A program made the translations under genes and the position numbers. Below the pieces are notes generated by a model that did no database searches, was not told the origin of the DNA, and was given only the letters and a program-made list of their open reading frames with translations. A stretch of 64,000 nt of DNA, taken from IMG/VR virus record IMGVR_UViG_2531839524_000004; one strand, given 5' to 3'. This document shows, in pieces, positions 1 to 64,000 of the stretch. Numbering within the stretch: position 1 is the first letter of the stretch; each line of letters starts with the position of its first letter. The DNA comes from a virus (taxonomy: Duplodnaviria > Heunggongvirae > Uroviricota > Caudoviricetes).

Positions 1-310
1 CCTCTGTTATTACAGTGATGACGGTCTGGCGGAGGCGGATAATAATGCTGCGGAAAGAGCGCTTCGTGCAGTCTGTCTCGGAAAGAAAAACTTTATGTTC
101 TTTGGCAGCGATCACGGCGGCGAGCGTGGAGCACTGTTGTACGGGCTGATCGGCACCTGCCGTCTGAACGGTATCGATCCGGAAGCGTATCTGCGCCATA
201 TCCTGAGCGTACTGCCGGAATGGCCTTCCAACCGAGTTGATGAACTCCAGCCATGGAACGTAGTACTCACCAATAAATAAGCGTCAATACGGTGCTCCGT
301 TGACGCTTAC
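1..310 (+). mobile_element. IS66-family insertion sequence, 3' end (element continues upstream of window)
   Basis: Window opens inside a transposase ORF with an IS66 TnpC-like C-terminus; its stop (278-280) is followed by an inverted-repeat hairpin (281-310) consistent with an IS terminus. Confidence 0.7.
2..280 (+). CDS. IS66-family transposase, C-terminal fragment (5' end outside window)
   Basis: Frame open from position 2; translation ...AERALRAVCLGKKNFMFFGSDHGGERGALLYGLIGTCRLNGIDPEAYLRHILSVLPEWP... resembles the conserved IS66 transposase C-terminus (from memory, not searched). Confidence 0.85.
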   Translation, partial: LCYYSDDGLAEADNNAAERALRAVCLGKKNFMFFGSDHGGERGALLYGLIGTCRLNGIDPEAYLRHILSVLPEWPSNRVDELQPWNVVLTNK

Positions 311-568
311 GATAAGTCCAGCCTAATCTACGAAGTTAATGTAGGCGGTAATACATGGGTCGAATGCACAAGAGCTGCATACGTAAGAGCAAAAGACAAG
401 GGTGAATTAACCAGAGTTGTTACCCATCACCCAAATAATGAGCTTAAAGATCACCAGATTAGAGAACTGGTGAACGAGTTGCGGGATATTGCGGTTCAGT
501 ACCACGGAGCGCAGCAATTGCGGGAGAAGATTGCCAGAGCAGTGAACAACTCAGTCCGTAAAAAATAA
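311..568 (+). pseudogene. start-less 3' remnant of a gene apparently interrupted by the IS
   Basis: Same frame stays open from the IS boundary to TAA 566-568 (…YEVNVGGNTWVECTRAAY…QLREKIARAVNNSVRKK) with no start codon; product not recognised. Confidence 0.3.
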
Positions 569-586
569 GCAATAGTACGATAAAGA

Positions 587-611
587 GGCCCCATGCTCTT
601 GATGGGGCCTG
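587..611. terminator. GC-rich hairpin between convergent small ORFs
   Basis: aggccccat-gctcttg-atggggcct, 9-bp stem; lies just 3' of both the + strand remnant and the - strand small peptide ORF. Confidence 0.4.
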
Positions 612-623
612 TAGCAACTAGCG

Positions 624-707
624 TTATGGACGCTGGTTTACGTACTCAATGATCGCTTTGATAATCGCGAACATCGGCGGCACGATTTTGAACAGTAAGT
701 TAACCAT
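624..707 (-). CDS. small hydrophobic peptide, 27 aa (type I toxin-like)
   Basis: Own translation of the minus strand: MVNLLFKIVPPMFAIIKAIIEYVNQRP; GAGG Shine-Dalgarno about 9 nt upstream; below the 60-aa cut-off of the ORF track. Confidence 0.3.
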   Translation of the reverse strand: MVNLLFKIVPPMFAIIKAIIEYVNQRP

Positions 708-949
708 AACAGGCCTCACTTAGTGTTATCGCGCCTAGCTGCAAATACCTTTGGGCTTGCCTTTGCAGTTGCAATATCTGTAGTCGCCAGATACTTACGG
801 CACGATTTCGAGTTAAGGTAAGGTTTTAGAGTCACCAAAAACCTGGACTTAAATCTTCTTTGAGAACAACGATGTTTAGTAAATGGTCATTATTACCTGG
901 TATGACCACTCAACGTTTCTTGATGAATCCAGTACATTCGGTTAATCTT

Positions 950-1038
950 AATTCAGTCGCCAGATACTTATGGCTCAGGAACAGAGCCGCAAACTCTGTT
1001 TCCTTTTAAAAAGCCCAGCCTAGTCAACTGGGCTTTTT
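950..1038 (+). ncRNA. candidate small RNA ending in an intrinsic terminator (antitoxin-like); 5' end not defined
   Basis: Hairpin agcccag-cctagtcaa-ctgggct (1013-1035) followed by TTTTT; region contains a 19-nt repeat (955-973) nearly identical to 782-800, which would lie in the 5' UTR of the divergent small-peptide mRNA. Confidence 0.25.
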
Positions 1039-1333
1039 AATGTCTATTTTTAACCCAACATACCCTCAATACTGCAACATCAGTGTCTTGCGAATTAAGA
1101 TAGTGTGAATAGATTTTTCATGCAAGTGCATAAGCCTGTGGATAACTCAGGAAGGAAAAAGTGACTTCTGCGCACTTTAGACCGGACAAGGCGTTCGAAA
1201 AAGTCAATGGGAAGAAAAAATTTGTTAAAAATAACGTTTGTTTGAATTGTATATATTTATGCCTTTCAATAGTTAGCATCTTATTAACATCTTTTTTAAG
1301 AGATAGAGTTCAAAAATATATAGCTTCAATATA

Positions 1334-1353
1334 TACTGTATGTGTATACAGTA
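1334..1353. promoter_or_regulatory. LexA (SOS) box
   Basis: TACTGTATGTGTATACAGTA fits the CTGT-N8-ACAG LexA consensus; sits in an AT-rich promoter 16 bp upstream of the UmuD'-like start. Confidence 0.7.
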
Positions 1354-1369
1354 TTAAGAGGCGAGTATT

Positions 1370-1759
1370 ATGGGCTTCCCTTCTCCTGCGGCGGATTATG
1401 TTGAGAGCCGTATTTCTCTTGATCAGCAGATAATTAGACATCCTTCAGCGACCTACTTCATGAGGGCAGCTGATAGTCATCATCGTGAGGGAATATTACA
1501 GGGGGCATTGCTGGTGGTCGATTCCTCACTTACCCCGGTTGATGGTTCTCTGCTTGTATGCGCTCTGGATGGGGAATATCGCGTAAAAAGATACCGGAAG
1601 TACCCACGTCAGCATCTGGAGGATTTAAGAACCGGTAAGAAGGAAGCATTGCCAAAGGATGACGATGGATGCACGGGCAGCAATGCCGTGTTTGGTGTGA
1701 TCACTCACATTATCAACGACGCAAGAAGTGGCGAGTTTGATGATTGTCCCGTGATGTAG
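1370..1759 (+). CDS. UmuD'-like S24 (LexA-type) peptidase-family protein
   Basis: MGFPSPAADYVE...HPSATYF...VFGVITHII resembles UmuD; the ORF begins at the position equivalent to the first residue of processed UmuD' (in-frame stop 4 codons upstream); AAGAGG RBS. Confidence 0.8.
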   Translation: MGFPSPAADYVESRISLDQQIIRHPSATYFMRAADSHHREGILQGALLVVDSSLTPVDGSLLVCALDGEYRVKRYRKYPRQHLEDLRTGKKEALPKDDDGCTGSNAVFGVITHIINDARSGEFDDCPVM

Positions 1760-1771
1760 GAGAACTGATTA

Positions 1772-1795
1772 GGCGGTGCAATGCACCGCCTTTTT
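1772..1795. terminator. intrinsic terminator between the UmuD'-like gene and apbC
   Basis: ggcggtgc-aat-gcaccgcc hairpin followed by TTTTT on the + strand. Confidence 0.6.
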
Positions 1796-1796
1796 A

Positions 1797-2897
1797 TCAC
1801 ACTGCGCGGAATGCGATTTCGCCAGGTATTACTTCACCTTGCCAATACATTTGGGCAGCAACGCGATCTGCGAGGTCACGATAAATAGCTGTAAATTCGC
1901 TATCTGGACGACTAATAACGGTTGGTGTTCCGTTATCCAGATCTTCACGAAGAGAGATATGAAGTGGCATTTGGCCTAACAACTGCGTGTTGTATTTCTC
2001 GGCCAGTTTCTGTGCGCCACCGGTGCCAAAAATTGGCTCGTGATGACCGCAGTTACTGCAAATATGCACACTCATGTTTTCAACGATACCCAGTACCGGC
2101 ACTTCGACTTTTTCGAACATCACAATGCCTTTCTTCGCATCGATCAGCGCGATGTCTTGCGGCGTAGTTACCACAACAGCACCAGTTACAGGAATGTTCT
2201 GCGCCAGCGTCAACTGAATATCACCAGTGCCCGGCGGCATATCGAGAACAAGATAGTCCAGATCAGGCCACAATGTTTCCTGCAACATCTGCATCAGCGC
2301 CTTGCTGGCCATCGGTCCACGCCACACCATTGCATTGTCGTCGGTGACCAGATAACCAATAGAGTTGGTTGCCAGGCCATGAGACATGATAGGTGCCATG
2401 TGAGTACCGTCAGGTGAGGTTGGACGTTGGTTTTCCGCGCCCAGCATGGTTGGAATTGATGGACCATAGATATCGGCATCCAAAATACCAACTTTCGCAC
2501 CTTCAGCAGCCAACGCCAGTGCCAGGTTTACCGCCGTGGAGGATTTACCCACGCCGCCCTTGCCTGAGCTGACGGCGATAATGTTCTTAACGCCATTAAT
2601 GCCTGGTTGGTTTTTGACACGCTTAAGCGTGGCAATGTTGTACGACAGCTTCCAGTCAATAGCCTTTGCGCCAGTGATACGGAGCAGATCACCACTACAT
2701 TGCTCTTTCAGGTCTTCAAAAGGCTTATTCCACACGAAAGGCATGATTAGTTCGACATGCAGTGTGTCATCCATCAACGCAACATGGTGTAACGCTTTAA
2801 GCGTAGTCAGGTTGTGTTTCAGGGTTGGGTGCTGAAAATTAGCCAGCGTACCGGCTACCATTGCTCTCAGGGCATCCGGCGATTTGGACTCGCTCAT
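1797..2897 (-). CDS. apbC: Fe-S cluster carrier ATPase ApbC/Mrp
   Basis: 366-aa ORF with P-loop SGKGGVGKS and C-terminal CSNCGHH motif; near-identical to my recollection of E. coli Mrp; divergent from metG as in E. coli. Confidence 0.95.
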   Translation of the reverse strand: MSESKSPDALRAMVAGTLANFQHPTLKHNLTTLKALHHVALMDDTLHVELIMPFVWNKPFEDLKEQCSGDLLRITGAKAIDWKLSYNIATLKRVKNQPGINGVKNIIAVSSGKGGVGKSSTAVNLALALAAEGAKVGILDADIYGPSIPTMLGAENQRPTSPDGTHMAPIMSHGLATNSIGYLVTDDNAMVWRGPMASKALMQMLQETLWPDLDYLVLDMPPGTGDIQLTLAQNIPVTGAVVVTTPQDIALIDAKKGIVMFEKVEVPVLGIVENMSVHICSNCGHHEPIFGTGGAQKLAEKYNTQLLGQMPLHISLREDLDNGTPTVISRPDSEFTAIYRDLADRVAAQMYWQGEVIPGEIAFRAV

Positions 2898-3054
2898 CCC
2901 GTCTCCTTTATTTTAATTTGCGCAATTGTCGCCTTGTAGTGTACTCCAGCTACGACATTTAATCATTTATGAGAAATGCTGTTATCACATGGCAGACATA
3001 AGGCCATTTTGTTACTATCAAGCCCCTTTTCACTACAAAGAAGTAATGCCTACT

Positions 3055-5088
3055 ATGACCCAAGTCGCGAAGAAAATTCTGGTGACGTGCGCGCTGCCGT
3101 ACGCTAACGGCTCAATCCACCTCGGCCATATGCTGGAGCACATCCAGGCTGATGTCTGGGTTCGTTACCAGCGAATGCGCGGCCACGAGGTTAATTTCAT
3201 CTGTGCCGACGATGCCCACGGTACGCCAATCATGCTGAAAGCACAGCAGCTTGGTATCACACCGGAACAGATGATTGGCGAAATGAGTCAGGAACATCAG
3301 ACTGATTTCGCAGGCTTTAACATCAGCTATGACAACTATCACTCGACGCACAGCGAAGAGAACCGTCAGTTGTCCGAGCTTATCTACACTCGCCTGAAAG
3401 AGAACGGTTTTATTAAAAACCGCACCATCTCTCAGCTGTACGATCCGGAAAAAGGCATGTTCCTGCCGGACCGTTTTGTGAAAGGCACCTGCCCGAAATG
3501 TAAAGCACCGGATCAATACGGCGATAACTGTGAAGTCTGCGGCGCTACTTACAGCCCGACTGAACTGATCGAGCCGAAATCGGTAGTTTCTGGTGCTACG
3601 CCGGTAATGCGTGATTCCGAACACTTCTTCTTTGATCTGCCTTCTTTCAGCGAAATGTTGCAGGCATGGACCCGCAGCGGTGCGTTGCAGGAGCAGGTGG
3701 CAAACAAAATGCAGGAGTGGTTTGAATCTGGCCTGCAACAGTGGGATATCTCCCGCGATGCGCCGTACTTCGGTTTTGAAATTCCGAACGCACCGGGCAA
3801 ATATTTCTACGTCTGGCTGGACGCGCCGATTGGCTACATGGGTTCCTTCAAGAATCTGTGCGACAAACGCGGCGACACTACCAGCTTCGACGAATACTGG
3901 AAGAAAGACTCCACCGCCGAGCTGTACCACTTCATCGGTAAAGATATCGTTTACTTCCACAGCCTGTTCTGGCCTGCCATGCTGGAAGGCAGCAATTTCC
4001 GCAAGCCGACCAACCTGTTTGTTCATGGCTATGTGACGGTGAACGGTGCGAAGATGTCCAAGTCTCGCGGCACCTTTATTAAAGCCAGCACCTGGCTGAA
4101 TCATTTTGACGCTGACAGCCTGCGTTACTACTACACTGCGAAACTCTCTTCGCGCATTGATGATATCGATCTCAACCTGGAGGATTTCGTTCAGCGCGTG
4201 AATGCCGATATCGTGAACAAAGTGGTTAACCTGGCCTCCCGTAATGCAGGCTTTATCAACAAGCGTTTTGACGGCGTGCTGGCAAGCGAACTGGCTGACC
4301 CGCAACTGTACAAAACCTTTACTGATGCTGCTGAAGTGATTGGTGAAGCATGGGAAAGCCGCGAATTTGGTAAAGCGATTCGTGAAATCATGGCGCTGGC
4401 TGATCTGGCTAACCGCTATGTCGATGAACAGGCTCCGTGGGTGGTGGCGAAGCAGGAAGGGCGCGATGCCGATCTGCAGGCGATTTGCTCTATGGGCATT
4501 AACCTGTTCCGCGTGCTGATGACGTACCTGAAACCGGTACTGCCGAAACTGACTGAACGTGCAGAAGCATTCCTGAATACAGAACTGACCTGGGATGGTA
4601 TCCAGCAACCGCTGCTGGGCCATAAAGTGAATCCGTTCAAGGCACTGTATAACCGCATCGACATGAAGCAGGTTGAAGCACTGGTGGAAGCATCCAAAGA
4701 GGAAGTAAAAGCCGCTGCCGCGCCAGTAACTGGCCCACTGGCAGATGATCCGATTCAGGAAACCATCACCTTTGACGACTTCGCCAAAGTTGACCTGCGC
4801 GTGGCTCTGATTGAAAACGCGGAGTTTGTCGAAGGTTCTGACAAACTGCTTCGCCTGACGCTGGATCTCGGTGGCGAAAAACGTAATGTCTTCTCCGGCA
4901 TTCGTTCCGCTTATCCAGATCCACAGGCACTGATTGGTCGTCACACCATTATGGTGGCCAACCTGGCTCCGCGTAAAATGCGCTTCGGTATCTCCGAAGG
5001 CATGGTGATGGCTGCTGGCCCCGGCGGGAAAGATATCTTCCTGTTAAGCCCGGATGCTGGTGCTAAACCAGGCCACCAGGTTAAGTAA
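3055..5088 (+). CDS. metG: methionine--tRNA ligase
   Basis: Class I aaRS motifs ([16 protein letters not shown]) and Zn knuckle CPKC...CEVC; start taken at MTQVAKKIL (3055) rather than the upstream in-frame ATG at 2926. Confidence 0.95.
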
Positions 5089-5108
5089 TTAAGCAACCAT
5101 TCTTCACA

Positions 5109-5136
5109 ATGCCCGGCAATACGCTGGGCATTTTCA
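5109..5136 (+). terminator. metG terminator
   Basis: atgcccggc...gctgggcat hairpin followed by TTTTC, about 20 bp after the metG stop. Confidence 0.5.
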
Positions 5137-5171
5137 TTTAGACACAATCCCTTCTGATTTACACATACCCT

Positions 5172-5186
5172 AAAACAATTTGTTTT
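5172..5186. promoter_or_regulatory. operator-like palindrome AAAACAA-T-TTGTTTT
   Basis: First copy of the recurrent motif; about 65 bp upstream of the first prophage gene (5250). Confidence 0.5.
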
Positions 5187-5221
5187 CTGCCTTTTGTTGA
5201 TTGAGATAATAAACCACATAA

Positions 5222-5237
5222 GAAAACAACTTGTTTT
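5222..5237. promoter_or_regulatory. operator-like palindrome GAAAACAA-C-TTGTTTT
   Basis: Second tandem copy, 13 bp upstream of ATG 5250. Confidence 0.5.
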
Positions 5238-5249
5238 GGAGTGGTTTAA

Positions 5250-5549
5250 ATGTTGAACATTACCCAAGCCTACCAGGTGGCATTGATCAGCTCATCTCAT
5301 ACATCAGAGGAAGATGCTCGCCGATTCATGATCGCAAGCAATGAGCTGGATTGGGTTTCACAAATTGAGTACGGTTGCATTGTCCACGCCGGGTTACAGG
5401 ACGATGACTGGAAAGATGAGTTGCGTCGATATGGTATATCCGAGGGCGCGATTGCGAACATTCAGAAAGTACTTGATGTAGGCTTTGACTCTGTACATTT
5501 TGATTGTGGCGCACCGGTCGTTGAAGGGCTTGAGTGCTGGCAATGGTAA
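5250..5549 (+). CDS. hypothetical protein (first gene of the prophage early region)
   Basis: ORF track, 99 aa, acidic; preceded by two operator-like palindromes. Confidence 0.5.
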   Translation: MLNITQAYQVALISSSHTSEEDARRFMIASNELDWVSQIEYGCIVHAGLQDDDWKDELRRYGISEGAIANIQKVLDVGFDSVHFDCGAPVVEGLECWQW

Positions 5550-5585
5550 TCCGGCAATCGCTTCATACTAGATAACGGAGAATTT

Positions 5586-5771
5586 ATGCTTAAAGAAGAC
5601 TCATATCTACTAAAGGCGCTTGAAATGCGTGGCGTTGAACCTACAGTGAAAAACGCCCACGATATCTACCTTCAGTTTTCACCGGAGCTGAAACGGCTCA
5701 TAAATCAATACGGGGTTAATGACTCAAGTGTTAAAGCGATGATAGATGATGAATTAGACCATCTCATCTAA
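5586..5771 (+). CDS. hypothetical small protein
   Basis: ORF track, 61 aa; GGAG RBS 7 nt upstream. Confidence 0.4.
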   Translation: MLKEDSYLLKALEMRGVEPTVKNAHDIYLQFSPELKRLINQYGVNDSSVKAMIDDELDHLI

Positions 5772-5923
5772 TCGTTATCCTATGATAATGGTTTCACTTT
5801 GAGATTGTTATTTTTCATAGCCAAAGCTGATGTTTGTGGAAGGTGGATTGATAAACGGATGCGTATTTAGGTTATACAAGTGAGAAAATTGATAATATAT
5901 AAACGCGATTTTTATGTGATGGA

Positions 5924-6493
5924 ATGGATGTGATGGAAACCCAGAACCAACAAACAAAACCTCTGAATAACATTTATGCGTGGATTCTAGCGTTCATGCC
6001 TTTCTTCTTTGGAGTATTGCCGGAAGAGTATACCAATTACGCTATTATAATTGGGGGTGTAACTACCATCGGTTTGTTAGTAGCTGACAGAATGGCTCTA
6101 TCGGAGTCTGGCTGTGAACCACCTTCAATTCTATGGGGGGTATTCCTCCTGCCTGTCTATCTCTGGAAGCGCGCGACTATTACAAAAGGCAGCAGAGTGC
6201 CATTTATCATAATCGTTGCGTCGCTGGCTTGGATTATCTTCATCGGCATCCCACACAAGGACGAGGTTGCTCTTGAAGAAGCAGCCTGCCCTCTCGTGAC
6301 AACTATTCTGAAAGAGAATAACGGTTCGACTGCACCAAAATGTATGAAGGTGACAATAGAGGACAAGGTGACGGATAAGTTCTATAGAGCAACGGCTACA
6401 CTAGACAATGGTAATGACATTAACATTACTCTGGAACTTACCGGTGACAGGAACTTCTACGTCCGTGTTCCAAATGTTTATCTGAACAACTAA
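5924..6493 (+). CDS. hypothetical integral membrane protein
   Basis: ORF track, 189 aa; three to four hydrophobic segments followed by a soluble C-terminal domain. Confidence 0.5.
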   Translation: MDVMETQNQQTKPLNNIYAWILAFMPFFFGVLPEEYTNYAIIIGGVTTIGLLVADRMALSESGCEPPSILWGVFLLPVYLWKRATITKGSRVPFIIIVASLAWIIFIGIPHKDEVALEEAACPLVTTILKENNGSTAPKCMKVTIEDKVTDKFYRATATLDNGNDINITLELTGDRNFYVRVPNVYLNN

Positions 6494-6599
6494 CGGTTGC
6501 AACTTATTGATAATGGCGGTCACAATTTGATTCTTTTCTATAAGAATCCGTTGATCGCCACTACTCTCCTTCCATACCCGCAATCACATCCTTAAATAT

Positions 6600-7457
6600 C
6601 AATAAGTTATAGTTGTTTATACAATCAAGAAAACAACTGAATAACAGATCAACGAAACATCAACGCTTTCACCCGATTTGGTCTAAAAAATTGACGTTTT
6701 CACACATCACTGCTTATACCCGTAACTCTACGCAGCAGACAGCGCCACAGAGTCCAATTTTCACCACAGACGACTCAACACACTACCAACAAAAACACAC
6801 GCTCAAAATCGCTCCCGTTGCGTTACACAACCATATAAACAACATATTTTCAGGTATAACAAAACAACTAAATAACACATATGCCATTACCCAAAACAAC
6901 CAACCTCTTTATGGCAGGCTACCGAAAAGACCCACCTCTTCTCCCCAGGCTACCGGACAACCAACCTAACTTTCACAGGCAATCCGAAAACATTCATACG
7001 CGCGATACCCACGACACGCCATTACCCAAACAGCGAAGAAACACCTGAACCGCTGAAACCCCAACGAAGCCTGTAACCGCAAGGTTTCTCTCAATCCCAA
7101 AAGACACGAAACATAACAATCACGGGAAACGCCATTACCCAATACACGAATAACTACAAAAGCCTTTCACACACTCCAGACAAACAACTCAAACACAACA
7201 ACGAAAGGAATCGCCCACCTGCCATTACTCCATACACGGAGAAGAACAATCACCAAAACGACGAGAACACCCCATAGAAGAACCACCGCAAAACGAACGA
7301 AACCACATACACCGACAGAGAAAACAACACACCCAATTCACCAACAGAAATAGTCGCCGTATAGGACATTCTGGAAGGAGTGAGCATTAACGCCTATAGA
7401 GAGGTTGAGACAGATAAAACACAACATGTATAGCGAAGAAGCCAGGTATGTATAAGT
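6600..7457 (+). repeat. A+C-rich, G-poor non-coding region with four GCCATTAC(C/T)C-initiated repeat units
   Basis: Units begin at 6883, 7018, 7131 and 7221; the only ORF (6613-6969) translates to low-complexity T/Q/N/P/H sequence; strong strand asymmetry visible by eye. Confidence 0.6.
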
Positions 7458-7480
7458 GGGGAGGGAAGGAGGGGTGTCGC
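7458..7480 (+). terminator. intrinsic terminator closing the A+C-rich region
   Basis: ggagg-ggtgtcg-cctcc followed by TTTTT. Confidence 0.55.
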
Positions 7481-7553
7481 CTCCTTTTTCGTATTTATTC
7501 AACTCCTGATTTTATCCCCCCGTAACACCCCTACGGTCAGCCTTCGGTCCATA

Positions 7554-7696
7554 CAGGGAAAAGGCTGCATCCCGCTACAGAAACGGCTGGGTTGCCTTCG
7601 GGGAACGGCTGGAGGTTTTCAGGGAAACGGTCGAGTTGCCTGTGTGGATTTCGGGAAAAGGCTCGATGCCGGTTCAGGAACGGTGGCGTACCGGTA
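7554..7696. repeat. tandem array of about six degenerate 20-25 bp direct repeats (core GGGAAA(A/C)GGCT)
   Basis: cagggaaaaggctgcatcc / cagaaacggctgggttgcc / ggggaacggctggagg / agggaaacggtcgagttgcc / cgggaaaaggctcgatgcc / caggaacggtggcgtacc. Confidence 0.6.
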
Positions 7697-8017
7697 TAGC
7701 GAGAGGGAGAGTTGCGGCTACCCACCTGTAATGTGCGGGAAGAAGAGAGGCGCTCACGTAGGCGGACTTGCTTACCGCTGGATTCCCTCTGAATGCCCAG
7801 CTACAGCGTAATTGTGCCAGACAGCCAACGGGTCACAATCGATTTCAGTAGGTTTTTGGGGAGAGGATTACTCTGCCACCAGCCACTTTCGGCCACTAAA
7901 TCAGAATAATGTAAAAAGTGTACTCGGTACTGAACCTGAAAACTCACTGCCAAAACCACATTCACCGGAATAAAATCCTTTTTCGCCTGTGCGTTATTGC
8001 GATAATAACACCATCAA

Positions 8018-8032
8018 GAAAACATGTTGTTT
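8018..8032. promoter_or_regulatory. operator-like palindrome (variant GAAAACA-TG-TTGTTT)
   Basis: Immediately upstream of the RBS of gene 8045. Confidence 0.45.
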
Positions 8033-8044
8033 AAGGATTGCTTT

Positions 8045-8374
8045 ATGTTTACAAATATCGACATCAACCAAATCAAGAAATTAACTCAAAAAGAGTTTGA
8101 TCAGTTTTATGAGTTAGAAGGTTGGTCTTCCACTCTGATCAATTCAAGATGGGTGCTGGAACTGATGACTCGTGATGACGCACCTGCTTTGATGATCAGC
8201 GACCTGGGTGAAGATGCTGACTTTATGGATATGAGCGAATTTTGTGTGGACACATACAACCGCAGCCAGAAGTACTACTTCACATGCGATAGCGAAAATG
8301 ACGTGATTTCTAAGGTCTATCTTCACCTCGTCCAGCATTGGAACGTTCAGGAGTTTCTTGAAGTATTCGAGTAA
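8045..8374 (+). CDS. hypothetical acidic protein
   Basis: ORF track (8024-8374); start moved to MFTNIDI because ATG 8024 lies inside the operator motif and AAGGA RBS precedes 8045. Confidence 0.5.
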   Translation: MFTNIDINQIKKLTQKEFDQFYELEGWSSTLINSRWVLELMTRDDAPALMISDLGEDADFMDMSEFCVDTYNRSQKYYFTCDSENDVISKVYLHLVQHWNVQEFLEVFE

Positions 8375-8383
8375 CCCCAACCA

Positions 8384-8410
8384 AAGCCAGCATTGCTGGC
8401 TTAATTTCTC
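8384..8410 (+). terminator. hairpin after gene 8045-8374
   Basis: aagccagc-att-gctggctt followed by AATTTCTC (weak U-tract). Confidence 0.4.
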
Positions 8411-8501
8411 TATAGCCGCAGGGAAGAACCTGCATATAGCTCATGCACCTGATCAATATGCTTTGTAGCCGTTTTCTTACTGGTATTATTTACGCCATTG
8501 A

Positions 8502-8516
8502 GAAAACAAGTTGTTT
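8502..8516. promoter_or_regulatory. operator-like palindrome GAAAACAA-G-TTGTTT
   Basis: Abuts the RBS of gene 8528. Confidence 0.5.
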
Positions 8517-8527
8517 ACGGAGTTGTG

Positions 8528-8839
8528 ATGAAAAAATCATTGGTTCTTGGTCTGGACAAAGACCAGAAGAGAAAAGAGAAGCCTGCGCTGGTTGCTCAAT
8601 TAACTTTGCTGGACATCGTTGCCAATGGGACCTCTATTCGTCTGTTCCGTGAAACAGCGGTGTCTTTCGATAAAAACACCTTTACTCGTTATGTAATGAA
8701 TGTTCGTCGCCAGCGTGGAAAAGGCTGGGTGGCATTTCAAAGAATGTGGCCGGAACATCAGCTCGAACTTGCTTTGATGGAAGTTAACCGCGTGGCCCAG
8801 CAAGAGATTCAGAGAGCATCAGTGATGGCAATAGCCTGA
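8528..8839 (+). CDS. hypothetical basic protein
   Basis: ORF track (8498-8839); start moved to MKKSLVLG after RBS ACGGAG; lysine/arginine-rich. Confidence 0.5.
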   Translation: MKKSLVLGLDKDQKRKEKPALVAQLTLLDIVANGTSIRLFRETAVSFDKNTFTRYVMNVRRQRGKGWVAFQRMWPEHQLELALMEVNRVAQQEIQRASVMAIA

Positions 8840-8873
8840 TAATGTGCAAGTGGTAATTAGTCGACCGTACGAC

Positions 8874-8902
8874 AGCCCCGCCATCCTTACGGGGCTTTTT
8901 TG
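8874..8902 (+). terminator. intrinsic terminator
   Basis: agccccg-ccatccttac-ggggct followed by TTTTTT. Confidence 0.6.
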
Positions 8903-8965
8903 TATTGTAAGTACATACTTACGATCATAGAATAGAAAAATAACCAATACACTACGGAGAGTGAA

Positions 8966-9361
8966 ATGACCGCTAAACGCGAAAAACTGACAGTTGATGT
9001 TTACTATGCCTCTGAAACCGCCGAAGGTAAGAATGTGGCAAAAATCACCGTTGTTACGTACAACACCGAAACTGGTGCCGAAGTCCAGGCCAGTACGATC
9101 GTGCGTAAAGGTGATGCCTCCGGCGGCGAGTACGCGACTCAATACCAGTCTATTTTCGATGCAACTGACCCGCTGCTGCTGAAAATCGAGAACTACTTCC
9201 GCCAGGTTGATGAAGAGGTGTTTGAAACCATGATGAATATGGTTAACACCGTATTCGCCTCCAGCCTGAATACCAACACTACCTGGATTGGTCAGTACGG
9301 CCTGCGCATTACCTCCGGCATTCCTGCTGACACCTTAATCCCTGAAAGCGTATTCGCTTAA
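8966..9361 (+). CDS. hypothetical protein
   Basis: ORF track, 131 aa; RBS ACGGAGAG upstream. Confidence 0.55.
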   Translation: MTAKREKLTVDVYYASETAEGKNVAKITVVTYNTETGAEVQASTIVRKGDASGGEYATQYQSIFDATDPLLLKIENYFRQVDEEVFETMMNMVNTVFASSLNTNTTWIGQYGLRITSGIPADTLIPESVFA

Positions 9362-9370
9362 TCCTCTTTG

Positions 9371-9398
9371 AATGGCGCGTAAACCGCGCCATTTTCTT
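9371..9398 (+). terminator. intrinsic terminator
   Basis: aatggcgcg-taaac-cgcgccatt followed by TTCTT. Confidence 0.55.
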
Positions 9399-9405
9399 AT
9401 GCCCG

Positions 9406-9420
9406 ATAACAATTTGTTTT
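9406..9420. promoter_or_regulatory. operator-like palindrome ATAACAA-T-TTGTTTT
   Basis: Shares the extended sequence AACAATTTGTTTTCTGCC with the 5172 copy. Confidence 0.5.
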
Positions 9421-9478
9421 CTGCCTTATCTGATTTGTGAAAATGATTTCACTGAAGCAACTTAATAAGGAAACCATC

Positions 9479-9853
9479 ATGGGACTTGATATCTATATCG
9501 AGACACAGCCTAAAAACGATCTGAATAACGAGGCATCCAGAAAGCAGGTTGCTTACTTCCGTAAGTTCAATGCGCTCGTTGGGTGGATGGAGCGCAACGT
9601 AGGTGAAGTCGAAAATTGTGAGCTTTTAGAATTAACGATGAATGACATTTGTTTTCTGAAGGCTCATTTGATGCACATAAACGAAAGTAATTGCGAAGAG
9701 TACTTGCCTACCCGGGAAGGTTTTTTCTTCGGCAGTCAGGAGTACGATGAAGGTTACTGGCATGATGTGGGGCAGTTGAAAGAGCTTGTGGAAGATCTGA
9801 TTAAGAACCACGACTTTCACAATAACAGACTGACCTTCTGCGCCTGGTGGTAA
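9479..9853 (+). CDS. hypothetical protein
   Basis: ORF track (9437-9853); start moved to MGLDIYIETQ after RBS AAGGAAACC. Confidence 0.5.
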   Translation: MGLDIYIETQPKNDLNNEASRKQVAYFRKFNALVGWMERNVGEVENCELLELTMNDICFLKAHLMHINESNCEEYLPTREGFFFGSQEYDEGYWHDVGQLKELVEDLIKNHDFHNNRLTFCAWW

Positions 9854-9855
9854 AT

Positions 9856-9999
9856 ATGGGCGATTTCAAGAAACGCCTGAAGGAAAGAGCCGAGATGGTC
9901 AGAAAGCAAAACGCCTCTTCTGTCATCAGATACGCAAGGCAGTTTAGTCGCAACAACAAATCAGTTGAGGAAAAGATCCTTAGCGTAATCGGGCGATAA
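9856..9999 (+). CDS. hypothetical small basic protein (47 aa)
   Basis: Own translation MGDFKKRLKERAEMVRKQNASSVIRYARQFSRNNKSVEEKILSVIGR; starts 3 nt after the previous stop; below ORF-track cut-off. Confidence 0.3.
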   Translation: MGDFKKRLKERAEMVRKQNASSVIRYARQFSRNNKSVEEKILSVIGR

Positions 10000-10049
10000 T
10001 TATTAAGGCCATCAGCATTGGTGGCCTTAAATGACCATCTTGTTTCCCG

Positions 10050-10134
10050 CAGGCTAAAAACACCAACCTCTTCCCTCCAGGCAACCGACAAACCCACCTG
10101 TTCCCGTCCGGCTACCGTAACTTTCCACTTTGAC
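10050..10134. repeat. second, shorter copy of the A+C-rich element seen at 6893-6990
   Basis: Shares ...aaaacaccaacctctt..caggc.accg..acccacct.ttc..c.ggctaccg... blocks with 6893-6990. Confidence 0.5.
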
Positions 10135-10168
10135 GCCTTATTCGTACAACGATAATTAACGCCAACAA

Positions 10169-10183
10169 GAAAACAATTTGTTA
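10169..10183. promoter_or_regulatory. operator-like palindrome GAAAACAA-T-TTGTTA
   Basis: 20 bp upstream of ATG 10204, RBS AAGGAA between. Confidence 0.5.
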
Positions 10184-10203
10184 TTTACGATAAGGAATTA
10201 ATC

Positions 10204-10686
10204 ATGAATTTTATCGCTACTGTAAACGCACCCGCACATGGCAATATCGCTGTAACGTTCTCTGACATTGAAAAACGAGTACTTGGTGCATGGCGCGACA
10301 ATGAGACGGTAGAACTGTCAGCACAAGAAAAATGCATTATTGCACGCGACATCATTGGCAATCGTCGTTACTCGCGGGTATTTGAGAAAGCGTATGTGGT
10401 AAATTCTGGATTCGGAACGTTCGTCTTTCCGGTGCGCTCCGGGCGATTCTGCCAGTCCAAGCTGATTGAGTTCGCTACGCAGATTTCTGTCTGGATTAAA
10501 ACTCAATCGTCGTTCAAATTTTCCGACGATGAAGCAGTATCGCAGGGGATGCGGATCGCCAACAATGCAATTAAATGCAAAAACATTACGTATACCGCTG
10601 GCGTTGATACATGGAAACTGTTTTGCGCTAACTTTATGCTGAATGTATACGCAAGCAACCGCATCCACATCCTTGATGGCGTGTAA
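10204..10686 (+). CDS. hypothetical protein
   Basis: ORF track, 160 aa. Confidence 0.55.
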   Translation: MNFIATVNAPAHGNIAVTFSDIEKRVLGAWRDNETVELSAQEKCIIARDIIGNRRYSRVFEKAYVVNSGFGTFVFPVRSGRFCQSKLIEFATQISVWIKTQSSFKFSDDEAVSQGMRIANNAIKCKNITYTAGVDTWKLFCANFMLNVYASNRIHILDGV

Positions 10687-10694
10687 CTGAGAAG

Positions 10695-10850
10695 AGGGCC
10701 AGAAACGGCCCTTTATCTATAGCCACCAGCTGCCGCAGGGAAATTTTCAGAAACGGCGAGGAACGTATTCATGAGCCGACGGGAAACGGCCAGGATTTTT
10801 TTCGGGAAACGGCTGCATTCGCCTTTATGTAGAAAAAACATCGGGAAGCT
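10695..10850. repeat. second array of GGGAAACGGC-type direct repeats
   Basis: ccagaaacggccc / cagggaaattttc / agaaacggcgagg / cgggaaacggccagg / cgggaaacggctgc; first unit doubles as a terminator-like hairpin (agggcc-agaaac-ggccct). Confidence 0.5.
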
Positions 10851-11278
10851 GGTGGAATCCAACCAGCGGTTGTCGGACAGGTGAGCGGGGAAAATTATGA
10901 TGACTTTCGTCGCCTGAGACATCCAGATTTCTTTCGTAGCATAATCACATACGTGATTAAGTGGTGTGATTATGTGAAAAATCACGCGCACATAATACGC
11001 GAGCGGATACGGAACAAAACAAAATGCCGATCCGCGCCGACAAATAAACGCGGATCACATAGCAAGACTAAAAGCCAATGATTAACCATATTCTATAGCG
11101 CAATATAACGCGTTTTAAGCGCGTTAATGTGTTAAGTAATGGGTATGTACTGGCAAGGATATAAAAGCGCGTCTATGGCGTCATTTTGGCGCTTATTTTT
11201 ATGTTGTTGGAGTGAGTTAAAGACAATAAAAAACGCGCCAATGATGGCGCGTTATGGTGGGAGTATTGGAAACGAAAA

Positions 11279-11297
11279 AGCGCCCATAGTGGGCGCT
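11279..11297 (-). terminator. hairpin AGCGCCCA-tag-TGGGCGCT, copy 1 (end of the minus-strand operon)
   Basis: 8-bp stem; on the minus strand it is followed by TTTTTCG; sits directly 3' of the 76-aa gene. Confidence 0.55.
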
Positions 11298-11302
11298 CGA
11301 TT

Positions 11303-11533
11303 TTATTTGTGTAAACTGATTTTAAATCCCATTTCTACAAACGCTTTTAACATTAAAAATATATCAGCGTCGTTCACGTCTGCTTTTTTTCGCTCCTGGT
11401 CGCTCAATAAGTCAATTTTGCGCGTCGTTTCATCTATAAGCTCGACTGAACGCCCAGCGTAACCAGCGATCCCAGCGATGCGATTAACATAATATTCATT
11501 GTGGACGTTAACGTCAGCGATAAGAACAAACAT
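11303..11533 (-). CDS. hypothetical protein (third gene of an AT-rich operon)
   Basis: ORF track, 76 aa. Confidence 0.5.
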   Translation of the reverse strand: MFVLIADVNVHNEYYVNRIAGIAGYAGRSVELIDETTRKIDLLSDQERKKADVNDADIFLMLKAFVEMGFKISLHK

Positions 11534-11553
11534 GATTAAGCTCCTTAAAAAAA

Positions 11554-11757
11554 TTAAATAGAATTTTGAAGTTTTCCGATTAATGCGCTTAAACGTAAGT
11601 ATTCACGTTTGCGCTTGCAATCTCGCTTGCTGTTAAGCAAATCAGAAAACGTAAAATTTAATTGGTCGCGTTGCGCGATCAAATCATCGATTAATTCCAG
11701 TTTATAAGCGCGATACTTTGCGCGATATTCCGCGCGGATCTTGTCATAGCTGACCAT
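11554..11757 (-). CDS. hypothetical basic coiled-coil protein (67 aa)
   Basis: ORF track gives 11554-11802; start moved to the internal ATG (MVSYDKIRAEY) because AAAGGAG RBS precedes it and the annotated N-terminus is encoded by the hairpin repeat. Confidence 0.45.
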   Translation of the reverse strand: MVSYDKIRAEYRAKYRAYKLELIDDLIAQRDQLNFTFSDLLNSKRDCKRKREYLRLSALIGKLQNSI

Positions 11758-11778
11758 TTTTAAAGCTCCTTTAAAGCG

Positions 11779-11797
11779 CCCATAGTGGGCGCTTGAT
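11779..11797 (-). repeat. hairpin AGCGCCCA-tag-TGGGCGCT, copy 2 (intercistronic)
   Basis: Identical 19-bp hairpin plus shared flanks (aaagcgcccatagtgggcgct.gatt) between the 216-aa and 67-aa genes. Confidence 0.55.
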
Positions 11798-11805
11798 TCC
11801 ATTAA

Positions 11806-12456
11806 TTACGCTTTGAAAGCATCAGCTAAATAATTGTAGAAATCATTTTTAATGAAGCGATATTGCTGAGTACCAGCTTTGGCGCTCCCAGCTCCTTTGA
11901 CTTTTTCAACAAGTCCAAGACGTTCGCAAAGATTGATCAACTGGTTGGCTTGAGTATAGCCAGCGTCCAATTTAATTTCGCACGCTTTTTTAGCTTCATT
12001 CATTAAATCGAAAACAGCGCCATTGGTGAACGTGTCGATCTCGTCGTTAATCATATCGATTAAAGCGAATACACGAGATCCTGACATATCAGCGACGGAA
12101 TAAACACATTTACCAGCTTTAATGGATTTAACCAGATAAACCAGTTTTTCCAGTGAATAACTATTAGTCATTGCATCACGAAAAAATACTTCTGGCGCTT
12201 GTTTGCTTGCTTTAATCGCATAGTAGAAAACAGAGCATAATTTATCGTCTTCTACTGCGTTTACGACGTTGTTGATGAAGTAAGCAAGTTTAGTGGTCGC
12301 AGCTTGCATATTTGCTTTGTCTGCTTTAGTGTGCGTACCATTTTTATAATGTTCGTTATATGTTTGAGTTGCCAGATCTGCTTTTTCGCGCAGTTCATCG
12401 GATACAATGGATGCAGCTTCAATGATGGATTTTTTAGAAATGATAATGTTAGCCAT
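11806..12456 (-). CDS. hypothetical protein (first gene of the AT-rich operon)
   Basis: ORF track, 216 aa; AT-rich relative to neighbours; AT-rich promoter region 12457-12690 upstream. Confidence 0.6.
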   Translation of the reverse strand: MANIIISKKSIIEAASIVSDELREKADLATQTYNEHYKNGTHTKADKANMQAATTKLAYFINNVVNAVEDDKLCSVFYYAIKASKQAPEVFFRDAMTNSYSLEKLVYLVKSIKAGKCVYSVADMSGSRVFALIDMINDEIDTFTNGAVFDLMNEAKKACEIKLDAGYTQANQLINLCERLGLVEKVKGAGSAKAGTQQYRFIKNDFYNYLADAFKA

Positions 12457-12696
12457 GATAATTTTTCCTTATGTAAATTTAAAATTTATTGTCGTTAGCG
12501 TCTTCGCTTTCGACGAGTTCAATTATCGATACGCGAAAAAAGATTGCAAGTGTTTTTTTAAAATTTTTTGCAGGGATGAAAGTCCTAGAAATAAAAGCGA
12601 GATCGTCGAAGGTGTTCCCTAAATAAATAATCGATTCCGGCTTTCGACCTTATATATATTTAGATTATTTGATTTATAGATATAAAGAAGTGATGT

Positions 12697-12726
12697 GAAA
12701 AATAATAACCGGACTTAGCCGGTTAT
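12697..12726 (-). terminator. intrinsic terminator ending the helicase-side minus-strand operon
   Basis: ataaccgg-acttag-ccggttat; on the minus strand followed by a T-run. Confidence 0.6.
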
Positions 12727-12739
12727 TAACCTTATAGAT

Positions 12740-13048
12740 TTATTGAACAGACTCTACAGCCTTACGATTGGTGTCAAATAGCGCATCAACGAACTGTGCC
12801 GATGACTCGCTAGATTCGCAATCCAACATTGCCCGTTCTTCATTTGCCACTTTCTTACACAGTTCCACATTCTCACCTATCGCTTTTCCTGCTTTTACGG
12901 CTGCCGAAAATTGATACATGCAAACTGATACATTCTGAGACGTTGAGCACACGTCATTCATCAGCGACTGAATGACAGGCTTATAGTCCATTGCATTTGC
13001 CGCAACTGAGCAAAGTAAAAATAATGGTGGTAACAATATCGATTTCAT
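12740..13048 (-). CDS. hypothetical secreted/periplasmic protein
   Basis: ORF track, 102 aa; N-terminal signal-peptide-like MKSILLPPLFLLCSVAANA; several cysteines. Confidence 0.55.
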   Translation of the reverse strand: MKSILLPPLFLLCSVAANAMDYKPVIQSLMNDVCSTSQNVSVCMYQFSAAVKAGKAIGENVELCKKVANEERAMLDCESSESSAQFVDALFDTNRKAVESVQ

Positions 13049-13051
13049 AAC

Positions 13052-13576
13052 TCAAAAAGGCAAAATTCGTTCAACCCAATCGAACAAAACAACTATTTTT
13101 CTACCGTTCTCGACACGTAGTGTAACCTGACAAGCATCTGCGCCTGCTGACACCCCCTCAATTTCACGGCCATCCGCCATGTACACCCTTATAGATTTGT
13201 TTGCTTTGTAGGCTTGGTTGCAAATTGCAAAAAAATCGCGGCGTGATGGCCGATTATCGACATAATCAGGGTGAACTGTTAGTCGACCTTTGAAATCGTG
13301 TGCGATACTGTCAACCACACCTGATTCAATTGTACTAATGCGTTCAAGTGGGAGCCTTATACGATTTTCTTTGTCAAAAGGGGCTGGGCAAAGGTCAACT
13401 TTGTTACGAGATGGCATGAGGCCATAAACGTACATGCAAAACGCCTGGCCATCTTCGAGAGTGACCCTTACAGGAATTTGTTCTCTGCGCCAGAACATCA
13501 GTAGTTTTTCAACGTTAGTGTAATCTCGCGGCCAGAGTTCAGCTTGGATACCGTAGGTAATATCTTTGGTTGTCAT
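13052..13576 (-). CDS. hypothetical protein
   Basis: ORF track gives 13052-13654; start set at the internal Met (MTTKDITYG) to avoid overlap with the upstream lipoprotein gene. Confidence 0.45.
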   Translation of the reverse strand: MTTKDITYGIQAELWPRDYTNVEKLLMFWRREQIPVRVTLEDGQAFCMYVYGLMPSRNKVDLCPAPFDKENRIRLPLERISTIESGVVDSIAHDFKGRLTVHPDYVDNRPSRRDFFAICNQAYKANKSIRVYMADGREIEGVSAGADACQVTLRVENGRKIVVLFDWVERILPF

Positions 13577-13580
13577 GTCA

Positions 13581-14003
13581 TCACAGAGTTGTTGGCAGAA
13601 TGTCGATGTCACCAGAATTGCTGGTGAACACCCTGAACGCTTTTGTGTCTCCATTCTTCAGAGTCGTTTCTCGCTCTTGACGAGCGGGGTTTAGAGCACA
13701 TAAACCTGCACCTTCAAGAGATGCACCCACAATTAATTCTCCGGCATTTAAATGGAAAGTCGCTTTTTCGCCTGTAGCCAGTTTTGCGACAGTTTCGCCG
13801 TTGATGAAAATGGAAGCATCACATCCAGCTCCTACAAAACCTGTGTCTCTCATTACCACCAACGTAGCTGGCGCTGCGCTTTGATACTTGAACACTTTGG
13901 CCTGCGGTGCTGGTTTGGCGTCATGGATTGATATTGGGCGTGATTGGCACGCGGTAAGCATCAACACTGGTAACGTTAGTAGAGGGAGAAGCGAGTATTT
14001 CAT
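13581..14003 (-). CDS. putative lipoprotein
   Basis: ORF track (13581-14045); start at MKYSLLPLLTLPVLMLTAC gives a signal peptide ending in lipobox LTAC. Confidence 0.55.
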   Translation of the reverse strand: MKYSLLPLLTLPVLMLTACQSRPISIHDAKPAPQAKVFKYQSAAPATLVVMRDTGFVGAGCDASIFINGETVAKLATGEKATFHLNAGELIVGASLEGAGLCALNPARQERETTLKNGDTKAFRVFTSNSGDIDILPTTL

Positions 14004-14071
14004 GATAGTTTTAGAACAGAAAGTGAACAGTATGGGAGACTTCATCTTTGTCTCCCTAATTGATAGCGTGA

Positions 14072-14350
14072 TTATTTTAATCTGCTTAATAGCGTTTCGA
14101 GATCTTCCTTTGTCATATTAGAGTTCTCATAGATACGCATGATTTTCTCACGAGTCTTAGCGGAAGCCCCGACAGAAGATATAACCTTGTCAAAGTCGGC
14201 CATTGTCAATTGTTCCAGAATGGTATTTATGACTTCAGCCTTAGACATTTTGATATTTTTTTCTTTTAGTTTCACTTGAAACTTTCCAAGTTTGTCATTG
14301 GCCTTATCAGACAATGCTACCTGACAATAAGTTGTTTTCTTTTCGCTCAT
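14072..14350 (-). CDS. hypothetical protein
   Basis: ORF track, 92 aa; starts 3 nt after the helicase stop. Confidence 0.5.
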   Translation of the reverse strand: MSEKKTTYCQVALSDKANDKLGKFQVKLKEKNIKMSKAEVINTILEQLTMADFDKVISSVGASAKTREKIMRIYENSNMTKEDLETLLSRLK

Positions 14351-14352
14351 AA

Positions 14353-15912
14353 CTAATCTCGTTTCAGAACTCCAAAATCGAATGCTCCATCAATAGGCAA
14401 TACACCTTCTGCAAAGCCAGGTGTGGTGTCGATGATGTGTTTTCGCTCATAAGAGTGAGACAACAGGTATTTGTTGCTAATGTCAATGAAATCAGTGATA
14501 AAACACACGTTTGCCTGATTTTTTTTGGCTCGTAAGCCACGACCGACACGCTGCCTCATTTCAACTTCTGCTTTCCCACCACCAGCAAGAATGACCGCAC
14601 CAACGCTTGGCACATCAACACCGACATCCAGAATAGTCGAGCCTATTAAAACATCTATTTCTCCAGACGCTAAACTGTTCAGCTTTGCTTGCCTTGTCGT
14701 CTGGTTAGATTCCCCATAGATGAAATCAACTTTAAGACCTGACTCCTTCATCATCTCCATCAGGATTTGCCCGTGGCGTTTAAGACGAACCAGAGTCATG
14801 CAGTTGAGTGAATGTTGCTTATAAAGCAATGCCTCGCGCACTATGGCCTCGTTACGTCCCAAATTATACACGATCCCCAACTGATAAGCCTTTTGGTAGG
14901 CGGTGCTCATACCAACTCTAAAATTGAGGTGTTTGTTGGCAAGTTCGGCCTTGATTCTGGCCTCGTCTGGCTTGTAGGCAACTTTATGATAAAGGAAGTA
15001 CGGCTTTGCCAGAATGCCTCGATCAATCAGGTACTTTTCTGTGACTTTAATTTCAATTCGCCCGGCCACCGCCATCAGGCGCATGTTGGCTTCCGTCGAA
15101 TCCTTCATGAACGGCGTGGCTGTAAGCGCCAGACGATAGTCTGCGTTCACACATAATCTGGCAATGTCATAGAAATTAGAGCCTGAAGACTCATGCGCTT
15201 CTTCCAGAATAAGCAGAGACACACTTGAAAGGAAGCGTTTCACCAACTCCCGACGTTTGAGGTGGTAGCTCTTTTTATCTGGTGTTGCATCGCGTGGTGG
15301 TTCTTCAAGGAAACTTGCCAGAGTTTGAACTGTAGCGACGTTGATATGTCGTGATACCTGGAACTCACCCGAGCCAATGACTCCAACCTTTTGGTCTTTT
15401 AACCACGGTTCGCCATTTTCGGCGCGGTAGTCGATGGATCTCTGGAAGTTTTCGGCCATTTGAAACATCAGAACAGAGCGGGTTGTTAAAAATAATGTCA
15501 TTCGACCGATACGAGCAGCTGCTTTGCAGGCAACGTTAGATTTCCCGCCACCAGTAGCGATCTGCGCAATCATCATTCCCTCTCGAACCAGTGTTTCCAC
15601 AGTCTGATCCTGATACGCATAATCAGGATTGTATGGGAATGGGTTAACCGCAGGATTTGGTTTACCAAGCGCCGGGGCTTTGTCTTTGCGGATATGAACA
15701 CATTTGATGCCCGCCTTGTTCAAGTTCGCCGCTACAGGCTTGGCAAAGCCAGCAGGGAACGAGTTTTTACTCCAGTTGAACATCGTGCTTGTGCCCTTCC
15801 AGTCGCCAGTCTCGACTTCGTAGCTCAACATCTGTTGCACCATTTGCTTTACCTTGTCATCTGCGCCAGAAATAAGCGCATTAACTGCGTTAGATACAAT
15901 CCGAACAGTCAT
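14353..15912 (-). CDS. superfamily 2 DEAD/DEAH-box helicase
   Basis: Walker A ATGGGKS, Walker B/DEAH-like LILEEAH, motif III LALTATP; 519 aa. Confidence 0.8.
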   Translation of the reverse strand: MTVRIVSNAVNALISGADDKVKQMVQQMLSYEVETGDWKGTSTMFNWSKNSFPAGFAKPVAANLNKAGIKCVHIRKDKAPALGKPNPAVNPFPYNPDYAYQDQTVETLVREGMMIAQIATGGGKSNVACKAAARIGRMTLFLTTRSVLMFQMAENFQRSIDYRAENGEPWLKDQKVGVIGSGEFQVSRHINVATVQTLASFLEEPPRDATPDKKSYHLKRRELVKRFLSSVSLLILEEAHESSGSNFYDIARLCVNADYRLALTATPFMKDSTEANMRLMAVAGRIEIKVTEKYLIDRGILAKPYFLYHKVAYKPDEARIKAELANKHLNFRVGMSTAYQKAYQLGIVYNLGRNEAIVREALLYKQHSLNCMTLVRLKRHGQILMEMMKESGLKVDFIYGESNQTTRQAKLNSLASGEIDVLIGSTILDVGVDVPSVGAVILAGGGKAEVEMRQRVGRGLRAKKNQANVCFITDFIDISNKYLLSHSYERKHIIDTTPGFAEGVLPIDGAFDFGVLKRD

Positions 15913-15976
15913 AAACCTCTTTCCTTAGTGCCTTTTGTATGTTATTTGGCTATTATAATAAGTAAGTGATTACTTA

Positions 15977-16675
15977 GTGGATTGTAGCAATAAAATGGAT
16001 GTAAAAATCACGATTTTGCAGGTTGATGTTGCCAACCTTCGCCCGAATACCTGGAACACCAATTCGGTTGGTGCGCAGAATTTTGAAAAACTGAAAGGTT
16101 CTATCGAAAAATTGGGCTTTTTTAAGCCAATTTTGGCTCGTGAACTTGAAGATGGATTTTTTGAAATCCTCGGCGGCGAACATCGCTGGCGTGCTGCTAT
16201 TGAGCAAGGAATTTCAACGGTTCCGGTGCTTTCTGTGGGCAAAATTAGCGATGTCGTAGCTAAACAGATGTCACTGGTGGACAACGAGCGATACGGTGAA
16301 GACGACCAAATCGCATTGCAACGCTTCATTGAAGAAATTCAGTCAGAACTTGACTATCAACTGTCTGAAATCGCCCCGTATGACGACGAAATCTCGATGG
16401 TTTTAGCAAAAGAGGCGGCAATCGACCTTGAAGCACTGGAGGCGTTGTCTCGTGGTAGTGATGAGCCTGTCGATACCGACAAACGAGAGAAAACCGAACG
16501 TGTGGGTGCGGAACATCAGACCATGCGCTTCAAAGTAACTTTCGATGCGTCAGATCGTGTTGCAGAAACCATAAAAAACATCATCAAAGAGCAGGCTATT
16601 AACACCGGTAATGAAATGGAGAACGCTGGTGAGGCTCTGGTGTGGCTGGTCGACTACTACAAGGAGCGTATGTAA
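15977..16675 (+). CDS. ParB/Srx-fold nuclease-like domain protein 1
   Basis: N-terminal ParB-like core ...FKPILARELEDGFFEILGGEHRWRAA...; acidic C-terminus; start could be 15995. Confidence 0.7.
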   Translation: MDCSNKMDVKITILQVDVANLRPNTWNTNSVGAQNFEKLKGSIEKLGFFKPILARELEDGFFEILGGEHRWRAAIEQGISTVPVLSVGKISDVVAKQMSLVDNERYGEDDQIALQRFIEEIQSELDYQLSEIAPYDDEISMVLAKEAAIDLEALEALSRGSDEPVDTDKREKTERVGAEHQTMRFKVTFDASDRVAETIKNIIKEQAINTGNEMENAGEALVWLVDYYKERM

Positions 16676-17343
16676 TGACCAAAAAGTTTGAAATCGTATA
16701 TCGCGACCCGGCAGATCTTATTCCCTATGAGATGAATGCCAAAAAGCATGATGAACAGCAGATCCGAGATCTGGCCGCAGCCATTAAAAAGCGCGGATTT
16801 GACCAGCCAATTACGGTCGATAAGAACGACGTAATTATTACTGGCCACGGCCGCCGTGAGGCTGCAATTTTTGCTGGACTTGAGCGCGTACCGGTTATTG
16901 TTCGCGATGATCTCAGTGATGACGAGGTTCGTGCGAAGCGCCTTGAAGATAACCGACTTGCCAGCATTGATTACGATGCAATTAAGCTACAGAAAGAGCT
17001 TGAGTCGCTCGTTCTGGACGATATCGAGGTTTTCGGCTTTGAAGAGCGTGAGTTGAATGTTCTCGTTGGCAGTATGACAGAAGAAATGGACACCGACTCG
17101 CTAGTTATCGATCTTGGCGAAGAAACTAAACGACAGAAGGATGAACACACCGAGATCAGTCGTGAAGTTGCAGCGGAAGAAGTACGTGTTGTCGACGTAT
17201 TGGGCTTTAAAACGCTCCCTGCTGGCTCTGCCATTGTTGTTGGTGATTTGCTTGCCCACATGGAAGAAATGACGGGAGAAAGCGGGGTAGACGCATTTGT
17301 GGCATATGCGGAGAAGATCTCTTCCGGGGAGATGGCTGCATGA
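16675..17343 (+). CDS. ParB/Srx-fold nuclease-like domain protein 2
   Basis: ...FDQPITVDKNDVIITGHGRREAA...; start at MTKKFEIVY overlaps the upstream stop (TAATG), implying translational coupling. Confidence 0.7.
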   Translation: MTKKFEIVYRDPADLIPYEMNAKKHDEQQIRDLAAAIKKRGFDQPITVDKNDVIITGHGRREAAIFAGLERVPVIVRDDLSDDEVRAKRLEDNRLASIDYDAIKLQKELESLVLDDIEVFGFEERELNVLVGSMTEEMDTDSLVIDLGEETKRQKDEHTEISREVAAEEVRVVDVLGFKTLPAGSAIVVGDLLAHMEEMTGESGVDAFVAYAEKISSGEMAA

Positions 17344-18005
17344 GCAAATACATCATCAACGTATCGTTTCAGACACGCGTAAATAAAACCACGCGCACGT
17401 TGGAAATCGCTGAGTCGTTCGGGCTTGGCCTGGACGAAAAAGAGTGGACGCTTTACGACAATCTGGAGCTGGAAGTGAAGCAGGGCGATGTGGTGTACAT
17501 CACCGGCCAATCCGGTTCCGGCAAATCCGTTGTGCTGCGCGAGTTGCAACGACAGATGAAGGATGAAGGGCTGTCTGTAGCCTCCATCGATGATTTTACC
17601 TTCGATAATGAGGTTAACGTCATCGATCAGTTGGGCAAAACGACCAGTGATGCGCTTGGGTTGTTATCTATGGCTGGTCTGAACGATGCATATCTGTTTG
17701 TTCGCAAGCCTTCTGAAATGTCAGACGGCCAGAAATATCGTCTCAAGATTGCCAAACTGATTGAGTCAGGCGCTAAAGTGTGGGCTGCTGACGAGTTCGG
17801 CGCTGTTCTCGACCGTGTAACCGCTCAGGTTGTGGCGTCTAACCTCCAGCGTGCCGCGCGAAAGGTTGGTGCGACGGTAATGGTGGCGACGACTCACGAA
17901 GACCTGAAGAACGCGCTGCGCCCGGATATGCAGATCACCAAGCACTACAAAGAACGCGTGAAGGTGGAATATCACAATGGTAGTCATGATGAGGTCCATT
18001 CATGA
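17340..18005 (+). CDS. small ABC-type ATPase
   Basis: Walker A GQSGSGKS, signature-like MSDGQKYRL, Walker B VWAADEF, H-loop TTHE; start overlaps upstream stop (ATGA). Confidence 0.65.
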   Translation: MSKYIINVSFQTRVNKTTRTLEIAESFGLGLDEKEWTLYDNLELEVKQGDVVYITGQSGSGKSVVLRELQRQMKDEGLSVASIDDFTFDNEVNVIDQLGKTTSDALGLLSMAGLNDAYLFVRKPSEMSDGQKYRLKIAKLIESGAKVWAADEFGAVLDRVTAQVVASNLQRAARKVGATVMVATTHEDLKNALRPDMQITKHYKERVKVEYHNGSHDEVHS

Positions 18006-18892
18006 CGGACATCATCATTAAACGCTACCGCCCTGAAGAGTTTCCGCGTCATCTGGACTTTCTGGAGCGAATGACTGTTACAAAGGGAACTGTAGAGGAC
18101 TGGCACGCTCTTAAGTCGCTTCACTACAAAACAGACGGCAAACCTTTCGCGCCAACTTACTATCGCTGCGAACTTGATGACCGTCTGGTGGGCGTCGTGG
18201 TTATGGCTTACCCGAAACTACTGTTGGCACCTCGCCACCGCATGTTTCCTAAGTTGAAACCAACCACTAATACCACCGTGGCTAACCAGTACTGGGGTCG
18301 GTACGTGAATAACAACTTTGCGGTGATCAGTCGCTCAGTTGTGGATACTCAGTATCGTGGCGTAGGCGTCTCTTATCGAATGATTAACCTGGTTAGCAGG
18401 ATGCATGACCGGCCAATCATTGAGATCCAGTCCTCGATGAGCAAATACAATCCCTTCGCCATGAAAGCAGGGTTTAAGTTCATCCGCCCTGAGCGACCGA
18501 AGAGCTATGAAAGTGCACTGCGTGTATTCCAGCGCCATTTTCGTTCCGACCCGGGTGATAACGAGGCGATCGTCAAAGAGTTGTTCGCAATGAGCGAGTC
18601 TCGTCGTCGCCGTGCACTGCGTGATCTGGTGGCGGACTACCATAAGAACAGTTCCCTGGCAAAAGCTGGGCGGAATCGTGGCACGACGATTCAGGACATT
18701 GCCGACAGTCTGGTGGACGAGGCCAGCATTGTGAAGTTGCTCAAGGACATTCACAACCTGAGCTTTACGTCTCCGTTGTATGGGGTGTATCGAAACCCTG
18801 ACTTTGGTCGTCGACTGCCTGACACGCTGCCACTGCTGGCATTCGACAAACAACCTTTGGATAAACCGTTAGAAATTGCTTTACCGGCATAA
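18002..18892 (+). CDS. hypothetical protein, possible GNAT-type acyltransferase fold
   Basis: 296 aa; motif-A-like QYRGVGVSYRMINLV; assignment is weak; start overlaps upstream stop (ATGA). Confidence 0.4.
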   Translation: MTDIIIKRYRPEEFPRHLDFLERMTVTKGTVEDWHALKSLHYKTDGKPFAPTYYRCELDDRLVGVVVMAYPKLLLAPRHRMFPKLKPTTNTTVANQYWGRYVNNNFAVISRSVVDTQYRGVGVSYRMINLVSRMHDRPIIEIQSSMSKYNPFAMKAGFKFIRPERPKSYESALRVFQRHFRSDPGDNEAIVKELFAMSESRRRRALRDLVADYHKNSSLAKAGRNRGTTIQDIADSLVDEASIVKLLKDIHNLSFTSPLYGVYRNPDFGRRLPDTLPLLAFDKQPLDKPLEIALPA

Positions 18893-18901
18893 GGATTTGC
18901 C

Positions 18902-19168
18902 ATGACGTTAACCGATAAACAAAAGGACATCATCAAAACGCTCAATCTCGGTTATGAGCGAGGTCATCTACTTGATCTGGACGAATTGCTTGAAGTTTTG
19001 CCGTACAAGACAACCAAGCAAAGTATCCAGTTCTCAATTCGCGCTCTGATAAAAAAGGGGCTTGTGGAGAAAGGGCATACGCGCCAACGCAGTGACAATC
19101 GCTATCACCGCCGAACTCTTGGGTTAACCACTTTAGGTCGAGCCAAAGCGAAGTTACTGGTGATGTAA
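18902..19168 (+). CDS. hypothetical small protein, possible winged-helix DNA-binding fold
   Basis: ORF track, 88 aa, basic C-terminus; fold assignment is a guess. Confidence 0.35.
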   Translation: MTLTDKQKDIIKTLNLGYERGHLLDLDELLEVLPYKTTKQSIQFSIRALIKKGLVEKGHTRQRSDNRYHRRTLGLTTLGRAKAKLLVM

Positions 19169-19192
19169 TCGGTCTGGGAGCTTATTTAAAGA

Positions 19193-19249
19193 CCTGCTTC
19201 TGTATATATAAATAATAAGTAACTTATTAAATATATATACGGAAGCAGG
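19193..19249. repeat. 57-bp AT-rich palindromic repeat, copy 1
   Basis: cctgcttctgtatatataaataataagtaacttattaaatatatatacggaagcagg; identical copy at 50746-50802. Confidence 0.8.
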
Positions 19250-19286
19250 CTTAATAAGACATGCCCAGACCTAATTAAACAACCCA

Positions 19287-19301
19287 GAAAACAAGTTGGT
19301 T
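19287..19301. promoter_or_regulatory. operator-like palindrome GAAAACAA-G-TTGGTT
   Basis: First of two copies ahead of the small terminase gene. Confidence 0.45.
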
Positions 19302-19312
19302 AGAAAATGCAG

Positions 19313-19328
19313 TAAACAAGTTGTTTTA
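19313..19328. promoter_or_regulatory. operator-like palindrome TAAACAA-G-TTGTTTTA
   Basis: Second copy, about 40 bp upstream of ATG 19367. Confidence 0.5.
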
Positions 19329-19366
19329 GAGCGCATGGACGCGCTCTGTGTGTTTTAGAGGGATCT

Positions 19367-19999
19367 ATGACGGTCGAAAAAGACGAGGTAAAAACTCGCC
19401 TGACACCAGCGGAGTGGGCCGAAGCTGAAGCCAAATGGACGTCAGGCGAATATACACTCTCAAAGCTGGAGGAAGAGTACGGCATTCGTCGTGAAACACT
19501 CTCCAGACATTTCAAAAAGCGAGGATTAGAGAAAGGCGCGGACTCTGTTGGGAAGATGGTTCGTGAGTCTCTTAAATCTGACGCAGAGCTTCGCGCTAAA
19601 GCCCGTGCGGAAAAGATAGAAGAACGTCGTACACGTTATGACGGCTGGGCGTATGCGTTGGGGCAGATGGTGATGGTCGAAGTCACTACGGCCAAACGTG
19701 AGGGTAAGCCTTTAGGGGCGATTGAGGATTCTCTCAAGAGCTTACAGAGAGCCAGTAATACCCTTGCAAAATGCTTTGAAGTTTCGTCCAAAGCATTGGG
19801 CATGGATCATGCGGAAAATGACGAGGAAGAAATTCCGAACCTGGTATTTGGTGAGCTTACGCCTTCCCAGGTGGCGAAATTACGTCAGGAAGACGACGAG
19901 CCTGAAATCATCGATGACGAATTGCTTGAGACGTTGGAAGAAGAAGCTCTAAGCGAATTTGATGCGACAGATGATGGAAGTGAAGGGGAGGACGAATAA
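19367..19999 (+). CDS. terminase small subunit (putative)
   Basis: 210 aa directly upstream of the large terminase; N-terminal HTH-like region and acidic tail; call by position. Confidence 0.6.
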   Translation: MTVEKDEVKTRLTPAEWAEAEAKWTSGEYTLSKLEEEYGIRRETLSRHFKKRGLEKGADSVGKMVRESLKSDAELRAKARAEKIEERRTRYDGWAYALGQMVMVEVTTAKREGKPLGAIEDSLKSLQRASNTLAKCFEVSSKALGMDHAENDEEEIPNLVFGELTPSQVAKLRQEDDEPEIIDDELLETLEEEALSEFDATDDGSEGEDE

Positions 20000-21255
20000 T
20001 GGCAATCCCGTCCTCGCTCAGTCTTGTGCAACTGCATTCTGGACAGATGAAAGTCTTCCAGTCTCCGCATCGATTTAAAGTTGTTTGTGCTGGTCGACGC
20101 TGGGGAAAATCCCGGTTGTCGATCTCCACTATTATTCGTGCGGCGGCAAAGGAAAAAAAGCAAAGGGTCTGGTATGTCGCTCCTACTTACCAGATGGCTC
20201 GCCAGATTTTGTGGGACGATCTACAGGAAGTTCTGCCTCGTAAGTGGGTTAGGAAAAAGAACGACACCACGATGACAATCGTGTTGAAGAACGGTTCGGA
20301 GATCGCCCTCAAAGGTGCTGATAAGCCTGACACTCTGCGCGGCGTAGCGTTGCATTTTGTAGTGCTTGATGAATTTCAGGATATGAAGGCTGACACCTGG
20401 TACAAGGTGTTACGACCTACTCTTTCATCGACACGCGGCGGTGCACTGATCATTGGTACGCCAAAAGGTTTCTCGGAATTTCACAAACTGTGGACTATAG
20501 GCCAGAACGTAGAGCTGCAAAGAAAGGGACAGTGGAAGAGCTGGCAGTTTGTAACTGCCGATTCTCCGTTTGTGCCTACGGCGGAAATTGAAGCTGCTAA
20601 GAACGATATGGACCCGAAATCGTTCGCTCAGGAGTACCTGGCGAGCTTTGAGAACATGTCCGGGCGCGTTTACTACCCGTTCGATCGTAACGTGCATGTA
20701 AAACCGCTTCAGTTCAACCCTCGGTTGCCTATATGGGTAGGGCAGGACTTCAACATTGACCCGATGTCTTCAGTAATTTTGCAACCTCAGCCAAATGGTG
20801 AGCTATGGGCAATTGATGAATTGGTGCTCTTTTCCTCTAACACGGCAGAGGTTTGTGATGAGCTTGAGAGACGCTTCTGGCGCTGGAAATCACAGATAAC
20901 GGTATTTCCAGATCCGGCAGGTGCTTATCGCCAACATGCTCGCGGGGAGTCTGACGTCGACATATTCAAAGAGAAGGGATTCTTACGTGTCGATTATTCG
21001 AAAAAGCCCCCGCCAATTGCGGATCGTGTTAATGCTGTTAACCGAATGCTGATGACCGCATCTGGAGATATCCGGTTGTATATCGATCCGAAGTGCAAGC
21101 ATTTGATTGATTCACTGGAAAAAGTCATCTACAAGCCTGGAACACGAGATATGGATAAGACAGGTGGCATTGAGCATAGTGCAGACGCATTGGGCTATCC
21201 AGTACATCGTAGGTATCCAGTCAAAAACCGTGTTATTCTTGGTGGTTCTCGATAG
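19999..21255 (+). CDS. terminase large subunit
   Basis: Walker A VCAGRRWGKS, Walker B HFVVLDEF, C-terminal nuclease-like acidic residues; 418 aa. Confidence 0.9.
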   Translation: MAIPSSLSLVQLHSGQMKVFQSPHRFKVVCAGRRWGKSRLSISTIIRAAAKEKKQRVWYVAPTYQMARQILWDDLQEVLPRKWVRKKNDTTMTIVLKNGSEIALKGADKPDTLRGVALHFVVLDEFQDMKADTWYKVLRPTLSSTRGGALIIGTPKGFSEFHKLWTIGQNVELQRKGQWKSWQFVTADSPFVPTAEIEAAKNDMDPKSFAQEYLASFENMSGRVYYPFDRNVHVKPLQFNPRLPIWVGQDFNIDPMSSVILQPQPNGELWAIDELVLFSSNTAEVCDELERRFWRWKSQITVFPDPAGAYRQHARGESDVDIFKEKGFLRVDYSKKPPPIADRVNAVNRMLMTASGDIRLYIDPKCKHLIDSLEKVIYKPGTRDMDKTGGIEHSADALGYPVHRRYPVKNRVILGGSR

Positions 21256-21281
21256 GTAAGTAATTATCTAAGGTTATTCAA

Positions 21282-22856
21282 ATGGAATTGAACGACAAAC
21301 AAATTAAGGATCTGGTGGCGCGACGCCACCCGGAATACGAAAAGAAAAAAGAACATTGGGACTTCCTCGCCAGCACTTACGCTGGCGGGCGTGGTTGGTT
21401 TACAGACAATATCTTTCGTTACTTTAAAGAGGGAGATCAGGAGTTTAAGGAGCGAGTTGAGCGTGCTTATCGCTTCAACCACACTCGTGAGGTGGTAAAC
21501 CTCATCAACAAATATCTCTTTAAAGAAGACATTCATAGAAATATCGAAGAGGCACCAGAGCAGATCCGCAATTTCTGGAAACGTGCGACTCGCCAGAATG
21601 CCTCTATTGACTCATTTATGGCCGCTATTGATTTGCAGTCGTCTATTTACGGTCGCATATGGGTTGTTGTCGATAGCACGATGAGTGGTGATGTTGAGTC
21701 AGTAGCTGACGAGAAAAAGAAAGATGCTCGCGCCTACGCCTACTGGATTTCACCTCAGCAAATGCTGGATGTGGCATGGGACGACGACGGGAATATGTTG
21801 TGGGCGTTAATTGTGGAAGTCGCTCGTGATGACGCAGATCCTTTTACTTCTACAGGTCAGGAATACCAACGTTATCGTCTGTGGACACAAAACGAGTGGT
21901 ATCTGTTCCGTGAGGAAGTGAAGAAGGGCGCTGGTGGAGCAGGTCGCCGTCAGGCAAAAGTTATTTTAGAGGATAGCGGTGAGCATAATCTCGGCGTAGT
22001 TCCTGTGTTTCCTGTTGATTGTATTGGAGAAAGTGAATCACCGTATTTCAGCCCATCGTTGATCGATGATATCGCTTATCTTGATCGTGCGGTTGCAAAC
22101 TATCTGTCAAACCTTGATGCCATTATTCAGGATCAGACATTTAGCCAGTTGGCTATACCGGTACAGTCGCTTTTACCTGGTGATGAAAACCACACTAAAG
22201 TGCTTGAAATGGGCACAAAGCGAGTCTTCACCTACGATTCTGAAGGTGGAAACCAGCCGTTTTATCTGTCACCAGACCCGAAACAAGCTCAGATGATCAT
22301 CACTACGATTAAGACGGTGATTAACGAAATCTACCATTCAGTTGGTGTAGCTGGTGAGCGAACGAAGCAGGACAACGCACAGGGAATCGATAATTCATCT
22401 GGTGCCGCAAAAATGTATGACTTCCAGCGTGTAAATAGCTTGCTTGTCACAAAAGCAGAGCGTCTGGAAAGGGCTGAACGCCAAATCATGCTACTGGTTG
22501 CGAAATGGATGGGGGTAGATCTGGACGAAGACCACTCTTTAATTGCGTATCCAGAAAGTTTCGATATTCGTGGCCTTACTGATGAATTTTCTGTTGCCGA
22601 GAAACTGTCATTACTTCAGGCACCGGACTCTGTACGTCGTCACCAGATGGAAATGCTTATTGAGAAGATTTTCCCGAACATTACTGAGGCGATGAAAAAG
22701 GAATTTGATAAAGATCTCTTGAATTTTCCTCCAAAAAATGATCTAAATACCCTTGAAAATAAGTCAGTACTTACTTATGATCGTGGTGCAGCCCAAGAAA
22801 GCGGGCAAGATCAACCCCGAGGGAATGGGGACTCATCTACTCAAGAGAACGAGTGA
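21282..22856 (+). CDS. portal protein (putative)
   Basis: 524 aa immediately after the large terminase; call by size and synteny. Confidence 0.7.
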   Translation: MELNDKQIKDLVARRHPEYEKKKEHWDFLASTYAGGRGWFTDNIFRYFKEGDQEFKERVERAYRFNHTREVVNLINKYLFKEDIHRNIEEAPEQIRNFWKRATRQNASIDSFMAAIDLQSSIYGRIWVVVDSTMSGDVESVADEKKKDARAYAYWISPQQMLDVAWDDDGNMLWALIVEVARDDADPFTSTGQEYQRYRLWTQNEWYLFREEVKKGAGGAGRRQAKVILEDSGEHNLGVVPVFPVDCIGESESPYFSPSLIDDIAYLDRAVANYLSNLDAIIQDQTFSQLAIPVQSLLPGDENHTKVLEMGTKRVFTYDSEGGNQPFYLSPDPKQAQMIITTIKTVINEIYHSVGVAGERTKQDNAQGIDNSSGAAKMYDFQRVNSLLVTKAERLERAERQIMLLVAKWMGVDLDEDHSLIAYPESFDIRGLTDEFSVAEKLSLLQAPDSVRRHQMEMLIEKIFPNITEAMKKEFDKDLLNFPPKNDLNTLENKSVLTYDRGAAQESGQDQPRGNGDSSTQENE

Positions 22857-22877
22857 TAAGTAACAAAAGGAATTTTT

Positions 22878-23765
22878 ATGAATCTGTGGCAAATGCTTTT
22901 GGCCCGTCGTGGTCTGATGGATGTCGCTGAAGCGCATGAGCGTGGAGGCGCTGGCGGTGTAGCTGCTGATAATGAGCAGAGTACACAAGATCCTGACAAA
23001 CAGGGTGAACAAAAAGAGCAGCCGAAGGGCGATGACGAATACGCTGGCATGACTCAGGAAGAGTTACTGGCCGAACTTCGTAAAACCAAGAAAGCTGGTG
23101 CTGAACTGCTGAAGGAGAACATGAAGCGCAAAGAGAAAGAGCGCACATTGGCCGATCAGCTTGCTCAGTACGGTGATATCGATCCGGCTCGTGCTCGCCA
23201 GCTTTTAGAAGCTGAACAGGCCGCAGAAAACGCACGTCGTGAGGCGGAGCAAGCTGAACTGGAGCGTCGTGGGGAGTTCGATGCTGTTAAAAAACAGATG
23301 ATCGAAGCACACCAGGCAGAGCTGGCACAGCGTGACGAACGTTATGCAGCACTGGAAAGTGAAAACGCATCACTGAAATCTCAATTAGTCGAGATGACCG
23401 TGGGCGCTTCCTTCAGTAACTCTCTCTTCCTACGTGACAAAGTTCTGATGACCCCGGCAAAAGCCCGCGTGATCTACGGTTCTCATTTTGAAGTGGGTGA
23501 AGACGGTAGCGTAGTGGGTTATGACAAACCGGCAGGTCATAACGAACGAGCTGTTCTGGTTGACGGTGAAGGTAAGCCGTTGCCGTTTGAATCCGCGATT
23601 GAACGCATTGTGCGGGCAGATCCGGAAGCTGACGCATTGATGCGTAGCGAAGCCAAGCAGGGTGTAGGCTCACATTCCAAATCGACCTACACAATATCCC
23701 AACCGAAGAACAAGTCGACTATGGATAAGTTGGCCTCCGGTCTGGGGAAAATTGGACTTAAGTAA
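22878..23765 (+). CDS. scaffolding protein (putative)
   Basis: 295 aa, charged coiled-coil-like core (...AELERRGEFDAVKKQMIEAHQAELAQRDERYAALESENASLK...) between portal and capsid. Confidence 0.6.
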   Translation: MNLWQMLLARRGLMDVAEAHERGGAGGVAADNEQSTQDPDKQGEQKEQPKGDDEYAGMTQEELLAELRKTKKAGAELLKENMKRKEKERTLADQLAQYGDIDPARARQLLEAEQAAENARREAEQAELERRGEFDAVKKQMIEAHQAELAQRDERYAALESENASLKSQLVEMTVGASFSNSLFLRDKVLMTPAKARVIYGSHFEVGEDGSVVGYDKPAGHNERAVLVDGEGKPLPFESAIERIVRADPEADALMRSEAKQGVGSHSKSTYTISQPKNKSTMDKLASGLGKIGLK

Positions 23766-23790
23766 CATCTAAATCAAAGGGAATTGATAG

Positions 23791-24666
23791 ATGCCATTAC
23801 TGCGTGAAGAAGCTGAAAAGCTGTCTAACAACGAACTTGAACAGGGTGTGATCGAAACTATCATCGATCGCGATGACCTGTTTGCCATCCTGCCTTTTAT
23901 GAAAATTAATTCAAAGGCATATCTGTACAACCGTGAAAAAACGCTGAGTGAAGCTACCTTCATCGACGTTAACGACACCATCCCTGAAGGTGCGGCAACC
24001 TTCGAAGAATGCGTTGCGAAACTGCGTATTCTGGCTGGTGACGTAGACGTTGATAAATTCCTGGCGACCACTATGGCCGACACCAACAACCAGTTGGCTA
24101 TTCAGGTTCGTCAGAAAGTTAAAGGTCTGGCTCGTGCGTTCCGTCGCAACCTGATTTTGGGTGACTCCAGCTCCAACAACAAGGCGTTTGACGGCATTCC
24201 ACGCCTGATGCACGCAGATCAGAAGATCGATATCGCCGGTGCATCTATGACTTTCTCTATGTTCGACGAACTGGTCGATGCGGTGAAAGATCTTGGTGCT
24301 GACTGCATCATGATGCGTTCAGAGCACCTGCGTGCTTACCGTGCGCTGCTGCGTACAGTAAACGTAGGTCCGTCTGAAATCATGATGGAGAACTTCGGTC
24401 GTCCGATGCTGTGTCATAACGGCGTTCCGTTCATCATCAACGACTTCATCCCGACCGATTCTGGCAAAGCAAGCATCTACTGCCTGCATCTGTCAGAAGA
24501 GAACGGCGTTACTGGTCTGTATGGCGGCGACAACGCAGGTATCGTTGTTGAAAACATTGGTACTGTACAGAACAAAGACGCAGTACGTACCCGTGTGAAG
24601 TGGTACTGCTCTCTGGCGAATAAGCACGATAAGGCTATCGCTGCACTGACCAATGTAAAAATTTAA
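23791..24666 (+). CDS. major capsid protein (putative)
   Basis: 291 aa after scaffold; followed by a strong terminator; call by synteny. Confidence 0.6.
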   Translation: MPLLREEAEKLSNNELEQGVIETIIDRDDLFAILPFMKINSKAYLYNREKTLSEATFIDVNDTIPEGAATFEECVAKLRILAGDVDVDKFLATTMADTNNQLAIQVRQKVKGLARAFRRNLILGDSSSNNKAFDGIPRLMHADQKIDIAGASMTFSMFDELVDAVKDLGADCIMMRSEHLRAYRALLRTVNVGPSEIMMENFGRPMLCHNGVPFIINDFIPTDSGKASIYCLHLSEENGVTGLYGGDNAGIVVENIGTVQNKDAVRTRVKWYCSLANKHDKAIAALTNVKI

Positions 24667-24698
24667 TCAGTGTAGTAGATAAGTAGTTATCTATGTTA

Positions 24699-24727
24699 AA
24701 GGGTGGGCTATACGCCCACCCTTTTTG
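24699..24727 (+). terminator. intrinsic terminator after the capsid gene
   Basis: gggtgggc-tatac-gcccaccc followed by TTTTTG. Confidence 0.7.
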
Positions 24728-24739
24728 TAGGAGCGAGAA

Positions 24740-25660
24740 ATGCCAGAACAAAAGATGAAGATTACGGAAGAGGCATTTTCGGATTTTACGGGGCATATGT
24801 GCCGTGCCGGATTTACCAATTCTATCTCCGATGAACCTTTAACCGAGCGGCAACAAAGTCAGCTATCTGCTTGTTTGCAGGCGGTTCCCCTCTCCCAATC
24901 CGTAAACATAACCCCGGCTTCACCGTCAGTTTTGGTTGGGAAAACTGTTCAACTTAGTGCAGGTATTAGTATGGGTAAGAGTGCCAGTTCATTCACCTGG
25001 AAGTCAGCCAATGACCAAATTGCAACCGTTAACGGCACTGGATTAGTAACTGGCGTAGCCCCAGGCAAAGTAAAAATTACTGCAACTGATCAGGAAACCC
25101 AGCTTTCCGCTTCAGTGGAAGTCACCGTAAATCCGGTAGCCGTTCAATCCGTAACGGTAACGCCAGACTCAACCTCTGTTGAGAAAGGAAAATCAGTCAG
25201 TCTGAAAGCGAATGTTCAGCCGTCAAATGCGACGAATAAGGCTGTTACCTGGTCTTCCAAAAATGAAGATAAGGCAACGGTAGACCAGAGCGGGAACGTA
25301 ACTGGTGTAGAAGTTGGCACTGCGACGATTGAGATCGTTTCCCAAGATGGTAGCAAAAAGGCAACTGCAACGGTGGAAGTAACTGCGCCTGTTGTGGCTG
25401 TTACCGGCGTCGAAATCGACCCAAATAGCACAACCGTTGAGGCAAACAAAACTGTTCAGCTGACAGCAAATGTCGAGCCGGCAGGAGCCACAAATAAAAC
25501 CGTTACTTGGGAATCTAAAAATACCGAGTTTGCAACGGTTGACAGCGAAACCGGTGTTGTAACTGGTGTTGCGGCTGGTACTGCCACAATCGAGGTTACT
25601 ACCCAAGATGGTAGCCACAAAGCGACAGCGACCGTAGAAGTCACTGCTGCACAGGAATAA
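24740..25660 (+). CDS. Ig-like (Big_2-type) repeat protein, likely head decoration/fibre
   Basis: Three tandem about 85-aa repeats each ending ...ATVD.(S/T)G.VTGV..G.A.I...; same repeat type recurs at the C-terminus of the major tail protein. Confidence 0.7.
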   Translation: MPEQKMKITEEAFSDFTGHMCRAGFTNSISDEPLTERQQSQLSACLQAVPLSQSVNITPASPSVLVGKTVQLSAGISMGKSASSFTWKSANDQIATVNGTGLVTGVAPGKVKITATDQETQLSASVEVTVNPVAVQSVTVTPDSTSVEKGKSVSLKANVQPSNATNKAVTWSSKNEDKATVDQSGNVTGVEVGTATIEIVSQDGSKKATATVEVTAPVVAVTGVEIDPNSTTVEANKTVQLTANVEPAGATNKTVTWESKNTEFATVDSETGVVTGVAAGTATIEVTTQDGSHKATATVEVTAAQE

Positions 25661-25704
25661 TCAATATTGGGCGGCGAAAGCCGCCCATGTAGAGAGAATG
25701 CGTT

Positions 25705-26139
25705 ATGAAACCAGCAAAAATTGTTTTATTAGAACCGCAATTTTCCGGTTATTCGGGAATGTTGTGCGGCGTTCAGTTCGAGAACGGGGTGTCCGTAGCG
25801 GAGTTGCCTTTTATCGATCAGCAAAGGATTTGTGCCTCAATGCGAGCATCAACAGTCGAGGGCAAAAATGTTTCTCCGTCTGCCGCATACAGTGATCGTG
25901 GCGAGTTGACCGCAGACCTGATTACCGAGCCAGCAGCACCTGACATTGTGCCAATGAAACGTGGGACACCAGATGAACCGGCCAAACAGATCCAGACTTT
26001 CACACGAGAAGAGTTGGAGTCAATTGCAGACAATGAAGGCATTGCCGGTCTACGTGTGATTGGTAATCAGGTTGGTGTCAAAGCGAAAGGAATTGTCGAG
26101 ATGATTGAAGGCATCCTGAAAGCACAAGGCGGTGAGTAA
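25705..26139 (+). CDS. hypothetical head-module protein
   Basis: ORF track, 144 aa. Confidence 0.4.
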   Translation: MKPAKIVLLEPQFSGYSGMLCGVQFENGVSVAELPFIDQQRICASMRASTVEGKNVSPSAAYSDRGELTADLITEPAAPDIVPMKRGTPDEPAKQIQTFTREELESIADNEGIAGLRVIGNQVGVKAKGIVEMIEGILKAQGGE

Positions 26140-26972
26140 TGGCGCAGATCGACTCGTATCGCAGCGGTGAAGCTGTTTCCCTTTCATTTGCCTTCAACGT
26201 GCTGGATATCGAATCTGCTACCTACACAGTAAAGGACAGCACCGGGGCTATTCTCGTTGATGGCGAGCCGCTAGAAATTACCAGCGGTCAAATGTCGATT
26301 CCGGTTGTCGTGTCGGCTGAATATAACCAGCTCTCTGAGAAAGAGCGAGATCTGCGGTACGTCATTGTGAAGGCTGTTGCATCGGGTCTGACGCATGAAG
26401 AGCGGCAAATGTATGTTCTGCTGAATAGTTTTGAACTGTCGATACCAGAACAGTCGTTTGCAACTGTCGCTGATGCTCAAATGCAGGCGATCGATATGCT
26501 GAATGGGGACACTTTGCTGTCGGATGGTGAAGGCTTAATGCGCAAGCGTCTCATTGAGGCTACCAGACGAATTAAAACTTTACCGTTCTCAATCCGCAAA
26601 ATTCTACGTATCGACTTTGACCGATACGATCGCCCTCAAAATATGCTGAATGTGTATGACATTCCGTGGGGAGCAGATGGAGCGTACCGGCATGATTTAG
26701 TCGATTGGGAAAAGATGACGCAGGAGAAGTTTGAAGAGTTCCCTGACTACTTCAAAGAAGCGTTGATGCTTGCCGTTGTCAACGAAGCGTGTGAGATCGC
26801 AAATGGCAATGATGTAGCCGCAGCACGAGAGGATGGCATTTTGTCAGAGTCCATCGGTGAAACAACCAACATGTACCGTACCGGTAAAGCTGCAAACGTG
26901 CATGTGGCTCGTAGTACCTGGCGCTTGCTGGTCAGTTACATCAACAACCGTATGATTGTTCGCCGTGCGTAA
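26139..26972 (+). CDS. hypothetical head/connector-module protein
   Basis: ORF track, 277 aa; start overlaps upstream stop. Confidence 0.4.
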   Translation: MAQIDSYRSGEAVSLSFAFNVLDIESATYTVKDSTGAILVDGEPLEITSGQMSIPVVVSAEYNQLSEKERDLRYVIVKAVASGLTHEERQMYVLLNSFELSIPEQSFATVADAQMQAIDMLNGDTLLSDGEGLMRKRLIEATRRIKTLPFSIRKILRIDFDRYDRPQNMLNVYDIPWGADGAYRHDLVDWEKMTQEKFEEFPDYFKEALMLAVVNEACEIANGNDVAAAREDGILSESIGETTNMYRTGKAANVHVARSTWRLLVSYINNRMIVRRA

Positions 26973-27051
26973 CGCCAGTCGCATTATTTACTTTTGGTCG
27001 AAAGGGTTTTTGGCCAGTAATGAGAGCGACCGACAACAACAGGGAGAGAGC

Positions 27052-27396
27052 ATGAATATTTCATGGCAAACAGAAATTGCGATCTACCGCTTTGGCGCAA
27101 AGAACGTATACGGCGAGGCGCAATTACAATTCGTCAGGAAGACGAATGTCGGCGTGGTTAAGTTCGAACAGAGTAATGAGAAATCGTCAGTTCGTGCTGA
27201 TAGCTCTGGTAGTCGTGGTAAGGCGAGTCTGGAGCTGTTTGATGCTGTGTTAGTTGTCCCTTTAGAAGCGGCTGTACAACTTGATGATGTGCTGATCCTT
27301 GAAGGTCAAAAATTAAAGGTGTCCAGTGTTCATCGCCGCTGGGGGCTACGAGGAAGACCTGGGCATCTTGAAGTGGGGGCGAATATATGGGTCTGA
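27052..27396 (+). CDS. hypothetical head-tail joining protein
   Basis: ORF track (26956-27396); start moved to MNISWQ after RBS GGGAGAGAG. Confidence 0.4.
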   Translation: MNISWQTEIAIYRFGAKNVYGEAQLQFVRKTNVGVVKFEQSNEKSSVRADSSGSRGKASLELFDAVLVVPLEAAVQLDDVLILEGQKLKVSSVHRRWGLRGRPGHLEVGANIWV

Positions 27397-27860
27397 AATA
27401 CGATGCGCATCAGTTCAAACGTGCGGGGAATAGACTCAATAACAGCCAGAAAGCATTTAAGCGATATCTTATTCGGGACATGGAAAAGCTGGCGCGTTTG
27501 GTTGAGCGTCTCAGCCGTGCAATGGCCCCGCTGGAAACCGGATCTCTGGAGACAGCCATCTTTGCCAGGGTGATTAAAGAAGGTTATTCAGGGCTGCGCA
27601 TTGAGCTTTCTGTGTCTGGAGCAAAACCACGTCAGGGGCATCCGGGCGTAGAAGTCGGTGACTATGCTAAGTACATGGAGCTGGGTAAATACCGACTCGG
27701 TTATCTTTCTCGAATGAAGAACGTGACAAACCCACCAATTGCCGGTGTTAAACCTCGTGTTGGGCCACACTTTCTGGAAAGAGCGGTGGAAATTAGCGAG
27801 AAGCAGTTCTCAGAAGCGATTCTTGAGGCTGCCAGAAAAGCCGGTTTTACGAGAGGTTAA
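27387..27860 (+). CDS. hypothetical head-tail joining protein
   Basis: ORF track, 157 aa. Confidence 0.4.
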   Translation: MGLKYDAHQFKRAGNRLNNSQKAFKRYLIRDMEKLARLVERLSRAMAPLETGSLETAIFARVIKEGYSGLRIELSVSGAKPRQGHPGVEVGDYAKYMELGKYRLGYLSRMKNVTNPPIAGVKPRVGPHFLERAVEISEKQFSEAILEAARKAGFTRG

Positions 27861-27861
27861 T

Positions 27862-28245
27862 GTGTTTATTGAAGCGTTTGCAAGTTTGATGCAGAAGGCA
27901 AAGATTGGCACGGTCGGGGCTGACATTTTCTGTCACTACTTGCCTGCCAATGTGAAATCTGGCGTCCTGCTTATTAACCCAAATACCGGTATCAGCATCG
28001 ATCATGAGCTACAGGGCTTTTACCACGAATCATTCACAATAATTGTGCGTGGTTCGTCAATTACTACGACGGTTGAGAAAGCCAATAAAATCATTGAGAT
28101 GTTTCCAGTAGAGGAAACGGAATCTGGTGGTGTTTATTTTCGACTGGTACGACCGATGGCGATGCCAATCATTTATCCCAAAAATGATGGAGCATTAATA
28201 GAAGCAGGCATTCCTGTTGAATTTGCTGGCTATTTATTGAATTAA
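27862..28245 (+). CDS. hypothetical tail completion protein
   Basis: In-frame GTG right after the upstream stop (VFIEAFASLMQ...); the ATG at 27739 would overlap the preceding gene. Confidence 0.4.
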   Translation: MFIEAFASLMQKAKIGTVGADIFCHYLPANVKSGVLLINPNTGISIDHELQGFYHESFTIIVRGSSITTTVEKANKIIEMFPVEETESGGVYFRLVRPMAMPIIYPKNDGALIEAGIPVEFAGYLLN

Positions 28246-28319
28246 GTTAATCGGTAAGTATATACTTATTGTTAGCGCAATGAATGCGTAGAATTAACGG
28301 AAAAAGGAGTTTTCCATCA

Positions 28320-29066
28320 ATGTCTAATACCCATGTAAAAAACATCAAACTTGGTGCCTGTAAGGTGTCGTTTGGTGGTGTGGATTTGGGTTACACCAAA
28401 GGTGGGGTTCAGGTTGAAGTAGCCACTGAAACGCTGAAAGTCACCGTCGATCAGTTGGGGCAGACCGTAATTTCCGAATTAGTTCAGGGGCGCAACATTA
28501 CCATCACCGCGCCTCTGGCTGAGTCTGTACTCCAAAACATGGTTGACCTGATGCCTGGTTCTACTCTGAGCGAAGATGACAACTCTGTCACGATCACATC
28601 TGCACAGGGCGTTAATCTGATTGATGTGGCGAAGGAGCTGGTTCTGACTCCGCAGGACACCACCGACTATGTGTTGACCATCCCGAAAGCGGCAACCGCG
28701 GGCAACTTCACTATGACCTACCAGTCTGATGATGTTCGTGTGTTCTCTGTTCAGTTCAGCGCATACCCGGATGATGAAGGCGTTCTGGGCAAAATGAGCG
28801 GTCCTAAACCGGTAAAAACTGTGTCGATCTCACCGGAATCTCCAACCGTAAAAGCTGGAGAAACTGTGCAACTGACAGCCGAAATCACTCCAGCTGATGC
28901 CGCAGACAAAACCGGTGTTTGGGAATCCGAAGACCAGGAAAAGGCCACGGTAGATCAAACGGGTCTGGTACGTGGTGTGGCGCAGGGTTCTACAAATATC
29001 TCCTTCACCAGCAATAGCGGTGGTAAGAAGGCAACTAAGTCAGTAACGATTAACTCCGCAGGTTAA
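28320..29066 (+). CDS. major tail protein with C-terminal Ig-like domain (putative)
   Basis: Start at MSNTHVKN after RBS AAAAAGGAG; C-terminal about 85 aa repeat of the Big_2-type domain; precedes chaperone and tape measure genes. Confidence 0.65.
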   Translation: MSNTHVKNIKLGACKVSFGGVDLGYTKGGVQVEVATETLKVTVDQLGQTVISELVQGRNITITAPLAESVLQNMVDLMPGSTLSEDDNSVTITSAQGVNLIDVAKELVLTPQDTTDYVLTIPKAATAGNFTMTYQSDDVRVFSVQFSAYPDDEGVLGKMSGPKPVKTVSISPESPTVKAGETVQLTAEITPADAADKTGVWESEDQEKATVDQTGLVRGVAQGSTNISFTSNSGGKKATKSVTINSAG

Positions 29067-29079
29067 TCAGTAATTAAGC

Positions 29080-29106
29080 AGAGGCTCAGGATGAGCCTCT
29101 CTTTTA
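29080..29106 (+). terminator. hairpin after the major tail gene
   Basis: agaggctca-gga-tgagcctct followed by CTTTTAAAA. Confidence 0.5.
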
Positions 29107-29121
29107 AAAGGATTTTAACCA

Positions 29122-29439
29122 ATGACCAAATTACTCGATCTCGATTCCATTCTGCCTCCGAAGAAAAGCATCAAATTTGGCGGTCAGGAATATCCCATCG
29201 TTGAAATGACGGTAGGTCTGTTCGTTTCCATCAAGCAGATGGAAGGCAAAGATCTCATGAACATGTCTCCTGTTGAGCAAGTGACAGCTTATGCAGATCT
29301 GGTTCGTAAGGTTATCCCTTCAGTACCTGACGAAGTTCTTGAAAAACTGACTGTTCCGCAACTCCAGCAGATCTTCACCTTCGCTATGGAAGTGATTGAT
29401 GAAGAAAACGAAAAAGCGGCTGGCGAAGGGGCAAAGTAA
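29122..29439 (+). CDS. tail assembly chaperone (G-like, putative)
   Basis: 105 aa, acidic, immediately upstream of the tape measure gene. Confidence 0.55.
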   Translation: MTKLLDLDSILPPKKSIKFGGQEYPIVEMTVGLFVSIKQMEGKDLMNMSPVEQVTAYADLVRKVIPSVPDEVLEKLTVPQLQQIFTFAMEVIDEENEKAAGEGAK

Positions 29440-29789
29440 TTTCCCGCGATGAATCCGGGACAAGGACCGTCTCAATAGATCTCGGATTCTATTTCAGTCG
29501 TGTAGTTGCTCACTACGCCGTGTCGCCATTAGAGCTACTGAACGTTCCTCTCACGATGTTCTGGATGCTCAGTCGCAATATAGACCGTCTGCGTGCGGAA
29601 GAGGATGTCCGCAACTTACAAGTCGCTCGTGCGTCCCAGGCGGATGGCGAGGCTGTGAAGGCGTTCATGGAGGGTTTGCAACTCAGGATTGGAAGACCAG
29701 TCGTAACAGATAAAGTCTACGATCCAAGCCAGGATAAGGCAGACCCTGACGCCAAAGAGCAACTGATGCAAATATTTGGCAGAGGATGA
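29403..29789 (+). other. possible -1 frameshift extension of the tail chaperone (GT-like)
   Basis: The -1 frame is open from 29403 to 29789 and bridges chaperone and tape measure genes; A-run GAAAAAG at 29410-29416 near the chaperone 3' end could be slippery; alternatively an independent GTG-initiated ORF from 29520. Confidence 0.3.
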
Positions 29790-32700
29790 CAAGGGAATGT
29801 CACAAAACGTAGAGTTTATCCTGTCGCTGGAAGACAAACAGTTTACAGCGTCAATCGATCGTGCGGGGAAACTGCTTACTCGATTTGGTGAGCAGGTAAC
29901 AAAGCCTGCTCAAAAAATCCAAACCTTTGAACGCTCTTTGGGTTCGGTCGCCCGTATCATTGGCGTTCTGGAAAGCAAGCTCGATTCTACGGCAGATAAA
30001 CTACAGGATGTAGCTGCCTGTTTTGAGCTTGCTTCAGATGCTACGCGTAAAATGCGTGGCAACATCACCAGCCTCAATTCTGGTCTTAAAGCCCTGATTG
30101 AGCGCGTCGATACGACAACTTCTTCAGTAGATAAACTCACCGCGTCATTACGTAAAGTGCAATCAGAGCTAAATGATTTCTCTGATTGGGCGCCCTATGC
30201 AAGCAAAAGCGCAAGCCGCTTTGGTACGGAGGTCAAAGAAGCCTCTGCGTCCGTGAGTGGCATGAATACGCGCCTTAATACCACGACGAAGCGACTCAGT
30301 AATTGGGGTGTCACAACGAGTCAGGCTGCCGAGGGACTGAAAAAGGTTCGTGAGCAGATGGACGAAGTTATCGGACGTCAGCAACTGATTAGCAAGCCGG
30401 TACGCGTTCGTACATCTGGAAGTGGTGATGGTGGTAGCGGGCGGCGTAGCGGCGCTTCTGGCCATAGCGGTAAAAGTAACGAAGGAGGTATGTTCTCTGG
30501 CCTGCGTGGCAACATTTTCCTGCTTGGCGAGATCGGAGATGCAGCCAGAACGGTTACTGACATCATGTTTGGGTGGCAGAAGCCTATTGTTGAAGCTGCG
30601 GCCGAAATGGAACGTATGCGGGTGATGCTTCGAGGGTTGAATAAGGAGAAGTCCAACCCGGGCCAGGCTGCCGCTGATGATATGAAGTACATCGTAGACA
30701 TGGCTCAAAATGCGCCGTTCGCGATGCAGGCGTTAACAGACTCCTTCGTGAAGTTTCGTTCTGCTGGCTTAGATCCAACCGATGGTTCTCTGAAGGCGCT
30801 GGTGGACTCCGTTGCTCGTTTTGGTGGTGATAGTGAGCTGTTGAAACGTGCGGCTGTGGCCGTTCAGCAGATGTCCGGTAAGGGCGTTGTGTCAATGGAA
30901 GAGCTACGTCAGCAATTAGGTGAAGCAGTTCCTAACGCGATGCAGGCAATGGCAGACGCCGCAGGCATCACTATGGGGGAACTGACTAAAGCCGTTGCCA
31001 GCGGTACGGTTGAGGCAAAACAGGCGTTGTCTCTGATGTTTGTTGGTCTGCGTGCGGAGAATGAGAACGCAGCGAAAGACATGATGCAAACCTACACAGG
31101 TGCGCTGGCGCAACTTCAGACGTCATTCACGTTATTTGCTGATCGGGTTGGTCAGGCCGGATATCTGGATTCTCTATCGAAGGGGATGAAAGAACTGGCT
31201 TCAATCATGAATAGCGCCGAAGGGATTTCGTTTGCCAATTCTGTAGGTTCGGGGTTAACAACGGCAATCGATGGGTTGCGTCAGCTTGCTCAATGGTTAG
31301 CAAAGAACCAAGAGCTGGTAATTAATCTCGGTAAGGTCGTGGCCGCGATGGTTGCGTTCAAACTGATGCGAGCAGGGATCATGGGGGTAGTTGGCGCTGG
31401 GAGCCAGATGGTTAGCACCTTTGCCACGATGGCGACCGCCATACAGACTCCATTTAACCTCGGCGCTACAGCAGTAACTCGATTCAATCGTGCGGCACGT
31501 ATGGGGCTGGCTCCGATCCCCTCTCTTATTTTCGCCATCCGTGGGGCGATTACGGGGCTTAAAGGCGCTTTTGCTGGATTAACGGCGTTCATTGCAGCAA
31601 ACCCTATAGGGGCAGCATTTACAGTTGCCACTGTAGCTGTTGCTGGCCTAATCACGTACATGACCATGCTCCGCAGCGAAACTTCAAAGGTCGTTGACGA
31701 GATTAGGAAAATACCAGAAGCGATGACAGCGGCCAAACGTGCACAAATGGCCGACCGCGCAGAAAAGCTCGAAAAGCAGATTCTTGCTGATCAACGAGCA
31801 TTAAAAACTGGTGAGGGTGTTAATTACGTATCTAACTCTGCCGGTGTTATTACTCACAAAGAGTCGAAGGCTGACATCGAAGCACGCCTGAAAAAAAATC
31901 AGGAGGAGTATCAAAAGATAACCGGCACGATAGCTCTTGGTGACGGCGCTGTAGCAAAGCGTTTGGCTAAAGAGGCTGCCGAATCTCAGATTGAGAAAAT
32001 TCGAGCGGAAAACCAGATTTTCGCGGCAACATTCGTGAAAGCCCGGCAAGAGGCTCTGGATAAGATCCAGAAAATCAATGATGACGGTTCACTTTCAGAT
32101 GACGAAAAGAACAAGCTATTGGCACCGTTACGTGAAACGGTAAACAAAAGCTATCTGGAGCCTGCGCAAAAACTGGTTGATTCACTTTCTTCTCGTAAGA
32201 ATGCGACCGAGAAGCAAATTGCGACTCTTAATGATCAGCTTGAAAAAGCCAAAAAGGATGGAAATACCGAGCAGATCCAGAAACTGCAAGGCAGTATTCG
32301 TGGTTATCAGGAGCATTTGGAAGCCGTTGCTCAGGAGCTGACTCAGGCAGAGTTCGAGAGAGATAACGCGGCCAAAACTGGTAAGGGCGTAATGTCAAAC
32401 CAGGGGACTGTTCTTGGGTTAGGTACAACTGATAAAGCTGCTCAGAAGGCGCTGGCGCAATATATGCGAAACCAGATGGATTCTGCGACTTATCAACGTA
32501 CTTTGCCTGACGGCACTCCGATGATGGACTTCGAAGGTAAGCCGATTATTGGGCCTAAACAACTCAAGACGCAGCTTAATTTGCAGAAAGCATCCAGCGC
32601 CAGCTCTCTGGAGAAAATGAGCGATGAAGAGCGTGCCGCAGCCATTGCTGCACTGACTAAAGCTCGTGAACAGGATGCCGCAGCCGCCGAGAAAGCAGCC

Positions 32701-34368
32701 CAACGATCAGCTAACGCCTCGCAGCGTGCGGCCAAGAAGGAACAGGCAGCGCAACAGAAACTGGCAGCCGGATACCAGAAGGCTCTGGACAAAGCCGATC
32801 AGCTTATGGGGCAAATGGGGGAAAGCTCTAAGGCTACGGTATCGTTTGATCAGTCTCTTCGCGATACAACGAAATCGCTGACAGATTTGGCTAATGCGGT
32901 TCCTAACGAGTTCATCACTCAAGAGATGATCGACAAGGCGAAAAAACGTCTTGAAGACCTCAAAAATGCGACACCTGAATATCGCGAGATGTTTAATCGC
33001 CGCAATGTTGAGCAGATGATCTCCACCTGGGCGCCGGAGGCGGATTCCATTATTAGTGCTGGCTATACGCCGTCTCGCGAAGAGAAAGTTGCTGATTTCG
33101 AAGACACCTACAACCGCAATCTCAAAGCGTTGATAGAACTTCGTGATAAGGCGTCTGATCCTAAAGTTGTGGCGCTTTATACAAAGAAAATCAATCAACT
33201 GATTGCTGCTGGCAATACCGCGCTTATTAAAGAGACGGGGACTGCGACGCAGAAGTTGGCACTGGAATACGAAAACCTGGCAGAGCAGATCGAAAGCACC
33301 TGGACTGATTTGTTTAGTGGCTTAACTGATGTCCTGACTGATTTCGTTATTAACGGGAAGATGAGCTTCTCCAGCCTATCTCAGTCCATTTTGAAAGATA
33401 TCACCAATATGGTCGTGAAGTCGCAAATCACGCTGCCTCTAATGAACATGTTGGGGATGGGAACCACCGCAGCTGGTAGTTCACAGAGTGGCAATTTGCT
33501 CACTGGAGTTGCTTCTGCCGTTGCCAATCAAGGTGTACGAATGGGCAACACTGTTAATGGCGACAAGTCGGTAGGAGAAGCCACGAAGGAGACGTCCAGT
33601 TCGGGAACTGGATTGGGGCAAACAACACAGCAGACCACCAGCGCAATTGGCACAGCAACAAATGCGATTGGTAGCTGGGTATCGGGGCTATTTGATAGCA
33701 CCGAAGCCAAAGATGCTGAGACAAAAGCAGTGAAGGACTCCATCTTCTCGATGCAGAACCTCAGCTCTGTTACCGGCGCTCTGTCTGCCGCGTTTGCAAT
33801 GCTTGGAGCTAATGCTTCCGGCTCTGGTAATAAGTGGTTGAATTTCGGCGCGACAGTTGCATCTGGTTTGGTTTCAGTATGGGCTGGTGGTGGATTCGAT
33901 GGATTGATGTCCGGTTCTTCTGGCTCAACTTCCGGGTTCAACAATCTGACCAGTTCTGCTGCCGATGGCACGAATGGTATTCCTGCAATTCCGAAGTTTG
34001 CAAATGGTGGCATATTCGGAAAAGACGGCGTGATCCCGCTCCGGGCATACCAGAAAGGCGGTATCGCCAACTCACCTCAATTGGCGTTGTTTGGGGAAGG
34101 CGATATGAATGAGGCGTATGTTCCATTGCCTGATGGTCGAACAATCCCTGTAACGCTCAGTACCGATGGTATGAGTGGAGGAGGAAATGTTCTTTCTCCG
34201 GTATCAATTGAGATCAACGTCCATAGTGACGGTAGCACAACTGAATCCGGCGATACAGAAAGCATATGGAACAATGCCGCTCAACGGATGAAAGCAATCG
34301 CGCTTGAGACTATCGCTCAAGAGAAACGCCCTGGCGGATCACTCAACCCAAACACTCAACGTAACTAA
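29776..34368 (+). CDS. tail tape measure protein
   Basis: 1530 aa, long helical regions and glycine-rich C-terminal stretches, placed between chaperone and M/L/K/I/J-like genes. Confidence 0.9.
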   Translation: MAEDDKGMSQNVEFILSLEDKQFTASIDRAGKLLTRFGEQVTKPAQKIQTFERSLGSVARIIGVLESKLDSTADKLQDVAACFELASDATRKMRGNITSLNSGLKALIERVDTTTSSVDKLTASLRKVQSELNDFSDWAPYASKSASRFGTEVKEASASVSGMNTRLNTTTKRLSNWGVTTSQAAEGLKKVREQMDEVIGRQQLISKPVRVRTSGSGDGGSGRRSGASGHSGKSNEGGMFSGLRGNIFLLGEIGDAARTVTDIMFGWQKPIVEAAAEMERMRVMLRGLNKEKSNPGQAAADDMKYIVDMAQNAPFAMQALTDSFVKFRSAGLDPTDGSLKALVDSVARFGGDSELLKRAAVAVQQMSGKGVVSMEELRQQLGEAVPNAMQAMADAAGITMGELTKAVASGTVEAKQALSLMFVGLRAENENAAKDMMQTYTGALAQLQTSFTLFADRVGQAGYLDSLSKGMKELASIMNSAEGISFANSVGSGLTTAIDGLRQLAQWLAKNQELVINLGKVVAAMVAFKLMRAGIMGVVGAGSQMVSTFATMATAIQTPFNLGATAVTRFNRAARMGLAPIPSLIFAIRGAITGLKGAFAGLTAFIAANPIGAAFTVATVAVAGLITYMTMLRSETSKVVDEIRKIPEAMTAAKRAQMADRAEKLEKQILADQRALKTGEGVNYVSNSAGVITHKESKADIEARLKKNQEEYQKITGTIALGDGAVAKRLAKEAAESQIEKIRAENQIFAATFVKARQEALDKIQKINDDGSLSDDEKNKLLAPLRETVNKSYLEPAQKLVDSLSSRKNATEKQIATLNDQLEKAKKDGNTEQIQKLQGSIRGYQEHLEAVAQELTQAEFERDNAAKTGKGVMSNQGTVLGLGTTDKAAQKALAQYMRNQMDSATYQRTLPDGTPMMDFEGKPIIGPKQLKTQLNLQKASSASSLEKMSDEERAAAIAALTKAREQDAAAAEKAAQRSANASQRAAKKEQAAQQKLAAGYQKALDKADQLMGQMGESSKATVSFDQSLRDTTKSLTDLANAVPNEFITQEMIDKAKKRLEDLKNATPEYREMFNRRNVEQMISTWAPEADSIISAGYTPSREEKVADFEDTYNRNLKALIELRDKASDPKVVALYTKKINQLIAAGNTALIKETGTATQKLALEYENLAEQIESTWTDLFSGLTDVLTDFVINGKMSFSSLSQSILKDITNMVVKSQITLPLMNMLGMGTTAAGSSQSGNLLTGVASAVANQGVRMGNTVNGDKSVGEATKETSSSGTGLGQTTQQTTSAIGTATNAIGSWVSGLFDSTEAKDAETKAVKDSIFSMQNLSSVTGALSAAFAMLGANASGSGNKWLNFGATVASGLVSVWAGGGFDGLMSGSSGSTSGFNNLTSSAADGTNGIPAIPKFANGGIFGKDGVIPLRAYQKGGIANSPQLALFGEGDMNEAYVPLPDGRTIPVTLSTDGMSGGGNVLSPVSIEINVHSDGSTTESGDTESIWNNAAQRMKAIALETIAQEKRPGGSLNPNTQRN

Positions 34369-34410
34369 CTATCGACTGCCCCGGTCGGGGCAGTCTCACA
34401 AGGATGTGAG

Positions 34411-34746
34411 ATGGAAAGACAAACGTTTAATTGGTATCCAGATTACGAATCTGAAAAAAGCGTAAAACCGAATGTAACGGTACTTAATTTTGGTGATGAC
34501 TACGAGCAGCGACAGGCTCAAGGTCTTAATCGTATTAAAGAAGAATGGTCGTTAACCTTTACCAGATCATACAACGAAATTAATGCAATCGATGACTTCC
34601 TGACTGAGCGATCAGGCGTTGAATCGTTCTATTGGGTTAATCCAAGAGGCAAGCAGATTGTAGTTGTATGTGACAGTCATACGGTCAAGCGATATCAGGG
34701 GTACTGTGTCTTAACTGCTACATTCAGACAAGTATTTGAGGCTTAA
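34411..34746 (+). CDS. minor tail protein (lambda M-like)
   Basis: 111 aa, first gene after the tape measure; size and order as in lambda M-L-K-I-J. Confidence 0.65.
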   Translation: MERQTFNWYPDYESEKSVKPNVTVLNFGDDYEQRQAQGLNRIKEEWSLTFTRSYNEINAIDDFLTERSGVESFYWVNPRGKQIVVVCDSHTVKRYQGYCVLTATFRQVFEA

Positions 34747-34825
34747 GTATCTGGATAAGTAAGTACTAATTTACTATCATTGTGGCGCTGACAGGATGTT
34801 AGCGCCTACTTATTTCAAGGATGAA

Positions 34826-35527
34826 ACAATGGGAATTAAAGCTGATATTCAGAGCTTATCTCCCTCTGCACTCATTGAGTTGTTCGTACTGGATATGTCG
34901 AACACAACTTCAGGGGGGAAGCTATTCTTCCACGCCGGAACAAACGAACTGATGCAACCGGTCGTCTGGCAAGGAGTGACATACGAGCCGTGGCCAATAA
35001 AAGCATCAGGCTTTGACAAAACGGGCCAGGGAACGTTGCCACGTCCAAAAATTCAGGTATCGAACTTTGCCGGAACCGTCTCTGCGGAAGTTCAGGCAAA
35101 CGACGATCTTGTTGGCTGCCGCATTATTCGCAAGATGACGCTGGCTCGCTTCCTCGATGCCGTTAATTTTAAAGACGGTAATCCAACAGCAGATCCAAAC
35201 CAACATTTCCCGGATGAAATGTGGTTTATCGAACAGAAAACGCTCGAAACTCATCAGGTTGTCGAGTTTGAGTTGTCCAGTGTGTTCGATTTGATGGGGG
35301 TGCAACTGCCGTATCGTCAGATCATTAAAAACACCTGCCCGTGGAAATACCGAGGGCCAGAATGCGGCTATACCGGTCCATATTTCGACAAAAATAACCA
35401 GCAGACGTCTATGTCTGGTGCTGATTACTGCACAAAACGTTATGACGCCTGTAATGCGCGTCGGAATTATTTTGCCAACGGAGTGATCCATTTTGGCGGG
35501 TTTATTGGAGCTACGCGATATGGGTAA
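34826..35527 (+). CDS. minor tail protein (lambda L-like)
   Basis: ORF track (34796-35527); start at MGIKADIQ after RBS AAGGA; C-terminal cysteine cluster CPWKYRGPECGY as in L-type proteins (from memory). Confidence 0.7.
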   Translation, partial: TMGIKADIQSLSPSALIELFVLDMSNTTSGGKLFFHAGTNELMQPVVWQGVTYEPWPIKASGFDKTGQGTLPRPKIQVSNFAGTVSAEVQANDDLVGCRIIRKMTLARFLDAVNFKDGNPTADPNQHFPDEMWFIEQKTLETHQVVEFELSSVFDLMGVQLPYRQIIKNTCPWKYRGPECGYTGPYFDKNNQQTSMSGADYCTKRYDACNARRNYFANGVIHFGGFIGATRYG

Positions 35528-36317
35528 TAAAGCAATCCCTGAGCTTGGCTCTGATGTTATGCAGCAAATCTATCTCTGCGCCATAAATCGCTACCCTAAT
35601 GAAGCGTGTGGCTTTCTGGTGAGAACTAATGGCGACAAATATCGCTTTATGGAAGCGCGAAATGTTTCGGAGAACCCGCAGAACACTTTTGTAATGCACG
35701 TTGACGACATTATAGCGGCAGAGGATGCAGGTGACGTAATCGCAATCTGGCATTCACATACTGATGAATCAGCAGAAGCATCTGATGCCGATCGTGCAGG
35801 CTGTGAAGCGACGGAAGTTCCGTGGATGATTCTGGCTATTCGCAAGAATGTTGAGGGAGATGCCCCTTTCCATTTTAGCGAGATGAATGTGATCACACCT
35901 GATGGTTTCGAAATGCCATACCTGGGTAGACCGTATGTATTTGGCGTATTCGATTGCTGGATGTTGTGTCGGGACTATTTGAAGCGTGAGTTTAACGTCG
36001 AGCTTAACCCGAACGCACACCTGCATATTCCATCGTGGTACACCGGCGATAACGACATTCTCGACCAGAACTACCGAAACGAAGGGTTGGTACGGCTTGC
36101 GCCTGGAACAGAGCCTCAACGTGGGGACGTCTTCTTTATTCAATACGGGAAAATGCCAGATCACTGCGCGGTTTATATCGGCGATGGAATGATTCTTCAT
36201 CACCAGATCGACCGTCTTAGTTGTCGTGCTTATTACGGCGGAATGTATCAGAAACATACGACGCATCACTTGCGTCACAGAGACTTGCTCAAGGGAGATG
36301 AGACGTGTCTGAGTTAG
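35520..36317 (+). CDS. tail assembly protein (lambda K-like; JAB/MPN plus NlpC/P60-type)
   Basis: HSH..ESAEASDADR metalloprotease-like motif and downstream Cys/His (CWMLCRDY ... HCAVYIGDGMILHH); start uncertain (35493/35520/35562). Confidence 0.65.
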   Translation: MGNKAIPELGSDVMQQIYLCAINRYPNEACGFLVRTNGDKYRFMEARNVSENPQNTFVMHVDDIIAAEDAGDVIAIWHSHTDESAEASDADRAGCEATEVPWMILAIRKNVEGDAPFHFSEMNVITPDGFEMPYLGRPYVFGVFDCWMLCRDYLKREFNVELNPNAHLHIPSWYTGDNDILDQNYRNEGLVRLAPGTEPQRGDVFFIQYGKMPDHCAVYIGDGMILHHQIDRLSCRAYYGGMYQKHTTHHLRHRDLLKGDETCLS

Positions 36318-36898
36318 TTCATGTGCAGCTTGGCGGACCTATGGCTAAACATTTTGGTCGCCACTGGCATCTAAAGGTGCGCAATACAAAACAGGCTCTG
36401 GATTTAATTGAAGCCAACAAGCCTGGGTTTAAAGCATGGATGAAGCGCAATATCAAAACCTATGACAGTTACCACATCCAGATCACCAATAAACAGGGCC
36501 ACAAGTGGTCTGTTGACGAAAGTGAATATCAGATGATGGGGCAGTCTGACAACATTGCCAAAATCCGCATTACACCTGTTCCGCGAGGAAGCGGTGGATC
36601 TGCTTTTGGGTGGTTTCAGACGGTAGTAGGGGCCGCTTTGTTGGTTGTATCGGCGGTAGTGATGCCTGCTTTAGCACCTCTCGGTTTGTCACTGATGATG
36701 GGCGGCATATCACAAATCATATCGCCGCAAGCCACTAACGAAAGTGTGAGACAGGCAGATAACTCGAACTCTTATTATTTCGACGGCCCTCAAAATACAG
36801 AAAACCAGGGCAACCCAGTACAACTTATCTATGGCGAGGAAATTCTGGTTGGCTCACAGGTTGTGAGTTCTTCAATCACGATTGACCAGCTAATGTAA
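36305..36898 (+). CDS. tail assembly protein (lambda I-like)
   Basis: 197 aa with C-terminal hydrophobic segment, between K-like and J-like genes. Confidence 0.6.
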   Translation: MSELVHVQLGGPMAKHFGRHWHLKVRNTKQALDLIEANKPGFKAWMKRNIKTYDSYHIQITNKQGHKWSVDESEYQMMGQSDNIAKIRITPVPRGSGGSAFGWFQTVVGAALLVVSAVVMPALAPLGLSLMMGGISQIISPQATNESVRQADNSNSYYFDGPQNTENQGNPVQLIYGEEILVGSQVVSSSITIDQLM

Positions 36899-36909
36899 AC
36901 AAGGATTTT

Positions 36910-39900
36910 TTGAACATGGAACAGTTCAAGAAGAAAAAGCTACCGCTGTTTATTGCCGGTGCGGGTGGTAAAAAAAGCAGCAAAAGCTCCAGTCGTACAC
37001 CGGTTGAAGCCGACGATACCGTAAATTCTCGTGCAATGGCCGCTATCCTCGATCTTCTTGGGGAAGGGGTAATTGGCGGCTTAGTAAATGGCGCAAGATC
37101 TATTTTTATCGACGATCTGCCGATTGTAAATGAAGACGGTTCCTCCAACTTCAGCGGAATCACATGGGATTTTCGCGACGGTTCACAAGACCAGACTCCA
37201 ATGTCTGGCTTTGATTTCGTTGAAACGCCTAAATCCGTCAATATCCAGTTAAAAAAAACACATTATGTAACGGTTTCAATCGATAACGATGAAGCTGATC
37301 GGGTTCGTGTCATCATGAAGTTTCCTTCTTTGCGAAGCATAGATAAAAAAACTGGTGACACGAACGGTACGACTGTTGAGTACAAGTTCCAGATAGCAAA
37401 TGGCGACTCAACATTTGTAGATGTGGTCGCGGAAGGGGAAAAAAGCGTTGGCATTAAGCTAACAGCAAAGAAGACCGGCGTTTATTACCGTAGCTATGAG
37501 CTGAAGCTGCCTAAGCCTGGACGCGCATACAAGGTTCGTGTAGTCCGTATTACCGATGATAACAGTAGCCAGTATCTCTATAACGATACATGGGTGGATT
37601 CAATCGGGGAAATTGTCGATACACCGATGAACTATCCAAACTCTGTTTTGGTTGGATTGAAGGTAAACTCTGAGCAATTCGGCAGCACCATGCCATCTCG
37701 CTCTTATCTGGTGCGTGGCCTAAAAATTCGAGTACCTTCAAACTATAACGAGTCCAGTAACACTTACGCTGGGGTATGGGATGGCACTTTTAAGCTGTTG
37801 TCTTCTTCGAACCCCGCGTGGATTCTCTTTGATTTGCTGACCAATGCTCGATATGGCCTTGGTCAGTATGTGTCGGAATCTATGATTGACCTTGGCCAGT
37901 TGTACCAGATTGGTCGATATTGTGACGAAGAGGTCGATGATGGCTTTGGTGGCAAAGAGAAACGCTTTGCAATCAATACGCAGATCACCAGTCGACAGGA
38001 CGCATACCGGCTAATTCAGGATATTGCTGGAGCATTCCGCGGCATGGTGTTTTGGGCTGGTGGGATGGTTAACATCATGCAGGATAGCCCATCAGATCCG
38101 GTAATGATGTTTACCAACTCTAACGTCAAAGATGGATTGTTTACCTATAAAGGTTCTGCGCGTAAAGATCGCCCATCCGTTGCGCTCGTAACCTACAACA
38201 ACAAGGAGGACGGTTATAAGCAAAACATCGAGTACGTTGAAGATCAGGACGCAATGCGCCGTTATGGTGAGCGTAAGACAGAAGTCGTAGCATTTGGCTG
38301 TACAAGCCGAGGGCAGGCTCACCGAGTTGGTTTATGGCTTTTATATACCGCCAGAATGGAGTCGGATGTAATTACATTTACTGCCGGCTTAGACGCGTCA
38401 TTTCTGATGCCTGGTGAAACCGTTCTGATTCAGAACAAATATCGCGCAGGCAAACGTAACTCAGGTCGAATTGTGGCGTTTACCAAAAACAGCGTCACAC
38501 TCGATGCGCCTGTGTCGTTAGCCAAAGGCGGCTGCTTTATTCGAATACTGAATCAGGAAGGCAAAATCGTTGAACGCGATGTTCTTGAAACTGGCGAAAA
38601 TATAACAAAAGTTACGTTTTCAAAAGCCCTGTCTTCGGCTGAAACGCCTGTTTTGAACGGCGTCTGGACTATTACAGAACCAGACCTCGAACCTATGCGC
38701 GTTCGCATCGTTAACATCGCGCAGGGGGAAACGCCGGGTAGCTTTGACATCACCGCTGTTGAGAACAATCCGTCTAAATATGAGGCGATCGACAATGGTG
38801 CAACGCTTATCCCGCAAAATACGACGGTATTGGACCCGACTTACTCCAAGCCGTCTAATTTGCAAATCACCGAAGGGACTTATCTCTCAAGCCCTGGCAA
38901 CCTGTCAGTAAAACTGACTGCAACATGGGAAGGGAAATCTCCAGAGTATTGGATCAGTTGGCGACGTTCTGATGAAAACAATGTATCGAACTGGCAATCG
39001 GCGCGTGTAACCGAAGAGCAATACGAAATCGTTAATGTTGCGGAGAATGGACGCTACGACTTCCAGCTGTATGCGGTTTCATTCAACGGTAAAAAAACAG
39101 AGATTATCAGTACCGTTTATCAGGTGCTGGGCACAATGACACCGCCAGATGCCCCAACGTCATTAACGGCCGTTGGAGACTATCGTAATGTGATACTGAA
39201 TTGGGTTAATCCAGATTCGGTAGACCTTGATCACATTAATGTTTACGCGTCCCAGACCAATAATCTGGATACGGCGAAACTGATCGCAGAGTCTGCAAGC
39301 ACCACCTTTACACATGCTGGTCTTGGGGATAGCGAAACGTGGTATTACTGGGTTCGAGCATCGAACAAGCGAGGTATGTTAAGTCCTCCGAACTCAAACT
39401 TGGGTACAGAGGCGACAACTCGCGATGTACTGTCGTTCCTGACTGGCAAAATTACATCTTCCGAGCTTGGTCAGGCTCTGCTTGAGGACATCAACAGCAA
39501 AGCCTCTCAAGAAGCCGTTGACGAGTTAAATGAGCATATCAACCAGAGCGTCGAATCTTTGGAGGGGGCGGTAAACGACGTTAAGGAAGATATAGCTGAA
39601 TTAGATAAGCAGTTCAGCGATAACCTCGCGGATTTTGAAATAAAATTCAACGAGCGTAGCGATGCTTTGGAGAACGCACAAACCGAGCTTAAAGGGGAGG
39701 TTTCGGCAACGATCGACAAGGTCAATGAAGCGTTTGAAAAAATTGATGCTACTGATGCTGCAATTGTTGAAATCGAAAATACAGTATCTGAACACGATAA
39801 AGCTCTCGCTAATACAGTCGAGGCAATAAAGGCTGCAAGAGATGAAGCGGCGGCTCTTATTGCTAAGGAAAGCGAGGCTCGTGTTGAAGGCGATGCTGCA

Positions 39901-41643
39901 AACGCTAAACAACTGGAAGTGTTGCAGTCAACGGTAGAGGAAAGCTCCGCTGCCGTTGAAGAAATGAAAAAGACGGTTGCAGAGGTCGATCGTGCAAGTG
40001 CAGAACTGACTACGAACATTGAGGCGTTAGCCAAAACAAATATTGACCTGGCTCTTCGTCAAGATGAAGACCAGCACAAGCAGATGGTCAATAACGCGAA
40101 GATCGCAACAACACAGAAAACCTTTGCTGATGATATGTCTGCAATGGCTACGAAGGTTGAAGAAATTCGCGTAGAAATTGGCGAAGACATTAAGGCCAGT
40201 ATTCTGGAAGAGTCCACCGCGCGTGCCGATGGCGATGAAGCGTTAGCAAAGCGTGTCACTCAGCTGCAATCTAAGTTTGAAGGAGATATCAGCGCGGCGA
40301 TTAGTACAGAACAGGAGGCTCGTACATCTGCCGATGAAGCTTTGACGAAACAAATAACTCAGCTTGAGTCGAAAGTAAGCAACGATATTGTCGCAGCCAT
40401 TAAGGAAGAGCAAGAAGCCCGAGCAACGGAAGATTCGGCTCTGGCAAGCCAGATCACCCAACTTCAGGCAAAAGTTGATGATGATATTTCTGCTGCAATA
40501 CGCAGTGAGCAGGAGGCTCGTGCGAGCGGAGACTCTGCGTTAGCTAAACAAATAAACCAGCTTCAAGCAAAGGTTGACGGTGATATATCCGCCGCCATCA
40601 CTCAGGAGCAGGAGGCCAGAGCAAGTGCTGACGAGGCGCTCTCACGAGAAATTAACAGCCTGCGGGCGCAGACCGGAACTGACATTGCCGCAGCCGTTGC
40701 TGTAGAGACAAAGGCAAGGACTGACGCTGATAGTGCATTGTCCAGCCAGATTACATCTCTTACAGCAAAAGCTAATGATCTCGAGGCGTCTCTTGCCAAA
40801 GAAACAACGGCTCGTGCAGATGGGGATACCGCTTTAACAAAAGAGGTTTCAAGTTTAAAAGCACAGACTGCGAAAGATATTAGTGCGGCCGTTGCAGTGG
40901 AAACGCAGGCTCGAACTGATGCTGACTCGGCGTTGTCATCTCAGATCACCAAGCTGACCTCTCAATACAAAGAGGATATTAAAGCGGCTGTGGCAACCGA
41001 AACGAAAACGCGTACAGAGCAAGATGCGGCATTGGCGACCCAAATCACAAACTTAGAGTCTCAAACAGCAGCCAACATTTCTGCGGCGGTCACAACTGAA
41101 ACGACAGCGAGAACGCAGGCAGATAATGCTCTAAGTGGGCGAATCGATACTCTGAAAGCAGAGGTGGATGGAAATACCGCGACAATTCAACAGCAGGCAA
41201 CAGCTATTGCTGATACCAACAAAAAAGTGTCAACCGCGTGGACGTTGAAAATGGAGACTTCAACGAGCGGAGGGCAGAAGTATGTTGCCGGTATTGCGCT
41301 TGGTATTGACACCACTGGGCTATCTCAGTTTTTGGTTCAGGCGGACAGGTTTGGTTTGGTCAACTCTGTCAACGGGAAGATCACCACGCCATTTGTTATC
41401 GAAAACAGTATTGCCTATATGAATGGTGCTTATATCAAGGATGGCACAATCACCAATGCAAAGGTAGGCGATCTGCAATCTACCAATTTTGTTAGCGGTA
41501 GATCTGGATGGCGATTCGGTAAAAATGGAACGCTTGAAATAAACGGTAATAGCGGCGGCAATGGGCGATTGGTCATTAATGGTCAGCGGATTGACGTTTA
41601 TGACGATAACAACGTCCTACGAGTAAGAATTGGCCGTCTGTGA
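36910..41643 (+). CDS. tail tip / host specificity protein (lambda J-like) with internal tandem coiled-coil repeats
   Basis: 1577 aa; conserved J-like N-terminal two-thirds by order and size; residues about 1115-1420 hold nine or more tandem about 30-aa repeats (DISAAI..EQEARA..D.AL..QITQLQAKV). Confidence 0.8.
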   Translation: MNMEQFKKKKLPLFIAGAGGKKSSKSSSRTPVEADDTVNSRAMAAILDLLGEGVIGGLVNGARSIFIDDLPIVNEDGSSNFSGITWDFRDGSQDQTPMSGFDFVETPKSVNIQLKKTHYVTVSIDNDEADRVRVIMKFPSLRSIDKKTGDTNGTTVEYKFQIANGDSTFVDVVAEGEKSVGIKLTAKKTGVYYRSYELKLPKPGRAYKVRVVRITDDNSSQYLYNDTWVDSIGEIVDTPMNYPNSVLVGLKVNSEQFGSTMPSRSYLVRGLKIRVPSNYNESSNTYAGVWDGTFKLLSSSNPAWILFDLLTNARYGLGQYVSESMIDLGQLYQIGRYCDEEVDDGFGGKEKRFAINTQITSRQDAYRLIQDIAGAFRGMVFWAGGMVNIMQDSPSDPVMMFTNSNVKDGLFTYKGSARKDRPSVALVTYNNKEDGYKQNIEYVEDQDAMRRYGERKTEVVAFGCTSRGQAHRVGLWLLYTARMESDVITFTAGLDASFLMPGETVLIQNKYRAGKRNSGRIVAFTKNSVTLDAPVSLAKGGCFIRILNQEGKIVERDVLETGENITKVTFSKALSSAETPVLNGVWTITEPDLEPMRVRIVNIAQGETPGSFDITAVENNPSKYEAIDNGATLIPQNTTVLDPTYSKPSNLQITEGTYLSSPGNLSVKLTATWEGKSPEYWISWRRSDENNVSNWQSARVTEEQYEIVNVAENGRYDFQLYAVSFNGKKTEIISTVYQVLGTMTPPDAPTSLTAVGDYRNVILNWVNPDSVDLDHINVYASQTNNLDTAKLIAESASTTFTHAGLGDSETWYYWVRASNKRGMLSPPNSNLGTEATTRDVLSFLTGKITSSELGQALLEDINSKASQEAVDELNEHINQSVESLEGAVNDVKEDIAELDKQFSDNLADFEIKFNERSDALENAQTELKGEVSATIDKVNEAFEKIDATDAAIVEIENTVSEHDKALANTVEAIKAARDEAAALIAKESEARVEGDAANAKQLEVLQSTVEESSAAVEEMKKTVAEVDRASAELTTNIEALAKTNIDLALRQDEDQHKQMVNNAKIATTQKTFADDMSAMATKVEEIRVEIGEDIKASILEESTARADGDEALAKRVTQLQSKFEGDISAAISTEQEARTSADEALTKQITQLESKVSNDIVAAIKEEQEARATEDSALASQITQLQAKVDDDISAAIRSEQEARASGDSALAKQINQLQAKVDGDISAAITQEQEARASADEALSREINSLRAQTGTDIAAAVAVETKARTDADSALSSQITSLTAKANDLEASLAKETTARADGDTALTKEVSSLKAQTAKDISAAVAVETQARTDADSALSSQITKLTSQYKEDIKAAVATETKTRTEQDAALATQITNLESQTAANISAAVTTETTARTQADNALSGRIDTLKAEVDGNTATIQQQATAIADTNKKVSTAWTLKMETSTSGGQKYVAGIALGIDTTGLSQFLVQADRFGLVNSVNGKITTPFVIENSIAYMNGAYIKDGTITNAKVGDLQSTNFVSGRSGWRFGKNGTLEINGNSGGNGRLVINGQRIDVYDDNNVLRVRIGRL

Positions 41644-41736
41644 TGGTGGAAAAAAAATTTTATATCGGTAAGAATAGGTAAGTACTTACTTAATGGCGGG
41701 CAAGGATAGCCCGCCAAATCAAGGAGCATATTCAAC

Positions 41737-44700
41737 ATGTGGTACAGGGAAGGTACTATCACATTTACACAGGGTAGCAATACTCTGGTTGGGGCAGGGA
41801 CAGCCTGGAACGTAACAGCTAATGGGGTGTTGCCTGGGATGATCGTCATTGGCCCCGACAACAAGCTGTATGAGATCAAGCGCGTAACCAGTGATACGAA
41901 CATTGTTCTCTCAGAACCTTATACCGGCGAAACTCAGTCTGAAGTTCCGTGCCGAATCATTACGACCTATGAAGGCGACTTAACACAGTTTAGCGCGCGC
42001 TTTACTGCACTAATGTCGCGTATGTCGGCTGATTCCAAGTCCATGCGCAGTTGGTTGACTGCTCTGGATGAGGTGACAATCGAGCGTGAAGACGGTACAG
42101 AAGTGACCGTTAAGCCGCTAATGCAGATCGTCAACGAGCACAACGAAAACGTTGAGTGGTATAAAAATAACACTGACGCGATTGATGCTGCTGGCGACAA
42201 AGCTCGTGAGGCGGCGGCCAGTGCTGCCGCAGCAGCAGAAAGCGCCAATACCGCTGGAGAAAAAGCCTCTCAAGCGTCTCAAAGTGCATCCGCTGCGGCA
42301 TCCTCACAAAGTGCTGCAAGTGCGAGCGCAACTGCTGCGAAAAAATCTGAAACGAACGCACAAGCCGCAAAAGAAGCGGCAGCAGAATCAGCATCTTTAG
42401 CGTCGGCCAAAGCATCGGAGGCAGCAACATCTGCGTCCAGTGCCTCTGCATCTAAGGATGCAGCCAAAGCATCAGAGACTAACGCTTCATCGAGCGCAAA
42501 CGCGGCAGCATCATCGGCAACAGAAGCTGCAAATTCGTCTAAGGCAGCAAAAACGTCAGAGGCAAACGCAAAAGCATCTGAAACGGCAGCCGAACAGAGT
42601 GCATCGTCTGCAAACAGTTCGAAATCTGCGGCAGAAGCGTCAGCAAGCGCAGCCTCAGCAAGTGCGGATAGTGCTTCATCAAGTGCAACAGCGGCAGGAA
42701 AATCTGCGGATAGCGCATTGTCATCAGCGACAACAGCTACCACAAAAGCGACAGAGGCGACGAGTCAGGCTACAGCTGCTAAAAATTCAGCATCTGCAGC
42801 AAAAACCTCTGAAACAAATGCAAAGACTTCAGAAGACAATGCTGCTTCCTCTAAGGCGGCAGCTGCTGAATCTGCAAGTTCTGCGTCTGCATCAGCCTCC
42901 TCAGCATCCGCTTCAAAAGATGAGGCGACCAAGCAGGCATCAGAAGCGAAGGGCAGTGCTTCAACGGCATCCACGAAAGCAACAGAGGCGGCAGGCAGTG
43001 CGACGGCTGCATCTCAGAGCAAAACTGCTGCTGAATCCGCTGCGACCCGTGCGGAAGCTGCTGCTGATCGTGCTGAAGAGATTGCCGGTGCAGTTGCGAT
43101 GGAAGACGCAAGCCTTACAACTAAAGGTGTTGTGAAACTTAGCAGTGCTGTCGATAGCACCAGTGAATCGCTGGCCGCAACGCCAAAAGCAGTTAAAGCA
43201 GCCAATGACAATGCGAATAGCAGGGTGCCATCTAACCGAAAAATTAACGGAAAAGCACTGACTGCGGATATAACATTAACGCCGAAAGATATTGGTACTT
43301 TAAATTCAGTAACGATGTCTTTCTCTGGCGGGGCTGGGTGGTTCAAACTGGCTACGGTTACCATGCCACAAGCGAGTTCCATCGTTTACATCACATTGAT
43401 TGGTGGTGCTGGATATAATGTTAACTCCCCTATGCAGGCTGGTATATCTGAACTTGTTCTTCGTGCGGGAAATGGAAATCCAAAAGGTCTTACTGGTGCG
43501 TTATGGCGAAGGACATCGGTTGGATTTACTAATTTTGCATGGGTGAATACATCCGGCGATACATATGATATTTATGTTGAGATTGGCAATTATGCGACGA
43601 GTGTAAATGTCCACTGGGATTGTACTGCAAATGCGTCAGTTTCTATTTATACATCGCCAACATATTCAGCGAGTAAGCCTGCCAGCGTTACCGATGGTGT
43701 TGTTTATACGATGTATAGCTCACATCAGAAACCTACGCCATCAGATATTGGAGCACTGCCAACAACCGGAGGAACAGTTTCTGGTCCGTTGTCTGTTACA
43801 GGCGGATTAACTGGTTCATTGAATGGTAATGCAAGTACAGCAACGAAATTACAGACGACAAGAACTATCGGCGGCGGGAGCTTTGATGGTACTGCAAATA
43901 TTAATTTGCCAGGTGTTAATACGACTGGTAATCAGAATACAACAGGTAATGCGGCTACTGCTACGAAGTTGCAGACTGCGCGTACTATTAATGGGGTGTC
44001 GTTTGACGGTTCGGCAAATATTTCCTTGTCACCAGCAAATATAGGTTGCCCGGCATCTCCTACTGGTTGGTTAACTACAGGAAGTAATGGCGGAGCAATA
44101 ACAACAGCCCAGTTAGTGACGTTATTGCAAAATAATGGAGCCTTTAACACAAAGGCATGGATTGCTCGATGTGCGTGGGCCTATGCCAATAGCGCAACCA
44201 TACCAAATAGTGAAACTGGTTGTGGCGTTATTCCATTGGCAGGAGCTGTTATAGAAGTATTTAATAACGGTAGTAGTTCAAATAATTATACGATCCGCAT
44301 AACAACGGCCACAACGACAAGTGTTTCCGGTGCTCTCACTAATGCGGAGTTTATCTATGTATTTAATGGCACAGATTATTCTCCAGGATGGCGAAGAGTA
44401 TATAACACGAAAAACAAACCAACTGCATCTGACGTTGGTGCATTACCTCTTACCGGTGGTACATTATCTGGAGGTTTGACATCTTCTGGTGAGATCGTTT
44501 CAAAATATGCAAATGGTTTCCGCATTGCTTACGGTAGCTTTGGGTTCTTTATCCGTAATGACGGCGGCAGCACATATTTCATGCTAACAGCATCAGGAGA
44601 TACGTTAGGTTCATGGAACGGCTTGCGACCGATTACAATTAATAATACTAGCGGGGTTGTGTCTATTGGTAATGGACTAAATGTTACTGGTGGCGTAAAT

Positions 44701-45645
44701 GGTAGTTTGAACGGTAATGCTTCAACAGCTACGAAGTTGCAAACAGCGAGAAACATCAATGGTGTTAAGTTTGATGGCTCAGGCGATATCAACATTAATA
44801 CATTGGTATCTCGTGGCCGAGTTACGGCGTTAAGCGGCTCTACTCAAGGCACTGCTGGCATTCAAATGTACGAGGCGTACAACAATAGCTATCCGACCAC
44901 GTATGGCAACGTATTGCACATGAAAGGTGCGAGTGCTGCTGGCGAGGGTGAGTTGCTTATTGGCTGGAGTGGTACGAGCGGTGCACATGCGCCGGTTTTC
45001 ATTCGCTCCCGAAGAGATACCACTGATGCAGCATGGTCAGCGTGGGCACAGGTATATACCGCTAAGGATTCAATCCCTGGTGTGAATACAACCGGTAATC
45101 AGAACACTACTGGTAATGCTGCCACCGCCACAAAATTGCAGACAGCAAGGAAAATTGCTGGTGTGGCGTTTGATGGCTCTGCCGATATTACTTTGACTGC
45201 GGCTAACCTTAATGCCTATACGAAAACAGAGGTAACAAACCTTCTAAGTTCCTATGTGAAGAGCAGTTCTCTTCCAAGCATGACTGTGCGAACTTCCTCT
45301 GTTTCAGGTGGGGATATGGGCATGAGTTTGTCCGCATTCATTAGCCACCTTAAATCAAATGGGGCGTTTAGCAAAAGTTATTGGATTGGCTTTGGCGATG
45401 CTATGGGATTCAATGCTGGCAGTATCAACAATATAACGGGATTTGGTGCTGTAGAATTAGCAGAATCCATAATCGAAGTTTTTAATCTACCTAATGGTGA
45501 TTATACAATTCGTTTAACGACGTCACACAAAGCTGACTACGGTGGGATTACAAACGCAATCCTCGTTTATCACTACCGCAGTAATAGAAACCCGGCAGGT
45601 CAATGGCTTAAATTTGCCGGTACTCTTGGGGCTACAAACAACTGA
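41737..45645 (+). CDS. tail fibre protein
   Basis: 1302 aa; about 300-aa Ala/Ser-rich repeat region and four copies of GN(A/S)(A/T)TATKLQT(A/T)R.I.GV.FDGS. Confidence 0.8.
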   Translation: MWYREGTITFTQGSNTLVGAGTAWNVTANGVLPGMIVIGPDNKLYEIKRVTSDTNIVLSEPYTGETQSEVPCRIITTYEGDLTQFSARFTALMSRMSADSKSMRSWLTALDEVTIEREDGTEVTVKPLMQIVNEHNENVEWYKNNTDAIDAAGDKAREAAASAAAAAESANTAGEKASQASQSASAAASSQSAASASATAAKKSETNAQAAKEAAAESASLASAKASEAATSASSASASKDAAKASETNASSSANAAASSATEAANSSKAAKTSEANAKASETAAEQSASSANSSKSAAEASASAASASADSASSSATAAGKSADSALSSATTATTKATEATSQATAAKNSASAAKTSETNAKTSEDNAASSKAAAAESASSASASASSASASKDEATKQASEAKGSASTASTKATEAAGSATAASQSKTAAESAATRAEAAADRAEEIAGAVAMEDASLTTKGVVKLSSAVDSTSESLAATPKAVKAANDNANSRVPSNRKINGKALTADITLTPKDIGTLNSVTMSFSGGAGWFKLATVTMPQASSIVYITLIGGAGYNVNSPMQAGISELVLRAGNGNPKGLTGALWRRTSVGFTNFAWVNTSGDTYDIYVEIGNYATSVNVHWDCTANASVSIYTSPTYSASKPASVTDGVVYTMYSSHQKPTPSDIGALPTTGGTVSGPLSVTGGLTGSLNGNASTATKLQTTRTIGGGSFDGTANINLPGVNTTGNQNTTGNAATATKLQTARTINGVSFDGSANISLSPANIGCPASPTGWLTTGSNGGAITTAQLVTLLQNNGAFNTKAWIARCAWAYANSATIPNSETGCGVIPLAGAVIEVFNNGSSSNNYTIRITTATTTSVSGALTNAEFIYVFNGTDYSPGWRRVYNTKNKPTASDVGALPLTGGTLSGGLTSSGEIVSKYANGFRIAYGSFGFFIRNDGGSTYFMLTASGDTLGSWNGLRPITINNTSGVVSIGNGLNVTGGVNGSLNGNASTATKLQTARNINGVKFDGSGDININTLVSRGRVTALSGSTQGTAGIQMYEAYNNSYPTTYGNVLHMKGASAAGEGELLIGWSGTSGAHAPVFIRSRRDTTDAAWSAWAQVYTAKDSIPGVNTTGNQNTTGNAATATKLQTARKIAGVAFDGSADITLTAANLNAYTKTEVTNLLSSYVKSSSLPSMTVRTSSVSGGDMGMSLSAFISHLKSNGAFSKSYWIGFGDAMGFNAGSINNITGFGAVELAESIIEVFNLPNGDYTIRLTTSHKADYGGITNAILVYHYRSNRNPAGQWLKFAGTLGATNN

Positions 45646-45848
45646 TTTAGGGATTATTTATATGGCTGTGTGGTTTAAAAATGCGATTTCACAGCCGCAA
45701 TCATAGGGATATATTAGTGAGTTACTAGATGCGAATATGAACAACCGTTAAACGGTATATGTATAGGTAGGTAAGTATATACCTACAATTAAAAGGAGAA
45801 GTGTGATATAAATCCGCCATCCCGATTTGACTTTTCACGGAGGAAAAC

Positions 45849-46172
45849 ATGTCGAACGAGATGGCGGGCGTTACAACAGAGCAAGTTGAGCGTATTGCCG
45901 CGATCGTTGCTCGGGAGGTTGTTGGCAAATTAGGCAAAGAGCTACGTGAAGAAATTGGCCAGGAGGTCAATGATCAGCTGAAAACCTACTTTGGTGATAT
46001 GACCCCGGCGCAACATAGTATTCAACACTCCAACCTGGACAAGCTCCTTAACCGGTTAGATTCCATCTCCAGTGGGTTCTTTGGCGGCATTGTTTCTAAA
46101 ATAACGTCGTTCATTATTACTGCACTGCTTTTGGGGTTAGCCGCGTATGGCGTAAAAAATGGACTGCAATAA
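45849..46172 (+). CDS. hypothetical protein with C-terminal transmembrane helix (possible holin)
   Basis: 107 aa; single hydrophobic segment ITSFIITALLLGLAAYGV near the C-terminus; first gene of the apparent lysis cassette. Confidence 0.35.
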   Translation: MSNEMAGVTTEQVERIAAIVAREVVGKLGKELREEIGQEVNDQLKTYFGDMTPAQHSIQHSNLDKLLNRLDSISSGFFGGIVSKITSFIITALLLGLAAYGVKNGLQ

Positions 46173-46185
46173 CAGGAGATCAAGG

Positions 46186-46878
46186 ATGAAGACTCCGAGA
46201 GGCATTCGTAATAATAACCCCGGTAATCTTGATAAAGGATCACCGTGGCAAGGTCTGGTTGCGAATCCAGATGAACCGCGCTTTTGCACGTTTAAAGACC
46301 CTGTTTGGGGGATTCGTGCGTTGGCGGTGACTCTAATTACCTACCACGACAAACGTCGCGCAAAAGACGGCTCAAGTATCGATACCATTCGTGAAGTTAT
46401 TGAACGTTGGGCACCGCCGAATGAAAACAACACTGACGCCTACATTAATGAGGTGTCTAAAGCCGTTGGTGTAACCGCAGACATGATCATCGATCTGCAT
46501 GATTACGACATTCTTCGACCTTTGGTTGAGGCAATCATTCGCCATGAGAATGGGCGAGGTCCGCTAAAAACGCTGAACACCTGGTATGCGGCAGAAGTTA
46601 TTGAGGAAGGTCTGCGTCGAGCTGGCGTCGTTAAGCCGGTGAAAACCGTGAAGGCTGTTCCTGTAACTAAAGAAACAGCAGGCGCAACTGTCACAGCAGG
46701 TATTGGTCTGGCGCAGCTGGCCGATGTTATGCCGCAGGTTTCCGCTGCTATGGATAAAGCACAAGGTCATATCTCTAGCGGGGATACAGTACGCATCATC
46801 TTCGGTATTGCCACTATTGTTGTGGCTGGATTTATCGCCTGGTCGCAGGTAAGAAGACACCAGAAAGGGATGGTCTAA
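46186..46878 (+). CDS. hypothetical lysis-cassette protein, possible cell-wall hydrolase with C-terminal membrane anchor
   Basis: ORF track (46159-46878); start at MKTPRGIRNNNPGNL after RBS AGGAG; enzymatic family not recognised; C-terminal hydrophobic helix. Confidence 0.35.
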   Translation: MKTPRGIRNNNPGNLDKGSPWQGLVANPDEPRFCTFKDPVWGIRALAVTLITYHDKRRAKDGSSIDTIREVIERWAPPNENNTDAYINEVSKAVGVTADMIIDLHDYDILRPLVEAIIRHENGRGPLKTLNTWYAAEVIEEGLRRAGVVKPVKTVKAVPVTKETAGATVTAGIGLAQLADVMPQVSAAMDKAQGHISSGDTVRIIFGIATIVVAGFIAWSQVRRHQKGMV

Positions 46879-46879
46879 T

Positions 46880-47131
46880 ATGCTAGGCAGCCTGATGACA
46901 AAGCTCAAAGTTGCTTTGATTACGCTGGCTGCCGTTCTTTTCGTTCTGGTCGGCGCTTACACGATGGGCGGAAATGCGGCGCGACGAGCAATGGAAGAGA
47001 AGGCAAAACAGGAAGACAGGAAACGACTTCAAAGCACAGTGGACGTCAAAAATGAAACACTTGATGAGTTACGGCGCAAGGATGCTTCTACTGTTCATCA
47101 TGAGTTGCACAATAAGTGGTTGCGTGATTAA
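46880..47131 (+). CDS. i-spanin (Rz-like)
   Basis: 83 aa; N-terminal TM helix then charged coiled-coil region. Confidence 0.6.
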   Translation: MLGSLMTKLKVALITLAAVLFVLVGAYTMGGNAARRAMEEKAKQEDRKRLQSTVDVKNETLDELRRKDASTVHHELHNKWLRD

Positions 47132-47282
47132 GCCTCAATCCTCTGGTGTGCTTTTCTGCGATGCGGCTACACCGCTATACATCAGCCGTGATGATCTCAT
47201 GACCGAAGAGACTGAAAGGGAAGTACTTTTTCACAATATGATAGGGGAGCGATTGTGTGGATGGGGCAGAAAAGTGCCATAA
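47052..47282 (+). CDS. o-spanin (Rz1-like), overlapping the i-spanin gene in another frame
   Basis: MKHLMSYGARMLLLFIMSCTISGC: lipoprotein signal with lipobox; begins inside the Rz-like gene and runs past its stop. Confidence 0.6.
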   Translation: MKHLMSYGARMLLLFIMSCTISGCVIKPQSSGVLFCDAATPLYISRDDLMTEETEREVLFHNMIGERLCGWGRKVP

Positions 47283-47456
47283 TAAAAGCGGAATTTTCTA
47301 ACATAAAATTTGCATATTATTAGAGCACAAGGTAGATTTGAAGCATGGATGTCAAGTAAATCATACCTTGTTTTAATAAATCGACGCATACTCGTAGCCT
47401 CTAAACCGACAAGGTCGCCGCTATGACATAAAGTTATTACCGGCTAAGGTGGAAAC

Positions 47457-47855
47457 ATGCATACTGCACTTAACGCATCTCGTTCTATTCAGACGATAAG
47501 AGACTGTACCAAGATGATCGCATCGGTTCCGTTGCGACATTGGAATGACTCGCTCCAAATTCGTGAAATGAACAAACCGGGTATGCTTAAGGATCAGCGT
47601 TTCATCGTTAACCTTAAAAGTGACGTTGAAGAAGGCAAGTTTACCATCAAATTGTTTGCAGAAATGATGGTGCTCAACAATCGGTTACGTTTTCTTGTTA
47701 AGCCAGAAAAACAGTTTCCCGATGTTGTGCGTTGTGAACAGGATGCTTTCTATGAGATTGAAAGCAAAATAGCTAAATTTATCAAAGATAAATACCGCGT
47801 AGATGTTAAAATAGCGAAACTGGATTCATCTACGGATATGCGGCTTGCTAACTAA
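47457..47855 (+). CDS. hypothetical protein
   Basis: ORF track, 132 aa. Confidence 0.45.
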   Translation: MHTALNASRSIQTIRDCTKMIASVPLRHWNDSLQIREMNKPGMLKDQRFIVNLKSDVEEGKFTIKLFAEMMVLNNRLRFLVKPEKQFPDVVRCEQDAFYEIESKIAKFIKDKYRVDVKIAKLDSSTDMRLAN

Positions 47856-48632
47856 ATGTCACCATCATTCATAGCAGAGTATTCAAAAGTACTGTCTGGT
47901 TTCCCTGAATGTGAAGCAAGAGAGAAAATCAGAGTTGGCTACATGGTTAACTCTGATTTTTCTGTTTTACGGCTCACAGAGTGGTCCTTGATCGGGTCTA
48001 ATTATGATTACTGTTTGACAGTGTCATTTGTAGGCGACCCTGATGCAGATTGGCTTCAAGAACATGCAATGGATCTTGACGAGCAGGGGTATTCAGAAGC
48101 AGAGATAGTTCATAGTGTTCGTGAATTAGTTGGTGATGAGCAAGAAGATGATGACGGCATTCAGATCGCCAGGTTCGTCTACAAACGATTCCAGTTTCGC
48201 TCACAAAAAGGCTCTCATCTTGGGGTCCAGATTAAAGGGGCATTTGTAACCCCTTCAAAGGAACAAAAGGGACTTGCTAGAAGAGTTTACAATTTCCTTC
48301 TCAATTGGCATGACCATGTGGTATGTGATGACCATCAGACGGTTTACGGTGCCAGAATTTGGGCGGTCGGTATGCTTCTGGTCGGGCGTGTCCAAATCTA
48401 TGACAATTTAAACAAAGAATTTATAGATGTCCTTGTTGAAGGTGGTATTGGGCAGAATGGCGTCAAACCGTGGGACGCGCTGCTATTGAGCAGCGAGGCC
48501 CAGTTACGTCACTGGAACCCTATGGCCGTCAGCATAGACCCATCTAGTCAGATTCTCGCCATCATCTCCAAAGAAGACCGTCACATTGAAGTGGGCGTTA
48601 CAACTTTTGACGCCAGGTCTACCAACCATTAA
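47856..48632 (+). CDS. hypothetical protein
   Basis: ORF track, 258 aa; starts directly after the previous stop. Confidence 0.5.
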   Translation: MSPSFIAEYSKVLSGFPECEAREKIRVGYMVNSDFSVLRLTEWSLIGSNYDYCLTVSFVGDPDADWLQEHAMDLDEQGYSEAEIVHSVRELVGDEQEDDDGIQIARFVYKRFQFRSQKGSHLGVQIKGAFVTPSKEQKGLARRVYNFLLNWHDHVVCDDHQTVYGARIWAVGMLLVGRVQIYDNLNKEFIDVLVEGGIGQNGVKPWDALLLSSEAQLRHWNPMAVSIDPSSQILAIISKEDRHIEVGVTTFDARSTNH

Positions 48633-48637
48633 TTCCT

Positions 48638-48660
48638 AAACCCGCTTCGGCGGGTTTTTG
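48638..48660 (+). terminator. intrinsic terminator
   Basis: aaacccgc-ttcg-gcgggttt followed by TTG. Confidence 0.65.
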
Positions 48661-48737
48661 ATGTTTCAGTTTCTTTATCAACCTACTAATTAACCTTTAC
48701 ACCGCAGCCGTAGGCATTTAGGCTATATCACATATAA

Positions 48738-48753
48738 GAAAACAAGTTGTTTC
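48738..48753. promoter_or_regulatory. operator-like palindrome GAAAACAA-G-TTGTTTC
   Basis: 35 bp upstream of the parA-like start. Confidence 0.5.
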
Positions 48754-48787
48754 AGACGATAATTATATACGCAAAGGGAACTCTCCA

Positions 48788-49456
48788 ATGACCAAGATCT
48801 TTGTGGTTGGCGGCACAAAGGGCGGGCCTGGCAAATCCACCGTTGCCCAGCAAATTGCCGTTTGCCTGAAAGTCAAAAAGAAGAAGAAGGTTTATATCAC
48901 TGATATAGATATTCAGCGCACGACAACAAGCTGGTGTGAAGACCGTCGACAGAACGAAGACCTTGAGCTGATTCCTTTTGCATACGTTCAGGATGACATC
49001 ATTAAGCACCTAAAATCGCTTCAGGGTAGAGCTGAGTTTGTAGTGGTAGATGCTGGTGGCTTTGACTCCGAAATTCAGCGACAAGCGATGCTGATGGCCG
49101 ACGTTATCATTATCCCGCTGCGTCCTAAGCGTCGTGATTTGAAATCTTTACGTGACATCGATCCTATTATCGACAATGTTCGTAATGTAAACGATAAAGT
49201 GAAGGTCCGCGCGGTCATGAACCAGTGCCCGGCTTTGCCATCACAAGTGTCTCGCATTTTGGCGGCTAAAGAGATTGTCGAGACGTTTGGCATCGAGTCT
49301 GCGCCAGTCAATTTATATAACCGCAACGTCTATGATGATGCGGAAGAGTCTGGTCGTTCTATCTTTGAAATGACCGGTAGCGAGCGCGACAAAAAGGCGG
49401 AAGCCGAGTTTGAAGAATTTGTAGATTATCTGTTGAGTCTGGAGGAAGAAGAATAA
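48788..49456 (+). CDS. ParA-type partition ATPase
   Basis: Deviant Walker A GGTKGGPGKST, Walker B-like FVVVDAGG; 222 aa. Confidence 0.85.
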   Translation: MTKIFVVGGTKGGPGKSTVAQQIAVCLKVKKKKKVYITDIDIQRTTTSWCEDRRQNEDLELIPFAYVQDDIIKHLKSLQGRAEFVVVDAGGFDSEIQRQAMLMADVIIIPLRPKRRDLKSLRDIDPIIDNVRNVNDKVKVRAVMNQCPALPSQVSRILAAKEIVETFGIESAPVNLYNRNVYDDAEESGRSIFEMTGSERDKKAEAEFEEFVDYLLSLEEEE

Positions 49457-49815
49457 TGTCCATGAAAATGGGTGACCTAGCAAAGCGCAAAGAGCCTGAT
49501 GCACCGGCTAAGAACACAACTCCTTTGCGCCAACCAGTCAGACCACAGGGACGCCCGACTCGTGGCAAAGAGAAAATTAAAAGCCGCACAATGTCACTGG
49601 AGGACGAATACTTCGAACTGCTGGAGATGATGAAGTTCATCCCTCGCTTCGAGAAGTTCACTCGTTCTGACGTGATTCGAGCAGCCATTTTCCATCTGGC
49701 AGAGAAGTCACCGCAGGAAATCGAGGACATCGTGAAATTGAATGAGGCGATCACCGCTGCCGATGTCACGATGCGTACCGATGAAATCAAACGAGAGTTG
49801 ATGAAGAAAGGTTAA
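49456..49815 (+). CDS. small partition partner, ribbon-helix-helix-like (ParG-type, putative)
   Basis: 119 aa translationally coupled to parA (TAATG); basic disordered N-terminus then RHH-like MSLEDEYFELLEMM...RSDVIRAAI. Confidence 0.55.
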   Translation: MSMKMGDLAKRKEPDAPAKNTTPLRQPVRPQGRPTRGKEKIKSRTMSLEDEYFELLEMMKFIPRFEKFTRSDVIRAAIFHLAEKSPQEIEDIVKLNEAITAADVTMRTDEIKRELMKKG

Positions 49816-49867
49816 AAATCATGCATTGGCGCGTACATTGCGCCAATGCATAACTACAGTGTCAGCT

Positions 49868-50635
49868 TTATGCCGCGCTAACACTATGTTCAGTCCTAAC
49901 CACCCCAACCTTCACAAAAGGGCTACCGTAGCTTGGTGGCTTCTTGATTAATTTGCCTACATACAGTTTTCTAATATGCTCATCGGCTATTCTGCCAACA
50001 AATTCATAACGTTTTGTGTCGGGGCCAAGAGCTATATCCCTTGTAAAGTACTGCTGAGAACCGGCTTTGACCCAGCATTCAATCTGATAAACTTCCATTA
50101 TCAGCCCACCATATGTAGCGTAGGCATATTTGAGATTCTCGTCTCTTGGAACCTTTGCCCATACGCCACGCGTAGCTTCATATAATGCCAGAGCGGACAT
50201 TCCTGACTTGTAGGTGCTGTTTAGCAGGAAGGCAAGACCGGCGTGCTCAGGAGCAATTTCAGTTTCCTCTTGCAGCACTAAGTGATGGTAGGCGTCCAGT
50301 GATATTCTGCCCATCATGGAACCACTTCCTCGTACCTTATTCGTAAGCTCTCCGACCCCCATAAGGTCGATGCATGTCGCCTCAACAAGTTTGGCTGTGG
50401 TTTCATCCATACCATGACGAAGTATATCTATGCCTAATTTTTTATTAGCCAAAAGTTCTTTGATCCGCATGGATTTGGGAGAGTCATCGGGATACTTGAT
50501 GTGATCGAGACAACGAGTCGATTTGCCTTTTCCTATGTAAAACGGTCTTTTCATCTTGTCTTCTGTATCATAGAGACAGTAAACATAGTATTTAGCCTTA
50601 TCCAATGATCTCGCGTATACCGATAAATCGTCCAT
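49868..50635 (-). CDS. GIY-YIG nuclease-domain protein
   Basis: N-terminal YYVYCLYDTEDK..KRPFYIGKGKSTRCLDH matches the GIY-(10-11)-YIG...R...H layout; 255 aa. Confidence 0.65.
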   Translation of the reverse strand: MDDLSVYARSLDKAKYYVYCLYDTEDKMKRPFYIGKGKSTRCLDHIKYPDDSPKSMRIKELLANKKLGIDILRHGMDETTAKLVEATCIDLMGVGELTNKVRGSGSMMGRISLDAYHHLVLQEETEIAPEHAGLAFLLNSTYKSGMSALALYEATRGVWAKVPRDENLKYAYATYGGLIMEVYQIECWVKAGSQQYFTRDIALGPDTKRYEFVGRIADEHIRKLYVGKLIKKPPSYGSPFVKVGVVRTEHSVSAA

Positions 50636-50745
50636 TATTGCATCTCTTTGCTACTGACTAATGCGTTCTATTTTACACATAAGTTTTTAATCAATTTAAC
50701 AGGCTCAAAGTGTAGAGCTTCTGGGCGTCTAAGACGACAAGTTAG

Positions 50746-50802
50746 CCTGCTTCTGTATATATAAATAATAAGTAACTTATTAAATATATATACGGAAGCA
50801 GG
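50746..50802. repeat. 57-bp AT-rich palindromic repeat, copy 2
   Basis: Identical to 19193-19249; lies in the divergent promoter region between the GIY-YIG gene and gene 50910. Confidence 0.8.
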
Positions 50803-50909
50803 TCTTTTAAAAGACACCACCAGAACAACTCCCTTCCGTTTCCACTTCCAAAAACTGCCACCAGTCGCTATCATCCGCTCATTGTGATAAGTAAGTAACT
50901 ACCTACCAG

Positions 50910-51659
50910 GTGAGCCACATGAGCCAAATCTTTTTCGATACCATCGACAACGACCAGTACGACTTCATGACAGAGTGGAATACCGCTGTTATGGACAAGT
51001 GGGTCGCTGAAAACATTGGTTTGTCGCGCTGTAAAGACGAGGCTGAACTCTTCGAGACGAAGTGGTTTGATTACCGCGACATGCATCCTCTCATGGCCAC
51101 CTGTCTTTTTACGGAGGCATACAAACGTCAGTACTCAAATATCATGCTGACGCACGGTCGCGAACACTTTGAAACAGCTCCGTTCACCACCGGGTTAAAA
51201 CGCCTGCCTTATCAGGAGTTGTCGACTGCCAATAAAACGTCGCTATGGAAAGCACGCCAGTTTGCGGATCGCTATTGCTGCTCATACGACTACTTTATCT
51301 CCACCGTTCTTTCCGCAGCTGCACGACGGCTGTGGGACAAGCTGCCGCGCCCACAGCATTTGTGGCAGCCAGAACTGATTGAGATATTTGAAGAGAAATT
51401 AGCCAGACGCGCAACAACCCGTCTGGATGACTCTCTGGTTAGCTTTAAGCATATGGGAGACATGCAGTTCAACCCGATTCAGGAAAGCTATTTTGAGTGG
51501 ATTCTGGAGCGTTTGCGCACCATCCCTCGCAGCAAGCGCATACGCGCAATTTTCTCCGCTATCTGGCTAATGGAAATCGTTCCAGAGCGCCTTATTTCCG
51601 CCCACTTTCCAGAAGAACTGGAAGAAGCACGGCGGTTTATTGATCCCCTATCTAATTAA
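50910..51659 (+). CDS. hypothetical protein (replication module; initiator or helicase loader is possible)
   Basis: ORF track, 249 aa, immediately upstream of the DnaB-like helicase. Confidence 0.45.
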   Translation: MSHMSQIFFDTIDNDQYDFMTEWNTAVMDKWVAENIGLSRCKDEAELFETKWFDYRDMHPLMATCLFTEAYKRQYSNIMLTHGREHFETAPFTTGLKRLPYQELSTANKTSLWKARQFADRYCCSYDYFISTVLSAAARRLWDKLPRPQHLWQPELIEIFEEKLARRATTRLDDSLVSFKHMGDMQFNPIQESYFEWILERLRTIPRSKRIRAIFSAIWLMEIVPERLISAHFPEELEEARRFIDPLSN

Positions 51660-51668
51660 CTAATACTA

Positions 51669-51684
51669 GAAAACAATTTGTTTA
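51669..51684. promoter_or_regulatory. operator-like palindrome GAAAACAA-T-TTGTTTA
   Basis: 19 bp upstream of the helicase start. Confidence 0.5.
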
Positions 51685-51702
51685 AAAAACAAAGGAAAGC
51701 AC

Positions 51703-53043
51703 ATGACCGAACTTTGCCATACAGGACGCGGGCTGTCCGAAGAGTTTGATGAAGATTTCCAGAACAGACTGACGGCATATTTTTGTCGTGATCACGAGTT
51801 TCTTACTCGTGCGGGAGATCTGGTTGTGCCTAGCCAATTTGCCAATGCGGCCAATGCCATATTGGTTAATATGGTTTCGGGCTATTACCGTATGTACAAG
51901 AGCGCGCCCTCTTCATCTGCAATTCTGGATATGCTTAAGCGTGCGAAACGCGATAAGACTATCCGTGAGGAACTATTCGCCGATGTTGTTGCTGCGTTTA
52001 AGCGCATTCTTGCAGAAAAATTGTCCGATACCTCGTACATGGTTGACCAGGTATCAACCTTCGCAAAAAGTGTAGCGTTTGATGATGCTCTGATTAAGGC
52101 TGCTGAACTGAAAGAGAAAGGCGACTTTCACGGGGCGATGGCAATCATGGCCAAGGTTCAGCAGATTGGATCGAACGAAGCGACCGGAATCTATGACTAC
52201 TACACCTCCGCAAGTGAGCGATTGAAAGCGCGTGAATATGAGGCTTCAGAGGAGTATGTACCAAACAGTATTACAACTGGACTCCCTCTTCTCGATAGGT
52301 TGCTGTACCAAAAAGGCTGGGCAAAGCGCGAAATGGTGCTCTTCATGGGGTTCGCTAAATCCGGTAAATCGACCGCAATGGGTGAGTTTTCCATAAACGC
52401 AACACTTGCTGGCTACAATGTTCTGTATCTCTCGCTGGAGGTTCACACCACCATTTTATCCGACCGTTTTGATGCAAGATTGTCGGAGACGGAAATGTCC
52501 AAGTTGGTGGAACGGCGCGATGAAGTTCATCGCAAGTTGGCAGAGTTGGGAGCTACGAAGGGTATTGGTAGTTTGTGGGTTGTTGAGCGTCCGTCAGGAA
52601 GTATGTCACCGGCAGATCTGGACCGTATGCTTAACAGCATGAAAGCCAACGGCATGGTGCCTGACATGGTTGTTGTCGACTACGCAGATTTGATGCGTGC
52701 CAGTTATGACCTTCGTGATGATCGCGCCAACATTCGTAGTATCTACACCGATTTACGTGCTCTTTATGACAAGCATAACGTTGCTGGGATCACGGCATCG
52801 CAGACAAACCGTGAAGGTGGCGCGTCAGAAGTTGCCACAATGATGCACGCTGCCGACAACATCGAAAAAGTACGTATTGCTGACCTGGTAATAACGATCA
52901 ACAAAACCGAAGAAGAAGAAGCGAAAGGAGAGGCTCGTCTCTACTTTGCTGGTTCACGTAACCAGCAGGGAGGGATCAGCATTCGCGTTAAACAAAACCT
53001 CGAACAAATGCGCTTCATTGAGCGAATCTTAGACGTTACCTAA
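51703..53043 (+). CDS. DnaB-like replicative helicase
   Basis: Walker A GFAKSGKST, Walker B MVVVDYADLM, SQ.NR-like ASQTNREG, as in DnaB C-terminal domains. Confidence 0.7.
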   Translation: MTELCHTGRGLSEEFDEDFQNRLTAYFCRDHEFLTRAGDLVVPSQFANAANAILVNMVSGYYRMYKSAPSSSAILDMLKRAKRDKTIREELFADVVAAFKRILAEKLSDTSYMVDQVSTFAKSVAFDDALIKAAELKEKGDFHGAMAIMAKVQQIGSNEATGIYDYYTSASERLKAREYEASEEYVPNSITTGLPLLDRLLYQKGWAKREMVLFMGFAKSGKSTAMGEFSINATLAGYNVLYLSLEVHTTILSDRFDARLSETEMSKLVERRDEVHRKLAELGATKGIGSLWVVERPSGSMSPADLDRMLNSMKANGMVPDMVVVDYADLMRASYDLRDDRANIRSIYTDLRALYDKHNVAGITASQTNREGGASEVATMMHAADNIEKVRIADLVITINKTEEEEAKGEARLYFAGSRNQQGGISIRVKQNLEQMRFIERILDVT

Positions 53044-53124
53044 AAAATAAGCGTGGAGAACACCTCCACGCTTGATTCATTGGTGAAACAACTTTTCTTT
53101 TGCCAAACCACAAAAGAAAAACAC

Positions 53125-54306
53125 ATGAGCCTTTATGTTATATCAACATTTAGGTTGGTCACAATATTGCCTGTTAAAAGTGGAATTATCGTGAGCGAGC
53201 TGAAAGAGCTAATTACCGAATTAGATTTTGAACAATGGTTGGATACTGAAGGTATCGTTTATCGACGTGGAGGCGTGAGTACTCGCGGTCGTGAAGTGAA
53301 TATCAAGGAGTGTCCGGTATGTGGCAGCTCCAACTGGAAGGTATATTTCAATCTGACCAGTGGCGTCGGTAAATGCTTCGCTGGTGATCATCCCGAAGAG
53401 ATTCAGTTCAATAAGCTGGTCTTCCTCAAGCACTACAGCGGCAAATCACGACGACAGTTCGAGGAATATGTGCAGAACGCCCTTCTTTCCCAGGGGTGGG
53501 CACCAAAGAAAGAAGAGCTAGTGCTTGCAAGCACAGTCGAGTTAGAGGGGCCAGTTGCACTCCCTCGTCATTACGAGCTTCCTATAGATGGTCGTCTTCC
53601 AGACTATCTGGTTGAACGAAACATATCGCCTGAAATGGCAAAGTATTTTGACCTACGATACTGCGTCGAAGGCAAGCACGCCTATGTAGATCCGTATACA
53701 GATCAGGTTAAAGGACAGATATTCGATATGCGAATACTGATACCGGTTTACGATCTGGATGGGGTAATGAAGACATTTCAGGGACGAGACATTACCGGTA
53801 CAGCAGAACGTCGCTACCTCTTTCCTATGCAGCTTCCAGCTTCAGGTAAGTTTCTCTACAACGGCCATAATGCAGTCGGCAAACAGACGGTAGTTGTCTG
53901 TGAGGGGGCGTTCGATGTTATGGGGGTCAAACGAGCTATTTTTGACGAAGAAACATTACGTGATTACGTGGAACCAATAGGAACGTTCGGGATGCATCTA
54001 TCTGGCAACACCACTCAGGATGCAGAAGATCAGCTGGGCGCGTTCCTGACGCTCAAGGCGCGTGGATTACGTAATGTGATCATGATGTGGGATAGTGAAA
54101 AGCAAGCTATACGCAACACTATGGCCGCAGCTAGGCGACTCACAAGTATTGGCCTTAATGTCAAAGTTGCGTGTTTGGGCGAGGAAGGACTCGACCCCGG
54201 CGATGCGACACCGGGGCAGATTATCAAAGCCTACTATTGCGCAAAACCTTATTCACGACAGCTTGAACTCTTAAGCAAGGTGAAAGGCATTGCAGCACTA
54301 GTTTGA
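53125..54306 (+). CDS. DNA primase (zinc-ribbon plus Toprim)
   Basis: Zn ribbon CPVCGSS...GKCFAGDH; Toprim-like VVVCEGAFDVMGV and MMWDSE; start uncertain (53053/53125/GTG 53191). Confidence 0.7.
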   Translation: MSLYVISTFRLVTILPVKSGIIVSELKELITELDFEQWLDTEGIVYRRGGVSTRGREVNIKECPVCGSSNWKVYFNLTSGVGKCFAGDHPEEIQFNKLVFLKHYSGKSRRQFEEYVQNALLSQGWAPKKEELVLASTVELEGPVALPRHYELPIDGRLPDYLVERNISPEMAKYFDLRYCVEGKHAYVDPYTDQVKGQIFDMRILIPVYDLDGVMKTFQGRDITGTAERRYLFPMQLPASGKFLYNGHNAVGKQTVVVCEGAFDVMGVKRAIFDEETLRDYVEPIGTFGMHLSGNTTQDAEDQLGAFLTLKARGLRNVIMMWDSEKQAIRNTMAAARRLTSIGLNVKVACLGEEGLDPGDATPGQIIKAYYCAKPYSRQLELLSKVKGIAALV

Positions 54307-55335
54307 ACCAGTATTAGTCACGTAAACATTGACCGAAAATGATTTAACTTCTGTGTTGAAGTTGTCAGTCATTACCGCGAGGTAGGCATTCTTGGTATCT
54401 CTGAATTGCTTCAGGATGATTTGAACGTTATCGGTGCAAACAAACGAGGTAGCCAGATTGCCTCCTTTCTCTGAAAAATCCTTTAGGAAAGTGCAGTCAA
54501 TTTTGCCATCATTAGCGGTGAAGGTGGCATCATCACCCTGCCAGGTAAATGTTGCGTTAACGCCTTTATCAATGGATTTAGCAATAAGTCGCTGAGTGGA
54601 GGATTTTGCTTTAGATCTTGCTGCTGATGGTTGGTATTTACCGCTTTCTTTTAGTTCTGCAATGTAATCACAGCCATTTTTATCTTCTTTATCGCAAGCT
54701 GCCTGATAAAGCTCAGCTGCTTTTTTATAATCTTTTTTAACCCCTTCACCATACTCATACATAATGCCAAGATTCGCCAATGCAGATGCACTGCCTAGTT
54801 CGATTCCTTTTTTATAATACTCTATTGCCTTTTTGTAGCTTTTTGGCACGCCTGCGCCAACATAATATAACTGTCCTAGATATGACGCAGATTCAGGGTC
54901 GCCAGCCTCTACTGCAAGTTTGTGATATTTCAGGGAAAGTTTTTGGTCTTTCTTACCCGCAAGTCCTTTATGATAAATAACACCCAGATTGTGATAAGAG
55001 TTGCCTCCAGCTGCATCACCAGCTTTCTTAAAGAGTTCCTCTGCCTTTTTGAAATTTTTATCAACCCCATACCCAAGGGCATACATTATACCTAGAGCAT
55101 TAAACGCTTCTTTGTTCCCCTTAGAAGTCGCCAGTTCAAGCCATTTTCTGGCTTCATCGTAGTTTTTTTCGACACCATGAATACCTTTCATATAGTCGAT
55201 ACCTAAAGCACTCTGTGACTCAACGTCGCCTGCTTTTGCCGCATCGATCAGCTTTTGTATTTCATAGGCATGTGCACTCCCCGAAACAAGTAATAGCGAC
55301 AACATAAAGAAAGATATTGGTTTGAAATGTTTCAT
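54298..55335 (-). CDS. secreted Sel1-repeat protein
   Basis: Signal peptide ...LLLVSGSAHA; at least six Sel1/TPR-like repeats (A..G...A.LG.MY..G.GV.K(D/N)YKKA...Y.KA); unrecognised about 110-aa C-terminal domain. Confidence 0.8.
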   Translation of the reverse strand: MKHFKPISFFMLSLLLVSGSAHAYEIQKLIDAAKAGDVESQSALGIDYMKGIHGVEKNYDEARKWLELATSKGNKEAFNALGIMYALGYGVDKNFKKAEELFKKAGDAAGGNSYHNLGVIYHKGLAGKKDQKLSLKYHKLAVEAGDPESASYLGQLYYVGAGVPKSYKKAIEYYKKGIELGSASALANLGIMYEYGEGVKKDYKKAAELYQAACDKEDKNGCDYIAELKESGKYQPSAARSKAKSSTQRLIAKSIDKGVNATFTWQGDDATFTANDGKIDCTFLKDFSEKGGNLATSFVCTDNVQIILKQFRDTKNAYLAVMTDNFNTEVKSFSVNVYVTNTGSN

Positions 55336-55516
55336 TTTTGGATTTTCACAAGATGGTTAGGTGGTTGTGGCTACTCGGTGTAAGGCTTTGTAATCACCGA
55401 TTGGTAAGGTTACTTCAATTTAGCTTAACTGTCAGCATACCCAATCGCCGAAAAGATAAGTAGATGATTACTTATTAGTGTGTAAGAATACTGCCATCTG
55501 TTAGCTAGGAGTTGGT

Positions 55517-56299
55517 ATGAAAGAAGAAATTAAGAGATTAGCCTGCAACATCATTGATAAAACTGGTTTAGAAATCAGCGAGAGCAATCGGCTAGACATC
55601 ATTGAAAAAGCCGTCAATACGGCAATGGATCATATCGCCACTCGTTTGGTCGAGATCCCGCTACCGGGGCTACCTTATCTGAAGGTTAAGTTGCGCGTAT
55701 GGGGCGAACCTGCACATGCACGACGTTCTGCATTAGTTGTTTTTGTACGCAAAGAAAACTTACGAACTCTAAAAGTGCAGGTTGGGGCGTGGTTTGATGG
55801 CAGAGTCATCTATACAGATACCATTATCTGTCCTCCAGGTGACGAACATATTGAAGCCGTCATTCGAGAATCAATTCGAGCTATGCGCAGTTTAGCTTTG
55901 CTGGAAGACAAGCAAAACTTTGAAGATTACTTGCTGTCGGTAAAAGCTGAACCAACATTGTCTCTGAAAGCCGATTTCGTCACCCCGACAAATCTGTTGG
56001 AGGTTTTGATTAATAAAGGGGCTAATGATGCTGTAAACCTAATCAGGGAAAGCGAATATTCGACTCTTTGCGACATGTGCAAAAGCCAGTTGGATCTGGT
56101 GCATATCGTTATTGATGCTGGGAAGGCATGTGATGGCGTAATGGCTGAATTTGCTGGGAAGATGGTCAGGATTGCTAACGAATTACCGATGATAGAGCAA
56201 GAGGCCAAATCATACGCCACCAATCATGTCACAGAGCTTCTTGCCCCCTATCGCTTAGAAAGCGATCAGCGCAAGATGATTAGCTGGGGAAGTTGGTAA
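55517..56299 (+). CDS. hypothetical protein
   Basis: ORF track, 260 aa. Confidence 0.5.
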   Translation: MKEEIKRLACNIIDKTGLEISESNRLDIIEKAVNTAMDHIATRLVEIPLPGLPYLKVKLRVWGEPAHARRSALVVFVRKENLRTLKVQVGAWFDGRVIYTDTIICPPGDEHIEAVIRESIRAMRSLALLEDKQNFEDYLLSVKAEPTLSLKADFVTPTNLLEVLINKGANDAVNLIRESEYSTLCDMCKSQLDLVHIVIDAGKACDGVMAEFAGKMVRIANELPMIEQEAKSYATNHVTELLAPYRLESDQRKMISWGSW

Positions 56300-56366
56300 G
56301 CTCTCTGTGTGTCGTTTTTTACGCAAATAATGATAGGTAAGCACAAGATTATTTCTGGCGGTAATT

Positions 56367-56837
56367 GTGAAAGCTGATTTGTCAAAAATCCCTTCTATTT
56401 CAGGAAATAACGGTTATTCACTTCGTTGTGAGGAAGTAAAGATAAACGGTGAGTCGGCATATTGCAGCTATTCCGTTTGCCAGCACACCATTCTTGCCTT
56501 CAAAGAAAACCGTCTTCCTCGAACTTCTTTCCAGTCGTGCGCAACCGCTATCAAAGCAGGCAAATGCAAGGCGTTAAAAATGATGGTTGAAGAGATTCGT
56601 AAAGGAGAATCTCTGTATTTCGAAGATATGACCGCGCTCATTAAGGAGGTTGAAGAACGGAATAAACAAGCCAGAACTATAAAACGAAAACGTGACAGTG
56701 TAACGATTAATAGCATGGTTAAGAAGAGCACCACATCACAAACAGCGATCACTGACGTGTATGCGGCGTTGCTTGAAGAAACAACAAAAGAAACACATGA
56801 GCAAATCGATCAACATATGGAGGCAAAACAACAATGA
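56367..56837 (+). CDS. hypothetical cysteine-rich protein
   Basis: ORF track, 156 aa (GTG start); C-x-x-x-C and C-x-x-C spacing near the N-terminus. Confidence 0.4.
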   Translation: MKADLSKIPSISGNNGYSLRCEEVKINGESAYCSYSVCQHTILAFKENRLPRTSFQSCATAIKAGKCKALKMMVEEIRKGESLYFEDMTALIKEVEERNKQARTIKRKRDSVTINSMVKKSTTSQTAITDVYAALLEETTKETHEQIDQHMEAKQQ

Positions 56838-58156
56838 AAAAGTTGATCGCACTTAAGCATAAGCTGGACGAAATGAAAGCTATGGGAACCAATGCAAAAA
56901 AAGAGGCATTGGCCAACATGGATGACTTCGAGCAAAGCATGGTTTCATTGATGCTCAACCCTTTCATCCGTTTTGGGGTAAAGAAATACAAAGTGGCAGA
57001 GCCGCTTAGTGAGTCCGTCCCAAGTGACGAAAAAGCCATTGATATACTGAATAAGCTGGCCTCTCGCGAGCTGACGGGGAACGCAGCAATAGCTGCTGTT
57101 GAGTCTATCGTGGCGTCAATGTGCGCCGATGGGCAGGACGTGTTCCGTCGTTTCCTCTTAAAAGATCCGAAAGCTGGCGTTGGGATTAGCCTATGTAACA
57201 AGGTTTTTGAAAATCCCATTCCGAAATTCGAGGTGCAGCTGGCGTCACCGTATAAAGAAAAAGGCGACAAATACCCCTTCAAGCCAAATCCTAAAGCCAA
57301 ATGGCCGATGATTGGCAGTCTTAAGCTCGATGGTTTGCGAGTAATTTGCGAGGTTATTGTTGACGAGGAAGAGGTTAACTTCCTTTCTCGTACTGGTAAT
57401 CCAATCACGTCTCTCGATCACCTAAAGCCAGCCATGCTCGAATTAGGCAAACTTTCAGGCCACAAACACATCTTCTTCGATGGTGAAGGAACTGCCGGTT
57501 CATTTAACCAGTCCGTATCTGCATTGCGCAAAAAGAACGTGCAGGCAATTGGCGCTATTTATCATGTTTTCGACTTCTTCCTACCGGAATGGCGAGCACA
57601 GGCTAAATCCAAAGAGTATGCAAAGACAGGTATGAAGCTGAAAGAGCGCCTGGCTATGCTGGTGGCGTTGTTCAAAAACGATCGCAGTGAAGGCTACACA
57701 CAAGACATTCACCTGCATCCGTTCTATATCATCCATAGCCACGAAGACTTCATCGAACGCTTCATGAAACGCCTGGACGATAACGAAGAAGGGGAGATGG
57801 GCAAAGATCCGAACTCTGTTTACGAGTTTAAACGTACCCGCAGCTGGTGGAAGTTAAAAGACGAAGATTCAGAAGATGGTGAAATTATCGACTTTGAGCC
57901 GGGCGACCCGGACTCTGGTTTTGCCAACACACTTGGAAAAATTGTTATTCGTCTTGAAAACGGCGTCATCGTTCGTGCGAGCGGTATTAAGCATAAATAT
58001 CTGGACGAGATCTGGAACAACAAAGAGAAGTACCGTGGTCGTATTGTTGAGGTTCATTGTCACGAGAAAACACCGGATGGCAGCTTACGCCACCCCCGAC
58101 TGAAATGGCCGCGTTGCTTACGCGATACAGAAGATCGAATCGGAGATAAAGAATGA
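56834..58156 (+). CDS. ATP-dependent DNA ligase
   Basis: Motif I KLDGLR, motif III-like FFDGEG, motif V WWKLK, C-terminal LRHPRL...R.D (motif VI-like); 440 aa. Confidence 0.75.
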   Translation: MKKLIALKHKLDEMKAMGTNAKKEALANMDDFEQSMVSLMLNPFIRFGVKKYKVAEPLSESVPSDEKAIDILNKLASRELTGNAAIAAVESIVASMCADGQDVFRRFLLKDPKAGVGISLCNKVFENPIPKFEVQLASPYKEKGDKYPFKPNPKAKWPMIGSLKLDGLRVICEVIVDEEEVNFLSRTGNPITSLDHLKPAMLELGKLSGHKHIFFDGEGTAGSFNQSVSALRKKNVQAIGAIYHVFDFFLPEWRAQAKSKEYAKTGMKLKERLAMLVALFKNDRSEGYTQDIHLHPFYIIHSHEDFIERFMKRLDDNEEGEMGKDPNSVYEFKRTRSWWKLKDEDSEDGEIIDFEPGDPDSGFANTLGKIVIRLENGVIVRASGIKHKYLDEIWNNKEKYRGRIVEVHCHEKTPDGSLRHPRLKWPRCLRDTEDRIGDKE

Positions 58157-58332
58157 TGCTCGGCTGGATGATTGCATTTTTAGCAGTTGGGTTTTTCATA
58201 GGTATTGTGGTGATGTCCAGTTGCATCAATGACTACATTAAAAGCGGTGTTATAGAAAGACGCGGTCGTATTTATCGCATTGTAGAAATAACCAACACCC
58301 TGAAGGAGATTAAGGATGATCGTATTAAGTAA
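58153..58332 (+). CDS. small membrane protein (59 aa)
   Basis: Own translation MMLGWMIAFLAVGFFIGIVVMSSCINDYIKSGVIERRGRIYRIVEITNTLKEIKDDRIK; start overlaps the ligase stop (ATGA). Confidence 0.4.
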   Translation: MMLGWMIAFLAVGFFIGIVVMSSCINDYIKSGVIERRGRIYRIVEITNTLKEIKDDRIK

Positions 58333-58531
58333 ACGGGAGAAGGAAACGCTTCATGAAATCAGTAAGTGGCCGGAGTTCCCTGAGTACTGGAAGCCTAAAA
58401 CGCGAGCTAAGTTAGAGCGTTTAGGGTTGGTTGCAAACGTTTCTGAAACGTGGTGTTCGGCCAACTACCAGTTAACTGATAAAGGGAAAGTATTGCTACA
58501 GCAATTAGTAGAATCAGGAGTGTTAAAATGA
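58316..58531 (+). CDS. hypothetical small protein
   Basis: ORF track, 71 aa. Confidence 0.4.
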   Translation: MIVLSKREKETLHEISKWPEFPEYWKPKTRAKLERLGLVANVSETWCSANYQLTDKGKVLLQQLVESGVLK

Positions 58532-58680
58532 TTCCATACATCTCATTAGCTTTTATGGGTGGCTTCCTTATCGGCTTCGGCATCTGTCGTGATTTAATTA
58601 AGCAGGAACTTAAAACCAAAACACTGTGCATCGGAAAGCGTGTGTATCGGGTAGTTCATGAAACAAAGGTGAAAAAATGA
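58528..58680 (+). CDS. small membrane protein (50 aa), paralogue of 58153-58332
   Basis: Own translation MIPYISLAFMGGFLIGFGICRDLIKQELKTKTLCIGKRVYRVVHETKVKK; shares TM plus G(R/K)R.YR.VE.T with the 59-aa protein. Confidence 0.4.
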   Translation: MIPYISLAFMGGFLIGFGICRDLIKQELKTKTLCIGKRVYRVVHETKVKK

Positions 58681-58967
58681 GCAATTTAACTTCTTGGGAA
58701 TGGTGGTTGGCCACCTATTTCTTAGCGGCCGGAGTCGCATTCGCCTTTTACGTAGGTCAGTTAGTCGTAAAACTGTTGCTGATTAAATTTGCTAGTCATA
58801 AACGTATCGATGATGGTCTGTGGCGTCTTGGCACCCTGGTGGAAACTCGCTACGGGCAACTTAAGGAGAACGAAACCATTACTATCCAAGCGAAACGATT
58901 CACTGCCACCATTACAAGAACACCTAGTCGTAGAGTGGCCTTGATCAAAAAAGTCACAACCGAATAA
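58677..58967 (+). CDS. hypothetical membrane protein
   Basis: ORF track, 96 aa; N-terminal TM helix. Confidence 0.4.
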   Translation: MSNLTSWEWWLATYFLAAGVAFAFYVGQLVVKLLLIKFASHKRIDDGLWRLGTLVETRYGQLKENETITIQAKRFTATITRTPSRRVALIKKVTTE

Positions 58968-59172
58968 AAACATATTGATAAGTATTTACTTACTTATCTT
59001 TTGTGTATAAGATGACTTTGTTTTCGTTGAGACGCGACTGTTTGAACTTAAATACAAGTGCAAACGAAGAAGTCTATCTGGCAGTAGCCTAATAAGCCAA
59101 ACACCAGCGAGGTCAGTTTCCAGCCTCGTTACCGAAATGGGACACACTGAGCGAGTGGGATTGCAGAACGCA

Positions 59173-59196
59173 GGAGGGAACATTCATGTTCCCTCC
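59173..59196. repeat. perfect 24-bp palindrome GGAGGGAACATTCATGTTCCCTCC
   Basis: 11-bp arms with 2-nt centre; first of three inverted-repeat structures upstream of the tRNA cluster. Confidence 0.7.
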
Positions 59197-59202
59197 GATG
59201 AA

Positions 59203-59280
59203 GTAACAGAATGGGCGGTTGGTATATTTTCAACTCCATATGACTCCCGGATTCTTAGCCACTGACCGCCCATTCTGTTA
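59203..59280. repeat. long-range inverted repeat AACAGAATGGGCGGT ... ACCGCCCATTCTGTT
   Basis: 15-bp arms separated by about 45 bp. Confidence 0.7.
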
Positions 59281-59745
59281 CGTCATTTTGTTCAATTATG
59301 TCGTTTATACTGGGTTAAAAAGCGGCGACGTAGCCCGGCTGGTATGGTTAGCCAGCACACAACGTTGAGGCCATTACATTTTTATCAATTCTAAGGTTCT
59401 ATTCACAGAGATACCGGCGAGCGTTGATATGTAACATGTTGGGCAAACATTCAATCGGAGTAGTGGCCTCAACGTTGTGAAGACGGGATTGTTGTGTAGG
59501 TTTAACCACTGTTGCCATTGGTGCCTGTTTTCACAACAAATGATTCCATACATCACATTGTATAAATTACAAAGTAGGTGCTGTCCTCAGAAACATCATC
59601 TACTTAAAGATTTTGCCTTCTACTATTGAGCGAAGTCGAAAGCGTCTGGCACTAACGAAAAGTGCAAGTAGCGGTGCGTTTCCTGGCAGAAACTAAACCG
59701 TCGCGATTGGCACTGTTGAGTAATAAATACTGGCAGTGCTGAATT

Positions 59746-59820
59746 GATGGTGTAGCTCAGCGGTAGAGCAGTTGGCTGTTAACCAACTGGTCGGTGGTTC
59801 GAATCCACCCACCATCGCCA
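59746..59820 (+). tRNA. tRNA-Asn (anticodon GTT)
   Basis: Manual cloverleaf: acceptor GATGGTG/CACCATC, D-arm GCTC..GAGC, anticodon loop CTGTTAA, T-loop TTCGAAT, 3' CCA. Confidence 0.8.
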
Positions 59821-59825
59821 ATTTA

Positions 59826-59912
59826 GGGGAGTTAGTCCGTAGAGGTAGCGGTGTAGACTGTAAATCTACTGTCATGGCGACTCGGGTGGTTCGACTCCAT
59901 CACTCCCCACCA
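59826..59912 (+). tRNA. tRNA-Tyr (anticodon GTA), long variable arm
   Basis: Acceptor GGGGAGT/ACTCCCC, anticodon loop CTGTAAA, long variable arm, T-loop TTCGACT, 3' CCA; D-arm non-canonical. Confidence 0.6.
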
Positions 59913-59916
59913 AATT

Positions 59917-59992
59917 GCCGGTTTAGCTCAGTTGGTAGAGCGCCTGCCTTGTAAGCAGGATGTCAGCGGTTCGAGTCCGTTAACCGGCACCA
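59917..59992 (+). tRNA. tRNA-Thr (anticodon TGT)
   Basis: Acceptor GCCGGTT/AACCGGC, D-arm GCTC..GAGC, anticodon loop CTTGTAA, T-loop TTCGAGT, 3' CCA. Confidence 0.8.
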
Positions 59993-60209
59993 ACACAACA
60001 GGAAAGAGCATTGAAACCCGCCGAGACTGCCCTGTTTTAAGCGTAAGTCCGTGCAAACGTCATACAGTGCTCTTTTCGTTGTGGTTGATGCGCAGACTGA
60101 TGCGCGGAAAGAAATGCCCCAGCGACACACGAGGCGAGTTCACACACTGCAATGCAGTCAGTAGCCGGGGTCGCTAAGCCGGAGATCAGTACCGGTAACC
60201 ACAACAATT

Positions 60210-60296
60210 GGAGAGTAGGGAGCATGGTGCTCAAGCGGTCTTGAAAACCGTCCCATTGTGCAAACGATGATGGTTCGATTCCATTACTCTCCGCCA
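60210..60296 (+). tRNA. tRNA-Ser (anticodon TGA), long variable arm
   Basis: Acceptor GGAGAGT/ACTCTCC, anticodon loop CTTGAAA, long variable arm, T-loop TTCGATT, 3' CCA. Confidence 0.65.
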
Positions 60297-60488
60297 GACA
60301 CAGCGTTGAGCGGTTTGGCCTTTTAATCAACTCGATTAAGACTCCGCTAACATAAACCAGACCGCTCAACGCTGTGATAGATAATTACGGCAGACGTTCT
60401 TAACCATAGCTTGCTAACATCCTAGCAACACTTTTTTCAGCGCAAAATTCAAAGGGGCTTCGGCCCCTTTTTTGTTGAACAGTGCAAT

Positions 60489-61751
60489 TTACTTTGCATA
60501 GTCGCCCAATTTTAATATTTCGCGCTTATATTCATTAACCATGCTACTGGATTCAGTATAAATTCGATTTAAAAGATTATCGTTATCTTTATTTTCATTT
60601 ATCTTAATTAGTGCTAATTTATATTCATAGTCATCAAATGCCACAATTAAATGGTGGCCTGGGATTATATCTTCGTCACTCTTAAAGTATATATCTTCAA
60701 GTATGTAATCTAGTTGATTAGATTTTCTTTTCTCGATGTAATCTTCAGCCATAGCTATTACATCATTCCTGTCATTTAACCTGTTTTTTTCGGAAGGCAC
60801 ATCTTCGTAATGTTGCACGATTGAACAACCAATAAGGCGTGGGATGTAAACGTCAAAATGAGTAACTCTATCATTCGCGGTTTTAAGTAGTTCCTCAAAG
60901 TAGTTTCTTACATGTAAAGGCAACTTCTCAAAGTAATCATTAATTATAGGAGAACAAGGAGTTTTATAATTCATAAGAACCGACGGTACGAGCTTTGGGT
61001 GTCGAAACATCCAGTCCCTTTTAACGTCCGATGGAACATAATAACTTTTAATGATATTATCAAAATAATTTATCATTCGAGATTTGAATATTTTGTTGAA
61101 TCTAAGGTTTATGAATGTATCCAGATAAGGCATATTTGAATAAGCATCATCAAAAAATATTTCATCATTGAAAAAATCATATTTATTCAATAAACAACAC
61201 AGTTTTTCCGAATTAATATGTTCACAATAATCGATTTTTAATCCAAAGATAGCAATGATCAACTTCATCTGAGGTGGGATTTTAAAAATTAATTGTGACA
61301 CATACGCTCTTTTTTCCTTGAGACATTCCCCATCAATATAAAATGAACCATCCACATACTCAAATATATTAATAATATGCTTCACATACTGTATTACCTC
61401 ATGCTGTCTTACCAATGGATAATATAGTCTATGTAACTCATCGCTGTTTAAATTAATTTTGTGTTTATCGATAATTTGTTTTGCAAGAAGACATAACTCA
61501 TCATGTTGATTTAATAAGGAATCAAACCATTGTTTAAATGCACTCTTTCGCATTTCGAACAATGATTCAGTTGTTAATTGAAGGGCTGAAAAAGCTGCTT
61601 TTGCACTTTTTCTCGCTTCGTAGGCATTCCATGCTGTTGCTATAAAAGCAAATGCTGTAGCCAATGTTCCAACAGTTTGACCATTTAAAACAACCCAATC
61701 CCAAAAAATGACGGTGAGCAGTAGTATAATAATGAAAATTAAAAAAGGCAT
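60489..61751 (-). CDS. hypothetical AT-rich membrane-anchored protein (cargo gene)
   Basis: ORF track, 420 aa; two N-terminal hydrophobic segments then a large soluble domain; markedly AT-rich versus flanking genes. Confidence 0.6.
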   Translation of the reverse strand: MPFLIFIIILLLTVIFWDWVVLNGQTVGTLATAFAFIATAWNAYEARKSAKAAFSALQLTTESLFEMRKSAFKQWFDSLLNQHDELCLLAKQIIDKHKINLNSDELHRLYYPLVRQHEVIQYVKHIINIFEYVDGSFYIDGECLKEKRAYVSQLIFKIPPQMKLIIAIFGLKIDYCEHINSEKLCCLLNKYDFFNDEIFFDDAYSNMPYLDTFINLRFNKIFKSRMINYFDNIIKSYYVPSDVKRDWMFRHPKLVPSVLMNYKTPCSPIINDYFEKLPLHVRNYFEELLKTANDRVTHFDVYIPRLIGCSIVQHYEDVPSEKNRLNDRNDVIAMAEDYIEKRKSNQLDYILEDIYFKSDEDIIPGHHLIVAFDDYEYKLALIKINENKDNDNLLNRIYTESSSMVNEYKREILKLGDYAK

Positions 61752-61925
61752 GTATGTATTTCACTCTACTAACTATAAAATATTAGGCTAATGTTAACCA
61801 AACAATGCCTTAATTAATAGATTGATCGAGGCTTTAATAGCTTTATAATGCAGACTGTAAAGATAAGTATGCACATACCTATCTTCTTTGTAAGTAAAGT
61901 TGCATATCAATTCTATGAGGTAACA

Positions 61926-62171
61926 ATGACGATCACTATCTACGGACGAGATAACTGCTCATACTGCAAACGTGCGGTCGAGCTGGCGAAGCAACTAAAG
62001 GGACATGGCTACGGTGATTATGAGTACATCGACATCACCACTGCCGGTATCGACAAGGAAAAACTAAGTGAAATTGTTGGTAAACCGGTAGAGACTATCC
62101 CCCAAGTGCTGATCGATGGCCAACCGATTGGCGGATACACAGAACTGGCTGCATACGTCAGCACCCTCTGA
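61926..62171 (+). CDS. glutaredoxin
   Basis: Active site CSYC and C-terminal ...GKPVETIPQVLIDGQPIGGYTEL resemble E. coli GrxA (from memory); start at MTITIYG after RBS GAGG; ORF-track start 61848 is an N-terminal extension. Confidence 0.75.
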   Translation: MTITIYGRDNCSYCKRAVELAKQLKGHGYGDYEYIDITTAGIDKEKLSEIVGKPVETIPQVLIDGQPIGGYTELAAYVSTL

Positions 62172-62180
62172 TTTTAACGG

Positions 62181-62203
62181 CTCACAGGAGCCGTTTTTAT
62201 TCC
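62181..62203 (+). terminator. intrinsic terminator after the glutaredoxin gene
   Basis: acggctc-acag-gagccgt followed by TTTTAT. Confidence 0.6.
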
Positions 62204-62251
62204 CACCAAACTCACTCCCGTTTCCCTTAAAATTCAAAAAACAACGTCAAA

Positions 62252-62282
62252 ATGATTCCATACCTACTATGTATGGAATCAT
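62252..62282. promoter_or_regulatory. perfect inverted repeat ATGATTCCATA-N9-TATGGAATCAT upstream of the integrase
   Basis: 11-bp arms; the half-site AATGATTCCATACA also occurs at 58527-58540 and 59539-59552. Confidence 0.5.
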
Positions 62283-62381
62283 TACTGAAAATGAGTTACT
62301 TTGACTCTTGATCCTATAAGAATCTATGCCTAATATACTGTTTACTTATACAGTGAATCGGCGTAACTCGGTGATTGTCAT

Positions 62382-63485
62382 ATGAAAAATAGCTTTGACA
62401 GAGCACGCGCTGCGGAGAACACCTCAAAAGAGGCGATTGAGTATCTCGAAAGAGCATCTCAAATGCAGGCCGTTATGATCTCGCAGGTTAGCAATGATAT
62501 GAGATTCTCGGACGCATTCATGTTATTTACTCGCTTATCTCTGCTGATAACAAGACGTCGGCCGGAGATCGCTGTTCATTGTATTTTGATACATGTTTTG
62601 CCGCACATTGCTGATGTAAAAGTAAGTGACATTAATAGGTTCATGGTGAACCAACTGGTCAACCCCCTAATACTGGATGGCAAAATTGTTATGGGCCGCC
62701 GCGTTTTCTCTCTGATGAAGCAGTTCCTTAGCTGGTGTGCCTTCCAGGGGATGATCGACGTGTCACCGTTAAACGATATGTCACTAAACAAAGTTGCCGG
62801 TGGCGCAAAGCCCACGCCTCGCGAGCGGAAGCTAACCGACGCAGAGGTATGGGTGTTCTGGAATATATGGGACTACTTCAATGTGTGCGCTGGTACAAAA
62901 TGGGCGGCCAGGCTATGTCTTGTATCCGCAAGACGACCTGACGAAGTACTGCGGGCTAAAAAAAGTGAGTTCAACCTCCAGCGTGGGGTTTGGAATCAAG
63001 GCAAGAGAAACAAATCAGCCCGTGAGCATTCTCTGCCTTTAAGCACATTAATGCGCACATGCATTGAAGAGTTATTCGAATATGGTAAAGGCAGCCAGTG
63101 GCTTGTGCCTTCGAATAAAAAAATCGGGAAAGATCTTCCGATGTCTAAAGTGGCAATAGCCCAGGCATTACGCCGTATCCTGGAACGACCAGAACTGATG
63201 GAGCTTGAGCCATTTACACCACGAGATTTGCGTCGTACTGCGCGTAGTTACTTCCCAGCATTAGGCATAAGCCAGGAGGTATCACGTAAAATCATGAACC
63301 ACAGTCTTGAGGGGATAGATCGGGTCTACGACCGGCACGATTATATGGACGAGATGCGAGACGCCTTAGAAAGTTTCTCGACGTACATCGCATCAATCGT
63401 AGAGCAACCGGATTTAGACGAAATTGACCACAAATTCAAGGGAGATCGTCTATCGACAGAGCTTATTCGTGTAAATTTTTCATAG
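62382..63485 (+). CDS. tyrosine-type site-specific recombinase (integrase)
   Basis: 367 aa; C-terminal catalytic-domain residues in expected order (...TPRDLRRTARS...HS...VYDRHDY...). Confidence 0.85.
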   Translation: MKNSFDRARAAENTSKEAIEYLERASQMQAVMISQVSNDMRFSDAFMLFTRLSLLITRRRPEIAVHCILIHVLPHIADVKVSDINRFMVNQLVNPLILDGKIVMGRRVFSLMKQFLSWCAFQGMIDVSPLNDMSLNKVAGGAKPTPRERKLTDAEVWVFWNIWDYFNVCAGTKWAARLCLVSARRPDEVLRAKKSEFNLQRGVWNQGKRNKSAREHSLPLSTLMRTCIEELFEYGKGSQWLVPSNKKIGKDLPMSKVAIAQALRRILERPELMELEPFTPRDLRRTARSYFPALGISQEVSRKIMNHSLEGIDRVYDRHDYMDEMRDALESFSTYIASIVEQPDLDEIDHKFKGDRLSTELIRVNFS

Positions 63486-63866
63486 AGACTTTATGGCCTC
63501 AACAACCTTTTGTGATGCGCCTTTCTCTTTACCGAATCGCTCGTTATATGCAGCAAGAACCTGTTTTTCGTCCTCGTTAAGAGGAGCAGTGCCTTCTTTG
63601 TATAAAAATGCTGCGAGTTCGGGTTGGCGTTCTTCCAGCACCATCATCATAAGACGACTTGGCTCAATACCCAGTGCCAGCGCCAGCGGACGAACCTTAT
63701 CGATAGGCAAAGGAATTTTGCCGCTTTTAATTAAAGAAAGGTTGTTGGCGTTTTTATACCCAATTGTTTTGGCTATCTGGGCCTGGCTCATAGGTGAGGA
63801 TTCAATCAACCCTGCGATAAAAGCAGCGTAGCGACTTTCTATAAATTCAATCTTGTTGTCAGACAT
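63480..63866 (-). CDS. XRE-family helix-turn-helix transcriptional regulator
   Basis: 128 aa; HTH ...MSQAQIAKTIGYKNANNLSLIKSGK...; convergent with and overlapping the integrase 3' end by 6 nt. Confidence 0.7.
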   Translation of the reverse strand: MSDNKIEFIESRYAAFIAGLIESSPMSQAQIAKTIGYKNANNLSLIKSGKIPLPIDKVRPLALALGIEPSRLMMMVLEERQPELAAFLYKEGTAPLNEDEKQVLAAYNERFGKEKGASQKVVEAIKSL

Positions 63867-64000
63867 TGTTACAACCTTTGCGCGTTCAATTCTCTCTGGT
63901 AAGTGCTTACCGATATTACATCAAAGGTTAGGGTTGTAAAGCTATTATCATTTTTTTCGATAGGCACTTAAAAGACCGGTTAAAGGCCATTGCACGGAGA

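Follow-up and report, generated by a model that had tools for sequence, protein, structure and literature searches.

The DNA analyzed here, a window of 64,000 nucleotides, is from an SSU5-like phage-plasmid close to pLF82 and phage Cyrano. It carries a tRNA cluster, a gene (int) for a tyrosine recombinase, and a number of short repeats (Table 1). The original prediction drew attention to a motif that recurs here, once as a palindrome upstream of int, and to nested inverted repeats ahead of the tRNAs. This observation holds, and it covers two unrelated and independent systems: a DNA motif with its palindrome, and a set of inverted repeats that belong to an RNA.

Table 1. Features of the locus, in window coordinates.
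Feature	Position	Strand	Basis or remark
One-armed site U1, ATGATTCCATACATC	58528..58542	+	overlaps stop of a 71-aa ORF and start codon of a 50-aa ORF (MIPYI)
Operator-like palindrome GATAAGTAtttacTTACTTATC and -10-like TATAAGAT	58977..59015	+	probable promoter of tag RNA/tRNA operon
Tag frame without start codon	59060..59095	+	GCA AAC GAA GAA GTC TAT CTG GCA GTA GCC TAA TAA (ANEEVYLAVA, two stops)
Hairpin 3′ of tag, GCGAGGU...GCCUCGU	59107..59129	+	comparable to tmRNA helix 5; covaries in distant lineages
RNA helix (first repeat)	59173..59196	+	compensatory changes in 6/8 pairs
RNA helix, ~25 bp (second repeat)	59198..59286	+	99% of cells paired; compensatory and G-U changes
RNA helix CACAACGUUGAGGCC.../...GGCCUCAACGUUGUG (third repeat)	59358..59479	+	covariation
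One-armed site U2, ATGATTCCATACATC	59540..59554	+	within structured RNA gene
tRNA cluster (Asn, Tyr, Thr, Ser)	59746..60296	+	tRNA predictions
Putative recombinase core site, 33 bp	62251..62283	.	sequence; same layout upstream of int homologues
Left arm AATGATTCCATAC	62251-62263		part of 33-bp core site
Spacer CTACTAT, 7 bp	62264-62270		part of 33-bp core site
Right arm GTATGGAATCATT	62271-62283		part of 33-bp core site
Putative int promoter: TTGATC (62308-62313), 17-nt spacer, TAATAT (62331-62336)	62308..62336	+	read from sequence
LexA-box-like TACTGTTTACTTATACAGTG (CTGT-N8-ACAG), over -10/start region of int	62336..62355	.	1 mismatch to TACTGT-N8-ACAGTA
Tyrosine recombinase ('integrase'), 367 aa, without arm-binding domain	62382..63485	+	Pfam PF00589 and PF22022
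One-armed site D0, decayed TTGATTCCAAAC, inside int	62988..62999	-	coordinates transferred from Cyrano locus L001

The three inverted repeats between 59173 and 59480 had been proposed as binding sites for proteins on DNA. The repeats are real, and compensatory changes together with strand-specific G-U pairs indicate that they are instead helices of a transcribed, structured RNA. In the alignment, pairing is kept in 97.7% of cells, and double changes are seen at 23 pairs, compared with 1–8 in slid controls. The dimensions of the repeats needed some correction. The supposedly perfect 24-bp palindrome is arranged as 11 + 2 + 11, with a non-self-complementary TC at its centre; the repeat described with 15-bp arms does have a 45-nt spacer, but its arms are 22 nt long (59198-59219 and 59265-59286, 95% complementary); and the ACAACGTTGAGGCCA repeat has 20-nt arms (59358-59377 and 59460-59479) with a gap of 82 nt. 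Hairpins of the type CACAAC...GUUGUG are seen again at 59987-60091 and 60299-60376, and in other phages. The tRNA promoter had also been placed among these repeats; it probably lies upstream of them, at 58977-59015, from where the structured RNA and the tRNAs would be transcribed together under control of an operator. Across the window there are 14 matches to ATARGTA-N6-TACYTAT, compared with 0.35 expected.

Within the 5′ part of this RNA is a frame that resembles an SsrA tag (59060-59092, ANEEVYLAVA and one stop) and that would be translated without a start codon of its own. In 23 unique versions, drawn from several phage families, both the frame and its stop are retained; among the aligned versions there is no conserved in-frame start codon, and indels occur directly upstream of the frame and never within it. 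Diversity in these versions is 0.365 at third codon positions compared with 0.158 and 0.143 at the others, the changes include synonymous ones (GCA/GCT, AAC/AAT, TAT/TAC, GCC/GCT/GCG/GCA), and one tag peptide is encoded by seven different nucleotide versions. By these comparisons, the frame has the properties of a tmRNA (SsrA) tag, with no start, an alanine resume codon, and selection at the level of the peptide. The same module is found in 341 phage records, where it is unannotated.

The likeness to a tag could be due to chance or be a relic, for example of a captured ssrA fragment, with the RNA serving only as a processing scaffold for the tRNA operon. Consistent with this, no tRNA-like domain was found by ARAGORN at default or relaxed thresholds, nor the acceptor stem with G3:U70, T-arm, and CCA of a tmRNA; Rfam tmRNA models matched only the tag segment, at 14–23 bits, far under gathering scores of 47–84; and similar hairpin modules stand beside tRNAs in other phages. 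The conservation of frame and stop across phage families, the synonymous changes with their three-nucleotide periodicity, and the position of the indels argue against this explanation, and we regard it as unlikely, although with an appreciable chance of being correct.

The second system is built on the motif AATGATTCCATACA, which, as reported, occurs exactly at 58527-58540 and 59539-59552 (both on the plus strand) and again in the palindrome, at 62251-62264 (plus strand, one mismatch) and 62270-62283 (minus strand). With up to two mismatches allowed there are four matches in the whole 64 kb, compared with 0.65 expected, a number reached by one in 100 shuffles. Phage Cyrano, which is near-identical, has only five copies of the exact 11-mer core in its complete genome of 108 kb. 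The palindrome ATGATTCCATA-N9-TATGGAATCAT is exact at 62252-62282, and is better drawn as 13-bp arms around a 7-bp spacer, at 62251-62283 (alternatively as 16-1-16 with one mismatch).

Scanning with the DNA pattern alone yielded 58 loci from genomes and 120 viral ones. An int homologue, 45–100% identical to the tyrosine recombinase of the window, lies 41–149 bp downstream of the palindrome and in the same orientation in 178 of 187 independently retrieved loci; the other nine have no int match, and most of these are at locus ends. Among the 58 representative species matching in the genome scan, no palindrome was established as standing alone without a recombinase gene. The layout of two inverted 13-bp arms flanking a 7-bp spacer is shared by the window and all 187 retrieved sites. 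Arm type follows the clade of the recombinase: type A arms, TGATTCCATAC, go with proteins 56–100% identical to that of the window, and type B arms, TGACTCCAGAC, with those 45–52% identical, and both arms switch together between clades. Diversity is 0–0.02 in the arms compared with 0.35 in the spacer, which is AT-rich, constant in length, and variable in sequence, and 0.25 in the leader. Because the palindrome tracks recombinase homologues over 45–100% identity and its arms covary symmetrically, the earlier suggestion of a recombinase-binding site is well supported, with the palindrome as the probable binding and crossover site of the adjacent enzyme. Both the arm/spacer layout and the co-evolution with the recombinase are those of a simple (Cre/Flp/Xer-like) tyrosine-recombinase core site, and a Cre/loxP-like resolution site is the best reading of the comparative data.

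A comparison of 34 sequences, with identities down to 24%, shows no variation at R185, R285, and Y316 of the recombinase and conservation of 90% or more at K211 and H307; members of the family have Arg in place of the first His of the HxxR box. The R-K-(H)-R-H/W-Y residues of a tyrosine recombinase are in place, and the enzyme is predicted to be catalytically competent. Its AF2 model (pLDDT 85.8) has a short, helical N-terminus. The best match to it in a Foldseek search of PDB folds is lambda Int (E 6.6e-7), and the match to Cre is much weaker (E ~0.04-0.06); the recombinase-fold repressors MrpR and SroF are also among the fold matches. A phmmer search against PDB sequences gave zero matches. 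The nearest outgroup consists of P4-type integrases that carry PF13356, and by these sequence comparisons the recombinase derives from them and lacks their arm-binding domain. Two class assignments did not fit: a Cre-type Y-SSR, on the lack of a PDB sequence match, the weak Cre fold score, and a 7-bp spacer that departs from 13-8-13; and a P4/lambda-type integrase with attP, on the absence from the family of PF13356, present in the outgroup.

We infer a promoter for int between the palindrome and the gene. This block is the best-conserved stretch of the leader (diversity 0.09-0.13) and scores under the promoter-scan threshold. Overlapping it is a CTGT-N8-ACAG sequence of the TACTG(TA)5CAGTA-like type, a predicted LexA (SOS) box, which in phage-plasmids is placed between palindrome and gene and is found in 96 of 120 type-A loci compared with none of 57 type-B loci. 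In SSU5-type phage-plasmids, int would also be under LexA and would be de-repressed on SOS induction of the phage. Ciprofloxacin induces Cyrano 39-fold (PMC9928086). A housekeeping resolvase would not usually be controlled by LexA, which is a point against a role in resolution.

Outside the palindrome, one-armed copies with core-type sequence are spread over 10 kb, 0.7–7 kb from the core site and inside genes. U2 is invariant in 13/13 aligned lineages, and D0, decayed in the window, is intact (TTGATTCCATACAT) in most other lineages. A further copy, D1, lies downstream inside dnaE, where the motif is kept in 24 of 27 unbiased dnaE sequences; its third codon positions are invariant, compared with diversity of 0.43-0.72 at neighbouring codons, and by this measure D1 is under selection at the DNA level. 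Inversion or deletion variants were absent among ~120 loci. The four copies are most simply read as conserved extra binding sites for the recombinase, with a presumed accessory or regulatory role.

Different explanations can be considered for the palindrome. It and the outlying copies may be operators only, bound without recombination by a recombinase-fold regulator, such as MrpR of SPbeta, or by another regulator. The site is upstream of int and abuts the -35 region in short-leader clades, the fold matches include repressors, and one-armed copies at such distances look regulatory. A symmetric site upstream of a gene is also compatible with a pure operator, and this counts against a recombination site. 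Natural junctions within the spacer (deletion, inversion, or fusion) were found in none of the loci looked at: in the one large cointegrate among them, p187-1, the join is 8.5 kb upstream of int, to a resistance region rich in IS/transposons, and the 41 kb that were read contain a single palindrome; and a mosaic boundary beside the site is ~30 bp to its left, outside the spacer. Nevertheless, we consider it improbable that the sites are operators only: homologues with as little as 43% identity retain the full set of catalytic residues, the Tyr nucleophile among them; the spacer, like crossover regions, is AT-rich, and its length is 7 bp without exception; the recombinase gene is the sole conserved neighbour of the site in type-B plasmids; and autoregulation can coexist with recombination.

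The palindrome could also be the core of attP, at which the enzyme integrates the element into the host chromosome. In favour of this are the annotation of the gene as 'integrase', the P4-type integrases as its nearest relatives, the usual position of attP beside int, and the 7-bp overlap that lambda-type integrases typically have. Against this, the 232 copies of the palindrome found among 5,426 E. coli genomes are without exception plasmid-borne, with zero on chromosomes, and these genomes gave no integrated element with attL and attR. An independent survey of 32,798 assemblies listed chromosomal phage-plasmid-like regions of types P1_1 (five), P1_2 (one), and pKpn (one), and none of SSU5 type (PMC12977533). 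Furthermore, the protein has no arm-binding domain and the core no arm-type sites beside it, the extra copies being core-type and kilobases away; most attP cores lack the perfect symmetry of these arms; close relatives with hosts in common have different spacers; and homologues with the same site occur (type B) on non-phage plasmids, including some megaplasmids. The attachment site of the original prediction is thus very improbable. An origin, also suggested there, or a terminus with a polar fork trap is scarcely credible: the repeats cluster within 4 kb and the inward orientation of the one-armed copies recalls that of Ter sites around dif, but this polarity rests on only ~4 orthologous positions (p ~0.125), in Cyrano the repA region is ~20 kb distant, the cumulative GC skew is monotonic and uninformative, with no turning point here, and the inverted repeats form helices in an RNA, with G-U pairs among them.

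Overall, we think it probable that the locus combines a loxP-like recombinase site, with the motif as half-site, and the RNA helices of an SsrA-like tag RNA. The half-site would be read by the tyrosine recombinase encoded just downstream, with one monomer on each 13-bp arm; two sites would synapse, and strands would be swapped across the asymmetric, AT-rich spacer. Recombination of this kind would convert plasmid multimers to monomers, and could also circularize or multimerize phage DNA, and recombinase bound at the palindrome may also autoregulate int. A broader proposal is more tentative, and we would not yet favour it: that there is a widespread, unannotated family of phage tag RNAs that re-program the host tag, and, separately, that the recombinase uses the one-armed sites within genes for a further layer of control, without recombination, once SOS has been induced. 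Members of such a family would be tmRNA-like messenger modules, with a frame lacking a start, a following hairpin, and a pseudoknot, and no tRNA-like domain in cis, and their tags would include ANEEVYLAVA, ANDNQYLAVA, ANDDVVLMAA, and others. If this is correct, the way into the frame would be through a partner RNA or the host tmRNA-SmpB, and phages would change the tag added to proteins on stalled ribosomes, for example by exchanging the host ClpXP degron ...LAA for ...AVA.

Among known systems, the recombinase and its site are most readily compared with Cre/loxP of the phage-plasmid P1 (and with Dre/rox, VCre, Vika, Nigri, and Panto). These share a single tyrosine recombinase with no need of arm sites, two 13-bp arms about a short asymmetric spacer, a location adjoining the recombinase gene of a plasmid prophage, and an expected role in multimer resolution or cyclization. 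To our knowledge, Cre/loxP has neither LexA control nor outlying one-armed copies. The protein in the window is not Cre-type and its spacer is 7 bp rather than 8, and pipelines for the discovery of Cre-type systems look for 13-8-13 sites only (PMC4957104, PMC10250229). P4-type (CP4-57-like) integrases are the closest sequence relatives outside the family (24-34% identity), with PF22022 (central) and PF00589 (catalytic) in common; they differ in having the N-terminal arm-binding PF13356 and in integrating into chromosomal genes, whereas the family in the window has a short helical N-terminus and is on plasmids. In TnpI/IRS of Tn4430 and Tn5401, the recombinase-binding motif of the inverted-repeat core occurs again as single copies elsewhere, and functional sfx sites of Rci in the R64 shufflon have a single conserved arm. 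The extra copies in those systems are no more than ~100 bp from the core or sit at the ends of transposons, whereas the copies described here are 0.7-7 kb away in genes.

The tag RNA is best compared with tmRNA (SsrA) and also with two-piece tmRNAs. A frame without a start, GCA (Ala) as the first codon, a hydrophobic C-terminus, and a stop are common to tag RNA and tmRNA, and in both a structured element precedes the frame and a hairpin follows it. Phages with partial tmRNAs have a precedent in the TLD-only tmRNA of mycobacteriophage DS6A (PMC4131195). The tag RNA differs from tmRNA in that no acceptor/T-arm domain was detected and in its location, which is within tRNA operons of phages or, in HK620, within the pR'-tR' leader. 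The tags themselves are close, as in ANDNQYLAVA of a phage tag RNA and ANDENYALAA of E. coli tmRNA, with the phage tag ending in AVA or MAA rather than LAA.

The window comes from an SSU5-like phage-plasmid. Across ~70% of the region it shares 95-98% identity with Escherichia phage Cyrano (the LF82 plasmid pLF82) and with CMS-2020a. The local gene order begins with ligase, three small ORFs, an 'intergenic' stretch of ~780 nt and tRNA-Asn/Tyr/Thr/Ser, and continues with an AT-rich ORF of 420 aa on the minus strand, glutaredoxin, the palindrome, the tyrosine recombinase gene int, and a convergent HTH regulator. Repetition of a motif in this region, as proposed in the original prediction, was borne out: a 14-mer occurs twice on the plus strand and again in both arms of the palindrome, and these are its only four matches in the window at up to two mismatches, compared with 0.65 expected.

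Coordinates of sequence features in the window
Feature	Position	Remarks
One-armed motif copy U1	58528-58542	14-mer from 58527 (+)
One-armed motif copy U2	59540-59554	14-mer from 59539 (+)
Palindromic site	62251-62283	AATGATTCCATAC-CTACTAT-GTATGGAATCATT
LexA-box-like sequence, TACTGTTTACTTATACAGTG	62336-62355	downstream of site
Second LexA-box-like sequence, TACTGTATGTGTATACAGTA	1334-1353	perfect; far from site
ATARGTA-N6-TACYTAT motif	58978-58997, 61863-61882, 55456-55475	and 11 further places
Probable promoter of structured RNA	58977-59015	overlaps operator-like palindrome
Conserved structured RNA	core 59018-59365, up to 59745	tag frame 59060-59095, ANEEVYLAVA-stop-stop
Long hairpins, CACA(A/G)C...G(U/C)UGUG	59358-59479, 59987-60091, 60299-60376; also 60160-60200	bracket tRNAs
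tRNA-Tyr	59826-59912	
ORF of 420 aa	60489-61751 (-)	phrog_18168

Homologues of the 367-aa recombinase are found in 934 PLSDB plasmids, comprising enterobacterial plasmids and phage-plasmids. Carriers include Y. pestis pMT1, S. Typhi pHCM2, E. coli pLF82, and phage-plasmids of Klebsiella and Enterobacter, along with non-phage plasmids of Pantoea, Rahnella, and Chimaeribacter, megaplasmids among them. Eight PLSDB records have int in two copies. A 13-7-13 inverted repeat lies 46-131 bp ahead of the int start codon in 8/8 loci first inspected. A search by DNA pattern alone (TGAYTCCAKAC-N7-GTMTGGARTCA) yielded 58 genome loci, Enterobacterales without exception, and 120 viral loci. Of 187 loci overall, 178 have an int homologue in the same orientation 41-149 bp (median 99) 3' of the site; none was matched in the other nine, the majority of which are at locus ends. 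Arm type follows the Int clade, and there are two types, with both arms altered symmetrically: type A, (A/G)TGATTCCATAC, with Int 56-100% identical, and type B of non-phage plasmids, TGACTCCAGAC, with Int 45-52% identical. All spacers are AT-rich and 7 bp long; at least 25 variants occur, some of them mutually reverse-complementary (CTATTAA/TTAATAG, CTATAGA/TCTATAG). Over 57 unique SSU5-type sequences, the arms have a nucleotide diversity of 0-0.02, compared with 0.35 for the spacer and 0.25 for the leader, and spacer positions 2, 5, and 6 are conserved. The spacer is not hyper-variable: it differs in just one of 300 closely related pairs, pointing to evolution at about the neutral rate. Judged by its sequence, the 13-7-13 site is built like a simple crossover site for a tyrosine recombinase.

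Pfam finds catalytic and central domains in the recombinase and no others. The nearest relatives outside its family (at least 43% identity) are P4-type integrases, at 24-34%, and these carry an arm-binding domain, PF13356, that is absent from the family. Conserved residues are R185, K211, R285, H307, and Y316, and the N-terminus is helical (AF2 model, pLDDT 85.8). The top structural matches of the model are lambda Int, Tn1549 Int, Xer, and IntI, with the recombinase-fold repressors MrpR and SroF also among its matches and Cre a far weaker one. The protein belongs to the lambda/P4 lineage and seems to work without arm sites.

An attachment site had been put forward as one reading of these motifs. 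The site region occurs 232 times in 5,426 complete E. coli genomes, 232/232 on plasmids, and a survey of 32,798 assemblies contained no chromosomal SSU5-type elements (PMC12977533). Because of this plasmid-only location, the lack of PF13356, the perfectly symmetric arms, and the homologues on non-phage plasmids, we prefer a resolution or cyclisation system of the Cre/loxP kind to an attP. Resolution would account for the presence of the gene on elements never found integrated in the data here, and would give this 'integrase' a concrete, testable function. A -35 element or phage-specific promoter was rejected, as the distance from the motif to -10-like hexamers differs among copies and two copies lie antisense within genes. 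No relevant publication turned up in literature searches, whether on the motif, on the site, or on 'tmRNA-like phage'. Two apparent recombination scars were set aside: for a BLAST homology break at the left arm, the true break is ~30 bp further left, past a conserved A-tract, and in the cointegrate p187-1 the junction is with a resistance region rich in IS elements and transposons. Since no direct scar was found at the site in the loci examined, we still infer the function, which would be that of a new lox-like system of the P4/lambda lineage with unusual extra sites. It offers a candidate recombinase/target pair (13-7-13) with two natural specificities and many natural spacers, and the enzyme could be developed for genome engineering, orthogonal to Cre-type enzymes.

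The extra sites are the outlying one-armed copies. The complete genome of Cyrano contains the exact core at U1, U2, the palindrome, and a copy within dnaE (D1), and nowhere else; U1 and D1 of Cyrano have the arm plus 7 nt (ATCTCAT) in common, which is not so in other lineages. Across 120 type-A loci, upstream copies are on the plus strand (68/68) and downstream copies on the minus strand (92/92), and all outlying copies extend to TGATTCCATACAT(C); there are none among 56 type-B loci. This inward polarity is suggestive rather than strong evidence, because the 160/160 consistent copies collapse to ~4 orthologous positions. When measured on a dnaE sample not selected by the motif, D1 was kept in 24 of the 27 unique sequences. 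Third codon positions within it are invariant in this sample while diversity in neighbouring codons is 0.43-0.72, which indicates selection on the DNA itself. Candidate roles for the outlying copies are accessory or regulatory Int binding, Rci-like one-armed sites, and barriers; inversion between U and D copies was discarded, with no inverted arrangement among ~120 loci.

Between site and gene, TTGATC-N17-TAATAT is conserved, and CTGT-N8-ACAG is present in 96/120 type-A loci and 0/57 type-B loci. Ciprofloxacin induces Cyrano 39-fold (PMC9928086). Along with the LexA-box-like sequence of type-A loci, this suggests that Int is probably SOS-induced in phage-plasmids; the purpose, we speculate, could be resolution under high recombination or the making of packageable multimers. 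K. pneumoniae p187-1 has a group II intron (ltrA; locus L190, ~18064-19975) directly past the LexA-box palindrome, where it separates int from its promoter.

A hot spot for cargo lies immediately left of 62251, after a conserved TTCAAAAAA tract and upstream of the palindrome. Found there are the caf1R-caf1M-caf1A-caf1 operon for the F1 capsule in Y. pestis pMT1 (L003 113-5241), the highly expressed moron CYRAN_43 in Cyrano (L001 5995-6549), and a YafO toxin in Enterobacter (L005 5411-5827). The AT-rich ORF of 420 aa, without a match in Pfam, NCBIfam, or PADLOC, is probably accessory cargo because it is absent from Cyrano at this position.

The ~780-nt stretch ahead of the tRNAs has 70-95% identity among lineages. 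In the consensus structure of a 13-sequence alignment, 97.7% of cells are paired, compared with 33-46% when partners are slid, and 23 pairs are changed on both sides, compared with 1-8 in slid controls; strand-specific G-U pairs are numerous. The three inverted repeats that had been noted at 59173-59480 are present, with arm lengths corrected to 11+2+11, 22 nt, and 20 nt, and correspond to helices 8, 9, and 12. They are RNA helices and belong to an object separate from the motif. The operator-like palindrome at the probable promoter of this RNA has the motif ATARGTA-N6-TACYTAT, which is found at or near promoters 14 times in the window, compared with 0.35 expected. The motif is probably either the operator of the phage-plasmid's repressor or a phage-specific promoter element. 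The long hairpins bracket the tRNAs together with a leader element, GCCGGAGAUCAG..CCGG; the same modules flank tRNAs and tag RNA in unrelated phages and may be processing (RNase III-type) cassettes. Compared with Cyrano, where the tRNAs are Asn-Thr-Ser only and packed together, the window has tRNA-Tyr and a 217-nt hairpin-bearing spacer before tRNA-Ser.

Within this RNA, 59060-59092 reads GCA AAC GAA GAA GTC TAT CTG GCA GTA GCC TAA, or ANEEVYLAVA-stop, an SsrA-like tag frame that lacks a start codon. No start codon is conserved among the aligned lineages, and indels occur directly 5' of the frame, never within it. Many other viral contigs contain this frame, as a pattern scan showed, and BLAST found the module in 341 phage records, nearly all unannotated, including HK620 (between pR'/qut and tR'), Kuttervirus, Gamaleyavirus, Deseoctovirus, and Klebsiella siphoviruses. 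Diversity over 23 unique versions is 0.158 and 0.143 at the first and second codon positions and 0.365 at the third, and ANDNQYLAVA has seven different nucleotide encodings; the surrounding helices covary. An alternative frame, MQTKK..WQ-stop (AUG/GUG/CUG), was rejected, as its start lacks conservation and the frame is broken in Se-G by synonymous changes.

Rfam tmRNA models align the tag segment and following hairpin and nothing else, far under threshold. No convincing tRNA-like domain was found by ARAGORN (70-100% thresholds), Rfam, alifold of the 5'/3' ends, or eye; the hairpin at 59649-59665 resembles a T-arm, but its loop is wrong and G3:U70 is missing. St11Ph5 has a predicted tRNA-Ala(cgc) (L278 520-591) and SenALZ1 an uncalled tRNA-like element with a GGTTCGATTCC T-arm (L277 ~485-555), each ~110-150 nt 5' of the tag RNA and each a candidate for a partner acceptor RNA. 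Some SSU5-like elements (L080, L154) have the variant ANDDVVLMAA, identical to that of Gamaleyavirus St11Ph5 and Deseoctovirus C1 (L278, L279), which suggests horizontal exchange of the module. The tag RNA, whose function we infer, is a more surprising object than the motif. Should it prove real, it would constitute a new RNA family spanning at least five taxonomic groups of phages, and a new phage route to interference with ribosome rescue and protein tagging. A 2014 census recorded ssrA in no plasmid or phage save mycobacteriophages and Bacillus phage G (PMC4131195). Set beside the E. coli SsrA tag, ANDENYALAA, that of the window is ANEEVYLAVA.

Follow-up and report, generated by a model that had tools for sequence, protein, structure and literature searches.

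What function is served by the 420-residue protein that is encoded between the tRNA genes and the integrase gene of this element? The window, i.e. the whole 64,000-nucleotide stretch of DNA that was analysed, is an SSU5/pHCM2-type phage-plasmid. The first-pass annotation had guessed at an abortive-infection or exclusion factor, and both homology and context lend support to this: the protein is homologous to putAbiC proteins, it has the architecture of AbiC, its gene sits in a variable cassette, and its relatives have defence genes as neighbours. We consider it fairly probable that the protein is an AbiC-superfamily module that acts alone against phages, by abortive infection or exclusion, and that it is carried as exchangeable, AT-rich cargo, presumably protecting the plasmid-bearing cell together with the element from other phages. 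The features of the locus are as follows.

59746-60296, plus strand: tRNA-Asn/Tyr/Thr/Ser cluster, left of the gene for the 420-residue protein
60451..60470, no strand: G+C-rich hairpin, terminator-like on both strands, at the left cassette boundary (terminator scan)
60475..61925, no strand: exchangeable cassette of ~1.45 kb (comparison with sister plasmids)
60489..61751, minus strand: coding sequence for 420 amino acids, a divergent AbiC/putAbiC-superfamily protein of PHROG 18168 (open reading frame, profile matches)
61752..61925, no strand: divergent intergenic region with 29% GC, part of the cassette (boundary comparison)
61796-61801 (−35) and 61772-61777 (−10), minus strand: weak promoter candidate for the gene, an 8/12 match at chance level
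61822-61849, plus strand: sigma70-like site for grxA, TTGATC-16-TATAAT, 10/12
62382-63485, plus strand: integrase, right of the gene and of the glutaredoxin gene

The gene had been singled out for its low GC content, its orientation against that of its neighbours and its place beside the tRNAs and the integrase, and each of these observations holds. The predicted reading frame of 420 codons on the minus strand begins with ATG, and this start is backed by an invariant M1 and a near-invariant P2 across homologues. With a GC content of 0.314 (GC3 0.28), the gene is the lowest-GC stretch of the entire 64 kb, the mean over 1263-bp windows being 0.4625 (sd 0.034). It is the sole minus-strand gene between the tRNA cluster on its left and the glutaredoxin and integrase genes on its right. 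The glutaredoxin gene (grxA, plus strand) is identified by a match to Pfam Glutaredoxin (E 6.6e-11); its true start is probably 61926, giving 81 residues, rather than the longest-frame start at 61848, since relatives are annotated with an 81-residue product.

Comparison with sister plasmids delimits the cassette sharply. Among E. coli plasmids the flanks are 96-99% identical; the DNA between them shows 68% identity, cannot be aligned, or contains another gene. Identity stops at 60472-60476 on the left, and the variable DNA ends at 61914-61937 on the right. The hairpin lies 18 nt beyond the stop codon, with RNA fold z-scores of −2.2 (plus strand) and −3.0 (minus strand). A search for flanking repeats that could mediate exchange of the cassette found none. 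Sister plasmids hold divergent alleles, an unrelated gene of ~300 residues, or gp49 in the same slot; a neighbouring variable slot in these plasmids holds YafO toxin modules. The presence/absence check proposed in the first-pass annotation revealed variable occupancy: in PLSDB, a family member was detected in 134 plasmids, as against 639 with the backbone ligase (~21%). The family is conserved over its full length down to 27% identity, across genera and in the same slot.

Two apparent leads from this distribution were discarded. The first was a restriction of the family to plasmid records. A tblastn search of 50,697 phage records gave 0 matches, but only 6 distinct records carry an SSU5-type backbone, so that the absence (0/6 against an expected ~21%, p about 0.24) is not significant. 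The second concerned Kp1604 p2, the only plasmid of SSU5 type for which an anti-phage phenotype has been published. Its slot is occupied by the other family, and p2 further encodes a type I RM system and a DUF262 protein; the phenotype is thus not ascribed to the family studied here. Both main families of slot occupants go unrecognised by PADLOC and unreported in a DefenseFinder survey of 1,227 SSU5-group contigs.

The affiliation of the protein emerges only from its relatives. As the first-pass annotation had remarked, no motif is recognisable in the protein itself: searches of Pfam, NCBIfam and PADLOC gave 0 matches even at E<=10, and the only profile match is to PHROG 18168 (phrog_18168, E 2e-217), a family with no annotated function. 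An exhaustive HMMER search of 1.84e9 proteins with a profile of the window subfamily returned 66 family representatives. PF16872 (putAbiC) is matched by 35 of the 47 full-length family members, the PADLOC AbiC model by 6/47, and the PADLOC AbiP model weakly by 3/47. Among the proteins recovered with the window-subfamily profile, P0024 (E 3.6e-35) and P0033 (E 7.3e-21) exceed the Pfam threshold. The gathering score of PF16872 is 22 bits; the nearest relatives, P0007 and P0008, score 18.0 and 22.0 bits, and canonical members reach 32-36 bits. The PADLOC AbiC model (PDLC02343) is unmatched by the window protein and by the alleles on SSU5 plasmids; a lactococcal AbiC homologue matches it at 4.3e-133. 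One canonical member cross-matches genes named ‘putative phage abortive infection protein’ by PGAP (~5 plasmid records, from Pantoea and Erwinia) as well as hypothetical proteins of SSU5 plasmids. A literature search turned up no mention of the family of the window protein in Enterobacterales.

Other assignments fared less well. Among the SLATT Pfam models, the only match is that of one relative, P0009, to SLATT_1 (E 0.23, 12 bits, cutoff 26.3). A HEPN reading was rejected, as the canonical core has R-x3-H in place of the HEPN motif R-x4-6-H, which the window protein lacks in any case. The ‘Abi_C’ of S. aureus was set aside too; it concerns the C-terminal HEPN domain of AbiJ and is unrelated.

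Profile–profile comparison with hhalign links the clades directly. The window clade (A3) aligns with the canonical putAbiC clade (A5) over 396 columns (probability 100%, E 7.7e-50), and the canonical clade in turn aligns with the lactococcal AbiC clade (A4) over a core of ~60 residues (probability 76%, E 2.3e-5). Pooling the family (A2) gives E 1e-4 against the lactococcal clade, over a similar 59-60 columns. The lactococcal clade includes the p275A homologue (L013:19553-20569); the lactococcal AbiC homologue was reached through accession NZ_CP016699. A tblastn search of Lactococcus plasmids with two canonical members gave 0 matches. Compared directly, the window clade and the lactococcal clade do not align significantly (E 0.074, probability 0.8%), and the link to the experimentally validated AbiC is therefore one of two steps. 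The window protein is thus a very divergent relative within the AbiC superfamily, and a defence role is attributed to it from homology and gene neighbourhood.

The neighbourhood evidence comes from clade members outside SSU5 backbones, found in a genome scan with an alignment of the window clade only. All three such loci (3/3) adjoin a defence gene, namely a bSEFIR gene (E 8.8e-111), PARIS AriA/AriB (E 6.6e-40 / 6.6e-23) or a type II MTase gene (E 1.3e-111). The gene consequently has the properties of defence-hotspot cargo: variable occupancy, atypical composition, and defence genes adjacent elsewhere.

The protein can be divided into five segments.

61686..61748, minus strand: first transmembrane helix, residues 2-22 (hydropathy, AF2 model)
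61620..61676, minus strand: second membrane helix, Ala/Thr-rich, T..AF.ATAW.A, residues 26-44 (conservation, AF2 model)
61464..61619, minus strand: juxtamembrane motif E-A-R-x-S-A-K-A-A and long stalk helix, residues 45-96 (conservation)
61152..61400, minus strand: degenerate putAbiC core, residues 118-200, with Y122, Y150 and F193-F194 (PF16872 mapping in relatives)
60492..61151, minus strand: hypervariable C-terminal half, helices and a small three-stranded sheet, residues 201-420 (clade identity, model)

Kyte–Doolittle analysis, the alignment and the AF2 model agree on the two N-terminal hydrophobic segments that had been noticed at first pass. The first (residues ~2-22) is strongly hydrophobic, with 19-residue windows of up to 2.83, and is helical in the model; its mean pairwise identity within the window clade is 36%. 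The second (residues ~26-44) is less hydrophobic, yet conserved: its mean identity in the clade, 64%, far exceeds the protein average, and T32, A35, F36, T39, A40, W41 and A43 are invariant. It is also helical in the model, where it runs unbroken into a helix spanning residues 24-96. Conservation peaks just beyond the membrane, in residues 45-75 (66% pairwise identity in the window clade), which contain the invariant block ATAWNAYEARKSAKAA; between close alleles, dN is near 0 over residues 45-96. PF16872, with its 80 positions, falls on the region of residues 118-200 in relatives, and hhalign against lactococcal AbiC aligns residues 117-175 of the window protein. The C-terminal half is only 18-22% identical on average within the clade, and is modelled confidently (pLDDT ~90); net charge ranges from −14 to +12 across family members.

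The AF2 model as a whole, built from an alignment of 47 sequences, has a pLDDT of 90.6; an earlier one from 6 sequences (pLDDT 59) was not used. Searches with the model in PDB and BFVD gave no specific structural match, and a sequence search of the PDB gave noise only (E 0.08). The large domain is predicted to be cytoplasmic, in agreement with the earlier proposal, because K/R residues come directly after the second hydrophobic segment (positive-inside rule). This domain is acidic (pI 5.78, net charge −8.5).

This topology bears on a different kind of protection, superinfection exclusion against related SSU5-type phages, in which DNA entry or early establishment would be blocked at the inner membrane rather than unrelated phages being aborted. 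An inner-membrane protein carried as cargo of the prophage or plasmid state would suit such a role, as would alleles that differ between otherwise near-identical elements and a membrane-proximal segment that is the most conserved part of the protein. Injection-blocking proteins of the Sie/Imm type usually act in the periplasm. Here, the two helices are only ~3 residues apart (L22-Q25), which would leave almost nothing exposed to the periplasm and disfavours Sie/Imm-type blocking; no substantial periplasmic part is predicted, and the remaining ~375 residues, after a K/R-rich juxtamembrane segment, are predicted to be cytoplasmic. Furthermore, clade members also occur in chromosomal defence islands unrelated to SSU5 elements. 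Exclusion of related phages is thus an unlikely account.

As the gene is AT-rich and accessory and codes for membrane helices, it could also specify a membrane-acting toxin or an addiction function by which the plasmid form is kept stable, or serve some other accessory purpose unrelated to phages; the YafO modules in the neighbouring slot of sister plasmids would be in keeping with this. However, the cassette contains no reading frame for a partner antitoxin, ~79% of backbones lack the gene with no evident compensation, and the homology is to an Abi family. We regard a role of this kind as distinctly improbable.

A further complication is the state of the putAbiC core. Of 18 polar positions characteristic of the canonical clade, its members keep a median of 17, the window clade a median of 4, and the window protein only 2. 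The window clade thus retains the fold and the highly conserved TM2/juxtamembrane motif and has lost the canonical polar residues. With this constellation nearly absent, the chemistry performed by these residues is probably not shared by the window protein. Loss of 16/18 polar residues next to a very strongly conserved membrane-proximal helix, in a gene carried on a mobile element, might suggest a hollowed-out, non-catalytic AbiC that acts as a dominant-negative decoy and disarms AbiC-type defences of the host while the phage-plasmid establishes itself; if so, it might co-assemble with the host protein via the TM2/juxtamembrane segment. Were this true, a defence protein would have been turned into an anti-defence protein. 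In a less exotic variant, the conserved TM2/juxtamembrane motif would itself be the effector of killing or arrest, which would reveal the mode of action of AbiC-type proteins. Both the decoy and its co-assembly with a host protein seem very improbable. In chromosomes, members of the window clade whose core is equally degenerate adjoin bSEFIR, PARIS and methyltransferase genes, a signature of defence rather than anti-defence, and the hypervariable C-terminal half resembles a sensor, not a mimic. Moreover, targets look scarce, given the 66 representatives in 1.84 billion proteins and the ~5 PGAP records, a count of family profile matches and plasmid records rather than of canonical genes in host chromosomes.

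The degenerate core, a low GC content as is usual for DNA of foreign origin, which may be silenced by H-NS, and a promoter search upstream of the gene that gave nothing convincing beyond the 8/12 candidate could all mark a decaying, functionless relic of horizontally acquired DNA, but this is scarcely credible for a reading frame that is intact over 420 codons in all alleles of 86-100% identity, is under purifying selection in every allele pair (dN/dS 0.29-0.33), and keeps its full-length conservation across genera in a single slot. Its dN exceeds that of the integrase gene beside it by a factor of 13-20.

Returning to the AbiC-type defence module, a working scheme can be sketched. The two-helix hairpin would insert into the inner membrane with practically no periplasmic loop, and TM2 would extend as a stalk helix of ~70 residues, with a globular and predominantly helical domain on the cytoplasmic side. 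A phage-derived cue may be recognised by the hypervariable C-terminal half, and the TM2/juxtamembrane segment (T..AF.ATAW.A.EAR.SAKAA) could form the output end; it would act on or within the membrane, perhaps through oligomerisation or by perturbing the membrane or a membrane-bound process. Late phage development would be stopped, much as lactococcal AbiC lowers the production of capsid protein. The analysis establishes the reading frame with its composition, its character as cargo, its homology to putAbiC-domain proteins over the full length, purifying selection, and defence genes beside relatives; the anti-phage function, the topology, the division into sensor and effector and the membrane-level output are inferred, and the mechanistic part is largely inference.

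AbiC was described in 1992, and the family has neither a solved structure nor a functional assignment based on its fold. A divergent full-length relative is now placed in E. coli, on a phage-plasmid backbone that is common in clinical settings (639 PLSDB plasmids), in a clade that standard defence annotation (PADLOC, surveys based on DefenseFinder) misses. Since the polar site is gone and the membrane-proximal segment bears the strongest constraint, comparison of the window and canonical clades amounts to a natural experiment that could separate the role of the polar site from that of the membrane module. The locus also defines a compact hotspot, from the tRNA-Ser terminator to grxA, in which two unannotated, fast-evolving, AT-rich gene families alternate; it is therefore a cheap place to seek new anti-phage genes. 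Should the gene confer no phenotype, the gain would simply be that a hypothetical protein is better annotated.

In defence hotspots of temperate phages and satellites, such as those of the P2/P4 type, the cargo varies and the core genes on either side are conserved. The present slot resembles these: its flanks are conserved, its variable interior has sharp limits, its alternative occupants are unrelated single genes, its GC content is low, and its orientation is opposite to that of the backbone. It differs in its host, an SSU5-type phage-plasmid, and in its position between a tRNA cluster with terminator and grxA.

AbiP is a membrane-anchored single-protein Abi that has been grouped structurally with AbiC as ‘AbiC/P’ (PMC13064643). 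Its one transmembrane helix is combined with a domain that binds nucleic acids, preferably RNA. In the window protein there are two helices, and the cytoplasmic domain is acidic, which disfavours nucleic-acid binding of the AbiP kind; the window protein also has no match to the PADLOC AbiP model.

Canonical putAbiC-domain proteins (clade A5, e.g. from Erwinia and Pantoea plasmids) are homologous to the window protein over the full length, from the transmembrane hairpin to the C-terminus. Both have ~420-490 residues, the juxtamembrane A.EAR.SAK and the hydrophobic core Y122/Y150/FF. Only the canonical clade has the nearly invariant polar constellation QHN, H116, S120, R124, H128, K131, K148, R155, S156, N160, D161, N169, Q185, E195, H196 and N264; the window protein lacks the corresponding core pattern (S.Y.R...H..K, K.Y....RS...ND, N, FFEH, QHN) and, unlike these proteins, scores under the Pfam and PADLOC thresholds.

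AbiC is a single-gene phage resistance that acts late, with less capsid protein made and DNA replication unaffected. Lactococcal AbiC (Prf, plasmid pTN20) and its clade share with the window gene a single-gene, low-GC, plasmid-borne nature. In both proteins, two N-terminal transmembrane helices are followed by a mainly helical extra-membrane domain, which in AbiC has no structural assignment (PMC13064643). A lactococcal gene that resembles AbiC at 38% identity did not protect against the phages tried (PMC11381338). Lactococcal AbiC is shorter (~340 against 420 residues) and alignable over the core only, where it retains the pattern S.Y.K..H..LK / Y..ILR / N; its domain is basic (pI 9.1), as against a pI of 5.8 in the window protein. 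Reduced production of the major capsid protein is a phenotype established for the lactococcal protein only.

The gene singled out by the first-pass annotation is present as a 420-codon reading frame with an ATG start, and what was said of its composition and placement holds. Its GC content (0.314; window mean 0.4625) is the minimum over all 1263-bp windows in the 64 kb, about 4.4 sd under the mean, and its GC3 is 0.28. It is the sole minus-strand gene between four tRNA genes and the genes for glutaredoxin (grxA) and integrase, both of these groups being on the plus strand.

Features around the 420-aa gene
59746-60296, plus strand: four tRNA genes (Asn, Tyr, Thr, Ser)
60209-60296: tRNA-Ser(tga), called by ARAGORN
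60451-60470: G+C-rich hairpin, terminator-like on both strands, 18 nt beyond the gene's stop codon
60489-61751, minus strand: the 420-aa gene
61822-61849, plus strand: good sigma70-like site, TTGATC-16-TATAAT

For 60209-60296, the best Rfam model is tRNA-Sec (44.8 bits; gathering score 47), a near-match most likely explained simply by the long variable arm typical of class II tRNAs. Directly after tRNA-Ser, at 60299-60376, lies a hairpin with a 20-bp stem and an inner 8-bp hairpin (dG -41.2 kcal/mol, z -9.7); it belongs to the conserved backbone and had no match in Rfam.

The protein very probably belongs to the putAbiC superfamily. The earlier remark that it has no recognisable motif was accurate: Pfam, NCBIfam and PADLOC gave no match even at E<=10, a sequence search of the PDB found no relative, and the sole match was PHROG 18168, annotated as function unknown. 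A word-indexed search gave seven relatives; when their profile was run exhaustively with HMMER against 1.84 billion proteins, 66 cluster representatives emerged, with lengths of 416-495 aa in nearly every case. Scanned one by one, 35 of the 47 full-length members match Pfam PF16872 ('putAbiC', putative phage abortive infection protein), a model of only 80 positions corresponding to window protein residues ~118-200; the PADLOC AbiC model is matched by six and the AbiP model by three. The family comprises two clades, a canonical one (A5, 31 sequences) and that of the window protein (A3). Profile-profile comparison of the hhalign type aligns A3 with A5 over 396 columns (probability 100%, E 7.7e-50), and A5 with the lactococcal AbiC clade (A4) over 60 columns (probability 76%, E 2.3e-5); A3 against A4 directly is not significant (probability 0.8%, E 0.07, 29 columns). 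All A4 members are PF16872-positive, and the lactococcal reference, p275A (locus L013, 19553-20569), matches the PADLOC AbiC model at E 4.3e-133. By this chain of comparisons, the window protein is homologous over its full length to proteobacterial proteins with a putAbiC domain.

Two N-terminal hydrophobic segments followed by a cytoplasmic domain had been proposed. The segments stand, residues 2-22 being strongly hydrophobic and 26-44 forming a second, Ala/Thr-rich helix; the cytoplasmic placement of the remaining ~375 residues is a prediction from the positive-inside rule, because the sequence after the second helix is K/R-rich. An AlphaFold2 model from 47 sequences (confident; pLDDT 90.6, pTM 0.77) has a helical hairpin, a single unbroken helix (24-96) and a globular domain that is mainly helical but includes a small sheet of three strands. 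Mean pairwise identity in the clade is 64% in TM2, 66% in residues 45-75, 42% in the putAbiC core and 18-22% in the C-terminal half, and across the family the cytoplasmic domain varies in net charge from about -14 to +12. Alleles of 86%-100% identity all keep an intact 420-codon frame; between pairs of them dN/dS is 0.29-0.33, whereas the adjacent integrase, with dS much the same, has 0.015-0.024. This indicates purifying selection on a fast-evolving protein.

In A5, a set of polar residues is near-invariant: QHN82-84, H116, S120, R124, H128, K131, K148, R155, S156, N160, D161, N169, Q185, E195, H196 and N264, numbered as window-equivalent residues (82-84, 116-131, 148-169, 185, 195-196, 264). 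The pattern, QHN ... H ... S.YMR...H..K ... K.Y....RS...ND ... N ... Q ... FFEH, is suggestive of an active site or a ligand-binding site. A3 retains the hydrophobic skeleton (Y122, Y150, F193, F194, Y262) and the juxtamembrane motif; most polar positions are lost: the median retained is 4/18 (17/18 among canonical members), and the window protein itself retains 2/18. This loss is a caveat to the anti-phage reading, as are the want of a direct model match and of a clear promoter; the promoter search upstream of the ATG gave only a weak sigma70-like site (8/12) as best candidate. The gene is best described as a divergent, previously undescribed variant of AbiC-type abortive infection proteins.

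The window is an SSU5/pHCM2-type phage-plasmid, since, within complete E. coli genomes, the gene's DNA is confined to plasmids of ~105-120 kb (chromosomal places, 0), its flanks match the ~108-kb Escherichia phages Cyrano, CMS-2020a and PhiR41_1, and the backbone carries a DNA ligase sharing 91% identity with the Salmonella phage SSU5 enzyme. This ligase marks 639 PLSDB plasmids (Escherichia 220, Klebsiella 188, Enterobacter 90, Salmonella 49, Yersinia 43). An 86%-identity allele occupies the same slot in the E. albertii plasmid NZ_CP034165 (63.8 kb; 6001-7263). Such E. albertii plasmids (~62-64 kb) retain the replication-side genes (ligase, primase, CobT, integrase, repressor) and, at only ~60% of full size, may be deleted, non-inducible SSU5 derivatives.

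The suggested cargo status is confirmed by presence and absence among relatives. Flanks of sister plasmids are 96-99% identical up to ~60475 and again from ~61915-61926; the DNA between is 68% identical, unalignable or another gene. The slot constitutes a phage-plasmid hotspot newly delineated here. Family members were detectable in 134 plasmids, set against 639 bearing the ligase marker (~21%); among 5,426 complete E. coli genomes, the family occurs in 39 and the flanks in 212. No repeats bracket the cassette, so homologous recombination in the flanks would be the simplest explanation of its exchange.

Occupants of the slot at 60475-61925
The present 420-aa allele
431-aa allele, 55% identity
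406-aa allele, assigned to the family at E 5.5e-105 (hmmsearch)
Klebsiella and Salmonella alleles of 398 aa, identically placed with respect to the tRNAs and the phoH-gp49-grxA block
~300-aa family, unrelated, AT-rich, soluble; minus strand (L007:1424-2314, L009:1281-2189, L018:6789-7703)
gp49 alone

Alleles of the ~300-aa family (GC 0.29-0.32) are 38-59% identical, and Pfam and PADLOC scans gave no match. One is carried by the SSU5-type Klebsiella plasmid Kp1604 p2, with a type I RM system and a DUF262 gene. When p2 was cured, three lytic phages plated with an EOP 1-2 logs higher (PMC8969562); because of the other slot family and the RM system, this has no bearing on the window gene.

The longest grxA frame starts at 61848; relatives annotate an 81-aa GrxA starting at the equivalent of 61926, the point where conserved DNA resumes. 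Where present, gp49 is co-oriented and overlaps with grxA; where the cassette has displaced it, the sigma70-like site at 61822-61849, inside the cassette, would drive grxA. Between grxA and the integrase lies a second variable slot (62172-62381), empty in the window. Its occupants elsewhere (L001 4395-4949; L005 2096-2650; L009 2704-3732; L003 688-2148) are a minus-strand 184-aa gene (Cyrano and other plasmids), a 202-aa gene with a YafO toxin (one E. coli plasmid) and a colicin-E1-type immunity gene with YafO (Klebsiella). A near-perfect palindrome at 62251-62283 (16-nt arms, 1-nt spacer, RNA fold z -6.3), conserved in every relative examined, could be an operator, recombination site or terminator.

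Scanning one genome for each of 185,579 species added only three members to the clade, from Lelliottia, Siccibacter and Pantoea. They lie outside SSU5 backbones, each has GC far below its surroundings, and their cores are degenerate too (4-7/18 polar positions). All three neighbour a known defence component: bSEFIR (E 8.8e-111), a PARIS AriA/AriB pair (E 6.6e-40 and 6.6e-23), or a type II methyltransferase (E 1.3e-111) with a type I methyltransferase fragment.

The proposed abortive-infection or exclusion role thus gains support from putAbiC homology and from slot and defence-gene context, and we regard action in anti-phage defence or exclusion as moderately likely. The best-supported reading is that the phage-plasmid carries, as hotspot cargo, a member of the AbiC superfamily that acts against phages as a single-gene module. 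Much more tentatively, the variable C-terminal half may sense a phage cue, and the conserved TM2/juxtamembrane segment may be the output end, acting at the membrane, because a mere anchor would not be expected to be the most conserved part.

The acidic cytoplasmic domain of the window allele (pI 5.8) disfavours general nucleic-acid binding of the AbiP kind. A DefenseFinder survey of 1,227 SSU5-group contigs did not list AbiC, and a lactococcal AbiC-like gene had no activity against the phages tested (PMC11381338). The literature search found no paper discussing the A5 polar constellation and none mentioning putAbiC or PF16872. The relationship of the window protein to the experimentally studied AbiC is a two-step one, through the core only. 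Lactococcal AbiC itself has part of the A5 polar constellation in common, and this constellation offers a lead toward the mechanism of AbiC.
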